Assembly: GCA_951406725.2 (NCBI GenBank)
Contig: OX597840.1
Span: 11,222,001 to 11,286,000 of the forward strand
Direction: 5' to 3'
Length of the DNA: 64,000 bases
Origin: Octopus vulgaris
Taxonomy: Eukaryota
In this document: one piece after another, positions 1 through 64,000 of the stretch
How the letters are laid out: every line of letters begins with the position of its first letter
How positions within the stretch are numbered: position 1 is the stretch's first letter
Made by a program: the position numbers and the translations under genes
The notes under the pieces: generated by a model
What the model saw: the letters and a program-made list of their open reading frames with translations, nothing else
The model's database searches: none
What the model was told of the DNA's origin: nothing

Positions 1-400
1 GAGGATATACGGATATATAAATTATATACACTTCTACCGATTATCCCGTTCGAATTAAACTACACACACATATACACAAACAAAACAATTTTATAATAAT
101 AAATACATATACAATAATATACATTGATTATGTAAACCATTAGAAACTTAGATAACGGTTTTATATTTTTTTACTTTATATTTTATTTCACTTTATACTA
201 CATATTTATTACTATTTTGTTTTTTTTTATTTTTATCCTTACGCCAGATTTTTATTTTTATGTTAATATTATTTTTTCATATTTATTTTTATTTTATGAC
301 TTTTTAAATTATTAGCATATACATACACATAAGAAATATATATTTCTTAATTTTCTTAAAATCCCATCAGGAGACATGTCACTCTTTTCAAATATACTCC

Positions 401-522
401 AGCCCTGATGACATTCTACCCAATATTATTCAAAATTCTATCTTATTCTCATCATTAGATTTATTCCAATTTCTTTAAATTTGCAATTTATATATTGGAC
501 TGAATTGAAACGTGCGTAGGCT
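401..522 (+). ncRNA. Type I hammerhead ribozyme motif with long helix II
   Basis: agcc-CTGATGA (405-411), then about 95 nt helix II closed by cattc..ccaatat/atattgg..gaatt, then GAAAC-gtgc-GTA-ggct. Helix I is agcc/ggct; helix III is minimal. Confidence 0.65.
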
Positions 523-659
523 TTCATTTGTCTATAGTCATTTTTTTTTTTGCTTTGGCTGTACGTTAAAGTAATTTTACATCCTTTCCAACACTCCTTA
601 TTTAATTATATTTTTACATCTAATAGTCCCATACATATCGAAGAGAATTTTCCTCAACG

Positions 660-1030
660 GTGTTGGTGATTAAACCAGTAAAATTTTGGATGTAGTAGTA
701 ATCCCCTATGAGAGCAGGATATCCTCGCTTTGACACACACACGGAAGGAGCATATGGTGGAAGTTGATGAGAGGAAGCTCGCCAATACTAGGAGCTGGTA
801 GAGCAGTGTAAATATCGGGGCTGGCAGGCATATTGCGAGGCAATAGAAGTGGGCCCTCAAGGTTTTGTGTGGCGTCCATTCTGCAAAGCTCTGACTGGAC
901 TTGGAGTTGCTGGCGCAACAAGCTGGAGGGTTAGGAATTCCATTACTGAAGCTTCAGGCAAAGCTACTAAGAAGCTTTGGATAAAGAGGGCAGAGTTGTG
1001 GTTTGCAGCTGTTGGGAATGCAATCTGGGA
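660..1030 (+). mobile_element. Degenerate C-terminus of an RLE-type (R2/HERO-like) non-LTR retrotransposon
   Basis: Reads ELVEQCKYRGWQAYCEAIEVGPQGFVWRPFCKALTGLGVAGATSWRVRNSITEASGKATKKLWIKR, resembling the EVG.RGF...EAAEKASRWLW end of restriction-like-endonuclease LINEs. Stops are present upstream. Confidence 0.65.
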
Positions 1031-1969
1031 CTTGGTCACTGACGGATGCATACCAGAGCATCTACCACGAGATGTATATTAAAACTAAATGTTATAATTT
1101 GTCACATGACATCTAAAGTTCATGAGAACAACATTGAAAGAGAGAAAAAAAAGACATAAAAACATTGAGAGAGAAAAAACTTAATGATAATTAGATATCA
1201 TTAAGAAAACGGAACGCGGCATAAGTGAAAGTTCGTTTAATGACAGAATATAACAACATCGGCGAATCGTCGATTTAATACGACATTAAACAACTCAAAA
1301 CAAAAGCTTTTAGAGATTTACTGCGTGTTCTGAGTCTAGCAATAAAAAATTAGCAAATAAGAAAAGTCTGTATAAACAAAAAGGTTGAAAAGAATTTAGA
1401 TAAAATTGATAGAAATGGATAAAATACTGCACGATTGCTTTTCTTTTTCATTTTATTGAAACGATTGGAGGGTATTTCTAAATCTGTTATACAATTTCAA
1501 ACGCTATTTTGTATTGTGTTATGTAAATTTGTTTTTTTTTTTAATTTTATTTGAAAAATGTTTTTTTTTTTAACATCAAAACATGTTTTACTCTTTTTTT
1601 TTTTTACTTACTGTGCTATAACCATATATAATAAACATGTAATTTTTTTTTTCTTGCATTTTCAAAATGCCATTTTCTTTTAATTTTTTATTTCGAAGTG
1701 TTTTTTTTGTTTCTTCCCAAACTGTTTTACTGTGCAGGTAACAGGTAATAAAAGTTTTATTCATTTTACCGTATTTCTAGAGTTCACTGTACTCCCGTTT
1801 ATTTCAGTAATAAATGCATTTTTTTAAAAAAAAAAAAAAAAGAAAGAAAACTTCCTAAAATACGGAAAAAAATTCAAAATAACGGCATCTCAAATGCCCG
1901 CGGTGGCCGTTATTCCGGAAGTTTACTGTTTAATATTTACACATGCATTTGTATGCATATATACAAATT

Positions 1970-2134
1970 CACACACACAAGCACACACACACACACACAC
2001 GCACACATACACATACACATACACACACATATATATACACATTTATATATATACATGTATATATATATATGTATATATATATATACATACACATATGTAT
2101 ATGTGTATATATGTATATATATATGTATACATAC

Positions 2135-2165
<31 letters not shown>

Positions 2166-2224
2166 TACATATATATATATATATGTATGTATATATATAT
2201 ATGCATACATATATGTATACGTTC

Positions 2225-2258
<34 letters not shown>

Positions 2259-2437
2259 GCATGTATATGTATATATATATATATATGTTGCGATATACAT
2301 ACGTGCACACATGCGCACTAACACACGCTGTCATGCTCACAATTATACACATGGTTTTATACGTATTTATAAACCAATACATATGTGTTTACACACGTGT
2401 TTATGTTTATATACAAATTCATATATATATGTATATA

Positions 2438-2484
<47 letters not shown>

Positions 2485-2636
2485 GTTTACATGCTCAAAG
2501 ACACTAACACACACACATATATATACACACACACATACATATATATAATATATATATATATATATGTATGCATACGTATATATTTACACACATATATATA
2601 TATACATACATATTTATACACACGTACATATATATA

Positions 2637-2692
<56 letters not shown>

Positions 2693-2803
2693 TATACATA
2701 TAAAAACATATATTATAAGGAACTTTTATAAAAGTTTAAGCACTCACTACGAGTATAGAGCAATGTATGTGTGTATATATGCATACATATATATTTATGT
2801 ATG

Positions 2804-2858
<55 letters not shown>

Positions 2859-2979
2859 ATATACATATATATATATATTGTTAACGTCATACGAACAGCC
2901 TTAGGCCTTGTCCCATCCAACTATTTACACGTTCTTATTATAACTCTATCTACTTCGAGTCCAACTGCTAGAAAAGAAT

Positions 2980-3047
<68 letters not shown>

Positions 3048-3065
3048 CATTTATATATATATATA
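1970..3065. repeat. Compound (TA)n/(CA)n microsatellite field
   Basis: Direct inspection; source of many spurious Y/I/H/T ORFs. Confidence 0.95.
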
Positions 3066-3303
3066 CTTTCACTCTTCAAAAGTAAATGGACATTGTCATT
3101 TTTTGTTTTTAAAGATTTGAGTCTAGACACAAAATAATGCCAGTTAATACATTTAAATACTTAATCGAGACATGTCTTGTGTACAATACATTAACAAATT
3201 TGAAGGACCCGGCAGGGTCCGTACGGATAAAATGGCAAAATGAGAGGTGTCCATTTACTTTTAAGATGTCTGTATACATACATACACACAGACTCACACA
3301 CAC

Positions 3304-3368
<65 letters not shown>

Positions 3369-3434
3369 GGTCCCGGGTTGATTCGGGGTTAACCACAGTA
3401 AATAAGGTACTCAATACATAGCAGAGTAAAATTA

Positions 3435-3513
3435 ATTTATTATATAGAAGGAGCTTCCTGATGATTTCTCTTGAATGAAACAGTTCTAGTCCTGTAGAAG
3501 CTCCTTCTATATA

Positions 3514-3519
<6 letters not shown>
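3435..3519 (+). ncRNA. Type I hammerhead ribozyme motif with extended helix I
   Basis: CTGATGA (3458-3464), helix II ttc-tctt-gaa, GAAA-CAG-ttctagtc-CTG-TA (cleavage after 3496). Flanked by a perfect 23-bp inverted repeat, atttattatatagaaggagcttc/gaagctccttctatataataaat. Confidence 0.7.
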
Positions 3520-3568
<49 letters not shown>

Positions 3569-3640
3569 CTCCAGGTTCGGTGATTATGCGAATAAGGAGT
3601 CCAACATAGGTCATATATCAGCGTGTGTATATATAAAAAA

Positions 3641-3822
3641 AAATTTTCCAGAATGAGATAAAAAAAAGCCAAGGCTGTGAAGATTTGCTTAACCATTTTC
3701 TCACACCGTTGCCGATGAAGGGATATAACAAATATCCTGGAAACAACTGTAAGACCTATTTATAAACATTCTAAAATTTTCACAGCCTTAGCATTTTTTA
3801 TCTCATTCTGAAAAAAGATTTT
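3641..3822 (+). mobile_element. Short foldback element enclosing a degenerate hammerhead motif
   Basis: Inverted arms cagaatgagataaaaaa..aaggctgtgaa / ttcacagcctt..ttttttatctcattctg around CCGATGA-agggatat-aacaa-atatcctg-GAAAC-aact-GTA (3712-3751). Helix I is poorly paired. Confidence 0.55.
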
Positions 3823-3867
3823 CTAAATCTCTCAAAGAATGATATTCAGTAACAGAACTTTAAAGGA

Positions 3868-4077
3868 TATTTGCCAACATAATATGACTGTCCCCCTGGA
3901 GAAGGACGACTGGTAATTCTGTTTAGCCCCAGGAAACATCGTTCGGTTTCGATTCCTTGATCGAGAATATAAGGACACAGACATTGTGTCGTATAGCCAG
4001 CTGGAAACGATGCTTCCTGGGGTTAAATAACAACAGCAGTCGTCCCTTCCAGGACAGCCTCATTATGTTGGCAAATA
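3868..4077. repeat. Imperfect inverted repeat (foldback element fragment)
   Basis: tatttgccaacataat...ccccaggaaacatcgtt versus aacgatgcttcctgggg...attatgttggcaaata. A related sequence lies at 4160-4290. Confidence 0.7.
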
Positions 4078-4085
4078 GGCTTTAC

Positions 4086-4163
<78 letters not shown>

Positions 4164-4712
4164 TATATCGTGATGTAAATATGCCATTTGAATATGGCTA
4201 ACCCCTAAATTGGATGCTACTGTAGTTTTTAGCCCCAGGAAGACATCTCCTCCAGCTGGCTATAGACACACTTTCTGTGCCCTATCACTCCGATATTTAT
4301 CATTATATATATATACATACAAATATATTCATATATATATTTGCGTATGTATATACCTACATGTATATGTATACATATGTGTTTGTATATACATATAGTA
4401 TAAAACTATTGTAGGCAGCTGGGCGCAATATAGGCCGCCTTGGCAAAATTTAGTCGTCAACTAATTGTGAATGCATGTGCTATAAACATAGATGCAATGG
4501 AGAGACACTGTTGAACATTTCCATTGGGACGAAGCCATGCAGTCCAGTGTCCTAGCTTCGCATCGCTCATGGCGCAGTTACCTACTTTGTCAGTATATAT
4601 AAATGTGCTTTTACGCAGCTATAGGTAGTTTAACTCTTATTTTTAGCAGTATATGTGCTTGTAGGACACACAGTCACCACTAAATTTTACATATACATAT
4701 AAGTATATATAT

Positions 4713-4780
<68 letters not shown>

Positions 4781-4909
4781 ATTATTATTTGAGGGAATAA
4801 AATCCAAACTTACAAAGAAAAAGAATTCAATTAAGAAATACTAGATCAAATTCCACACAATATAATATATATAAAATATATATGTATGTATGTATATATA
4901 TATGTACAC

Positions 4910-5025
<116 letters not shown>

Positions 5026-5443
5026 GTATATATACGTATGTATATATGTATATGTATATATATATGTGTGTGTGCGTGTGCGTGCGTGTGTGTGCGTGCG
5101 TGTGCGTGTGTAAGTCTACACACACAAATGCATACCACGTAGAATTTATAACTGGTACTCTATTTACATCTGATATCTTTCAGAAACCTCTAGCTATTCA
5201 GAATGAACAGGCATTAAGCTAATTACAGAAAAAACATACTGTGAGAAAACACGTGGACATTAAATACATTCACTAATTTTTAATCATTCCGGCAAGGGGA
5301 ACAACAGTAGACATGTTCCAGTCTTATTAGACCTCGTCAGAGAAGAATCCCAACTTCATCTTACATTCCAAACTATTGGTAAAGGAAGTTGGATTACAAT
5401 ATCGTAACCCTTATAGGCGTGGAAAATTAATATATTTCTAAAT

Positions 5444-5631
5444 AGGCGCAGGTAAGGAGCTCGCTTACAAACCACATGTTTCTGGGTTCAATCCCGTGGT
5501 TTTTCAGGTAAGTATCTCCTACTATAGTCCTGGGCCGACCAACGCCTTGTGAGTGGATTTGATAGATGGAAAGAAATCCATCCTATATATATATATATAT
5601 GTGTGTGTGTGTATGTGTATATGTGTGTGTG

Positions 5632-5663
<32 letters not shown>

Positions 5664-5905
5664 CGTGTGTGAGTGTGTGTGTGTGTGTATTCATGTTCGT
5701 AGTTGAATTCCACCACCGCTTGTCAACCGATGTTGGTTTGTTTATGTCCCTGTAACTTAACGGTACAGCAAATGAAACCGATAGGATAAGTAGCAGAATT
5801 TAAAAAAAGAAAAGCAAAAAAAAGTGTGCTAGAGTCGATTTTTTTTTTCGACTAAACCCTTGAAGGCGGTGCCCCAGCATGGCCGCAGTCTGAATGAAAT
5901 AAAAG
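5444..5905 (+). mobile_element. tRNA-derived SINE, family A (bipartite, internal TA/TG microsatellite)
   Basis: ggcgcagg..gggttca head, gccttgtgagtggattt body, internal microsatellite and ggcggtgc..cagcatggccgcagtc tail. More than 15 full or partial copies in the window. Confidence 0.8.
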
Positions 5906-6496
5906 ATTAAAGCCAAACGATTCTCTTATTTCCAGAAAGTTCTGTGTCGCTGGTTCAGTTTTCACCTAAATTTAACGGTTTTCTTTTAAATCATAGACGC
6001 AAAGCGCCAATGTCTCTTTTCAGTAGGGGTTAGCTAGCTGTGTAAATGGTACCCCATCCAACCACCACCACCACCACCACTGGCCTCATTTATCCCACGA
6101 GTATTTTGGTTCATACTTTATTTTATCAACCATTCACCACCATCATCTCCACCACCAGAAGAATTGAAAGGCAAAGACGACCTTTGGCCGAATTTGAATA
6201 TTTTTTTCAAAGGGGACAGAACGTAATATTCGCAAGACATTTCCTCCGATATCTGCTGTGTTACTCACATAATGTACACACCATTATTTAATGAACACAA
6301 CAATTTCAATCTTATTAATTGGTATTGCTTATGCAGCGAGGAATACACAAGTGCAATAACTAACATTGTCTATCTGATATCAACAAATACGGGTAATAAC
6401 TCCAGGTGTGTTTCGATGTTATTTGACCTCCTCAGTAGAATATATTAATCTCTGTGTTTTCATTAAGATTAATGATATGAAAAATCTTTTATTCGT

Positions 6497-6850
6497 AGGT
6501 GTGTGGTCAGAAGCTTACTTCCCAACCACATTGTTCCAGGTTCAGTCTCACTGCGTGGCAGCTTAGGAAAGCGTCTTCTACTATAGTCGCGGACCGACCA
6601 AAGCCTTGCGAGTGGATTTGGTAGATGGAAACTGAAAGAAGCCCGTCGTATATATATATGTGTGTGTTTGACCGATTTATAAGCGGTGTTGGTGTGTTTA
6701 TGTCCCTGCAATATAGCGGCTCGGCAAAGAAGCCCGATAGAATAAGTACCAGGGTTTAGAAAATAAATTCTGCGGTGGATTCGTTCGTGTAAAAGATCTC
6801 GAAGGCGGTGCCCCAGAATTGCCACAGTCTAGTGACTGAAGCAAATCAAA
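6497..6850 (+). mobile_element. SINE family A copy
   Basis: Same head, body and tail motifs as other family A copies. Confidence 0.8.
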
Positions 6851-6856
6851 GATACG

Positions 6857-6899
<43 letters not shown>

Positions 6900-6973
6900 A
6901 ATCTTTCAGATAAATATATATATATGTGCATATATATAATCCGAGATATTATATATCTATATATATTTATCTA

Positions 6974-7028
<55 letters not shown>

Positions 7029-7032
<4 letters not shown>

Positions 7033-7132
7033 TGAATGGAAGAAATGGAGCTGAACGAAGATTCTACAGAATTCCTTTTATAAAAGGAATTCTGTAGAAT
7101 CTTCGTTCAGGTCCATTTCTTCCATTCACTAA
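7029..7132. repeat. Near-perfect 104-bp palindrome made from the terminus of the Penelope-like element
   Basis: Centre ccttttataaaagg, one mismatch. The arm tagtgaatggaagaaatggagctgaacgaagatt matches 12560-12610. Confidence 0.9.
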
Positions 7133-7284
7133 TTATATTAAACTTCAATTATCCGCGCCAACGCACGGTTGCAACACCCTATGGTCATAACTCCAACCGT
7201 GTTTTTTTCTGCTGTGATTTTTGCTACCCAGGTATCGGTTAAACTTTTGAATAATCCGTAACGAGATAATTCATCTTTCCATTT

Positions 7285-7340
<56 letters not shown>

Positions 7341-8379
7341 CCTCAGTCACAATAAGGAAATTGTTTTGTTTTCTTTTTTTCCCAAAAAGCGAAAATATGT
7401 TATTAATACGGTTTTGAAGGTATGCTTATGGTTGTTTAACCGTAACTTTAATCTTCTGCAAAATGTGTGGTTCACCCGTGTTCAAAAGTATTGATTTGTC
7501 CACCTGTGATTGATATTATCGGTGTTCATATCTAAATTAATCCACGTGTGATTATTGTGTTTCCATATTTCGATTATCTTTTTACTAAAAAAAACATTTT
7601 TTTAAAGTCTTTCTTAATTCTGAACACAAATCTTGCTGGATTTGCTGTTGTTGCTGGCGGTGATGGTGGTTGTGTCGGAGCAGTTATTTTTGTTGCTATA
7701 GGTTGTGTTGGTAATGGTGTTGTTGGTAGTGATGTTGGTATTGGCGGTGATGATGGCAGTAGTGGAGGCGGTGGTGGTGTCAGTGTTGTAGTTGCTGTTG
7801 TTCTTGGAGGTGATGGAGCTTAGCCGTCCCTGGTCAGCTCTGATTAAGCGTAACTATGATCAAAGGCGCTACAACCATGACCATCTCGTCTTTTTAATGA
7901 CCATCTCCTCCTTTTATTATCCAGTATTTCCTCTTATTTAATGCAGTGTGATTTCAAGCAGATTTAGCTGATATTTCTAGCAGGTCGATTGACCACTCAG
8001 AGGCTTCCTCGTTAGTTCGTATTGCTGTTGTGGTTGTTGTTGTTAATATTTTTGTTGTTTTGTTATTGTTGCTGTTTAGCCCCAGGTATGTTCTGATCAG
8101 GCAAACCTATGACCAAAGACATTCCAACCATAACTCTCCCGTTTTATTAGCAGGCAAAGTATAACTCGGACTACAATATCCAATGTGTCCATTTTTTAGA
8201 TCAGTTAGACCTACGACCAAGAGACATTCCACTCGTGACCATCGCCCTTTATTCTTCACATACAGTGCATCTAGGATCACATCACCCTCTTGTTGTTGGT
8301 GATGGTGGTGGTGGTCATGGCTGTCGTGGCCGTGGTCGTCGTCATCGTAGTGTGGTGTTATAACTGTTGTTGTTGTTGC

Positions 8380-8452
<73 letters not shown>

Positions 8453-8735
8453 GCTTAACTCCAGGAGTTATTAATGGTAATGTTGTAGGCGTCACTGTTG
8501 GAGTGGTGCTTGTGGTGGTGGTGGTCATATCATTTGTGTTGTTGTTGTTGTTCTTTTGGTGATGGTGGCGGCGGCGGCGACGAAAGTGATGGCAGTAGGG
8601 GTGGTGTTTGTACTGTTGTGGTTGGAGGTGGTGGTGGTGGTGGTGGTGGTGGTAGCAGTGTTGTTGTTGTTGTTGTTTGTTCTTTTGGTGTTGTTTGTTG
8701 GTTTGTTTGCTGTTAATTAGGGCCACCACTAATGT

Positions 8736-9119
8736 TTATCTACAACCACAGCTATCAACTATCATGTTAGGCAAGTCTCTTTGCTCGATGACCGCATCAT
8801 CGTTGAAGTAAAGCAGCGATAGGGAACTAAGAGCTGTCGGGGTACAACAGATGATCTGCGAACTGTTTTGTTTCAGGTTCGAAACCATGGAAGTGTGTGC
8901 GTAGTCTTGTAATAATTTGATATCACATTCCCCAGAACAATAGTTGGCGCGATACGTCGATGGAATTATTATCCAGTTCCATCCAAAATCAGCGAAAGTA
9001 ACTTCCATTGGATACAAACAGCAACGGTTCTCGACTTTGGTGGCATCACACTGGAGTCCAACTCCTCTTTTACTTCTTTTGCGCCGGTTTGGAACCATCT
9101 GGATTTCCAAATACGGTTT
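8736..9119 (-). CDS. Last exon of a myostatin/GDF8/11-like TGF-beta ligand (furin site plus mature 9-Cys domain)
   Basis: Acceptor ttttctttctaccatttccag|AAA, phase 0. Reads KPYLEIQMVPNRRKRSKR followed by a 109-aa mature peptide GVGLQCD...RCCLYP...FGWNWII.P..YRANYCSGEC...HT...CCTPT...LYFN...PNMIVDSCGCR* with 9 Cys, collinear with myostatin. Confidence 0.96.
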   Translation of the reverse strand, partial: KPYLEIQMVPNRRKRSKRGVGLQCDATKVENRCCLYPMEVTFADFGWNWIIIPSTYRANYCSGECDIKLLQDYAHTSMVSNLKQNSSQIICCTPTALSSLSLLYFNDDAVIEQRDLPNMIVDSCGCR

Positions 9120-9384
9120 CTGGAAATGGTAGAAAGAAAAAATAAATAATTAAAAATAACGTTAAAAACAACATTGAAAAAAAATAATAATAACAACACA
9201 ACATAAGTTCAACACCTGGAATCTATAGCAGAAGACACTTGCCCAAGGTGCCACGCAGTGGGACTGAACCCGGAACCATATGGTTCGTAAGCAAGCTACT
9301 TACTACACAGCCACTCCTACGCCTACTGTTTAAGTGAATCTAACGGTTTTTGTGTTTCTTAAATGGCTTACAAACACTTTCTGG

Positions 9385-9703
9385 TGAGGGCGCGTGGCTT
9401 AGTGGTTAGGGCATTCAGCTCATGATCGTAAGGTTGTGAGTTCGATTCCCGGCGACGCGTTGTGTCCTTGAGCAAGACACTTTATTTCACGTTGCTCCAG
9501 TCCACTCAGCTGGCAAAAATGAGTTGTACTTGTATTTCAAAGGGTCAGCCTTGTCACTCTCTGTGTCACGCTGATTATCCCCGAGAATTACGTTAAGGGT
9601 ACACGTGTCTGTGGAATGCTCAGCCATTTGCACGTTAATTTCACGAGCAAGCTGTTCCGTTGATCGTATCAGCTGGGACCCTCGTCGTCGTAACCGGCGG
9701 AGT
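9385..9703 (+). mobile_element. tRNA-derived SINE, family C
   Basis: A box tggcttagtgg, B box gttcgattcc, core tgtgtccttgagcaagacactt, tail gtcgtcgtaaccg.cggagt. Another copy at 59507-59817 (-). Confidence 0.8.
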
Positions 9704-9936
9704 CTTTGACAAACACTTTCCACACTGCAATCATTTATAGATGCATCTTTCAAATAGTTTGATAGTTTGATCCTCACGCGTTCCTCTCTGAGAAAGCATG
9801 TAAAACGCTAGAGAAAGAATACAGTTCTATATTTGAGAGATGAGGAATTATGCACATTATCTACATATGTATTGGCTAAGGGCGCGGACTACTAACCCCA
9901 AGATTCCGAGTTCGATTCCAGGCAGTGCCCCGAATA

Positions 9937-10045
<109 letters not shown>

Positions 10046-10109
10046 CGACAACGACAACAACATCGAAAAATACCTTAGGAATGAGAACCCAGGTTCGAAA
10101 TTTCCCCAA

Positions 10110-10155
10110 GACACTTGATGAAGGCTGGAGGATATATCAGCCGAAACGTTGTGTT
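10110..10155 (+). ncRNA. Minimal hammerhead-like motif
   Basis: gacac-TTGATGA-aggctg-gaggatatat-cagcc-GAAACGTT-gtgtt. C3-to-U variant with palindromic AACGTT helix III. Confidence 0.55.
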
Positions 10156-10171
10156 AACAACAAACAAGATG

Positions 10172-10385
10172 GGGGTTAAACACAGAGAGGACAAACAAGG
10201 ACAGACAAACGGATTAAGTCGATTATATCGACCCCAGTGCGTAACTGGTACTTATTTAATCGACCCCGAAAGGATGAAAAGCAGAGTCGACCTCGGCGGA
10301 AGTTGAACTCAGAACGTAACGGCAGACCGAAACACTGCTACGCATTTCGCCCGGCGTGCTAACGATTCTGCCAGCTTGCTGCCTT
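10172..10385 (-). mobile_element. SINE family B (gtcgactttgcctttcatcctttcggggtcgat core, Meta-core-like)
   Basis: Matches the many copies at 17779-18556, 20660-21335, 28690-28928, 38005-38780, 43010-43205, 45715-45911, 49520-50020 and 63217-63380. Confidence 0.8.
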
Positions 10386-10960
10386 CATAAGCAAGCTTCT
10401 TACCACAGTCACTCCTACACCACTCCCAGAGGAAGTGAGAGACCCCTGGTCTTTAGGGTATCCCTCTGGGAGAAGGCTAACTCGTATGTAAAATTCACTG
10501 CACAGAATACAAACATTAAATTCCATAAGGTGTCTGCTTTAGCGCTTTCACGGTTCTGCATATATCCACAGCCTCAGGTTCGTACTTTATTTATCGACCG
10601 CGAAGCGATAACAAGCGAAGTTGATTTAGGTGAGATTTGAACTGACAGCGCAGAGAGCTGGAACCCGGATCAGTGAAATTACACACGAGGCCACAGGAAA
10701 AAAAAATAATAAACGAAGGTTCCTTTCGCACGGCGTTTCTTGTTTTGAAGTCTAATTCTACAGGATTCTGTTTAACCCTTAACATTAAAGAACTCTAACT
10801 ACGTCATCATACACGTCACACACACGTCACACAGGGTCACACAGGGTCACAGATAGTGTCACGTCCCCACCGCCGCCTTCTCCGCTTCTGCCCTCACTTT
10901 AACAGCTGATGAGTAAGTTGATATGCGACATGTCACATGTAAAACACACACACACACACA

Positions 10961-11018
<58 letters not shown>

Positions 11019-11022
11019 CACA

Positions 11023-11153
<131 letters not shown>

Positions 11154-11669
11154 TCTCACACACACTCTCACACACACATGATATAAACATACATATATAC
11201 ACACACACACAAATGCATACATACACAAATACACACGCACATACACACATGCTATAAACATGCGTACATGCACACACAAATGCATATACACACACAAATG
11301 CATATACACACACACACACACACTCACACACACGTGATATAAACATACATACACACACAAATGCATACATACACAAACGCACACACACACACAACACACA
11401 CATACACGCACATACAAGCATGCTATAATCATACGTACATGCACACGCAAATGCATACACACACACACACACACAAATGCACGCACACACAGAGATATAT
11501 ACACACACAGACACACACACGCACATAGAGATCATCTTCACCACCACCACCACCACCAGCACCACAACCACCACCACCACCACAACCAACGCCACCACCA
11601 TCTTCTGTATTTACACCTTCACATCAAAGAGGGTCTTTAAGTAAGTTGATTTCGTCACATGCAAACACG

Positions 11670-11755
<86 letters not shown>

Positions 11756-12476
11756 TACACACAGCTATTAACCCATTTATTCAACATCTACAGTTGGAAT
11801 TGCCTGGGAAAAGGAATTGTATTGGGCAGTGGGAAAATTGTAGGGGTTAGGCGGTGGAGAAAGTGTCGAAATGCCGCCGCCACCACTACCATCACCGCCA
11901 CCACAACCATCACCACCACCACCACCACTACCACCTAACATAGAAAACAAACATGCTGAGAAAATAAACCAATTCCAACATCAATTCTGACAAAACATTA
12001 TCACTAACCATTTTGTGATTAGGATAATAGTTTCTGGTTTCGTTTCTACTAACCACACAGCTTTGTTACTTTACGAGTTTTCGATCCCAAATTTTTTATT
12101 ATAGACACTAATAACCGCCTTCCCATTGTAAAACACAACATACCCTAGATTGCACCCCGCCATATCGCTCCCTCCAACAGCCACACCGCTCCTGCATCTT
12201 TCGGGTTTTGCTTTCAAAAATAACGAAGTATTCTAAGGGATTCTTAAATTAAATATATATTCAAAATCTCTACATTTTTGGTAGACCAAACCAAGTAGCA
12301 TCAAAATTGAAGACAGACGTTCCCGGTAAGTAATTTGGTTACCAGCCACATGGTTCCGGGTTTAGTCCCACTGCGTGGAACTTTGGGCAAGTGTCTTCTA
12401 CTATGGCCTCGGGCCGACCAAAGCCTTGTGAGTGGATTTGGTAGACGGAAACTGAAAGAAGCCCGTCGTATATATG

Positions 12477-12559
<83 letters not shown>

Positions 12560-12562
<3 letters not shown>

Positions 12563-14100
12563 GTGTATGAAGAAATGGAGCTGAACGAAGATTTAACAAA
12601 ATTCCTTTTTATTATTTTCTACATATGTTTCAAAGGCTGCAAAGTCCCTAATTCAGATTGAATAAGGAGTCCATTTTGCAGCCTTCTCTTCAGGAAAATC
12701 CAGGAACTTAATTCTCCAAACAAAATGCACATCAAGCTGTTCGACACACGCTCGCGAGGAGCCCATGGGATAAATGGCACAAAACTGTCTCTCAATATGG
12801 GTGAACGCCGACGAAAAAGTCCGTTGAGATAAGTCAGGTCAAAATCCGGCCAATAGGGGGGAGGGTTATAGGAAAATCAAAGAGTGAGAATGTATTCTGT
12901 ATGACTGGTGTTAATATTCGAATTGCTTTAAGAATGAGTGCTATGGTGTTTGGGTGTGAGAAATTGCCTACATGTATGTGTGTGTGTGCGCCTGTGTATG
13001 TGTAGCAGTGTGTTTAGAAGGCTGCGAGGGAGAGAGGAATATATAGCAGCTATTAATGGTCAAGCAGCTGAAATAAACTGTGTCTGTGTGTTCGTCTGTG
13101 ACCAGTTGGTAGAGGGATGGAATGCCAACAAAGGGAAGATACAGTGACATCCCTGAAAGCGGTTCTAGATAAGTAGCAGTTCTTACGCTAATAGGGGAGT
13201 GATTTCCCCTTGCAAATTTAATTCAAAATTATTTTCTTTTCTTAGGAAATCAATGGGTTAACTATCTTAGACCTCATTGGAATGCAAGAAATGTGTGCCG
13301 CCTCCAGTGCGGGCATCTAAAAGAATTTTGCACAATCGAGTTAACAAGTTGCCCTCGGGCGAACAGAATATGAAATAGTTCTGAGTTGCAAAGATTACAG
13401 ATTCTTTTGCCTCTATCAAACGGTAAGGACACCGATAAAATCGACCATTTCAGACTAAAGGTTGAATTCGCGTTCTTCAAACGCCAGACTAATTTACTTA
13501 GTCCAGTAGCGTGTTGCTTTCCAAAATCGCGAAACGTTGAGAAATGGTTCGATATTCTAACAGCCAATTTCGATGATGAAGCTCCGATATACATGTAGAC
13601 ATCTTAATCAGTATAAACTGTGCACTGGCAAATGGCGTTTCTAATCTTGGAGTTACTAGATAAGAACCTTATTCTATTGGGATTGGTTTCCGATATTAAT
13701 ACGGCGTTCTTATTACTATGATGATTGTAAAAACTACGGCTGTCTTCGACATTATTAGCCCCATTGTCATTACTATTTAATGCAATATCGCCCGTATCCT
13801 CCCTGCCACTGAGAACGCTGTGATTGCTAATGTCCGTGATACTACTGTTGTTAAAACCGCTGCTAATATTGTTGTTGGGACTCCCTAGATTAATGACTCG
13901 ATAAGTGCTCTTATCCCTATTACCATTACTTACGTTAAAAACGCTACCATTGCTCTTATCCTTATTACTATTACTAACTCCAAGGCTACATGGAGGTTGC
14001 TAATATCTGTGCCAGTTCTATTATTATTATTATTAATACTGCGTGTTATGCTGGCATTAGACGGAGATGAGTCTCCGTTCGTGGGTGAGAGGGTCTTAGC
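12560..14100 (-). mobile_element. 5'-truncated Penelope-like retroelement (GIY-YIG endonuclease remnant plus 3' repeat with hammerhead)
   Basis: 13274-13640 reads ..AICQCTVYTD*DVYMYIGASSSKLAVRISNHFSTFRD..HATGLSKLVWRLK...KWSIL...CNLCNSE..HI...RCPH, typical of a PLE GIY-YIG C-terminus. Flanked by (TA)n on both sides; no RT seen. Confidence 0.8.
12614..12699 (-). ncRNA. Canonical minimal type I hammerhead ribozyme in the Penelope-like 3' region
   Basis: Minus strand: attttc-CTGAAGA-gaaggctgcaaa...tttgcagccttt-GAAA-CATATG-TA-gaaaat. Helix I 6 bp, helix II 12 bp, palindromic helix III loop, intact core. Confidence 0.85.
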
Positions 14101-14102
14101 AT

Positions 14103-14180
<78 letters not shown>

Positions 14181-15359
14181 CGTAGGAGTGACTTGCTTAC
14201 GAACCACATGGATCCGGATTCAGTCCCACTGCGTGGCACCTTGGGCAAATGTCTTCTACTATAGCCTCGGGCCGACCAAAGCCTTGTGAGTGGATTTGGT
14301 AGACGGAAACTGATAGAAGCCCATCGTATATATGTATATGTATACGCACACATACAGACTTATTCATAGCATACAAGATAAATTCTTGATTTTAAAAACT
14401 TTCTCACATTCCAGAGACGGTAGAACAATAGCCTGGTGGCATTTTGGTATGAAACCATTTTCAAATAAGAGAGTCAACCTCGGGAAACAAGAAATCTCCA
14501 ATACTGATATGACATTAAGAAGCAAATGCAAAAAAAAAACATTCTGGTTCATTTTCATTTTTCAACAACATACCACTGACCTCTCTTAGTTTCGTTTTGC
14601 TCATTTCCATCTTATTTATCCAAACAATCTATGCTATAACATGCATATGTAAACGGGTACATATATATATATATTTATAGATATATGTATACACATATAC
14701 ATATGTTATGGTAAAGATCACTGAAATCTGAGATTTAAAAAAGAAATATTTATTTTAATCGTAAGCAAAAGATTTTGCCGTTAGTACGAACGATAAAACA
14801 TCGAGAAGTCGGAGCTTATTGTTTTTAGGCTACGTATGGTATCGACTAGGCTGTCAAGATATAGGCTGGTCATTGTGCATCGCTATCGCAGTCTCTTCGT
14901 TGCTTTGGTGATGTCACAGCACTCTGGTCAACTGCTGTTTGTGCTGCTGTCTTCTGACGTCTGTCATCAGCCATCTGGTGTATGTTCGTTGCGATTAAAA
15001 TGCACTGAATAAACAGAAGCAGTGTGGCTCAGATAAAAATGTGCATCAAAGATGAAACTGTATTAGGTCCTGTTGCACACGAAGTCTTGAATGGTCAGAT
15101 TTTTTGATGACGTTGGTAATATTCTAGCGAATCACGATCGTAGCCTTGAATTTTCTGCTTTTTTTTTTCTGCATCGGATTTTGTGATTCGGGTTCGATTG
15201 CTAAATATTTTCTTCTACGCATACATATATCCATATATGCATATATATATATATCATGTAGGTTGATAAGTTAGTGAGTAGTTATAGAGGTAGACAGGTA
15301 TGTGTGCACGTATGCGCATATGCAGTTAGGTAGGTAGGAAAGTGTGTGTATACATGTTT

Positions 15360-15660
15360 GTATGTATGTATGTATGTATGTATGTATGTATTATGTATGT
15401 ATGTATGTATTATGTATGTATGCATGTATGTATGTATGTATGTATTATGTATGTATGTATGTATGTATGTATGTATGTATGTATGTATGTATGTATGAAT
15501 GTATGTATGTATGTATGTATGTATGTATGTATGTATGTATGTATGTATGTATGTATTATGTATGTATGTATGTATGTATTATGTATGTATTATGTATGTA
15601 TGTATGTATGTATGTATGTATGTATGTATGTATGTATGTATGAATGTATGTACGTATGTG
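15360..15660. repeat. (ATGT)n microsatellite
   Basis: Direct inspection. Confidence 0.95.
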
Positions 15661-15987
15661 GATAGACAGGAAGGTAGGTAAATAGGTAGGTAGGCACGTA
15701 GGTAGGTAAAGTGTCTCCAGTTACATCCGTATCTTGATTCCGTGGTAATATCCAGTTACGAAAGTGCTTTGAAGATAGTTCTGTCCAAATTCCTGGCTAT
15801 GGGCGTGGAGAGAATGTAGCTACTAACGCTAAAAACATACATAAGCTACATTCTGTGACCTTCGTGCCAACGCGTGTAGAACACGAAAAATCACTACTTA
15901 ATCTCGTCATACATACGCATCAACATAATGTATACAGACACATATATACGTATAAATATATATACTTACATGCTTATACATATATAC

Positions 15988-16083
<96 letters not shown>

Positions 16084-16102
16084 GTGTGTATACAGACACA
16101 TA

Positions 16103-16976
16103 CAAGGTGCGATGCGTAAATTGCCGCCATTTTATATTTTTAATTTCGTGCATGCGCATTGTTTGTTTTTGATTTTGTCGACGACACAGTATAGTAGGGT
16201 CAGTTGGGCACCGTCTGTGAGAAAAACAGTACCATGACGCGATTCACTCTGCCAGAAATTCGGAAACGACGTGCTGCACTGCTTGGCTTCGCACCGGAAG
16301 CTCCAATACGAACATTTGAGAGTGTTTGGGAGTCAATCTTGGGACAGTGCAATCCGAGGACATGTACGAAACAAAAAAATAAATCAAACATCTAGTCAAC
16401 ATCATGGTGTTTGAAGAGATCGCTAGTGATGGCGACGTTATACCTCCATTCATCTTCCCACACGGCCTCACACTCAACATCAAGTGCTTGGAGGAGGTAG
16501 TGCTGCCCTGGGTCAAGAAGGTGGCTGCTGGAAGACCCTATGCCTGGGAACATGACTCTGCACCATGCCACACAAGCAGGGAAACCCAGTCATGGCTGGC
16601 AAACAATATTTGCGACTACATCACCCCTAACATATGGCCACCTAACCCCACCAGACTGAAATCCCCTAGATTATTATGTGTGGGGTGCAGCTGAGCGAGA
16701 GACCAACAAAACTCCTTGCAAACCAAAGATGAACTGAAAGGAAGGGTTATGGTAGCATTCAGCAATTTAAACAAGGTGGCCGTCCAGAAGAGGTGCAGGA
16801 GGTTCCGAAGTCGTCTGGAGGCCGTGGTCGAAGCCAATGGCGATTTTATTGACTAAATTTATTCTTTAGTATTTCAAGATATTTTTATGTAATTTTGGTA
16901 AATATATCCGTTAAAATGAGATGTCAGTGTTATTTTCCTTTTTGCGCAATTTAAACATTTTATTCACTGCACCCTG
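16103..16976 (+). mobile_element. Internally deleted Tc1/mariner-superfamily transposon (maT/DD37D-like)
   Basis: Ends TA|caaggtgc...gcaccctg. Transposase remnant VFEEIASDGDVIPPFIF...WEHDSAPCHTS..TQSWL...WPPN..DYYVWG with frameshifts. Confidence 0.8.
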
Positions 16977-17023
16977 CTTTTTTCCTGTTGTCTTTTTTCC
17001 TCCGTTTTTTAATATAAATTTTA

Positions 17024-17091
<68 letters not shown>

Positions 17092-17121
17092 TATAAGTTT
17101 ATATATTATATATTCTTTTAC

Positions 17122-17164
<43 letters not shown>

Positions 17165-17778
17165 TTATATATATGTATATTTATGTATGTATGTATGCAT
17201 GTACGTATGTGTGTATGTATATGTATGAATGTATGTATGTATGTATGTATGTATGTATGTATGTATATGTATACCTGGCGGGATTCCGTCCAGTTTCCGT
17301 GTGGGTTTTGTAGTCGACACGTGAAGAGAGTGCCCTGCTTGCAACTACGTGTTTATGAAGAGAAATTCCTAAGCAGGCGACCAATTCGATACTTTTGTAT
17401 AATTAACACCAGAAAGCTTTGACTACCAATAATGTCAGTCTTCTATTAGACGGTGGAAATCGTAAAATTCTTCATCTTACATATTGTTAAAAACACTGTC
17501 CCCGCTCTTTTAAATAACCAAACAAAAAATACAATAGAACAGATAGGTGACATCCCCTATTTTTAATATATTTCTAAATTTTAGAGAAGACTTTCTGAAA
17601 ATGTCATTAAAACAAGGTTCTAGTAACATAGGCATACCTTTCGCAAACAAAACCGAAAGAAGATACAAGTCAACGTCATTCAAGTATGTTTGGACTTCAG
17701 CTGACGGAACTCCCTCCATTTTGTTTTAGGTTGGAAAGAAAGTCCTGTTGCATTTTCCACATCATTAGTTTGAGGGTA

Positions 17779-18556
17779 TTACTACCCACAAGGGGCTCAA
17801 CACAGAGTGGACAAACAAGGACAGACAAACGGGTTAAGTCGATTATATCGACCCCAGTGCGTAACTGGTACTTAATTTATCGACCCCGAAAGGATGAAAA
17901 GTAAAGTCGACCTCGGTGGAATTTGAACTCAGAACGTAGCGGCAGATGAAATACCTATTTCTTTACTACCCACAAGGGGCTAAACACAGAAGGGACAAAC
18001 AACGACAGACAAACGGGTTAAGTCGATTATATCGACCCCAGTGCGTAACTGGTACTTATTTAATCGACCCCGAAAGGATGAAAGACAAAGTCGACCTCGG
18101 CGGAATTTGAACTCAGAACGTAGCGGCAGATGAAATACCTATTTCTTTACTACCCACAAGGGGCTAAACACAGAGAGCACAAACAAGGACAGACAAACGG
18201 ATTAAGTCGATTATATCGACCCCAGTGCGTAACTGGTACTTATTTAATCGACCCCGAAAGGATGAAAGACAAAGTCGACCTCGGCGGAATTTGAACTCAG
18301 AACGTAGCGGCAGATGAAATACCTATTTCTTTACTACCCACAAGGGGCTAAACACAGAGAGCACAAACAAGGACAGACAAACGGATTAAGTCGGTTATAT
18401 CGACCCCAGTGCGTAACTGGTACTTATTTAATCGACCCCTAAAGGATGAAAGGCAAAGTCGACCTCAGCGGAATTTGAACTCAGAACATAAAGACAGACG
18501 AAATACCGCTAAGCATTTCGCCTGGCGTGCTAACGTTTCTGCCAGCTCACCACCTT
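17779..18556 (-). mobile_element. Head-to-tail tetramer of SINE family B (184-bp period)
   Basis: actacccacaaggggct recurs at 17781, 17965, 18149 and 18333. Only the last unit carries the full 5' head. Confidence 0.9.
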
Positions 18557-18559
18557 CAA

Positions 18560-18766
18560 GAGGTTATTAATCATATTGAGTGTTTCTTGCTTCGAAACCT
18601 GAATAACCTTTATGCCAAAGGGATTAACAAGTTACCAAATAGATGGGATTATGTTATCAATAATGAAAGGAAATATTTTGTTGATTAAATATATCGATTA
18701 ATCCCCCAAAAGTATTTATTTATTTCTCATCTTGAAATGCAACAGGGTTTACTCCCCAACCTAATA
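18560..18766 (+). mobile_element. Mariner transposase C-terminal remnant and right TIR
   Basis: LYAKGINKLPNRWDYVINNERKYFVD* followed by tttactccccaacctaaTA. Confidence 0.7.
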
Positions 18767-19018
18767 TAGATACGTGTGTGTGTATGTATGTGTGTGTATG
18801 TGCGCGCTTCATGGTCTGTGTGTGTGTGTATTCCCTTTGAACACAGTATATGACCAGTCTTTATTTTGTAGAATCCTTACTCACCAGAAACCCTATTCAC
18901 TAGAAACTATATATGGATAATCAATGGTCCCCTTTTTTTATATATATATTTCACATTGTTTTTCTTTCTTCCTTCCGTATTTTTTTCTTATCTTTCATTC
19001 CGATTTTTAAAAATTCTA

Positions 19019-19067
<49 letters not shown>

Positions 19068-19672
19068 TTCGTTTTCCTTCTCTTTCTCTCTCTCTCACTC
19101 TCTTCTGGGATCCTTTCCCATCTTTGTGACATTTCGTTCTCGTCTCATTTACAAACTATTTCGTCGTGTTGTCTTTCGCTACAATTACAACAAAATGGCG
19201 GCTATCTTATTACCATCACGCTGAGCCAGACGAAACTAAGACAAACGCAACACACCACATGATATAAACACACACACACATACACACATACACACACATA
19301 CACACATACATGCTCATAAGCCATAGCTTATGAATACATATATATGTATATTATATATATATATGCGTGTGCTTGTGTGTGTGTATTATATACATACACA
19401 CACATATATAAGCATATATACATATATACATACATGTATATATGCTATATGCATACTTATACTTATATATTTATACGTATACCTATGTAAATATTATATA
19501 TGTACATATATATATATGTGTATATGTATATATATTCATATGTATGTGTATGTACATTTGTATATATAAGTTTATATATACGTAAGTATATACACATATA
19601 TACATACATATATAAATGCATCTACACACACACACGCACGCACACACACATATATATGTATGTATATACATA

Positions 19673-19889
19673 CGAAGGGATGCTGAAAAGTTCCTGCCTT
19701 TGGGTAAAAGAAAATACAGGAGGATCATTTAATTATGATTTTATTCAACATATTCTCCTCTCAGATTCACACATTTATTGCAGTGGTCCTTCAGTTTTTC
19801 TAAGCTCCATAAAAAAATTCGTAAGATTTGGCCTCCAACGAGGCCTTCCACGAGAGCCTTAAAATGAGAAATTTTTCACACACCCCTCG
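19673..19889. mobile_element. Mariner-derived MITE
   Basis: TA|cgaagggatgctgaaaagtt...aatttttcacacacccctcg|TA. A related copy in opposite orientation lies at 36322-36537. Confidence 0.75.
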
Positions 19890-19917
19890 TATACGTATAT
19901 AAATATACACGTATATA

Positions 19918-19977
<60 letters not shown>

Positions 19978-20246
19978 GGAAAATTATTCCAAACTTACAG
20001 GGAAAAATTTAATTTTAGAAATACTAAATTAAATTTCACAAAATATAATATATATATATATATAAATTATAAATATATATATAAATTATATATATATATA
20101 TATATAACTTAGAAAAAAACACCTTTCATTATCATATCATCGTTATATGTTTTATCTTATATTTAATCTTTCTATAATATGTAATTTTCTAGATGGTATA
20201 ATTTAATTTTTCATCTTTGAATTGATGAAAGGTGTTTTTTTTTCTA

Positions 20247-20309
<63 letters not shown>

Positions 20310-20498
20310 TATTATATATACGCAGTTGACTGGTTCTGTGGGTCACCATCCATGTTGAAATCGTGTAAAACCAGGCAGATATATATTTTATTCCATTAAT
20401 AAAAATGCATAAAATTTGCTCAATTACTAATCGAAATGGAGATATTAAATACGATTATAAATTCTCGTATATTCCATCTTCTGTCTTTCATTTGCTGT

Positions 20499-20596
<98 letters not shown>

Positions 20597-20659
20597 TTGT
20601 TGTGTCTAGGTAGAATCATTATAGCCAATATAATTGACAGACGCACTGGTTCAATTCTA

Positions 20660-21335
20660 CACACAGAGGGGTCACCTGGTACTTATTTAATCGACCACGA
20701 AAAGACGAAAGGCGAAGAAGACCTCGGCGGAATTTGAACTTAGAACGTAGCGGCAGACGAAATACCGCTAAGCATTTCGCCCGGCGTGCTAACGTTTCTG
20801 TCAGCTCGCCGCCCTAAACGCTTTTTATTTCTTTATTGCCCACAAGGGGCGAAACATAGAGGGGACAAACAAGGACAGAAAAAGGGATTAAGTCGATTAT
20901 ATCGACCCCAGTGCATGACTGGTACTTAATTTATCGAATCCGAAAGGATGAAAGGCAAAGTCGACCTCGGTGAAATTTGAACTCAGAACGTAGAGACAGA
21001 CGAAATACCTATTTCTTTACTACCCACAAGGGGCTAAACACAGAGGGGACAAACAAAGACAGACATAGGTATTAAGTCGATTACATCGACCTCAGTGCGT
21101 AACTGGTACTTTTTTCATCGACCCCGAAAGGATGAAAGGCAAAGTCGACCTCGGCGGAATTTGAACTTAGACGGTAACGGCAGACGAAATACCGCTAAGC
21201 ATTTCGCCCGGCGTGCTAACGTTTCTGCCAGCTCGCCGCCCTCAAAGTTTTATATTTCTTTTTTGCCCACAAGTGGCTAAACATGAAGGGTACAAACAAG
21301 GACAGACAAAGGCGTGCTAACGTTTCTGCCAGTTC
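20660..21335 (-). mobile_element. Cluster of tandem SINE family B copies
   Basis: Repeated cores; the same gaaatacc|tatttctttactaccc junction (21002-21026) as in the 17.8-18.5 kb array. Confidence 0.85.
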
Positions 21336-21406
21336 GGGTGAGCACCATTGTCCAATAAAAATGCTTTCAATGGGTAAAAATTGAGGGCAGTTAATGCTTC
21401 ACTTAC

Positions 21407-21620
21407 ATATCCTCTGTTTTCGTGGTAGTCAGACAGGAGCACAATATGGTTGACCCCGTATTTATTATTGGCCGACGCCTATATATATGTATATCATATA
21501 TATATATATATTTATTAGTTTGGTCGTTTCAAAAGTGTTCCATTTTCCTTTGCCTTCGCTGTTTCTCTCCAGCTTCACTTTGCGCGTCCGAAGAGATTTA
21601 TTTGTCGATAGACAATTTAC
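21407..21620 (-). CDS. Penultimate (propeptide) exon of the myostatin-like gene, frameshifted as given
   Basis: Acceptor ttcttttccacccttgtttgtag|GTA. Reads VNCLSTNKSLRTRKVKLERNSEGKGKWNTFETTKLIN, then 31 nt of TA-rich sequence, then in the +1 frame ASANNKYGVNHIVLLSDYHENRGY|gtaagt (phase 0, joins KPYLEI). 214 nt is not a multiple of 3. Confidence 0.85.
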
Positions 21621-21778
21621 CTACAAACAAGGGTGGAAAAGAAACAGATGAATTGTGTTGTATTATATTAAACCATCTTAATATACCAATATAAATGTCT
21701 TTTATTATATCCCAAACACCATTTAAATATACCAATATATACTTGTTTTTGTTACGTTCAAAACATCATCTTAATATA

Positions 21779-21832
<54 letters not shown>

Positions 21833-21837
<5 letters not shown>

Positions 21838-22321
21838 GTTATCGCCATACTAATATGGCATTCTTATAAAAATAAGAATAAAGCTGTCCGCTTATTAGCT
21901 CCATGAGGCCATCGCCTTAAGTTAGCTATTTGATACACAAACTGTATCCATATAACCTTCGAACAAGGGAGGTCAGTCGCTCCACACTACTTGATCGACA
22001 GCTACAGACGCGTTTCGGGATATTGCCCCTTGTCAATGTAGCGTAGTCAGACCAGTAGGTGTCGCTTCCGACTATCTCTGTTCGAAGGTTTTATTTACCT
22101 AGTTTCGGTGGAATACATCCACTTGTTTTCAATAATAGAAATATTAAAATTACTAAGTCTCTCTAAAAGAGAACACGGCAGCGTTCCTGGAAATTAATAG
22201 TTATCGCCATACTAATATGGCATTCTTATAAAAATAAGAATAAAGCTGTCCGCTTATTAGCTCCATGAGGCCATCGCCTTAAGTTAGCTATTTGATACAC
22301 AAACTGTATCCATATAACCTT
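21833..22321 (-). mobile_element. 362-bp unit with 127-bp direct terminal repeat (retrozyme/pseudo-LTR-like)
   Basis: 21833-21959 matches 22195-22321. A hammerhead-like motif lies between them; (TA)n flank. Confidence 0.75.
22001..22042 (-). ncRNA. Hammerhead-like motif (variant core)
   Basis: gctaca-TTGACAA-ggg-gcaatat-ccc-GAAAC-GC-GTC-tgtagc. Perfect 6-bp helix I, palindromic ACGCGT helix III; core has U3/A8 instead of C3/G8. Confidence 0.65.
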
Positions 22322-22370
22322 ATATAGCAATAATAAATCTCTAAACGAGATATAAACAGTAACTGCTCTA

Positions 22371-22521
22371 TAACATAAGGGGCATCAGCCATCTGAATGT
22401 GGCTAGGGACAGGGCAAGCGGTGGGGGTGTTACTGATGATCGCCTGGGGCTAAATGCATCAGTAACACCCCCACCGCCCTGCCCTGTCCCTAGCCACATT
22501 CAGATGGCTGATGCCCCTTTG

Positions 22522-22525
<4 letters not shown>
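22371..22525. repeat. Foldback of the element family seen at 33185-33778
   Basis: About 65-bp arms aaggggcatcagccatctgaatgtggctagggacagggc..gggggtgttactgatg / catcagtaacaccccc..gccctgtccctagccacattcagatggctgatgcccctt. Confidence 0.85.
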
Positions 22526-23233
<708 letters not shown>

Positions 23234-23254
23234 GTATGTATGTATGTATATATA

Positions 23255-23773
23255 TTGGGTTGTCCGGAAAGTTCGTGCCGATTTATAGTAGCTTACCTTT
23301 CGACTTATTTTAGAACATGGTTGAGTCCATAAAATAGGATTTGACTACACCTCCATTTAGAGCACAGATTAAGCTATCTTTTCGTGGAATAAGGTTTATG
23401 TTCCTATGACCTGTGTTAATTTTGTAACCCTTTAAAATGTAAAAGTTCATTTTCGCCACTTGATGCTTTGGGAACCAGACAAAAATTGCTGCAGCTCGGC
23501 TGGGATGTGTTACCCCACCTTCCATATTCCCCAGATATTGCTCCTTCGGATTTTCACTTATTCGGGTCTCTGGATGACGTAAAAAGATACCTTGATGAAT
23601 TCTTTGCCATGAAACCACCTCAATTCTGGGAAAAGGGTATTTTCAAGTTAAAAGAAAGACGGAGACACATTGTGCAATAAAATGGTTCATATTTGGTTGA
23701 TTAAAAATGTAATGGCAAGTATTTATTGACCTTTTTCTTTCCTTTAAAAACCGGCACGAACTTTCCGGATAAC

Positions 23774-23777
<4 letters not shown>
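23255..23777 (+). mobile_element. Internally deleted mariner element
   Basis: TA|ttgggttgtccggaaagttcgtgccg...cggcacgaactttccggataacccaa|TA. Remnant TRQKLLQLGWDVLPHLPYSPDIAPSDFHLF...FWEKGIFKLKER. Confidence 0.92.
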
Positions 23778-23854
<77 letters not shown>

Positions 23855-23857
<3 letters not shown>

Positions 23858-24080
23858 ATGATAGATCGTTAGCTTCTACACGCATTTTTTTCTCTCCTTC
23901 TTTTTCCCTCCTTGTTTCTCTCCTTGTTTCTTTTCTGTGTATCTTTCTGTCGAAGAGCGTAAGCTCGAAACGTAAAAGACTTGTTCTATTTCTATTCCTG
24001 AGCGCCATACTAATACTTTTGCTTGTTTGTACTCCACCTGCCTTCGTCTTTTGTTTATTTTCGTAAACCTTCCCGTTATA
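23855..24080 (+). mobile_element. About 220-bp short element with hammerhead-like fold (family also at 40686-40900 minus and 54790-54985 plus)
   Basis: tcttt-CTGTCGA-a-gagc-gtaa-gctc-GAAAC-GTA-aaaga at 23942-23979; embedded in (TA)n. Confidence 0.65.
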
Positions 24081-24205
24081 TATATATAATTGTTAAGTTC
24101 TATGTTTCTAGTTTGATAATAGAGTTTATTATAAGTAAAATTATTATATTATTTATATCTTAAAAATATTGTTTAAATATTTCTGATTATATTTTAGATA
24201 TTTCA

Positions 24206-24278
24206 ATTACCTGAAGATTGACTATAACCATAACTCGAATTATTACGAATTGGACAGCCATGAAACGATCGTAGTGTT
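24206..24278 (+). ncRNA. Hammerhead motif in AT-rich short element (24090-24420)
   Basis: CTGAAGA (24211-24217)...GAAAC-GATC-GTA (24262-24273) with palindromic loop; helices I and II are eroded. Confidence 0.55.
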
Positions 24279-24587
24279 TTACTCATTATCTTTTATTAAA
24301 CTTTTAATACTTTTGATATATATTTAAAATAATATAAATTAATTAATTTTATGTATTGGCTTAAGTTTTTCACTGTTTGATTTGCCTAATAGTGGTTTTA
24401 TCTCTAATTTAATATAATATATATATATATATATATATCTTTTGTTTTGTCCCAAGTGCCATCTGAATATACTAATATATATTTGTCTTCTCGGCTTTAT
24501 AATGGAAATGATAAACATTTTACTAATTCTCTCAGGAAACACAATAATTCACAAGACATTTAGTTACGAAAGAATTAAGATACCTAC

Positions 24588-24736
24588 GTCAAGTACTGTG
24601 AACTCTTCTTCTTCTGCAGTCTGCACGGGTCGTAAATACAACCACAAAATGGCTTTCTTAATTGAATACATGTATGGTAAAAGCTTCAGTGAAAACTGGA
24701 ACGTATTTGTTAAGTTTGGGAAGGAAGTGTTTGACA
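24588..24736 (-). CDS. Propeptide exon of the myostatin-like gene
   Basis: Acceptor tttttcttctctttttcag|TG (phase 1). Reads SNTSFPNLTNTFQFSLKLLPYMYSIKKAILWLYLRPVQTAEEEEFTVLD|gtaggt (phase 0), matching myostatin FKFSSKI...VVKAQLWIYLRPV. 149 nt. Confidence 0.92.
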
Positions 24737-25176
24737 CTGAAAAAGAGAAGAAAAATTCTACGTTAGACGAAGTCCTCCATGTAATACCAACGGTTCTTGT
24801 TTGCATTTCTGGTTATGTATGGCGTTATTTTAATGAAAACAGAGCCCTGTAACAATAAAACGATTCGATTAATGTGCCCTGGAAGAGGTCACTTTTATCT
24901 AAAATCCATTTCAATGCATCTCTGGGCCACGAAACACTCTCTCTTTACTCTTTTACTTTTTTACTCTTTTACTTGTTTCAGTCATGTGACAGCGGCCATG
25001 CTGGAGCACCGCCTTTAATCGAGCACATCGACCCCGGGACTTATTCTTTTGTAAGCCCAGTACTTATTCTATAGGTCTCTCTTTTGCCGAACCGCTAAGT
25101 AACGGGGACATAAACACACCAGCATCGGTTGTCAAGCAATGCTAGGGGGACAAACACAGACACACAAACATACACA

Positions 25177-25214
<38 letters not shown>

Positions 25215-25220
<6 letters not shown>

Positions 25221-25435
25221 TAATCCAAACATGAAAACACAAAGAGAAAACACTACAACGCGAGGACGTGGAACAAATATAGTATTATTGGACGCTCAGG
25301 AAAGAAGGAAAGAAGGAGGGTTTAACGTTTCGAGCGGAGCTCTTCGTCGGAAACATAGAAGGAAAGATCCAGAGAAGGGAAGACAGAGGAAAAAAAATTG
25401 CCAACGGTGCACACGCGGTCACATTTTGAATGACC
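25215..25435 (-). mobile_element. About 220-bp short element with hammerhead-like fold (copy at 31550-31770 plus)
   Basis: gttt-CCGACGA-a-gagc-tcc-gctc-GAAACGTT-aaac at 25320-25354 (-) and 31633-31667 (+). Both lie inside the internal microsatellite of a family A SINE. Confidence 0.65.
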
Positions 25436-25444
25436 GGAAGGAAA

Positions 25445-26113
<669 letters not shown>

Positions 26114-26370
26114 CACACTCGAAACAAAAGAATTTTACTCTTCGTTGTATCAACGGAAAAACGGCTTCTTTCCTTTGATTGGTAAACTCAATAAAAAATC
26201 ACGCACAGCCGCATAAAGGGCCACCGATGTATTTACGAAAACAGAGGCACACAAGGGAAGCTGAAGCACATAGTCAACACTTATTTATCAAACACACACA
26301 CACATACGCAGAGAAGTTCATATCAGTGCTTACACCATACATACAAACATACATACATACATACATACAT

Positions 26371-26401
<31 letters not shown>

Positions 26402-26429
26402 TTCATACAAACATAAATACATATATACG

Positions 26430-26463
<34 letters not shown>

Positions 26464-26744
26464 CATACATACATGCATAATACATACATACATACATACA
26501 TACATACATACATACATACATACATGCATGCATACATACACACACACACATACATACATATATGCATGCATACATACATACATACATACATACATACACA
26601 TTCATACATACATACATACATACATACATACATACACATTCATACATACATACATACATACATACATGCATACATACATGCATACATATATTCATACATA
26701 CATACATACATACATACATACATACACATTCATACATACATACA

Positions 26745-26803
<59 letters not shown>

Positions 26804-27183
26804 ATACAGTGTGGAGGCGCAATGACCCACTGGTTAGAGCAGCGGACTCCTATGACCGCGATTTCGATTCCCAGACCGGGCGTTGTGAGTGTTTATTGAG
26901 CGAAAACACCTAAAAGCTTCACAAGGCTCCGGCAGGGGGTGGTGGCGAACCCTGCTGTATTCTTTCACCTCAACTTCATTTTATTTATTTTATTTATTTA
27001 TTTTCCGCTTCAAGTCTACAGGCCAAGGGGTCGGAGATTATTCGGGGTTCGAAAGTGTTTAAGGTGAAACTATATCAACACTAAGCCCTAAACAGGGCCC
27101 CAGTCCGTCGCAGGATTAAACCCCTAGTACCAGTGGTTCCCTTTTTCAATTAAGCATGTTGGAGATAAGTATTGGGCAATGTA

Positions 27184-27801
27184 GTGGAGGCACATGGCCT
27201 AGTGGTTAGAACAACAGACTCGCGGTCGAGGTATCGCGGGTTCGAATCTCCGACCGAGCGATGTGTGTGTTTATGAGCGAAACACCTAAGCTCTACGCGG
27301 CTCCGGCAGAAAGTGATGGCGAACTTCTGCTGACTCTTTCGCCACAACTTTCTCTCACTCTTTCCTCCTGCATCTTGCAGCTCACCTGCGACGGACCGAC
27401 GTCCCGTCCAGGTGAGGAACCTATACGCCAAGGAAACCGGGAAACCGGCCCTTATGAGCCAGGCATGGCTCGAGAAGGAACACACATGTATATATGTATG
27501 TATGTGTGAAAGCACATGGCCTAGTGGTTAGAACAACAGACTCGTGGTCGAGGGATTGCGGGTTCGAGTCTCAGACCGGGCGATGTGTGTGTTTATGAGC
27601 GAAACACCTAAGTTCCACGCGGTTCCGGCAGAAGGTAATGGCGAACCTCCACTGACTCTTTCGCCACAACTTTCTCTCACTCTTTCCTCCTGCATCTTGC
27701 AGCTCACCTGCGACGGACCGGCGTCCCGTCCAGGTGGGGAACCTATACTCCAAGGAAACCGGGAAACCGGCTCTTGTGAGCCAGGCATGGCTCGAGAAGG
27801 A
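27184..27801 (+). mobile_element. Tandem pair of tRNA-derived SINE family D
   Basis: A box tggcctagtgg, B box ggttcgaatc, tail gaaaccgggaaaccggccc..gagccaggcatggctcgagaaggaac. Third copy at 41190-41495 (-). Confidence 0.85.
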
Positions 27802-27953
27802 ACAAACAAACACATATTAATCTATGGGATTATTTATAATCGGGGGAATTAGGAGGCCAGAAATTTTGGGCTGGTGAAGTCGTAGAAATTCTCCGCCAAA
27901 CATGATCGTAAGATTGGGGTTTCGATTCCTGAAGAGGACATGTATTTTAAAAA

Positions 27954-27984
27954 CGATGATGATAATAAGGATGGTGGTGATAAC

Positions 27985-28038
<54 letters not shown>

Positions 28039-28040
28039 AA

Positions 28041-28072
<32 letters not shown>

Positions 28073-28078
28073 ATGATG

Positions 28079-28137
<59 letters not shown>

Positions 28138-28192
28138 GAAGATGATGGTGATGATGATGACGACGACGACCATGATGATGATGATGATGATT

Positions 28193-28230
<38 letters not shown>

Positions 28231-28381
28231 GAAGATGATGATGATGATGACGACGACGACGACCATGATGATGATGATAATGATGATCATGACGACGACG
28301 ACGATGAAGATGATGATAACGATGATGATGATGATGATGACGACGACGATGGTGGTGGTGGTGGGGATGATGATGGTGATG
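27954..28381. repeat. (GAT)n-based compound microsatellite
   Basis: Direct inspection; source of poly-D/poly-M/poly-I ORFs. Confidence 0.95.
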
Positions 28382-28547
28382 ACACAGAGATGATGACGTC
28401 TGTAGAACAGTCAGCTCCGCATGTTTGTAACTGGAAATTCTGAAATTCTGCGATGGCGTCGAGGAGGAATTTGTTGATGTTTTCTGCAGAGTTCTGGGTG
28501 AAGTGGGTGGGTTCGGAGGTGGGGTGCAAACGTTATCATTATCTTTC

Positions 28548-28561
28548 CTATGACGTCATAG
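28548..28561. promoter_or_regulatory. Perfect CRE (TGACGTCA) inside a 14-bp palindrome, in a unique intronic island
   Basis: ctatgacgtcatag; function untested. Confidence 0.25.
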
Positions 28562-29831
28562 TTGCACGGCCACCACCCACCCACCTACCCACATACCCCC
28601 AATACGAACTACAAAAACAACAACTACAAATACTACGGAAACAAACAGAAACGGCATCATAACTATAGACATAGTGACTGATAATATATCGGTTTCTAAT
28701 TTTGGCACAAGGCCAGCAATTTCGGCGAGTGGTGGGTGGGGAGAAGCAGGGGGTATGTCGATTATATCGACTCCCAAATGTTGAATTCGTACTTATTTAA
28801 ACGACCCCGAAAGAATTAAAAGCAAAGTCGACCTCGGCAGGGTTTGAACTCAGAACGTAAGGACGGACGGACGGAATGCTGCTAAACATTTCGCCCGGTG
28901 TGCTAACGATTCTGCCGCTCACCACCTTATATTAGCTGATGATATATCCCCAGGCAAAATGTGATATGTAGACATTATTTCAGGGGGTTATAGGCCCAGG
29001 GTAGATGTGAAATATCAGCATAGTTTTAATGGATAAGAAGCCCAGAATAGTTATGAAATGTACTCCCCATTTTTAAAATAAAAATATTTCAGTAATCAAT
29101 GTTAAATAGATATGATTTATATGTGGTTACAGATATATATACATCTTATAACTGAAACAGCTGTTAAGTAATGATCTACATTACGTAATTCTTTGTTCCT
29201 TTGTCATTTATATAATCTATATATATAGTATGAGGTTATTAGTATCGCTATGGAGGTGTGTGACCTAGTGGTGACGGTACTGGACATATGATTATAAGAT
29301 TGTGGTTTCGATTCCTGGACAGAGTGACGCGTTGTGTCCTTGAGCAAAACACTTCATTTCACGTTGCTCCCGTCCACCCAGCTGACAAAAATTAATAATC
29401 TTGCGACAGACTGGCATCCCGTCCCGGCGGGGAATATATACGTCACAGAATCCGGAAAATCGGCTCTGGTGGATCTATATAATTCGGGAAGGAACTTTAC
29501 TACTTTATATATATATATATATATAATGATGATAATGATGATGATGATAATGATGATGATGATGATGATGATAATAATGAAGATGGTAATGATGATGATG
29601 ATAATGATGATGATGATGGTGATGATGAGGAGGAGGAGAAGCAGGAACAGGAAGAGGACAGGTATTTAAAAAACGATGATAATGAGTTTATAATTCCGCT
29701 ATATATATAACGGTATTTTTTCATAGCGTTTTTTCAGATGGCCAGATAACCGAAGAGATGATGTTGTGGATTTACACTTCGGCATCCGAAACTCAGAGTT
29801 TTATCTTGACTATTGAGTAAATGTAACATAT

Positions 29832-29884
<53 letters not shown>

Positions 29885-29885
<1 letters not shown>

Positions 29886-30268
29886 TCTTACTCTCTCTTT
29901 TACTCTTTTACTTGTTTCAGTCATTTGACTGCGGCCATGCTGGAGCACCGCCTTTAGTCGAGCAAATCGACCCCGGGACTTATTCTTTGTAAGCCCAGTA
30001 CTTATTCTATCGGTCTCTTTTGCCGAACCGCTAAGTGACGGGGACATAAACGCTAGGGGGACAAATACAGACACACACACACACACACACATATATATAC
30101 ATATATACGACAGGCTTCTTTCAGTTTCCGTCTACCAAATCCACTCACAAGGCATTGGTCAGCCCGGGGCTATAGCAGAAGACACTTGCCCAAGATGCCA
30201 CGCAGTGGGACTGAACCCGGAACCATGTGGTTGGTTAGCAAGCTACTTACCACACAGCCACTCCTGCG

Positions 30269-30270
<2 letters not shown>
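29885..30270 (-). mobile_element. Full-length SINE family A
   Basis: Head at 30270; tail gtaaaagagtaaaagag at about 29885-29910. Confidence 0.85.
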
Positions 30271-30311
<41 letters not shown>

Positions 30312-30331
30312 TACTACTCTCTCTCTCTCGG

Positions 30332-30372
<41 letters not shown>

Positions 30373-30664
30373 ATGTATATGATGCATTTGTTTGTAACAG
30401 TGTGCAGGTGTGTGTGCGTGTGAATATATATATATATGTGTGTAGATGAGTACATGATGTATTTAGATGTGACTGCGTATATATGTAGATATAGTGTAAA
30501 TGTTGTATTCACTTGTCACAAAACAAAAGAACTAAAATTATTCTAAGCCGTCCGTCTCTCATTAATGACCATGGACAAAGGTCTTAGTTGTCCAACCCAA
30601 TAGAGGGTCCGATGTTCTCTCTCTCTCCCTCTCTCTGTCTCTCCCTCTGTCTCACACACACACA

Positions 30665-30743
<79 letters not shown>

Positions 30744-31775
30744 CAGGGTGTTTGATAAGATCCATGCTTGGGCAATTAAACTAAAAGTATCTATAAAAGC
30801 AAAAGCGAGGAGGTCTTTCGTTTGCCTCTGACCGAGGAGAAGGTTCCCGCCAAACCCTAGACCTATGTCAAATGATCCACCCGTCCGTCCCATTCCCTTG
30901 TGTGGAGGTACGTTGTTTAGTGTTTAGGGCGTTGGACTCATGATCGTAAGATTGCGGTTTCGATTCCTGGACCGGGCAGTGAATTGTGTTCTTGAGCAAA
31001 ACACTTCATTTCATGTTGCTCCAGTCCACTCAGCTGGCAAAAATGAGTATCGCTGCGACGGACCGGGGTCTCGTTCGGGTGGGGAACACATACGCCATGG
31101 AAATCGGGAAACCGGCCCTTATGAGTCGGTTTGACTCATATGGGCCCTCAAGAGCCATATGGACCCCGGTTGAGAACCACTAAATCAGATCCTTTTGGAA
31201 ATTGTGATAATTCATTTGTCTTTCATGCCCTTTCTCATAGCGTGAGAAGAGAGAGACAGAGAGAGAGGGGGAGAGGGAGAAAGAGAGAGGGGAAGAAAGG
31301 GTCGTCTTTAAAACCTAGTGAGGGAGGATACGGGTCCTCATTCGTATGTTTTGAATCCGTTGGTACTGGTCATTGGATATAGTTTGTCTGATGTTACTTG
31401 AATCGAATAGGTCTGATCAATTTTTTCAGTGCCCTCAAATTTAAAATCTTGAAATACTGTGCTGAAGAGGAGAAAGATCGAATGGAAATGTGATTTTGGC
31501 ATTTTTCATATCTATCTAACTCCGAAAGAAGCCCATCGTATATATGTCGGTCTTTCAAAATGTGACCTCGTGTGTACCGTTGGCAATTTTTTTTCCTCTG
31601 TCTTCCCTTCTCTGGATCTTTCCTTCTCCTATGTTTCCGACGAAGAGCTTCGCTCGAAACGTTAAACCCTCCTTCTTCCCTTCCTTCCTGAGCGTCCAAT
31701 AATACTATATTTGTTCCACGTCCTCGCGTTGTTAAGTTTTTTTTGTGCTTTCTTGTTTGGATTAACTTTATATAC

Positions 31776-31815
<40 letters not shown>

Positions 31816-32023
31816 ATGTTTGTGTATCTGTGTTTGTCCCCCCCTAGCATTGCTTGACAACCGATGCTGGTGTGATTATGTCACCGTCACTTAGCGGTTC
31901 GGCAAAAACAGACCGATAAAATAAGTACTGGGCTTACAAAGAATAAGTCCCGGGGTCGATTTGCTCGACTAAAGGCGGTGCTCCAGCATGGCCGCAGTCA
32001 AATGACTGAAACAAGTAAAAGAG

Positions 32024-32060
<37 letters not shown>

Positions 32061-32288
32061 CTGTGTCTGTGTCTGTGTTTGTCCCCCCCCCTAGCATTGC
32101 TTGACAACCGATGCTGGTGTGTTTACGTACCCGTCACTTAGCAGTTCGGCAAAAACAGACCGATAGAATAAGTACTTGGGCTTACAAAAGAATAAGTCCC
32201 GAGGTCGAGTTGCCCGATTAAAGGTGGTGCTCCAGCATGGCCGCAGTCATAATGACTGAAACAAGTAAAAAGAGTAAAGAGAGTATAT

Positions 32289-32358
<70 letters not shown>

Positions 32359-33184
32359 TTGTGTGTGTGTGTTAATCAAATGCCGAGTGAATTTCGTTGT
32401 TTTTCCTCTCTGTCTACGTTGTTTTGAGTATTTGTTGTCTGGAAGTTTCTTCTTGTAGTTGAAGAAATAGCTAGGTTCTTTGGCTGCTATTTCTAAAGTT
32501 CGGTATGTGGTGAAGCAAATTTTTTTTGCTGAACCTAATTATAGTTATATTCATAATTATAATATATATGTATGTGTGTGTGTGTGTATATATATACATC
32601 CGGTAACCCTGCTAAGTTACAGGGTTACCGGATGTAAACAAACCAGCACCCAGTTATCAAGTGCTGTTGTTGACGGTGGTGGTGGTGGTGGTGGGACATG
32701 CACAAGCACAGACACACACACACATACACGCATATATGTGTGTATATACATATACGTGTGTGTGTACGTGTGTATGTATATACTCTTTATCTTATATAAA
32801 ACTTTTAATACGTTTTGATAGTTAAATAAAAAAATATATATATAAAAATATAAAAATATAAAATTATAAACATATATAAAAATATGAAATTTTAAAAAAA
32901 TAAAAAATTAAAAAAAAAATATAAATAAAAATAAAAATAAATAATTAAATAAAATAATAAAAAAAATATAGATTTATAATTTATAAGTTTAAATTATTAA
33001 TTTGAATAATTTTTTAAAAATTTTAACTTTAATTTAAATATTTTAATTTGATTTTTATATTTTATATTTTATATTTTTTATATATTTTTTAATTAATTTT
33101 TTTATATGTATTGGCTTATGATCTTCACTGTTTGATTTGCCTAATAGTGGTTTTATCTCTAATTTAATATAATATATATATATC

Positions 33185-33778
33185 AATAATATTTCTCTAA
33201 ATGAGATATAGACAGTAACTGCTCCATAACATAAGGGACTAAAGCCATCTGAATATGGCTAGGGACAGGGCAGGGTGGTGGGGGTGTTACTGTTGCATTT
33301 AGCCCCAGGCGAACATCAACGTCGCCAGATAGGCTTGACACCATCACGGCGTCCTCTATCCCCCCACCACCCTGCCCTGTCCCTAGCCATATTCAGATGG
33401 TTTTAGTCCCTTATGTTATGGAGCAGTTACTGTCTATATCTCATTTGGAGAATTATTATTGCTGTCGAACAGATTTTCGAAATCAGCAAATGTATTTTGC
33501 TTGAAAGTCTATATATAAATATCCTGCAGAGTGGATTGTTCGTCGAGGAAGCGGCGCCTACCATACGTTGATAATAGGCAAACACCTTGAAACCTAGGTC
33601 CGTGTGTGGTTTCCGCTTCATCGGGGAATTATCTCCCTTTGCAGGATAGAGGACGCCGTGATGGTGTCAAGCCTATCTGGCGACGTTGATGTTCGCCTGG
33701 GGCTAAATGCAACAGTAACACCCCCACCACCCTGCCCTGTCCCTAGCCATATTCAGATGGCTTTAGTCCCTTATGTAA
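33185..33778 (+). mobile_element. 360-bp tandem unit preceded by an inverted partial copy (Penelope pLTR/retrozyme architecture)
   Basis: 33361-33416 is repeated at 33721-33776. 33185-33360 is the reverse complement of 33645-33720 joined to 33361-33461. Flanked by (TA)n. Confidence 0.85.
33562..33606 (+). ncRNA. Hammerhead-like motif (variant core) at the apex of a long hairpin
   Basis: catacg-TTGATAA-tagg-caaaca-cctt-GAAAC-CTAG-GTC-cgtgtg; enclosed by atcctgca..gaagcgg/ccgcttc..tgcaggat. Confidence 0.65.
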
Positions 33779-33961
33779 TATATATATATATATTATAGGC
33801 GCAGGAGTGGCTGTGTGGTAAGTAGCTTGCTAACCAACCACATGGTTCAGTCCCACTGCGTGGCACCTTGGGCGGGTGTCTTCTGCTATAGCCTCGGGCC
33901 GACCAAAGCCTTGTGAGTGGATTTGGTAGATGGAAACTGAAAGAAATCTGTCGTATATATG

Positions 33962-33994
<33 letters not shown>

Positions 33995-34219
33995 TTGTGT
34001 GTCTGTGTTTGACAACCGATGCTGGTGTGTTTACGTCCCCGTCACTTAGCGGTTCGGCAAAAAAGACCAATAGATTAAGTACTGGGCTTACAAAGAATAA
34101 GTCCCGGTGTCGATTTGCTTGACTAAAGGCGGTGCTCCAGTATGGCCGCAGTCAATGACTGAAACAAGTAAAATAAAAAAAAATAAATATATATATATGT
34201 ATATACATATATGTGTGTG

Positions 34220-34270
<51 letters not shown>

Positions 34271-34273
34271 GTA

Positions 34274-34398
<125 letters not shown>

Positions 34399-34403
34399 CG
34401 ATC

Positions 34404-34454
<51 letters not shown>

Positions 34455-34750
34455 GGATAGATTACGAAGGACGCCATCATCACCAGAAACAATTAAGCAG
34501 GTCTGATGAACTCGGTAATTCTGTGGAAACTCGGGATTTGAACTTTCGTCCTAGAGATATAAAAGATAAATGGTAATGAAGGGCTTTCAGATGGAAATGC
34601 TTCAGTATTTCACGCTTATTCTATGGGGACCCACCGTTTTTTATAAGTGACGTACACACGCTCGCACACATATATGCGTGCAGCAAACACACACACACCC
34701 AAGCCCATAGATACAGACAGACGCATACTCCCAGATAACAAAGTCACCCC

Positions 34751-34788
<38 letters not shown>

Positions 34789-35064
34789 AACACACAAACA
34801 CACATACGCCCAAACACACACCCGAACAGAAAACACCCAGACGAATACACACGTCGACTACACACACACACACGCATGCATGCACACACACACACACACA
34901 CTCACACTCACACGTTTGTACTGCACTCAGTGGCAATGTTTGTGGTTTCTAAATATGGCAGAAGGTCAGACATTTTGGCGAGAGGAAAGATGAAAATGGT
35001 CAGCGGTAATCAACTACAGTGAAAGGACCAGATGAAATTACTACTACTACTACTACTACTACTG

Positions 35065-35106
<42 letters not shown>

Positions 35107-35282
35107 GAATAGAAGAAGAAGAAGAAGAAGAAAAAGAAGAAGATGAAGAAGGAGGAGGAGGAGGAGGAGGTGAATAAGGAGGAGGAGAAGAAGAAGAAGA
35201 AGAAGAAGAAGAAGAAGAAGAAGAAGAAGAAGAAGAAGAAGAAGAAGAAGAAGAAGAAGAAGAAGAAGAAGAAGAATGACCA

Positions 35283-35771
35283 GTGTCTTGGCGGAAGAGT
35301 TATACAACCATCTGGAAAGCAAACAATCTTCTTCCAGAGAAACAAAAAGGATGCCGGAAGCCAAGGAGGGCAACAAACGACCACTTCTTAGTTGATAAAA
35401 TGATAATTAGAAATCGTAGATGCGGATTGACGGAACTGAACGTAGCATGGCTAGGTTACAAAAATAGCATACGACATGAACTGCAGATTTGGATAAGTAA
35501 AACTATGAGCATGGTTGGAATAGCAAAAAACATGGAGAAATACTTAATGAGAATATGATACACTGGAATTCTTAAGTGGTCGGAGGAAAACAAAAACTCG
35601 GAAAAGGGAACAGCAGACGTGGAATATTCCAAGGTGATATAGCTTACCTCCATTACTATTCGTATTGGCCATGACACCTCTCAGTATGATACGGCGATAA
35701 CTTAAAATTGCTTACGATTTGGGAAAAGGAAAGGGTCATTTAAATTATCTCCTTTTCGTGGATGATATAAA
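35283..35771 (+). mobile_element. Degenerate reverse transcriptase fragment, R4/Dong-like LINE
   Basis: EKQKGCRK..RATNDHFLVDKMII...LNVAWLGYK; RRGIFQGD..PLLFVLAMTPLS; LNYLLFVDDIK; multiple frameshifts. Confidence 0.8.
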
Positions 35772-36110
35772 GTGTGACTAAACTGAGTGTGACTAAACTG
35801 AGTGTGACTAAACTGAGTGTGACTAAACTGAGCGTGACTAAACTGAATGTAACTAAATTGAGTGTGACTAAAATGAGTGTGACTAAACTGAGTATGACTT
35901 AACTGAGTGTGACTAAACTGAGTGTGACTAAACTGAGTGTGACTAAACTGAGTGTGACAAAACTGAGTGTGACTAAACTGAGTGTGACTAAATTGAGTGT
36001 GACTAAACTGAGTGTGACTAAACTGAGTGTGACTAAACTGAGTGTGACTAAATTGAGCGTGACTAAATTGAGTGTGACTAAACTGAGTGTGACTAAATTG
36101 AGCGTGACAG
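35772..36110. repeat. 15-bp minisatellite (GTGTGACTAAACTGA), about 22 copies
   Basis: Direct inspection. Confidence 0.95.
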
Positions 36111-36321
36111 AATTATAGGTAAGCAACAGACGACATTTTAAGGAAAACATTCAGCTTCTCTTTGAATGACATATCGTTCAAGCAGAAACTCCGGGATATT
36201 CCCAATCTACTACAGATATCTTCCTTCAAAACGTTCTTAAAAATCCTGACCCCAAACCAAGAAGACGCTGCTAGTAGGACAACAACGATCTCCATGAAAA
36301 GAATGGTAACCTATCGATAAA

Positions 36322-36537
36322 GGGGCGGGGCTGAAAAGTTCCTGGCTTTAAAGGTAACACGAAAGAACTGGTTGGAGGCCCAACCTTCTGACTTCTTTTA
36401 CAGGGCTCACAAAAACTGAAGGACTGCTGCAGTAAGTGTGTGAATCTGAAAGGGGAATATGTTGAATAAAATCATGATTAGTTGATCCTCCTGTATTTTC
36501 TTTTACCCAAAACCAAGAACTTTTCAGCACTCCTTGC
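36322..36537. mobile_element. Mariner-derived MITE (same family as 19673-19889)
   Basis: ggggctgaaaagttcctgg...ccaagaacttttcagcactcc inverted termini. Confidence 0.7.
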
Positions 36538-36565
36538 GGGTTATTTAGAATATGGTCTCCAAAAA

Positions 36566-36962
36566 TCTTTATATATAAAAGTGAAGTTGTGTGTCTGTCT
36601 CCTACGATTTAGATTCCTAACTACTCCCACATTTTGCGGTGCAGTTTAACCAAAAGCGGGTATCTTATAGTCGTGATTCATATCGAGCCTTTCTGGGTAT
36701 TAGCGCACGTCTACGATGAATCTACGATTTTAAAAAATAATTACCATCATTTCTTTCCATTTTAATGCATTTTTTTCGCTATTATATAAGGGAAGTAACT
36801 CTCTAAAAATGTCTACGATGAGTCAACGATTTAAAAAAAAATTTACCATAATTTTTTTCACATTTTTAATGCATTTTTTGCTATTTTTGGCTATAACTCT
36901 CTAAAAATGCTTATATAGTTATTTCCCTTACAAACCCGAGCAACGCCGGGCGATACTGCTAG
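36566..36962 (+). mobile_element. Non-autonomous Helitron
   Basis: A|TCtttatatataaaag start, subterminal hairpin cccgagcaacgccggg, end CTAG|T, no TSD. Confidence 0.85.
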
Positions 36963-37112
36963 TACTATATAAGATAATTAAAAAAATAGTAATTGTTGAA
37001 CCGAAGGAGCGTTTGTCCAAATCCTACAACAGACCTGGTCCTTGTTAACATAACGGTAACAGGTGGCGCTAGAGGTAAAAAACAGTCTGCAGGGTGAGTG
37101 TTTTTCCTCCAT

Positions 37113-37171
<59 letters not shown>

Positions 37172-37387
37172 GTGTGATATATATTTGTCATATTTTGGCA
37201 CAAGGCCATCAATTACTTTCTGAGTTCAAATTCCGCCGAGGTTAACCTTGCTTTTTCATCCTTTCGTGGTCGATAAATTAAGTACAAGTTGATTACTGGG
37301 ATCGATGAAATCGATTTAGCCCCCACCCCCGCCCGCCACGAAATTGATGGCCTTGTGCCAAAATATGAAAATATATATGTCACACGG

Positions 37388-37446
37388 AAAGAAAGAAAGA
37401 AAGAAAGACAGACAGAAAGAAAGAAAGAAAAAAGAAAGAAAGAAAA

Positions 37447-37478
<32 letters not shown>

Positions 37479-37512
37479 CAGAAAGAAAGAAAGAAAGAAA
37501 GGAAGGAAGGAA

Positions 37513-37553
<41 letters not shown>

Positions 37554-37760
37554 GAAGGAAGGAAGAAAGAAAGAAAGAAAGAAAGAAGGAAAGAAGGAAG
37601 AAAGAAAGAAAGAAAGGAAGGAAGGAAGGAAGGAAGGAAGGAAGGAAGGAAGAAGGAAAGAAAGAAGAAAGAAAGAAGAAAGAAGGAAAGAAAGAAAGAA
37701 AGAAAAAGAAAGAAAGAAAGAAAGAAAGAAGGAAAGAAAGAAAGAAAGAAAGAAAGGAAG
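37388..37760. repeat. (GAAA/GGAA)n polypurine microsatellite
   Basis: Direct inspection. Confidence 0.95.
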
Positions 37761-39005
37761 AACATAGAGAATTGAGGAAAAAAAAACATCCTGTAGACTG
37801 CAACAGCCAATAAAACAGAAATAAAATTGGAAAATTTATTCTTCCTGTGCGGCCCGGAACCGGTTCGAGGGCCTGGGATTGCGGACCCCTGAGTTAAGGA
37901 ATGAGTCTAATGTTTTATTGCGGACTTGTACGACTGGAAATGATGTAACAAAACTGGAACAATTTCATTGATATACAACTATTTCTGTGAGTATATTGGT
38001 TTCTAATTTTAGCACAAAGCTAGCAACCTGGGGTGGGGGAGTCTGTCGATTACATCGACTAGAGTACGCTGGAGGTATTTATTTTTATCGACCCCGAAAG
38101 GATGAAAGACAAGGTCACCTTCAGCGGTATTTAAACTCAGAACATACGACGAACAAATATTTTGTCCAGCATTCTGACGATTCTACCCATTGGCCACCTT
38201 GTTTCTGTGAATATATTGGTTTGAAATTTCAGTTTTGGGTACTCAAATTGTATTTATTTATTTTATCGACCCCGAAAGGATGAAAAGCAAAGACGACCTC
38301 GGCGGAATTTGAACTCAGAACATAGCTACGAATATCGCTAAATATTTTGTCTAGCATTCTGACGATTCTACCCGTTCGCCATTTTGTTTCTGTGAATATA
38401 TTGGTTTGAAATTTTCAACAAAAAGCCAGCAATTTTGGGTACTCAAATGTTATTTATTTTATCGACCCCGAAAGGATGAAAGACAAAGTCAACCTCAGCT
38501 GCATTTGAACTCACAACATAACGACGAACAAAGTGCCGCTAAATATTTTGTTCAACATTCTGACGATTCTACCCGTTCGCCATTTTGTTTCTGTGAATAT
38601 ATTGGTTTGAAATTTCAACAGAAATCCAGCAATTTTGGGTACTCAAATGTTATTTATTTTATCGACCCTGACAGGATAAAAGCAAAGCCGACCTCGGCGG
38701 AATTTGAACTCAGAACATGGAGGCGGACGAATTGCCCCTAAGCATTTTGTCCGGTGCGCTAACGATTCTGCCAGCTCGCAGACTTATTTCTGTGAATATT
38801 GGCAGCTTATTTAAAGAACAAAACAGACAAATGGAGAAAAAGGTCCAGAAGGAATATTGTAAACACATCACAGTATTAATTAAAACAGAGTTAAATATTT
38901 ATAAGATATTCAGGATTAAAAACGGTAAAAGGAGAATATGAGGTTACGAAAAAATATGTGATTATGTGATTATATTACTTCTGGCTGCAAGGTCATAACC
39001 AAATG

Positions 39006-39066
<61 letters not shown>

Positions 39067-39102
39067 GTACATACATACAAAAATACATACATACATAAAT
39101 AC

Positions 39103-39306
39103 ATGCCTAGATACCAATCTTGAGAAATTAGGCTTCTCAAAACCAGAAAGGAGAAATCTGATTCGAAGACTACAGATCCAAGCCATCAATGGAACTGTAA
39201 AAATCTGTAAAACTTTCCAGAATTTTATCATTTAAATATATATGAGCATGTCTAGATATGCAACTAGACAAGCATGAGAATACATACATAAAACACACAG
39301 ACCTGT
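39103..39306 (+). mobile_element. 3' end of a LINE running into an (ACAT)n tail
   Basis: CLDTNLEKLGFSKPERRNLIRRLQIQAINGTVKICKTFQNFII* resembles RLE-LINE C-termini (LQ..A..GT..I), followed by a short UTR. Confidence 0.55.
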
Positions 39307-39429
39307 ACATACATACATACATACATACATACATACATACATACATACATACATACATACATACATACATACATACATACATACATACATACATACATAC
39401 ATACATACATACATACATACATACATACA

Positions 39430-39460
<31 letters not shown>

Positions 39461-39643
39461 CATACATACATACATACATACATTCATACATACATACATT
39501 CATACATACATACATACATACATACATACATTCATACATACATACATACATATATACATACATACATACATACATATCATACATACATACATACATACAT
39601 ACATTCATACATACATACATTCATACATACATACATACATATA

Positions 39644-39677
<34 letters not shown>

Positions 39678-40306
39678 CATACATACATACATACATATCA
39701 TACATACATACATACATACATACATACATACATTCATACATACATACATTCATACATACATACATACATACATACATACATACATACATACATACATACA
39801 TACATACATACATACATACATACATACATACATACATACATACATACATACATACATACATACATACATACATACATACATACATACATACATACATACA
39901 TACATACATACATACATACATACATACATACATACATACATACATACATACATTCATACATACATACATACATATATACATACATACATACATGCACACA
40001 TTCATACATACATACATACATACATACATACATACTTACATGCATACATACATACATACATGCACACATTCATACATACATACATACATACATACATACA
40101 TACATACATACATACATACATACATACATACATACATACATACATACATACATACATACATACATACATACATACATACATACATACATACATACATACA
40201 TACATACATACATACATTCATACATACATACATACATACATACATACATACATACATACATACATACATACATACATACATACATACATACATACATACA
40301 TACATA
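39307..40306. repeat. About 1 kb (ACAT)n microsatellite
   Basis: Direct inspection. Confidence 0.97.
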
Positions 40307-40518
40307 CAGGGTGCGGCAGAAATACTTCCTACATTTTAAACCTCCACTTATGTGTTGCTAATGAACTTATGCAAATACCAATGATGTTTTCATTTAGATA
40401 ATGAACAAAAAAACTGTAACCTTTTGTTTAGACGACAGTAAAATTAATTTTTCATAAATGTTGTTTCTATTCCTTTTGTCAACCTTTCAAATGTGGGAGG
40501 TATTTCTGTCACACCCTG
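40307..40518. mobile_element. Tc1-type MITE
   Basis: TA|cagggtgcggcagaaatacttcctacattt...aaatgtgggaggtatttctgtcacaccctg|TA. Confidence 0.85.
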
Positions 40519-40900
40519 TACATACATGCAAATAATCGCGATATCTGGGACAATCAAAATCTGAAAGACTTTCTTAAGATTTAAATGATGATGACTGCTT
40601 TCTTTTACAAACTAGCTACCAAACAGGTGACCGGTCGAAATGAACTCTTAATTAGAAAAAAGAAAATTATAAATACATGCATATATATAACGGGAAGCTT
40701 TATGAAAATAAACAAAAGACGAAGGCAGGTGGAATACAAACAAACAATTGTATTAGTATGGCGCTCAGGAATATAAATAGAAAAAGTCTTTTTACGTTTC
40801 GAGCCTACGCTCTTCAACAGAAAGATACACAGAAAAGAAACACGGAGAGAAACAAGGAGAGAAAAAAAATGCGTGCAGAAGCTAGCGATTCAACATGGCC

Positions 40901-40972
<72 letters not shown>

Positions 40973-41189
40973 GTGCCTTGGCTTACTTACATCATCGTAA
41001 TTTAGCGGTTCGGTAAAAAAGAGCGATGGAATAAGTACTGAACTTGAGTGTTACCACTGAAATTTTATTAAGTACAAGAGAAGTGTTGTTGCTTGTTATT
41101 TTATTTCCAAAAGCTAAAACAATTCAGAGAAATAACAGAAAAGCCTCAACGTATTCCAGTAAATAGAACATACATGACAAAGATAATGT

Positions 41190-41495
41190 TGTTTGTTCCT
41201 TCTCAAGACATGCCTGGCTCATAAGGGCCGGTTTCCCCGGTTCCTTGGCGTATAGGTTCCCCACCTGGACAGGACGCTGGTCCATCGCAGGTGAGCTGCA
41301 AGATGCAGGAGGAAAGAGTGAGAGAAAGTTGTGGCGAAAGAGTCAGCAGAAGTTTCGCCATTACCTTCTGCAGGAGCCGCGTGGAGCTTAGGTGTTTCGC
41401 TCATAAACACACACACATCGCCCGGTCTGAGATTCGAACCCGCAATCCCTCGACCGCGAGTCCATTGCTCTAACCACTAGGTCATGTGCCTCCAC
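41190..41495 (-). mobile_element. SINE family D copy
   Basis: Reverse complement of the 27184-27480 unit. Confidence 0.85.
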
Positions 41496-41998
41496 ACAAA
41501 GATAACGGTGGCAATGCATGCGACAGTAGACCAGCCTCAGCCGCCAGTCACAATGTCAGCTGGCGGTAAAGACGATCGTCGACATTTAGCGACCAGTGAC
41601 AATAGCAGCAGTCATGATAACAAATGAATCCTGAAGAACGAATTATGCAAACGGTCAGAAGGTATTTATAGTGAAGTATTTAAAGAGTTTGATTCTTTGT
41701 CAGATTTACGGCCGCAGGACATATTTTATTTAATTAAAATTGACGAAAGATGTACTGAAGTTATGTTAATAGTGATTAAATGTTAAGAGAGAATGTTTAC
41801 GACAGATATAATTCTCTCATATTGGCGAATGAACGCCTGTTCATATTCCTTCTCTACAACTGTTAAGCAGTTTCTCAGAGACACGAAATAAAAAGTAAAA
41901 AAAAAAAAGTAAAAAAAAACAATGAAAGGGTTTGAAAAGTCGAATAAGAAAATCATTGATCCACGAAAGACTTTCAAGCATGTAGCGATATTTATCAA

Positions 41999-42391
41999 TC
42001 TCTCTCTATATATAAAGCTGAAGTTGTCTGTGTATGGCAGGTTTGGTAGCCTTCAACTAATACTATCTCCTCCGAGACCCTGCGGCGCAAGTTGACCAAA
42101 ATTGAGAGTATGATAGAAGAAGGCTTGCTCTTCCTTCCGTAGAAGAAAAATTTCAAATTGGACCATGTTAACACCAAAAATTATTTACTTCAAAAAGGTG
42201 CATTTTTTCTATGAAAATCCCTATTTTTTACGATTTTTTTACTGCTGTGTCGCCATTTTTCGGTGTATTTCAACCAGGAAATGTTCACTTAAAGAGATTA
42301 ACAATCTGCATAATGCAAAATTTTTAGTTTTCAAAAATTCCAATTCTAAAGGGTCGAAACAAACCCCAGCAACGCCGGGCGATACTGCTAG
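41999..42391 (+). mobile_element. Non-autonomous Helitron
   Basis: A|TC start, ccccagcaacgccggg hairpin, CTAG|T end. Confidence 0.85.
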
Positions 42392-43227
42392 TTATAAATA
42401 ACCAACGAAAGATAAAAAATAAAATGGGAAAAGGAAAATGTTTAGAGATAGCAAAAAACGATAAAAGGCTCTTAAACGTAAATTAATTCTTCTGAAATAG
42501 GAAAAAACAGCTATGTGTAAAAATTCCTTCATTCGGTGAGAGTAGCTGAAAGATTAATAATTCGAAAGAAATTCAGTCCAAATCAGTCAGGAGTCAAGAA
42601 AAATAGAAGGGGTGAAACGAAGGCCTGTCATAAGCTCCAGACCTCATCAGACAGGAGTTTTACCCAGTTTTACCCAGTTTCCATAACAATACTCCCTAAT
42701 AAACGGGACCCCGGCCTATCGTCGTGACACCGTCCCATCTTGTGCTTGAACTCATTTACTGCTGACTAAACCGAAGCAGCGTAAAATGAAACGGTTTGAT
42801 CAAGAAAACAACATACTACCTGGACTGAGAATCGAAACCACGGGGCCCTAGGACTCATAAGACTGTAGCCATACTCGGTTTTACCACTGTTTTACTGACC
42901 TCGATAGGTCGAAAGGTAGGGGCAACCTCAGCGGGATTTTAACTCCGATCCAGAGACATTTAATCTGTTGTTCCATTATATCTGACAATCCACAATGAAT
43001 AACGATAATCTTTTCTATAATAGGCACAAGGCCTGAAATTTTAGGGGAGGGGATAAGTTGATTACTCCAGCGTTTCACTGGTACTTGATTTATCGAACCC
43101 GAAAGAATGAAAGGCAAAGTCGATCTCGGCGGAATTTGAACTCAGAACGTAGCGACGGGGGAACTACAGTTAAGCATTTCGTCCACCGTGCTAACGATTC
43201 TGCCTTAATAATAAAATAATAATAATA

Positions 43228-43312
<85 letters not shown>

Positions 43313-43411
43313 TTATTATTATTATTATAATAATAATAATGATGATGACAATAATTTATTTACCTAGAGGGCACAGATGGGAGTAGACAAAGAAGCTATA
43401 ATATGTGTGTG

Positions 43412-43471
<60 letters not shown>

Positions 43472-43547
43472 TATATACCAGCGTAAGCACATAAATGTGA
43501 AGCAAGGTGGGGAAATAGTACTCGAATACCGAAAGTAGAGTAATATG

Positions 43548-43694
43548 CTTTATTAATAAAGCTGCAAGACATCACAAAAACTGTTACTCGGAGTTTCACG
43601 TTCCCGTACGTAGGGCAGTTTTAGTTGAGAATGGAACGGGAACCTGAAAATCAAAGTAACAGTTTTTGTGACGTCTTGAAGCTTTATTAATAAA

Positions 43695-43695
<1 letters not shown>
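43548..43695. repeat. Foldback element with eroded hammerhead remnants on both arms
   Basis: About 60-bp arms; minus strand actg..acg-ggaa-cgt-GAAAC-tccga-GTA-acagt at 43579-43619. Confidence 0.6.
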
Positions 43696-43731
<36 letters not shown>

Positions 43732-43966
43732 CAATACTTTTTTCGTCTGGCGTTAACAGCCCTTCTTATCTTGTTCTCCTTGTCCTGTCTCTCACTGTTA
43801 TATATTTATTTTTCCACTGTTTATATATATATTTTTTACTGTTTATATGTTTGTACTGTCGTTACCGTCTTGCTTTTTTTACCCCTCTGCGAAAAGATCT
43901 CAGAATTTTAATTGATTTGCTTTTCGCAGGAAGGAAGTTTTCTTCGAAGTATACGTCTCGCTTTTA

Positions 43967-44014
43967 TCCTTCGAAACGTTTAGTAGATGAAACCTTAGCG
44001 ACTGAAGAAGGGGA
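43967..44014 (+). ncRNA. Permuted (type II topology) hammerhead-like motif
   Basis: tccttc-GAAACGTT-tagtagatgaaaccttagcga-CTGAAGA-agggga. GAAA precedes CUGANGA, helix II is open, helix I is weak. Confidence 0.45.
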
Positions 44015-44200
44015 TTTTTCGTTGTGCTTATTGTCCTGTATCTCTTTTTTTTGCTTGTCTTGTTCCTTGGTTTGTGTCTATGTTTTTCGTCTCTCTATGT
44101 GTTCGACGTCTTTTGGTGTCCTGTACACATATATGCGTGTATATGTACATGTAGAGGTAGGTACGTACATATATGTTTATATATATGCATATATTTTATT

Positions 44201-44245
<45 letters not shown>

Positions 44246-44961
44246 GTATAAATATCAACACAATTATTTCTTCTTCCTTCCTTTTTTCTTCTCCTTTCTT
44301 CCCTTCTCCAAACTCACAAACACCCACACACACACGCACACACACACACACACACACACACCTCCACAAAACAATAATAAAAAGAATTCTTCTTCTCTAA
44401 ACCCAAAAACCATTTGACCATCCTTCATTAAACACACACACACACGCACTCTCTCACAATGATAAAAAGGAAATATAATTTATGGTCTACCTTCTTTTGT
44501 CCCTCCCCGCCACTACACACTCAATAACACTATGAAATGGTCAAAACTGAAATTCTTTTTCCCTAAGATCTTAGACCCCTCCTTGGAGTAAGCATCCTGT
44601 CCAGCAGAACAAAAAAATTATTTTCTTCTTCTTCCCTCTCCCTTCCCCTCTTTTTCTTTAACACTTCTTCCAAATACAAACACACACACACACATACACA
44701 CATGTTCTCTCTCTCACTTTCTCCTCATCCATCACCCTCTTGTACTGTCTTATATCCCTCCCCACCACTACAAACTCAATACCACTATAAAATGGTCAAA
44801 ACTTTTCACACAGGAACTCAGTTTGATTTGAAAACCCCACTAGAATGGGAGAAAGCGCTAATACATGATCTAAGTTATATGATATATATAAAAAATATAA
44901 TATACAAATAAATATCTGTAAATATAAACCATCCGAATTTCTGAGTACCTCATTTCTTCTA

Positions 44962-45057
<96 letters not shown>

Positions 45058-45134
45058 CACGTGACCACTTGACCGAGCAGACCATCAGATGTTGTTACAT
45101 ATCGCTGGTCACAATACGTTCACATTGTTTTAGC

Positions 45135-45201
<67 letters not shown>

Positions 45202-45206
45202 TATAT

Positions 45207-45246
<40 letters not shown>

Positions 45247-45396
45247 AGACACACACACATATTTATTGATTTGTCTTGCAAGATTCCTGATGTGAGGTAA
45301 AGTACCAACATTAAATCATGATCTCCTACATTAACTCTGATAAAATATACTTGGAAACTCAACGACGCAGCAAAGTGTCAATATATATATATATAG

Positions 45397-45715
45397 AAAG
45401 TGCCAGATAATTGACTTTACAGTCCCGAATGATGAAAGAATCAATACGAGAGGTATAGAAAAAATAACAAAGTACCAGGACCTAGGTATTGAATTACAGA
45501 GACTATGGAAAGAGTGGGTAAACTGTATCCCAGTAGTTATAGGTGTATTGAGAACTATCCCTAAAGATCTGAACAGATGGATAGAGGAAATAGGCATAAA
45601 ACCCAGTTTAGTACAGCTGCAGAAAGCAGTGTTATTAGGGGCAGCTGGGATACTGGGCTTCGTATATTTTACCCCAGTGTCACTTTAATGGCATCCATCG
45701 CTCTCTTAGTAATAA
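45397..45715 (+). mobile_element. Restriction-like endonuclease domain and 3' tail of an R4/Dong-like LINE
   Basis: KCQIIDFTVPNDERINTRGIEKITKYQDLGIELQRLWKEWVNCIPVVIGVLRTIPKDLNRWIEEIGIKPSLVQLQKAVLLG (IID...EK..KY..L...IPVVIG..G...LQK..LLG pattern). Confidence 0.85.
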
Positions 45716-45909
45716 TGGTTTCAAATTTTGCCACAAGTACAGCAATTTTGGGGGGAGGGTATAAGTCGATTACATCGACCCCAGTGTTTCATTGGTACTT
45801 GATTTATTGATCCCGAAAGGATAAAAGGCAAAGTCGACCTCGGCGGAATTTGAACTCAGAACGTAGCGGCAGACGAAAAACTGGTAAGCATTTCGCCCAG
45901 CTCACCGCC

Positions 45910-45979
<70 letters not shown>

Positions 45980-45980
<1 letters not shown>

Positions 45981-46190
45981 CTATAATCTATCTAATCTCA
46001 AGTTTTAAAACAAACATAATTTTCTTATGGTTTCTTGAACATTCTCTAGAACAACACTATGTACAAAATCAAATATATGGCACCCTAGGCATAACACCAA
46101 CACGAACTTCCAACTTGTTGTCTCATGAAGTCTCTGGGTGAGACTTGGAGCCAACTTGTACAAATGTAAAGCAAAAGTCAAATATAAAAT
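45980..46190 (+). mobile_element. Retroelement 3' end inserted in (AAT)n
   Basis: tctctgggtgagacttggagccaacttgtacaaatgtaaagcaaaagtcaaa-(AAT)n. A shorter copy at 59100-59168 (-) also lies within (AAT)n. Confidence 0.6.
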
Positions 46191-46221
46191 AATAATAATA
46201 ATGATAATAATAATAATAATG

Positions 46222-46339
<118 letters not shown>

Positions 46340-46569
46340 GAACTGTAAAACATTGTCAGGTTATTCCCACAAAACTTGAATATTCTTCTAGATCTTGAAA
46401 ATTATCGTTAAATATTGAACACCCTTATCAGGCTTCAACGCCCTTATGAACACCCAACACCTCAGATAACATTCTACACCCTTATTAATCTTCTACACTC
46501 CTGTTAATTATTGAACACCCCTATTAATCCACAACTCTTCTATATATATTCTGAAAAATGTAACGAATT

Positions 46570-46882
46570 ATTGTTATATTTTGGGACGGTCATATTTTTC
46601 TTGCCAAATTAACACACGCACTGTATATTCGTTCTTCGCTTAAGATTTATTTTATTATTGTTTTTATTTTATGTTCTTTGATTGGAAATCTTTTGTCACG
46701 CATCTGTGACCTATTTAGCGATTCTCCATGAGATGGAAAGTCACCGAAGAGGTCAAAGAACGTGACGAAAGATTTCAGACAAAGACTTAGAATAGGGACA
46801 ATAATAAAGAAGTGAAGAACGAATATACAGTGCGTGTGTTTATTTGGCAAGAAAAAATATGACCGTCCCGAAAAATAACAAT
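46570..46882. mobile_element. MITE with about 70-bp terminal inverted repeats
   Basis: ttgttatattttgggacggtcatatttttcttgccaaattaacacacgcactgtatattcgttcttc versus gaagaacgaatatacagtgcgtgtgtttatttggcaagaaaaaatatgaccgtcccgaaaaataacaa; TA on both sides. Confidence 0.85.
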
Positions 46883-47122
46883 ACCTGTTTCAGGACACGG
46901 TTTCACATCAAGAATTTTACAAAGCAAATACACAATGAGTAACGAATTATTTTTTTGGAAATGGATGCTGTACATCTCTCAAACAATAAATAAGATACCA
47001 TAAAAATAGATAATAATATTAATAGTATAAATTATCCAGGGATAACGGCAAGAGAAAGGATTTTGCCAGAGTAAATTGAACCCAAAAGAGATTACAAGAA
47101 TCCCCCCACCCCCCGCGCCCAC

Positions 47123-47723
47123 TCTCTATATAAAGCTGAAGTTGTCTGTGTGTGTGTGTGCCAGGTTTGGCAGCCTTCAACAAACACTATCTCCTCCGAG
47201 ACCCTGCGGTGCAAGTTGACCAAAATTGAAAGTATAATAGAAGAAGGCTTGCTCTTCCTTCGGTAGAAGAAAAAATTCAAATCGGACCATGTTAACACCA
47301 AAAATTATTTACATCAAAAAGGTGCTTTTTTTTCTATGAAAATACCTATTTTTTACGATTTTTTGACTGCTGTGTCGCCATTTTTCGGTGTATTTCAACA
47401 AGGAAAATGCTCACTTAAAGAGATTAACAAGCTACAAAATTTATAATTATTACTTTTCAAAATTCCAATTCTAAAGGGTCGAAAAAAATTTTTTTGTGAT
47501 GTCATTGGTTTTGAGCGAACGACGGATCAGCTGATCCAATGCAGAGGAGTAATGTTCACTGCGTGCACTAATTTTCAAGGTCGTCAACTGCTACAGCGTT
47601 GAGTACAATTTAGGAATTTCAATCGACTTTGTGAGAAAAAGTAATTGCATTAGCGTAAGACAGAACGAATGAACGAAGCGCAACTAAAAAGCAAACCCGA
47701 ACAACGCCGGGCCATATTGCTAG
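47123..47723 (+). mobile_element. Non-autonomous Helitron with extra 3' segment
   Basis: First about 360 bp is similar to 41999-42358; ends cccgaacaacgccggg..CTAG|T. Confidence 0.85.
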
Positions 47724-47988
47724 TAAAAAATAGAATTATGCAAAAAGCTTAATATTCGAGACTAATATGAAACTAAAACAGATAAAGAAATATTTGAAGA
47801 AATGAAAGCTGAAATATGGAGAATACCAAGATTTGAATGATGATTCAGATAATGTTTGGAGGAGACAAACGAAGTATTTAGAAGGGTTTTAAATAGCGAA
47901 ATATTGAGCAGAATCTATAAGAGATATCTAGAAAGAATTTGAAGGAAAATATCGCCTGTTGTTCCATAAAACAATTGGATTTATTCAT

Positions 47989-48154
47989 AGGCGTAGGAGT
48001 GGCTGTGTGGTAAGTAGCTTGTTTACTAACCACATGGTTCCGGGTTCAGTCCCACTGCGGCGTGGCACCTTGGGCAAGTGTCTTCTGCTATAGCCTCGGA
48101 CCGACCAAAGCTTTGTGAGTGGATTTGGTAGACGGAAACTGAAAGAAGCCCATC

Positions 48155-48195
<41 letters not shown>

Positions 48196-48301
48196 ATGCA
48201 ATAAAGGGTGGAATATAATTAATTTAATAAAATTAATCAATTTCACCTAGTAGATTTATCGGTATGGAATGTATATATATATATGTGTATATATATATAT
48301 A

Positions 48302-48341
<40 letters not shown>

Positions 48342-48580
48342 TGTGTTTGTGTGTGCGTGTATGTTTGTGTGTCTGCGTTCCCCCACCGAACATCGCTTGA
48401 CAACCGATGCTGGTGTGTTTGCATCCCCGTAACTTAGCAGTTCGGCAAATGGGACCGATAGAACAAGTACTAGGCTTCAAAGAATAAGTGCTGGGGTCGA
48501 TTTGCTCGACTAAAAGGCGGTGCTCCAGCATGGCCACAGTCACATGACTGAAACAAGTAAAAGAGTAAAAGTAAAGTAAA
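47989..48580 (+). mobile_element. SINE family A copy
   Basis: Head, internal microsatellite and tail present. Confidence 0.85.
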
Positions 48581-51449
48581 AGAATGAATGAAAATTTAAA
48601 ATCGGGTGACACTATAAAGAATTGGAAAAGGTCAAAGAGAATAATGGAAGGAATGAAAAGAAAAAAGAAAAAAAAAGGGAAATTACTTGCAGTAGACAAA
48701 ACCAAATTTATGGTGAGACAACGTCATATTTTACGATTTTGGACTGATACGGTCACGTGATTTAGTAAAACAGCAATGCATCCTCATCCTACTGAAAAAC
48801 CATGGTAGGTGACCCTTCGATAAACAAACTTTCTACAAGAGCCACAGAGACCGGGAATCCTGAAAAATATAGGCTAATCCCATACGGGTTTTCTGACTTC
48901 TACAAAACCCTGGCGCCCACATTAAGGAGTTATATAATTTTTATCTTTATCTTTCACTGGTTTCAGTCATTGGACTGCGGCCATGCTGGAGCACAGCTTT
49001 GAAGGGTTTAGTCAAAGAAATTGCCCCCAGTATTTAATTTTTTAAAGGTTGGTACTTTTTCTGTCGGTGGCTATTTGCCGAACCCCTATGCTGAGGGGAT
49101 GTTAAATCAACATCTGTTGCCAAGCGGTGGAGAACAAGCACAGACACAAAGACACACACACACATACACACACATACACACACACATACACATACACACA
49201 CACACATACACATACACACACACACATACACACACACATACACACACACATACACACACACACACACGGGTTTCTTTCAGTCTTCTTCTTCCAAATCCAC
49301 CCACAAGGCTTTGTTCAACGCATTTTCCCAAAGTGCCTTGCTGTGGGACTGAACCCAGAACCATGTAGTTGGGAGGACGGGAATAATTTTCAGCGGAGGG
49401 GGTTCGCTGAAAGAGTTCATACTGATGCAAAAACTAACCACCGATGAGCAAAACAAAATCAGGAGACACCAAAGACAAAATACAAGAATTTATATATTTC
49501 CTGAATATATGAATTCCTAATTTAGCACACGGTCAGCAATTTTAAAGGACGAGGTAAGTCTGTTAAATCAACCCCTAGCGCTCAAACGGTGCTTATTTTA
49601 TTGACCCAAAACGGATAAAAAGCAAAAAAAAAATGCAACTTGAACTGAATTTGAACTCGGGACATAATGAGTCAGAATAACCATTGAAAAGTAATTTTTC
49701 AGACGCTCTAACAATTCTGCCGGCTCGCTACATTATGTTCTTGATAGATAATCTTTTCTACTCTAGGCACAAGGCCCGAAACTTTGGGGAAGGAGGCCAG
49801 TCGATTAGACAGACCCCAGTACGCAACTGGTACTTATCGACCCTGAGAGGATGAAAGGCAAAGTCAACCTCGGCGGAATTAAAAGAATATTCTTTTCTAC
49901 TCTTGGCACAAGGCCTGAAATTTTTAGGGAGGGAGCCAGTCGATTAGATCGACCCCAGTACGCCATTGGTACTTAATTTATCGACCCCGAAAGGATGAAA
50001 GGCAAAGTCGACTGTGGCGGAGTGTCCTGGATAGATAATAAAATAGCGAATGACCGCATAACATATTCATAGATCCTAGAGTCAGGATTTATACATGAAT
50101 ACAAATGGTCAACCTGAAAATCTCTCCTAGTTTGTAAAACCTTATAGCAATGACCCAAGTCTTCAATAGAAAGTAATAACAGATATGAAGACTAAATGTT
50201 ATAGAGTTGGCATAAAATGTTCCGCATCTTTGGCCATGGACTGTGGTGCGAGAGCAATCATATAATTAATCCAAGAACAACACCAATTTCGTGAAAATAA
50301 TAATGATGATGATAAACAGGTAAAAAAAAGAAAGGTACGTCTCACGAGTGAGGCAGAATGGAAAACACCATGACCAACTTCTAATGCAGAAAGCATAGGG
50401 GACCAAAGTAATGCATGGGAAAAGGATGTGGAGGTGCGTGGCTCAGTGGTTAGGGTGTTGGACTCCTGATCGTAAGATTGTGATTTCGATTCCTGGACGG
50501 GGCGACGAGTTGTGTTATTGAGGTCGACTTTGCCTTTCATCCTTTCGGGGTCGATAAATTAAGTACCAGTTACGCACTGGGGTCGATGTAATCGACTTAA
50601 TACCTATGTCTGTCCTTGTTTGTCCCCTCTGTGTTTAGCCCCTTGTGGGTAGTAAAGAAATAGGTATGACTCGGGAAAGGTAACTTTATCTTACCTTTAT
50701 GGGGAAAAGGGTTGCAGGATTAAACCAACTGAAAACTCACCTATTGGCTTAAGATTAATGGACTGAAAGTAGAGTTATAAAGTCTGATAATCACTGCACA
50801 AGATCAGTCGGGAAGTTAATCCTATCGAACAGAAAAGTTAACAAGAAATGTTTTTTTTTTCAAGGTATTGGAGGGTATCGAGATGAAAAATCAATTCAAC
50901 GGATAAATAAGGAAGTTTTTTAAGAAAAACAGACAACGGGGTTTGGTCCTTATTGCACAGGGTCAAAGATTTAGAATAAGATAAGTTTCTTTATTGGCCA
51001 CACAGGGCTGCACACAGATGGGACAAGTTACAAGGTAGAGCTTTTCTTTTGGGGGATGAAAAAAACAAAAAACAAAAGAAACAAAAAAAAAAGAAAGAAA
51101 GGGGTGGCGTAGGTTTTCGATCAAGAAGGATCGTAAAAGGGAAGAAAAGAACAAAAAAAAATAATAATAATAATAAAATAAAAAATAAAATTTAAAAAAA
51201 TAAAAATAAAAAAAGAAGAAAAGGAAAAGGAACAAAAGAAAAGGGAAATGAAAAAAGAAGAAAAAAAGGGGGGAAAAAGGGGGAAGAGGAAAAAAAAACG
51301 ATCAATAGGGATTTAGAATAAGATACACTTGCAAAATTGTAGGTAAGGAAGCCATCTTGACCGGATGTAGAATCTATGGTGCAAGAGAAGCGATGGTTGT
51401 ACGTGTAGTTTCTGAATGCAAAATAATTGCCCACACGGTTTATAAAAAC

Positions 51450-51855
51450 TAGGAGTGGCTGTGTGGTAAGTAGCTTGCTAACCAACCACATGGTTCCGGG
51501 TTCAGTCCCACTGCGTGGCATCTTGGGCAAGTGTCTTCTACTATAGCCTCAGGCCGACCAATGCCTTGTGAGTGGATTTGGTAGACGGAAACTGAAAGAA
51601 GCCTGTCGTATATATGTATATATATATATGTATATGTATGTATGTGTGGGTATGTGTTTGTGTGTCTGTGTTTGTACCCCTAGCATTGCTTGACAACCGA
51701 TGCTGGTGTGTTTACGTCCCCGTCACTTAGCGGTTCGGCAAAAGAGACCGATAGAATAAGTACTGGGCTTACAAAAGAATAAGTCCCGGCGGGGTCGATT
51801 TGCTCGACTAAAGGCGGTGCTCCAGCATGGCCGCAGTCAAATGACTGAAACATGT
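51450..51855 (+). mobile_element. SINE family A copy
   Basis: Head, internal microsatellite and tail present. Confidence 0.85.
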
Positions 51856-51869
51856 AACAGAGTAATATA

Positions 51870-52118
51870 ACAAGGTTACTACAACCATACATTGACAAAT
51901 ATGTTCCACGGGAATTCCGCATTTGGAAATGGTAGCAAGTTGGATTGGAACATTAGGTAAAATGGTATGATCATAAAACAGAACACGTTCTATGTAAACG
52001 TTATACTGGGATATACAAATTCAAAAGGAGAGAAAGATAAAACATTTACATCGGATATTGTTGTACTCAATACAGAGGAAAGAGCATACCGCTTAATCGA
52101 TGTTGTTTTCTCTGTTTG

Positions 52119-52153
<35 letters not shown>

Positions 52154-52680
52154 ATTTGGCTCAAAAGCAAATAGCAAGGCCATGTAGGGGGACATGGAGT
52201 TAAGTACAGGGTGGTGTTCATGCAAAGAGTTCAGGCCACTTGAGGTCAAGGGAGGCTTTGAACAAAGCGGTCGTCGGCATCTTCACCATCTCGTCTGGCA
52301 GCTTGTTCCACGGATCCGCAACCCGGACGGAGAAAGCTCCTCTCCTTTGATTGAGATGAAATCGTCGCAGGTAGAGCTTTTCGGAGTGACCCCGCAGCCG
52401 ACGCTCTGGAGCAGGAGTGAAGAACAGCTCTTTCGAGAGGTTAGAGAAAAAATGTGAGAAAATAGAGAAAAATACCTAGTCTATGCAATCCTCAAAGACC
52501 CTGGAATTTCTGTAAAGTGATCATTTATCTCAATTGTAATAAGAGCCTTGAAAACTGTTGGAAGAAGTTTGAATGATTGGTTGAGGATGTTGGCCTTCAA
52601 GACGAGATTTTTGATTCTATTGGAAGCCTGCTTGTTTGACAGAGTAAGTCTAATAAAATTGATAAATACCTAAAGCTGCG
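51870..52680 (+). mobile_element. Highly decayed RLE-LINE C-terminal remnant interrupted by a CR1 fragment
   Basis: KWYDHKTEHV...SDIVVLNTEERAYRLIDV before the insertion; EKIEKY..L..ILK.. and IVIRAL after it. Confidence 0.5.
52119..52443 (-). mobile_element. 5'-truncated CR1-type LINE 3' end with (TAAC)n tail
   Basis: NLSKELFFTPAPERRLRGHSEKLYLRRFHLNQRRGAFSVRVADPWNKLPDEMVKMPTTALFKASLD...* (RGH..KL...R..FS.RV...WN.LP..V.....FK..LD). Confidence 0.85.
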
Positions 52681-53290
52681 GAATGCAAGTTCGATATCTA
52701 GCCATGCGATTCAAGAAGAACATAAAACGAAAAGTTAAGTGAACGAAAGGAAGCAAAGAATTTAACAAAGTAGGAAATCCTCAAATGTTGGAACGGAGAA
52801 GGATGCAGGATCAGGGCCCTGCCGGTTGTTATTGGAGCCGAAAGAAGAAGGATAAAGACCGCGAGAGAAAATCGTGGAGAAAAGATTTTTAGCTTAATCT
52901 CTGAGTGTGTGGAGTGTTGGAAACATGTTTATCCAAAGAGTCTTCAATACAAAGTAGGAACAGATATCAAGAGCAAGAAGCGGGGAGGGGTGAGAAACCC
53001 GTTAAGCAGAAAATACAAAGTGGCCCCCACCCCTTCCTCTACCATGGATCACGAGTTGTGAATCGATTGTAGAATTATATCGGACGCAACTCCTATACCG
53101 GGAAAAACAAAATAATAATAATAATAGTAATAATAATAATAGTAATAGAAGAACATGAAGAAGAAGAAGGGAAGAAGAAGAAGAAGAACAACAACATGAT
53201 GATGATGATGATGATGACTTCGACGACAACGACGACGATAACAACAACAAGAACAACAACAACAACAACAACAACAACAATAACAATAAC

Positions 53291-53346
<56 letters not shown>

Positions 53347-53491
53347 TAATAGAAAATGAGGGAAGATGAAGAAAAGGGAAGAAGAAGAAGAAGAAGAAGA
53401 AGAAGAGGGAAAAAGAAGAGGAAGAAGAAGAAGAAGAGGGAAAAAGAAGAGGAAGAAGAAGAAGAAGAGGGAAAAATAATAATAATAATAA

Positions 53492-53522
<31 letters not shown>

Positions 53523-54193
53523 AAGAAGAAGAAGAAGAAGAAGAAGAAGAAGAAGAAGAATCCTTCTTATTGAGACAGTCCCAACACGAGACGTGAGTGT
53601 ATCTCACAAAAACATGGAGAGAGGTCACGTGTCGATAACAAGAGTTGAAAGCGAGGCTCAGATTAAGTAATCATGCTAATCTGTTGGAGTTGGTGTGTTG
53701 TGGATCAACAACAACGATGACGTATGTTAAATAGTTTTGACATTTTCACAGAACTCCAAATATTTCTCTTCATCAAAAAAAAAAAAGAAAGAAGAAAAAT
53801 GAAAAAAACAAGAACGAGTAAACATGGCGGACATTTTTTTGCTTAAAAGACTTACTTGTAACTTTATCTTTGTTGATATCTCACAGCAGTATCACTCACC
53901 GGAGTGGTATCACAGACATGGTATCGCATGTTTGTATTACAAGCATGGTATCACAAACACACACACATTAACAGATGTCACTAAAGTCTATATATTTATC
54001 GTTACTTTCCGTGAAAAAGCCTTTATTTCTTTTGATATCCATAGTGCATTTTCGCTTTTCTTCTTTTTACTTCCTCCGTATATATATATATATATATGGC
54101 ATACATATATATGTATGCCACTAACCTACACTTAATTCTTTCCTCTTTCATCTTCCCTAATCTTCTCCTCTGTCTCTTAATATGCTCCTGGTT

Positions 54194-54576
54194 GGAAGCA
54201 CTCCGTCGGTTACGACGACGAGGGTTCCGGTTGATCCGAATCAACGGAACAGCCTGCTCGTGAAATTAACGTGTAAGTGGCTGAGCACTCCACAGACACG
54301 TGTACCCTCAACGTAGTTCTCGGGGATATTCAGCGTGACACAGAGGGTGACAAGGCCGGCCCTTTGAAATACATGTACAACAGAAACAGGAAATAAGAGT
54401 GAGAGAAAGTTGTGGTGAAAGAGTACAGCAGGGATCACCACCATCCCTGCCGGAGCCTCGTGGAGCTTTAGGTGTTTTCGCTCAATAAACACTCACAACG
54501 CCCGATCTGGGAATCGAAACCGCGATCCTATGACCGCGAGTCCACTGCCCTAACCACTGGGCCATTGCGCCTCCAC
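54194..54576 (-). mobile_element. Full-length SINE (family D-like head, family C tail) with 11-bp TSD
   Basis: TSD tgctcctggtt at 54183-54193 and 54577-54587. Confidence 0.88.
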
Positions 54577-54987
54577 TGCTCCTGGTTAATACTTCATTCA
54601 ATAATAAACAGAATAATTCAAGTATAAACTTGTATTAAATATTGAATCTTCGTCCAATGGCAGATTGTATACATTTTTTCCACATTTTTTTCCCTTGTGA
54701 CTCCTTCCCTGTAATGAAACGTGTAACCTGGAAATAAATATTTACCAAATTTTACAATCATTTCTTTGTCTCACTCACTCACACACATTAGCCATGATAG
54801 ATCGCTAGCCACTACACATTCTTTATTTTCTCTCCTTGTTTCTTTCTGTGTTCCTTTCTGTGGAAGAGTGCTAGGCTCGAAACGTTAAAGACTTTCTCAC
54901 TTCCCGAGCGTTATACTAATACATCTGTTTGTTGTCCACACCACCTGTCTTCGTCTTTTATTTTTTGTGAATTGTCCCTATAAATAT

Positions 54988-55399
54988 AGGCGCAGGAGTG
55001 GCTGTGTGGTAAGTAGCTTGCTAACCAACCACATGGTTCCGGGTTCAGTCCCACTGCGTGGCATCTTGGGCAAGTATCTTCTGCTATAGCCCCGGGCCTA
55101 CCAATGCCTTGTGAGTGATTTGGTAGACGGAAACTGAAAGAAGCCCGTCGTATATATGTATATATATTTAAGTGTGTGTGTATATAATTTGTGTGTATGT
55201 GTTTGTCCCCCTAGCATTGCTTGACAACCGATGCTGGTGTGTTTACGTCCCCGTCACTTAGCGGTTCGGCAAAAGAGACCGATAGAATAAGTACTGGGCT
55301 TACAAAAGAATAAGTCCCGGGGTCGACTTGCTCGACTAAAGGCGGTGCTCCAGCATGGCCGCAGTCAAATGACTGAAACAAGTAAAAGAGAAAAGAGAA

Positions 55400-55400
<1 letters not shown>
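54988..55400 (+). mobile_element. Full-length SINE family A
   Basis: Complete head to gtaaaagagaaaagag tail. Confidence 0.88.
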
Positions 55401-55453
<53 letters not shown>

Positions 55454-55695
55454 TACTCCCTCGCCATATCGTTGTTCATCAATCGCGGTTTATTATTCAA
55501 GCTTACGTCGGTTCCTCCGTGGTGGTGTTTTGCATTTATAATAAAATAAATATATACAAATTATGAAAATAATTAAAATAATATTTACAGTATTGTTTCT
55601 AATTCGCGGATTTTCACCTAATCCCACGATAGTCGAAGGATTACTGTACAGGTAAATCGATTGTTAGACAGACAAACATATAGCTAACTAGCTAA

Positions 55696-56036
<341 letters not shown>

Positions 56037-56233
56037 TTGGTTTAGATAAATAGTTGACGTCACAAGAATCGATAAATTTTCGATAGAACGTGATATAATT
56101 CTTTTTCGGAACTGGATCTCGAAGCATACAGAAAGCTATAAATAGTAGCATGTAAATAGTGGGTTGAAAACCCCTTTTCGATAGAAAAGTCAAAGGCGGG
56201 AGATCCGTGTCTGAAAATCCAGTTCTCGAAAAG

Positions 56234-56275
<42 letters not shown>

Positions 56276-56411
56276 ATACACACACACGCACATATGAACA
56301 CACATATGCGTATATGAACAGATGACTGCTTATTTCTGATGAGGACCCAATAAGACCGAAAACGGAGAAATAGTTGAATTTATCTTGTTCATATATTTAC
56401 TACGCAGGTTA

Positions 56412-56450
<39 letters not shown>

Positions 56451-56643
56451 ACACACACGCACATACACACACGCACATACACACACGCACATACATGATA
56501 TATCATTATCATTATTTTATTGTCTTTGCACAGCTTCTAATGCTGGAGATGTACTACGATGTCAGCTGTTCACTACCAGTGAACACCCCTTATATTTCAT
56601 CATCATCATCCTCATCATTATTATTATTATTATTATTATTATT

Positions 56644-59041
56644 GAGTGAGAGAGCAGTGCATGCCATCAAAGTGACACTGGGGTAAAATATACGAACCCA
56701 GTACACCCATCATGACTACATGTATGAAAAGGGTACACTAGGCACATGCATCACAGCCATATCTGCGCGACATGGTGATCTCATATCAAGATAAACAGCA
56801 CATGACCTTGCAGGTGGGGCCCAGTTAGAATTTTCTTCAGGTTGAGTAGCCCATCCCGCTCAAAAGGTCCCTGAATAAGGATTGTTTAAGGATGTTGCAA
56901 GAACCACCCATGTTTCCAGAGGTGAATTATTCAAACCCCAAAGAATCCCTCTCAACACATGGCTATGATGCTCCCCCACTACTTCTGCTCGTGATCAGAG
57001 ATGCACATATCGTCAGCCACTAAGGGACATGCTCAACTGGTTAAGGTCAAACAACTGACAAGCAAATCTGTGGTATTGAGCAGAATATTTGCTGTAGCCC
57101 ATCTTTTATACCAAGACAAAACAATGTACATGATAACACTTCCAATCAGTTAAGATCAGAAGCCATGAGAGCCACTGCCTGGAACTGCATCAGGGCATTA
57201 AAGCAAATCTGTGGTATTGAGCAGAATATTTGCTGTAGCCCATCTTTTATACCAAGACAAAACAATGTACATGATAACACTTCCAATCAGTTAAGATCAG
57301 AAGCCATGAGAGCCACTGCCTGGTACTGCATCAGGGCATTAAAGCAAATCTGTGGTATTGAGCAGAATATTTGCTGTAGCCCATCTTTTATACCAAGACA
57401 AAACAATGTACATGATAACACTTCCAATCAGTTAAGATCAGAAGCCATGAGAGCCACTGCCTGGTACTGCATCAGGGCATTAAAGCAAATCTGTGGTATT
57501 GAGCAGAATATTTGCTGTAGCCCATCTTTTATACCAAGACAAAACAATGTACATGATAACACTTCCAATCAGTTAAGATCAGAAGCCATGAGAGCCACTG
57601 CCTGGAACTGCATCAGGGCATTAAAGCAAATCTGTGGTATTGAGCAGAATATTTGCTGTAGCCCATCTTTTATACCAAGACAAAACAATGTACATGATAA
57701 CACTTCCAATCAGTTAAGATCAGAAGCCATGAGAGCCACTGCCTGGTACTGCATCAGGGCATTAAAGCAAATCTGTGGTATTGAGCAGAATATTTGCTGT
57801 AGCCCATCTTTTATACCAAGACAAAACAATGTACATGATAACACTTCCAATCAGTTAAGATCAGAAGCCATGAGAGCCACTGCCTGGTACTGCATCAGGG
57901 CATTAAAGCAAATCTGTGGTATTGAGCAGAATATTTGCTGTAGCCCATCTTTTATACCAAGACAAAACAATGTACATGATAACACTTCCAATCAGTTAAG
58001 ATCAGAAGCCATGAGAGCCACTGCCTGGAACTGCATCAGGGCATTAAAGCAAATCTGTGGTATTGAGCAGAATATTTGCTGTAGCCCATCTTTTATACCA
58101 AGACAAAACAATGTACATGATAACACTTCCAATCAGTTAAGATCAGAAGCCATGAGAGCCACTGCCTGGTACTGCATCAGGGCATTAAAGCAAATCTGTG
58201 GTATTGAGCAGAATATTTGCTGTAGCCCATCTTTTATACCAAGACAAAACAATGTACATGATAACACTTCCAATCAGTTAAGATCAGAAGCCATGAGAGC
58301 CACTGCCTGGAACTGCATCAGGGCATTAAAGCAAATCTGTGGTATTGAGCAGAATATTTGCTGTAGCCCATCTTTTATACCAAGACAAAACAATGTACAT
58401 GATAACACTTCCAATCAGTTAAGATCAGAAGCCATGAGAGCCACTGCCTGGTACTGCATCAGGGCATTAAAGCAAATCTGTGGTATTGAGCAGAATATTT
58501 GCTGTAGCCCATCTTTTATACCAAGACAAAACAATGTACATGATAACACTTCCAATCAGTTAAGATCAGAAGCCATGAGAGCCACTGCCTGGTACTGCAT
58601 CAGGGCATTAAAGCAAATCTGTGGTATTGAGCAGAATATTTGCTGTAGCCCATCTTTTATACCAAGACAAAACAATGTACATGATAACACTTCCAATCAG
58701 TTAAGATCAGAAGCCATGAGAGCCACTGCCTGGTACTGCATCAGGGCATTAAAGCAAATCTGTGGTATTGAGCAGAATATTTGCTGTAGCCCATCTTTTA
58801 TACCAAGACAAAACAATGTACATGATAACACTTCCAATCAGTTAAGATCAGAAGCCATGAGAGCCACTGCCTGGAACTGCATCAGGGCATTAAAGCAAAT
58901 CTGTGGTATTGAGCAGAATATTTGCTGTAGCCCATCTTTTATACCAAGACAAAACAATGTACATGATAACACTTCCAATCAGTTAAGATCAGAAGCCATG
59001 AGAGCCACTGCCTGGTACCACTCCTGGTACTGCATCAGGGC

Positions 59042-59044
<3 letters not shown>
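56644..59044 (-). mobile_element. Non-coding retroelement inserted in (AAT)n whose terminal 141 bp are tandemly amplified
   Basis: Flanked both sides by (TTA)n. Its 3' about 60 nt (tactggg..cgtatattttaccccagtgtcacttt.atggcat) also follow the LINE endonuclease at 45651-45715. Confidence 0.65.
57060..59044. repeat. 14 x 141-bp near-identical tandem array
   Basis: aagcaaatctgtgg recurs at 57060, 57201, 57342 ... 58893. The only variation seen is tggAactg/tggTactg and a short duplication in the last unit. Confidence 0.97.
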
Positions 59045-59099
<55 letters not shown>

Positions 59100-59166
59100 T
59101 TATGTTTGACTTTTGCTTTACATTTGTACAAGTTGGCTCCAAGTCTCACCCAGAGACCTCAAGATA

Positions 59167-59221
<55 letters not shown>

Positions 59222-59457
59222 TCTAATTTATGTAGAAAAAACAGCAAAAACGGTGAAACAAAATTTGCATGTGTGGGGTGCAGCTGTTCGCCTCTTTTTT
59301 TTATCCCCATAGCATGGATTATAGCCGAATAATCTTCGTAAAAATGAACAGACGTTCTGGAGGTGAATTGATCCCGAAATTCGATTACACCAATACGAAC
59401 CAAAAAAAGGGCTAGTTTACTCATTGTTGTGTTTGGTCAAGCCATATCTGGATTTAC

Positions 59458-61070
59458 CAGATATCGTCATTATTGAAGGAGGTGAAGAGCGTGAAAAATA
59501 TTTTAGGAGCACTCCGTCGGTTGCGACGACGAAGGTCCCAGCTGATACGTTCAGCGGAACTTCTTGCTCGTGAAATTAACGTGCAAGTGGCTGAGCACTC
59601 CACAAACACGTGTACCTTTAATGTAGTTCTCGGAGAGATTCAGCATGACACAAAGTGTGACAAGGCTGGCCCTTTGAAATACAGGTACAATTCGTGTTTG
59701 CCAGCTGAGTGGACTGGAGCAACGCGAAATAAAGTGTCTTGCTCAAGGACCCAACGCGCCGCCGGGAATTGAACTCACGACCTTACGATCATGATCCGAA
59801 TACCCCTAACCACTAAGCTCCGTAAAAGCCCAAAAGAATCAAGTTAATATTGTCTGGAATAAAGTAGACGCCAGGAGAGAGACCAACAAAAAAAAGCTAA
59901 TATTACTAATCAACGAACCAACCAAACAATCACAGTACCACCAAATACGACGGTAGAAGAAAATTAATTGAAAAGGCAATGAAAAAAGATCGCCAAAGCC
60001 AAAGCGAAGAACCATTTTATAAAACAAATTAGGAACTGTCAAAACGCAATTGACCAACACAAATTAGAAACCAACATTCAAAATATTAGAAGCATGAATA
60101 GCAGAGCTCCAATCATCTGTAAGTTCTATGTAAAAGGCACCCGAACATATGGAAAAAATTGGACAACTTTGTTCTTCATTACAACTACTATCAGAGATAT
60201 AGTTAACGGGGTAATTATTCTCCACAAATGAAAGACAGAAAGTGCAGAAAAATGTGTAGATGGGGAGCCCGAAGCTCCACAAAATACTGTCAGCAAAGAG
60301 GAAGGTCGCGGTGTTTGGTGTGAAGACACACACCTGGAGGGGATACGACGTATGACATGTTCTTTCATTGAAAGACAATATGCAGATGTAATACAAACTG
60401 TTAAAGACGTGGACACTTTTAAATCAATACGGCACATAAGATAAAACAGCATTTGACCTGGCTGCAACAGCTACAGACACAGAACTATGCAATGTCAAAA
60501 CACAACGCCAGCACAAATAACACTACCAAGATGGCTGCCACGATAAATCATATAATTTGAATGCCAAACGTCTGTTACCTGCTTCGTAGACCTTCTCACA
60601 TGTCCGACACCAAAACACTTCCGACAACAAACGTAGCAGATTCAGAAATTTCAATAAACAAAATACAGATATCGTCATTATTGAAGGAGGTGAAGATCGC
60701 GAGAAATAATTTACTGGCTCCGTAAAAGCCCAAAAGAATCAAGTTAATATTGTGTGGAATAAAGAAGACGCCAGAAGAGAGACAACAACAACAAAAAATG
60801 CTAACATTACCAACCAACAAACCAGCCAACCATCCAGTCACAGTACCATCAAATACGATGGTAGAAGAAAATTAATTGAAAAGGTAATGAAAAATAGATT
60901 GCCAAAGCCAAAACGGCAATCGACCAACACATTTTAGAAACCAACATTCAAAATATTAGAAGCATGAATGGCAGAGCTCCAATCATGTGTGAGTTTTATG
61001 TAAAAGTACTCTAAGACATGGAAAAAATTGGGCAACTTTGTTCCTCATTACAACTACTATCAGAGATATA
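59458..61070. repeat. Old direct duplication of about 400 bp (59458-60202 versus 60666-61070)
   Basis: cagatatcgtcattattgaaggaggtgaaga...gctccgtaaaagcccaaaagaatcaagttaatattgt...cattacaactactatcagagatatag in both. The first copy is interrupted by SINE C at 59507-59817. Confidence 0.85.
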
Positions 61071-61317
61071 GGAAAAGAAAGAGGTCGTGGTGAAGATAAC
61101 AGTAAAATTGTCACATCTTGTGTTCTGTTGTCACATTTAAACTAGGTTTGTGAAACACTAATAGTATTAAATTAAAGTAATTCGATGTAATTTTAAGAAC
61201 AACATATTGTTCGTTAGATGATTCAAATCACGGAAGAAAATTTGAAGAGAAACTCAGGAAGAAGGAAGAAACACTAATTGAAACAGGGTGCCATATTTGA
61301 TCAGGAATGTTAACACA

Positions 61318-61673
61318 TGGCTGTGCGGTAAGCAGCTTGCTTACCAACCACATGGTTCCGAGTTCAGTCCCACTGCGTGGTACCTTGGGCAAGTGTCTTC
61401 TACTATACCTCGGGCCGACCAAAGCCTTGTGAGTGGATCTGGTAAACGGAAACTGAAAGAAGCCCGTCGTATATATGTATGTATATATACACACACACAC
61501 ATATATATACACATATATACGACGGGCTTCTTTCAGTTTCCGTCTACCAAATCCACTCACAAGGCTTTGGTCGGCCCGAGGCTATAGTAGAAGACACTTG
61601 CCCTAGGTACCACGCAGTGGGCTGAACCCAGAGCCATGTGGTTGGTTATCAAGCTACTTACCACACAGCCACT
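61318..61673. mobile_element. Inverted pair of SINE family A 5' halves
   Basis: Plus copy 61318-61470 and minus copy 61517-61673, separated by about 45 nt of microsatellite. Confidence 0.9.
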
Positions 61674-62389
61674 GTGAAGACTTTCAATGAAAACAAATTG
61701 ATTAAAGAACTGTGTCAGAAACTACTTGATTCCAACATTGTTAGTAAAAATAGGAGAATGGCTGATTGACCTTTTAATAGACAAAAGTGAAGCTGATGTA
61801 GGCGAGGATGTTTTTTGTAGGAATTCAATGATTTCGACCGATCGCAAGGAACTGTCTTGACGCTTGCAGCAGAAGAGTGATACGAAGAGACGAAAATAGT
61901 ACAAAAAAGAAAACTGCTTCGAAAAGTGAAAACGTATATTGTGTGGATGTGTAACCAGATGTGAACAGAGAGGACGGGGACGATTTAGGGTGTTAAAGGT
62001 TAGACTACCATTGTATGCACTATTCTACCTCTCCACACATACACACACTCACGTGCACACGTACTCACACGTGCGCGCGCTACATACACTAAACTCTATG
62101 CTTTCTGTCAACATCTACTATACAACAACACGAATTGTTTTGCTCTCTCTGCCCCCCTTTTGACCAGGCTCCCGTGGCTTTTATGGGTTTTTCCACGAGT
62201 AACCCTTTCAAAGCGCCTCCCCCTATTGGGAGTTTTAATTGTTACTTACATTTCATTGCTATCCTCCTTTTGTACATGGACCTTTTTTCAAACGGACAAA
62301 ACCCTTTGTAACTTTCGTCCTGTGTTTTGTCCCTTTATGTTTTAATTGATTTTTGTTAGCCCTTGTGGGCAATAAGCGAACGAAATTTT

Positions 62390-62800
62390 ACAGGGCGCCA
62401 GGGGTATTTGAGAAGACTTAATAATCAGTATATTCCTCTCTTCAAACCAACTAAAAGGATTTTAAAAAATTTCTTACAGATCCTTCATGGCAGATAAATT
62501 CTACCACAAGAAATGAAAAGACAAGCATTCGTTGTTGCTATATAATTATTTTAGAAACGGCACCTTTCTAAATGTTGCGAGATCTTTTCCTCATAAAAAT
62601 TCGGATGGAATTGGAAGACTCTGGTGGGAATGTTTCAACTGTATTAAAGGTACGGAAGATCCTAAACTTTCGGACATTATATGGACATTGGAATTCATCC
62701 ACAAGGTTCAAGACATTATCGGTAATGATCCCAGAAAACCAATGAAAGCTCTCGCCAAAGAACTTCAGGTGTCGGAGTTGACCATCAAAACTGTGTGTAC
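62390..62800 (+). mobile_element. Tc1/maT-like transposon 5' remnant
   Basis: TA|cagggcg start; HTH-like FIHKVQDIIGNDPRKPMKALAKELQVSELTIKTV. Confidence 0.6.
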
Positions 62801-63216
62801 GATTCTCTGGTGCATTCATGGGGGAACATCTTTGCATGTATATACAGAATCGGTTACAACGGTTGCTGAGAGCAACATAGAACATAACACGGAAAAGCAT
62901 AATTTTCACATATAGTTCATAATTTAATTATGCTCATTTTGAAATTAATTATGTTTTATGTCATTGAAACAGCTGTTGAGCACAATGAAATTATGAACCA
63001 TATGTGAGCAGCTTATCTTTCAAGTCTCATATATTGAAGGTACAAATCTGTACGAGTTAGAAATCTATTTTATTAAGATTTTTGTTTCATATTTCCAAAT
63101 TCGTTCTTTAGTTGGAATCATAACATTACAAAATCCATTAAGGTTTTCGCAGTTTTCACGATCTCATTCTCAGAATAAAATTACAACGGCTATTGCCGTC
63201 GAGTTCTTTTTCATGA

Positions 63217-63380
63217 AGGCGGCGAGCTGGCAGAAACGTTAGCACGCCGGGTGAAATGCTTAGCGGTATTTCGTCTGTCGTTACGTTCTGAGTTCAAATT
63301 CAGCCAAGGTTGACTTTGCCTTTCATCCTTTCGGGGTCAATAAATAAAGTACCAGTTTCGCTCTGGGGTCGATGTAATTT
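63217..63380 (+). mobile_element. SINE family B copy
   Basis: ggcggcgagctggcagaaacgttagc head, gagttcaaattc B box, core motif. Confidence 0.85.
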
Positions 63381-63494
63381 GAGCCACTTCTTCACTACAG
63401 TTTTCACTTCCTCGTCACTGGAATAATTCCGCGCCTTCAGACTATCATCTCTTTGACCCCATGAAAGAGGGTTTGAGAGGCAAACATTTATTAT

Positions 63495-63800
63495 TTGTAA
63501 GCCGAGTACTTATTCTATCGGTCTCTTTTGCCGAACCGCTAAGTTACGAGGACGTAAACACACCAGCATCGGTTGTCAAGCGATGTTGGGGGAAGGACAA
63601 ACACAAACACACAAACATACACACACACACATATATATATATATATACATATATACATATATACGACGAGCTTCTTTCAGTTTCCGTCTACCAAATCCAC
63701 TCACAAGGCTTTGGTCGGCCCGTGGCTATAGTAGAAAACAATTGATCAAGGTGCCACGCAGTGGGACTGAACCCGGAACCATGTGGCTGGTGAGTAAGCT
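63495..63800 (-). mobile_element. SINE family A copy
   Basis: Reverse complement of family A body and tail. Confidence 0.85.
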
Positions 63801-64000
63801 ACGAGTTGAATATTGGTTTGTATTCTACCATTAATACTACTTATACTAATAATACACTACATTTTTGTGGGATTCCCCATAAGGTAGGGGTATTGTCAGC
63901 TAATGTTTTTTTCTATTTAGTTTTGTTTCGTATATTGTATCATAATGTACCGTAATGTACCATAATGATTCTGGTAGTGATATGTAATAGTGGAGGCGCA

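Follow-up and report, generated by a model that had tools for sequence, protein, structure and literature searches.

Natural null alleles of myostatin are known, those of double-muscled cattle among them; they have been confirmed in the animals and come with a phenotype. The Octopus vulgaris locus described here shares with the cattle alleles a small exonic lesion that leads to a frameshift and to loss of the mature domain, but it differs from them in that every sequencing record bridging the site contradicts the lesion. A second described system is the consensus or polishing error in long-read assemblies. In the excerpted parts of 10.1101/2021.07.02.450803, corrections of homopolymers or two-base microsatellites made up about two-thirds of 993 small edits to a human HiFi assembly, and those parts also caution about repeat overcorrection and repeat shortening. 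The present case would likewise be such an error, arising at low-complexity microsatellite sequence; in contrast to a shortened repeat, a coding segment here seems to have been replaced by a microsatellite-like tract, a situation that the excerpted parts do not describe. Among the papers listed in searches on polishing errors in cephalopod assemblies, none reports this locus. In a search by titles and abstract openings, covering mainly papers outside subscription, no study of octopus or cephalopod myostatin was found. The excerpts of PMC9931865 give myostatin for crustaceans, and the cephalopod passages within them are without it.

The window, that is, the whole 64,000-nt stretch of DNA that was analysed, carries the following coding exons of the gene:

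24588..24736, minus strand: second coding exon, 149 nt, prodomain, with a phase-0 donor after 24588; located by tblastn with P0001–P0003 and by its splice sites
21407..21620, minus strand: third coding exon, 214 nt in the assembly, 222 nt in the orthologues and in contig X12 record 8
8736..9119, minus strand: last coding exon, with a basic furin-type site, a 109-aa mature TGF-beta domain, nine cysteines and the stop

The first coding exon is outside the window, about 110 kb away, with the ATG at G000:C27:11356419 in the genome searched (G000). Its 898 coding nt are open, and the hydrophobic N-terminus is a predicted signal peptide, as judged by eye. The exons at 24736–24588 and 9119–8736 are open and have GT–AG sites, so the initial annotation was right to call the flanking exons intact. 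No lesion was found elsewhere in the gene when the splice sites and the frames of the other coding exons were checked. If intact, the gene would consist of four coding exons (898 + 149 + 222 + 384 nt) and specify a protein of about 550 aa: a predicted signal peptide followed by the prodomain, the furin-type site and a mature domain with nine cysteines.

The TGF-beta domain is clear: PF00019 matches window positions 8739–9122 with 95.2 bits against a Pfam cut-off of 27. The prodomain match (PF00688) is weak, at 20.7 bits, and stays below its cut-off of 25.8. The ligand layout is nevertheless present, with residues 4–328 of P0001 aligning to pro-GDF8 and a basic furin-type site in the window's last exon. 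For P0001, the nearest intact orthologue, the best structure match is pro-GDF8 (E 7e-52), followed by GDF11 and then activin. When the genome was queried with bird GDF11, the locus ranked first with 136.9 bits against 94.1 for the next. GDF8/GDF11 is thus the best match in both directions, and by sequence comparison the locus is the genome's closest relative of myostatin/GDF11. The mature exon is 98% identical to that of P0001 (named Argonauta hians) and 87% identical to that of P0002. Nine cysteines are present in the last exon, and alignment A2 has seven invariant and two nearly invariant cysteines. The locus agrees with the myostatin (GDF8)/GDF11/myoglianin group in the nine cysteines, the furin-type site, the 109-aa mature domain and the length of the prodomain segment. 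It differs from the group in the absence of W..P..N.G from the close orthologues (0/5), in a long low-complexity first exon and in the label "BMP5-like" that P0001 carries from its source.

The locus is single-copy in the genome. A second intact copy or an uncollapsed haplotype was considered, and none was found; the next paralogue on the same contig is about 300 kb away and 35% identical. This is a second TGF-beta ligand gene on the opposite strand (L012, G000:C27:10922441–10926664), which has the 35% identity in the mature exon and ranks second for the GDF11 match. In the first coding exon (L010, G000:C27:11355522–11356419), the hydrophobic start is followed by a long low-complexity stretch rich in His, Asn and Thr. 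P0001 does not have a first exon of this type, and the O. bimaculoides record P0064 has it and then ends, so that this record consists of the first exon only.

The third coding exon is broken in the assembly, and two features describe the break:

21479..21509, minus strand: TA-like tract of 31 nt where 13 codons (39 nt; P0001 residues 166–178) are expected; likely an assembly error
21465..21467, minus strand: premature stop from the shifted frame, 58 nt upstream of the exon end; the public protein P0007 terminates there

On the minus strand the tract (21509–21479) consists of 15 A, 13 T, 2 G and 1 C, and it is bounded by an Asn codon (21512–21510) and an Ala codon (from 21478). The coordinates given earlier for a TA-like tract interrupting a myostatin-like exon are correct, and the tract can be seen in the letters of the window. 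The frameshift and stop then attributed to the tract are also there: the exon is 214 nt long (214 mod 3 = 1), the frame from its own acceptor reaches a stop at 21467–21465, and the 3′ portion lies in a different frame. The product predicted from the shifted frame would be 400 aa long, without the mature domain. In the best 31-nt segment of each coding exon, AT/TA steps number 26 of 30 in the tract exon and 17, 9 and 9 in the others, which makes the tract stand out within this gene. The tract has a TRF score of 49. Its composition is common within the window, where 54 (TA)8+ runs were counted.

Comparison with orthologous exons, suggested in the initial annotation as a check, gave a uniform expectation. 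The orthologous exon encodes 74 aa (222 nt) in all five close orthologues, and exactly 13 residues stand at the position of the tract in each of them, where about 13 had been anticipated; the segment closes with Gln in all five. The five are P0001 and four members of one 90% cluster (that of P0002, whose members we take to be cephalopods) and thus stand for two lineages. More widely, the anchoring Trp is present in 97 rows of alignment A2 (101 rows picked from 154 proteins, with short fragments excluded), and 87 of these share a segment length of 23 residues. The statement that a conserved propeptide motif had been replaced holds for the segment, which is indeed replaced, but not for the motif: W..P..N.G is absent from all five close orthologues too, and is found in 57 of the 92 other A2 rows having the anchoring Trp (57/97 overall). 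P0001, P0002 and P0004–P0006 keep the segment length without W..P..N.G, possibly a lineage-specific change of the prodomain. The predicted model of P0001 (mean pLDDT 85.1) assigns the 13 residues to the end of helix 161–169 and to half of strand 174–182. An intact protein with the true 13 residues from the same or a sister Octopus species was not found in the homologue, representative and cluster searches.

We then compared the site with public sequencing runs. Contigs of 4 of the 24 listed runs were aligned to 21340–21770. All runs are represented as contigs, in which rare variants are dropped, and the assignment of X9 and X12 to RNA is a guess backed by their spliced joins. The contig alignment skipped 48 letters over the tract as a repeat, and 4 gap rows and 2 loose ends in this stretch were dropped; the length of the longer allele is therefore seen, with its letters masked. 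Two records of probable DNA span the region with 439 letters across the 431 nt of 21340–21770: X1 record 1 (8 gaps, 1 other letter) and X6 record 10 (8 gaps, 0 other letters). The third, X12 record 8, is spliced and probably RNA (1,845 letters), and it has 222 letters across the 214 nt of 21407–21620, with 8 gaps and no other differences. All three bridging records, from three studies, are 8 letters longer than the assembly, and none of the window's own length was seen among the contigs of the four runs. The loose ends of X12 record 8 continue into the two neighbouring exons, at 24588 and at 9119, and its layout fits a complete 550-codon coding sequence with a further 87 and 105 untranslated letters. 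In X9, two pieces reach as far as the edges of the tract region and leave the tract uncovered; its record 19 has the same 24588-to-21620 join as X12 record 8. Both normal junctions are used, 24588–21620 and that from the exon to 9119.

The tract is most likely an assembly error because the independent DNA and RNA sequences carry 8 additional bases, which restore the in-frame length of the orthologues. The consensus or polishing error preferred in the initial annotation is supported by the three bridging records, and the spliced one equals the orthologous 222-nt exon. We hold it very probable that the tract reflects a mistake of the assembly and that the myostatin/GDF11-like gene is otherwise intact. 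The lesion is most likely not a real biological feature, and the gene is most likely intact. The common allele is probably open because of its length and the conserved downstream exon, and we infer an open frame for the longer allele. The assembled animal presumably carries the longer allele as well. A coding microsatellite length polymorphism, or pure TA slippage, was also considered and rejected: with four TA units added, none of 15 variants was open. If the common allele is open, it thus differs from the tract in its letters and not in length alone.

A search with words from 21400–21680 gave partial matches in 20 runs from nine studies, with a top share of 0.81 and seven runs at 0.74–0.81; these shares rest on 27 sampled words. 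Replacing the 31-nt stretch would cost about 61 of 251 31-letter words (24%), which is consistent with the best share of 0.81. None of the 20 runs with words from the region is on record as RNA. Independent samples without the variant, as an artefact predicts, are thus present in the form of all three bridging records and of the 20 runs with a word share of at most 0.81.

The same data bear on the reading of the tract as a real, rare loss-of-function allele of the assembled animal, probably heterozygous, with a product lacking the mature domain. We consider this unlikely, and with it the recent loss-of-function allele among the options raised earlier. The tract is present in the assembly and in the public proteins based on it, the flanks differ from X1 and X6 by 0–1 letters and show the assembly to be locally accurate, and contigs may omit rare alleles. 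Against this, none of the three bridging records, from three studies, carries the tract, none of the 20 runs has a word share above 0.81, and the gene has no other lesion that we found. Such an allele would go back to a break in the exon whose repair copied a (TA)n junction, perhaps one 320 nt away, an origin to which we give a similarly small chance; a look-alike template does lie nearby in the same orientation, but a complex replacement is required and simple slippage is insufficient. The stop of the null allele would lie just beyond the limit of the 50–55-nt rule of nonsense-mediated decay, a rule not known to hold in cephalopods. Were the allele real, it would amount to a natural knock-out of myostatin in a cephalopod that grows fast, and it could serve to test whether myostatin limits muscle growth in cephalopods; TA-tract junctions would then act as repair templates inside coding exons.

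A pseudogene fixed in the species would also account for a frameshift in a single-copy gene of the assembly. Runs labelled as one organism and matching the window at 0–1 differences, intron included, nevertheless show the in-frame length, and a spliced contig among them is full-length; the mature exon is 98% identical to P0001. We regard a fixed pseudogene as extremely unlikely.

Two public proteins named Octopus vulgaris, P0003 and P0007, match the exons of the window. P0007 contains the translated tract and ends at the premature stop, and P0003 splices round the tract by means of a 100-nt intron, which we interpret as the predictor's detour round the frameshift. Two sites are involved:

21479..21480, minus strand: AG, acceptor in public model P0003 and in the proposal of the initial annotation; weak, use not observed
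21577..21578, minus strand: internal GT, donor in public model P0003, which splices round the tract with loss of 36 residues; use not observed

These sites belong to a further reading, in which the tract is real and the frame is rescued by splicing from 24588 to 21478 (with loss of 50 aa) or, as in P0003, from 21579 to 21478 (with loss of 36 aa). Both joins are GT–AG and in frame; the AG proposed earlier is indeed at 21480–21479, and the 24588-to-21478 join removes 50 codons of the normal exon. The aligned part of X9 record 18 also stops at 21478, with 53 further letters unaligned beyond it, but this position is the edge of the skipped letters. Instead, the join from 24588 leads to 21620 in both X12 record 8 and X9 record 19, and X12 record 8 continues through the site. 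No exon-skipping or alternative joint at the site is listed among the contigs aligned to 21340–21770, and no transcript using the AG at 21480–21479 was seen among them. This AG has no pyrimidine tract: the preceding 20 letters include 9 pyrimidines with a longest run of 1, against 16–18 of 20 and runs of 10–17 at the three real acceptors. Either skip would delete prodomain strands 154–159, helix 161–169 and half of strand 174–182 from the model of P0001, whose pLDDT exceeds 90 in this part. Rescue by splicing, one of the options first put forward, thus finds no counterpart in the contigs and is very unlikely.

P0003 and P0007 have a short unrelated start in place of the signal-peptide exon. 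P0003 also leaves the mature-domain exon early and splices to window positions 7485–7583, with most of the ligand lost; this splice is probably a prediction artefact. The biology of the locus is itself ordinary, and the practical value lies in the corrected gene model. Surveys of TGF-beta ligands, and the design of probes or edits for a growth gene in aquaculture, could wrongly score the gene as lost. TA-like tracts in exons of this microsatellite-rich assembly should be taken as a warning and checked against the reads.

The possible source of the letters was sought under the preferred reading, an assembly error. The left edge of the tract (21496–21520) is 92% like an intronic junction over 25 nt, 320 nt away:

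21816..21840, minus strand: intronic repeat-end/(TA)n junction of family D2, a possible local source of the TA-like letters

Junctions of this type have 420 copies in the genome, against 18 for the control. The right edge resembles the junction of (TA)n with the head of a dispersed repeat; a degenerate 17-mer of this junction has 14,120 copies (control 5), and the exact 17-mer has 11 other copies (control 2). The exact 21-mer of the left edge is not enriched in the genome (6 other copies, control 29). All of these junction patterns were picked after the tract had been seen. Seven loci out of 50 weak matches were inspected, and none was a single donor carrying both flanks. As would be expected of a chimera, the tract lies nearer to a back-translated segment of the P0002 type than do 474 of 476 TA-rich controls; these were drawn from the window and overlap one another. 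This closeness was equalled by 1 of 150 shuffles and by none of 155 other 13-mers. A chimera signal was absent when the closer relative P0001 was used, with 241 of the 476 controls as close.

The data suggest that microsatellite letters were written over part of an AT-rich coding segment at the consensus or polishing stage. The true 13-codon segment would probably be AT-rich, with edges like those repeat/(TA)n junctions that are very abundant. It could have been overwritten at that stage by reads stemming from junctions of this kind, or through local misalignment of long reads to the look-alike 320 nt off. The result would be a TA-like chimera, 8 nt short. Within the error explanation, we favour overwriting by a modest margin over simple slips of base calling or consensus where the sequence is AT-rich.

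The surroundings of the third coding exon are rich in repeats. A dispersed repeat has its head directly after TA-rich tracts at window positions 14171, 25614, 25881, 30278, 33790 and 54981. At 21833–21959 and 22195–22321 there are identical 127-nt direct repeats, 362 nt apart, around a GC-richer segment and adjoining a (TA)n tract; the end of this repeat accounts for the 420 junction copies in the genome, and 21833–22321 as a whole resembles a small mobile element that has entered a TA tract. A search of 19000–26000 with Rfam gave 82 matches at E up to 1, none of which reached the gathering score, and no hammerhead. Beside a TA tract at 22377–22519 is an inverted repeat with 51-nt arms that are 90% complementary and 41 nt apart, and similar translations occur again near 33186–33501 and 33598–33795. 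The intron downstream of the third coding exon contains tandem arrays of a 184-nt unit, at 17779–18507 (4 copies) and 20826–21193 (2 copies).

Follow-up and report, generated by a model that had tools for sequence, protein, structure and literature searches.

What kind of element was inserted at positions 33184-33779 of this Octopus vulgaris DNA, and from what template, was the question raised by the locus. In what follows, the window is the whole stretch of DNA that was analysed (64,000 nt), and PMC4209133, PMC7229834, PMC8557442, PMC11167929 and 10.64898/2026.07.22.740005 are cited for the parts of their text that were available. The locus was interpreted, with reasonable confidence, as one insertion of a non-coding 360-nt hammerhead repeat (an animal non-LTR retrozyme), likely mobilised in trans by a Penelope-like reverse transcriptase (RT)/GIY-YIG endonuclease, and probably from a circular monomeric RNA.

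The locus was composed of a 178-nt inverted arm followed by 1.16 direct 360-nt units, and was embedded in (TA)n (Table 1). This agreed with the first-pass annotation, which had described an inverted partial copy crossing the unit junction and then about 1.15 direct units; the junction is crossed because the inverted arm, read as its reverse complement, runs from unit position 284 to 360 and on from 1 to 101. The inverted arm overlapped the direct arm by 1 nt, extended 42 nt past the direct-arm end, and differed from the unit at 3 of 178 nt. The direct repeat (33361-33419 and 33721-33779; period 360) contained 2 differences, and divergence between arms was about 1-2%. The locus is an aged copy whose arms differ at 3 of 178 nt, and its subfamily, with 33 exact hammerhead matches, is small and slightly older. 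The single hammerhead of the locus allows one cut at most, so that release of a monomer from it is impossible and the locus is a dead-end product. The first-pass annotation was corrected on this point: the sources of monomers would be multi-unit arrays, not 33184-33779.

No long ORF was found in the unit. Its longest stop-free stretch (88 codons) ran across the junction and was rejected as a gene, since indels break the frame in relatives. An RT plus GIY-YIG ORF between pLTRs, as in an autonomous EN+ Penelope-like element (PLE), was not found at the locus, and a tRNA-like head or B box, the test for a tRNA-derived SINE, was absent from the unit.

Table 1. Coordinates of features at and around the 33184-33779 insertion (window positions)
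Feature	Positions	Strand	Remarks
(TA)n-type target, left side	33167-33183		sequence
Inverted arm, 178 nt	33184-33361	-	unit 284-360 joined to unit 1-101; 3' end in (TA)n, at the long (tailed) site
Direct arm, 419 nt (1.16 units)	33361-33779	+	3' end in (TA)n, at the short site (about unit position 59)
One 360-nt unit, 46% G+C	33361-33720	+	circularly permuted relative to the predicted cleavage site
"Tail", 44 nt between the two fixed 3' end sites	33420-33463	+	putative reverse-transcription start sites; meaning after the available part of PMC11167929
Putative TATA-like box, just upstream of the hairpin	33512-33519	+	sequence only
Long imperfect hairpin extending hammerhead helix I	33520-33648	+	z -5.54
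Predicted minimal type I hammerhead	33561-33607	+	purpose-written descriptor match (+ 33568); covariation across relatives
Hammerhead helix I	33561-33567/33601-33607	+	predicted
Hammerhead core UUGAUAA, U3-A8 variant	33568-33574	+	predicted
GAAA of the hammerhead	33589-33592	+	predicted
8-nt palindrome replacing helix III, for an intermolecular helix III	33592-33599	+	predicted
(TA)n target, right side	33780-33796		sequence
Second family member, diverged subfamily	22326-22525		two arms, about 110 and 92 nt, head-to-head; tailed at one end and short at the other

The hammerhead had been described as capping a long imperfect hairpin at 33521-33647, and this was borne out with nearly identical limits (Table 1). 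Folding of 33515-33655 gave -58.7 kcal/mol, and none of 200 shuffles was equally stable (z = -5.54). The 360-mer folded with z = -3.7 as a linear molecule and z = -3.4 as a circle, and the unit without the hairpin folded no better than shuffles (z = -1.0). As the remainder folds unremarkably, the label of a highly structured unit fits mainly the hairpin.

A type I hammerhead motif was present in each unit, as identified with a purpose-written descriptor and by covariation; the Rfam search gave no hammerhead match, and chance microRNA-type matches only. The predicted helix II had 3 bp with U-U at its base, a mismatch shared with axolotl HHR_Amex2 in the available part of its description, and the predicted cleavage position was after C33600. 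Across loci the core alternated between U3-A8 and C3-G8, and helix III was palindromic in six sequences (CCUAGG, CCAUGG, CCGG, CUGCAG, CGCG and CAUG). The covariation of core and palindrome indicates that the ribozyme motif is under selection; cleavage itself is predicted. The presence of C at core position 4 in the youngest subfamily counts against the preferred interpretation. In computed energies, an intramolecular helix III added nothing and the intermolecular duplex reached -11.4 kcal/mol, which fits a weakly cleaving palindromic PLE hammerhead and a dimer model. PMC4209133 describes PLE hammerheads with the U3-A8 variant and with a palindromic helix III, a dimer model for them, and weak cleavage of minimal hammerheads in vitro.

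A 29-mer from the unit had 2875 exact matches in the 2.8-Gb genome (control, 0), and family size was extrapolated to roughly 1300-1700 loci. A consecutive sample was taken as all 46 clusters among the first 100 of the 2875 listed matches, and includes two loci, L194 and L195, that look like mutual duplicates. A second sample consisted of 20 further loci picked for multiple hammerheads with subfamily patterns (33, 399 and 809 exact matches). Only unit sequence was present at 46 of 46 consecutively sampled loci, none of which continued from the unit into coding sequence. An arm exceeded one unit at 29 of the 46 and two units at 9. The period in tandem arrays was 358-360 nt, and the longest arrays had 14.7 + 8.4, 10.3 + 7.0 and 9.1 + 3.1 units. 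At least two consecutive hammerhead units, by which 10.64898/2026.07.22.740005 defines active elements in its available text, occurred in the family and not at 33184-33779, where there is one hammerhead. No PLE protein was linked to the unit at the 66 family loci; two had matches, both past a (TA)n end and on a separate insertion. Loci with unit sequence only, together with arrays of up to about 15 units, argue for a self-contained monomer and not merely the stump of a long coding element. The proposal of a non-autonomous element without ORF and with PLE-type insertion architecture was supported. The counter-reading named in the first-pass annotation, that the unit is always the truncated 3' end of a coding PLE, failed at the DNA level, where head-to-tail arrays reached about 15 units and had 5' ends all round the unit.

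The 3' ends clustered at two unit sites, about 57-59 (short) or 99-103 (tailed), about 44 nt apart, and most ran into (TA)n. Head-to-head arms were found at 26 of the 46 consecutive loci; exactly one tailed end (unit 98-103) was present at all 26, and the opposite end was short (51-59) in 23. The 20 single-arm loci ended short in 12 cases and tailed in 8. In the multi-hammerhead sample exactly one tailed end was present at 20 of 20 loci, with the other end at 54-59 in 18. One exception, with two short ends, was L027, in a set of 27 family loci. According to PMC8557442, tandem and inverted copies, a tail often at one end and a (TA)n bias are features of PLEs. In PMC11167929, PAc, a Penelope-like protein, nicks and extends both strands in vitro and starts at two internal RNA sites, whose spacing equals the genomic tail.

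Examination of genomic copies for permuted ends, which had been suggested as a check, found 5' ends spread round the unit. Near the cleavage site (235-247) lay 7 of the 74 ends in the consecutive sample, where 2.7 would be expected, and 1 of the 42 in the array sample; without a pile-up at the site, reverse transcription usually ran through it. Arm lengths correlated weakly (Spearman 0.34, p = 0.085), which counts against the preferred interpretation.

At 26 loci, 150 markers were common to both arms and 1 was arm-specific (L220). The 26 loci had 18 majority haplotypes, and at each locus every unit in both arms carried the same one, a uniformity that assembly polishing may exaggerate. Three full units or more were present at 16 loci (110 units), where 44 substitutions were singletons and 1 was shared. 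Of the singletons, 11 formed one cluster in L186; in that array units 2 and 4 also had one change in common, and part of unit 1 was replaced. At L172, outside the 16-locus set, a dinucleotide change was common to units 1 and 3. A period-2 or shifted-register pattern between arms was set aside as largely an artefact of reference choice. One haplotype in both arms, singleton changes and the lack of a 5' pile-up together suggest that one monomer was likely copied repeatedly, and each insertion was likely born mostly as identical copies of one monomer in both arms. Insertions of one monomer are most simply explained by rolling-circle copying of circular RNA, which PMC4209133 and PMC7229834 propose.

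In the proposed mechanism, multi-unit arrays would be transcribed, and two hammerheads would pair via their palindromic helix III and excise RNA of unit length, to be closed into a circle. A Penelope-like enzyme would nick both (TA)n strands, prime one cDNA at each internal site and copy round the template over varying distances; the ends of the two cDNAs would then be joined mid-insertion. Part of the stretch was present in 20 of 24 listed sequencing runs (9 studies). Contigs from four runs guessed to be RNA covered the unit and bridged the 33720-to-33361 joint; they were dropped as evidence of a circle, because genomic arrays contain the same joint and the contigs show neither ends nor strand.

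The same family and the same Penelope-type driver could also have used a linear template, either uncleaved read-through transcripts of arrays or a cut monomer with repeated jumps of the enzyme from 5' to 3' end, and no covalent circle. This was judged unlikely, although it is the rival that best survived. Uncleaved RNA is the main substrate of PAc and hammerhead mutants do not impair insertion (PMC11167929), and the weak cleavage of minimal hammerheads (PMC4209133), the variants common to non-adjacent units in L172 and L186 and the slightly raised number of 5' ends around the cleavage site in one of the samples point the same way. However, read-through alone cannot lengthen arrays, and the 18 haplotypes are each fixed over all units of both arms; a new change would fill an insertion of 10-20 units only via one monomer. 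Repeated jumping on one monomer and a circle have the same DNA outcome.

A Penelope-like driver acting in trans is a likely candidate by analogy: the two fixed ends, the inverted arms and (TA)n are as in PLEs and in resident Neptune-type families. Coding Neptune-type PLEs were found in the genome with intact 781-aa RT/GIY-YIG frames preceded by another ORF (L064, L065 and many more; young). Two end sites in (TA)n are seen in the Neptune-type families as well, one of which carries a hammerhead-like motif whose core is U3-A8 and whose helix III is palindromic. Poseidon-type PLEs were abundant, with open frames of up to about 1000 aa. The best 150 of 6136 and of 12262 PLE candidates were scored. 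A linked unit or homologous terminus was found at 0 of 42 GIY-YIG loci (30 loci from the search and 12 larger stretches, with some overlap), and a linked unit at 0 of 30 Poseidon-type loci. Apparent links of the unit to a PLE at L052, L060, L066, L087, L179 and L251 were adjacent separate insertions.

Alternatively, the units might be 5'-truncated terminal repeats of a long coding PLE, with arrays formed later by local unequal crossing-over or slippage, the scenario of 10.64898/2026.07.22.740005. The architecture does match ordinary truncated PLE insertions (PMC8557442), and the coding PLE families examined were a minority of those in the genome. This origin was nevertheless considered improbable: the 46 consecutive loci contained only unit sequence, the PLE protein matches at 2 of 66 loci belonged to separate insertions, and arrays start mid-unit, end at exact priming sites and are long in both arms. 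Changes in arrays were almost exclusively singletons, unlike those of a stepwise expansion, and judged by this pattern local expansion fits poorly as the origin of the arrays. Least credible was a DNA-level repeat (foldback transposon, satellite or extrachromosomal DNA circle) with an incidental hammerhead, with which the inverted ends, the tandem arrays and the fact that all direct evidence is DNA agree, but not the unequal inverted ends tied to two fixed sites on one strand sense, the freely varying 5' ends, or the covariation of ribozyme core and palindrome.

Under the preferred interpretation, a trans-mobilised hammerhead repeat, the family is a further member of the metazoan non-LTR retrozymes, a class that is already described (PMC7229834; 10.64898/2026.07.22.740005). 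Shared with the retrozymes of these two sources are a non-coding unit within 150-450 bp, one type I hammerhead per unit, a range from monomers to multimers, coexistence with PLEs and a proposed cycle from circle to tandem cDNA. The octopus family differs in its minimal PLE-type hammerhead with intermolecular helix III, and in keeping all the insertion marks of a PLE (two fixed ends, inverted arms and (TA)n); the terms "inverted" and "target site" have 0 occurrences in the available text of PMC7229834. The G+C content of the octopus unit (46%) is at the edge of the range of <45% stated for metazoan retrozymes in the available text. With EN+ PLEs (Neptune, Penelope/Poseidon) the family shares a partial tandem plus an inverted 5'-truncated copy, a tail at one end and a microsatellite target (PMC8557442, PMC11167929), and a minimal hammerhead that includes the U3-A8 variant and a palindromic helix III (PMC4209133). 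It differs from them, as far as they are described in these parts, in lacking an RT/GIY-YIG frame, in its 360-nt monomer, so that arms hold many units, and in its tail length (44 nt vs. 30-40). A PLE terminal repeat homologous to the unit, a further point of difference from retrozymes, was absent among the 42 GIY-YIG and 30 Poseidon-type loci. Plant LTR retrozymes are non-autonomous and hammerhead-bounded, have a circular RNA intermediate, and carry a type III hammerhead in LTRs, a PBS and PPT, a 4-bp target duplication and a Gypsy driver. The octopus family shares with them the non-autonomous state, the hammerhead and probably the circular RNA intermediate, and their architecture of LTR, PBS, PPT and target duplication is absent from it. 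The literature search returned no specific description of an octopus or cephalopod retrozyme; bioRxiv supplements and Repbase lay outside that search and may hold the family. It returned nothing specific on PLE models with rolling-circle copying and an inverted tail, or on ORF1-only Tx1 elements targeting hammerhead repeats.

Further relatives were present in the window. The foldback at 22330-22525, which had been taken for a second family member, proved to be one (22326-22525): it was diverged, 86-95% like the 3' part of the unit, and had no hammerhead left. Abutting it at 21833-22321 (- strand) was a second family of hammerhead units, with a period of 362, an exact terminal repeat of 127 nt and a U3-A8 core; by profile it is a distant relative of the 360-nt unit. 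Further diverged members of the unit superfamily lay at 3823-4090 and 4165-4287, and in the former the arms are again head-to-head, one end being tailed and the other short. A small foldback at 3446-3515 contained a third hammerhead motif, with a C3-G8 core, and the same family occurred near the GIY-YIG locus L060. An AT-rich repeat ending in (TA)n flanked both window copies (33091-33175, 22576-22656, 23059-23132 and 24337-24420); it was rejected as a regular partner, as among 27 family loci only the 33184-33779 locus and L027 carry one. Elsewhere in the window were a TGF-beta family ligand exon (8736-9149, - strand; Pfam TGF_beta, E = 5.6e-27) and, at 57045-58960, a tandem array of about 144-nt period that showed up as a repeated open frame.

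Several hammerhead unit families contained, just upstream of the hammerhead hairpin, a 1.6-kb cassette whose zinc-knuckle ORF has about 450 aa when intact and no RT (L031, G000:C5:54350000-54358500; L076-L095, L104, L105 and L110); the cassette was not seen in the subfamily of 33184-33779. First-look candidates numbered 13151. Among the 20 best loci, the cassette ended in a 10-17-nt direct repeat in 13 and had a hammerhead core at most 40 nt downstream in 10. The same ORF occurred without unit matches in head-to-tail chains with a 1.8-2.0-kb period, followed by paralogous zinc-knuckle ORFs (L096, L099-L103, L228-L233), and the chains terminated in an AP-endonuclease/RT/zf-RVT ORF2. They look like ORF1-only derivatives, inserting into each other, of what is presumably an L1/Tx1-type element. 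The zinc-knuckle ORF in the relative L031 was rejected as the parent element of the unit: it lies between 10-17-nt direct repeats, in different unit families, and also occurs without units. As the cassette is also in chains ending in an endonuclease/RT ORF2, it is likely a separate LINE derivative targeting the units and not their parent.

Somewhat more tentatively than the main interpretation, the insertions may record the Penelope integration step itself. One enzyme pair on one circular RNA would nick both (TA)n strands, would have to begin one strand at the short start site and the other at the tailed one, and would go round the circle up to about 15 times; and in the same superfamily an ORF1-only zinc-knuckle LINE derivative would insert site-specifically just upstream of the hammerhead and ride along, as a parasite of a parasite.

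The mechanism of tandem and inverted PLE insertion, and whether retrozyme arrays arise by rolling-circle copying or local DNA amplification, are both open questions in the available text of PMC8557442, PMC4209133, PMC7229834 and 10.64898/2026.07.22.740005. More than a thousand insertions, small and young, are available in the family, and they follow two rules that can be counted, a short end paired with a tailed one and a single haplotype in each insertion; the 360-nt substrate suits existing in vitro PLE assays. The class of element is known, and this family is an unusually clear record of how such elements likely spread.
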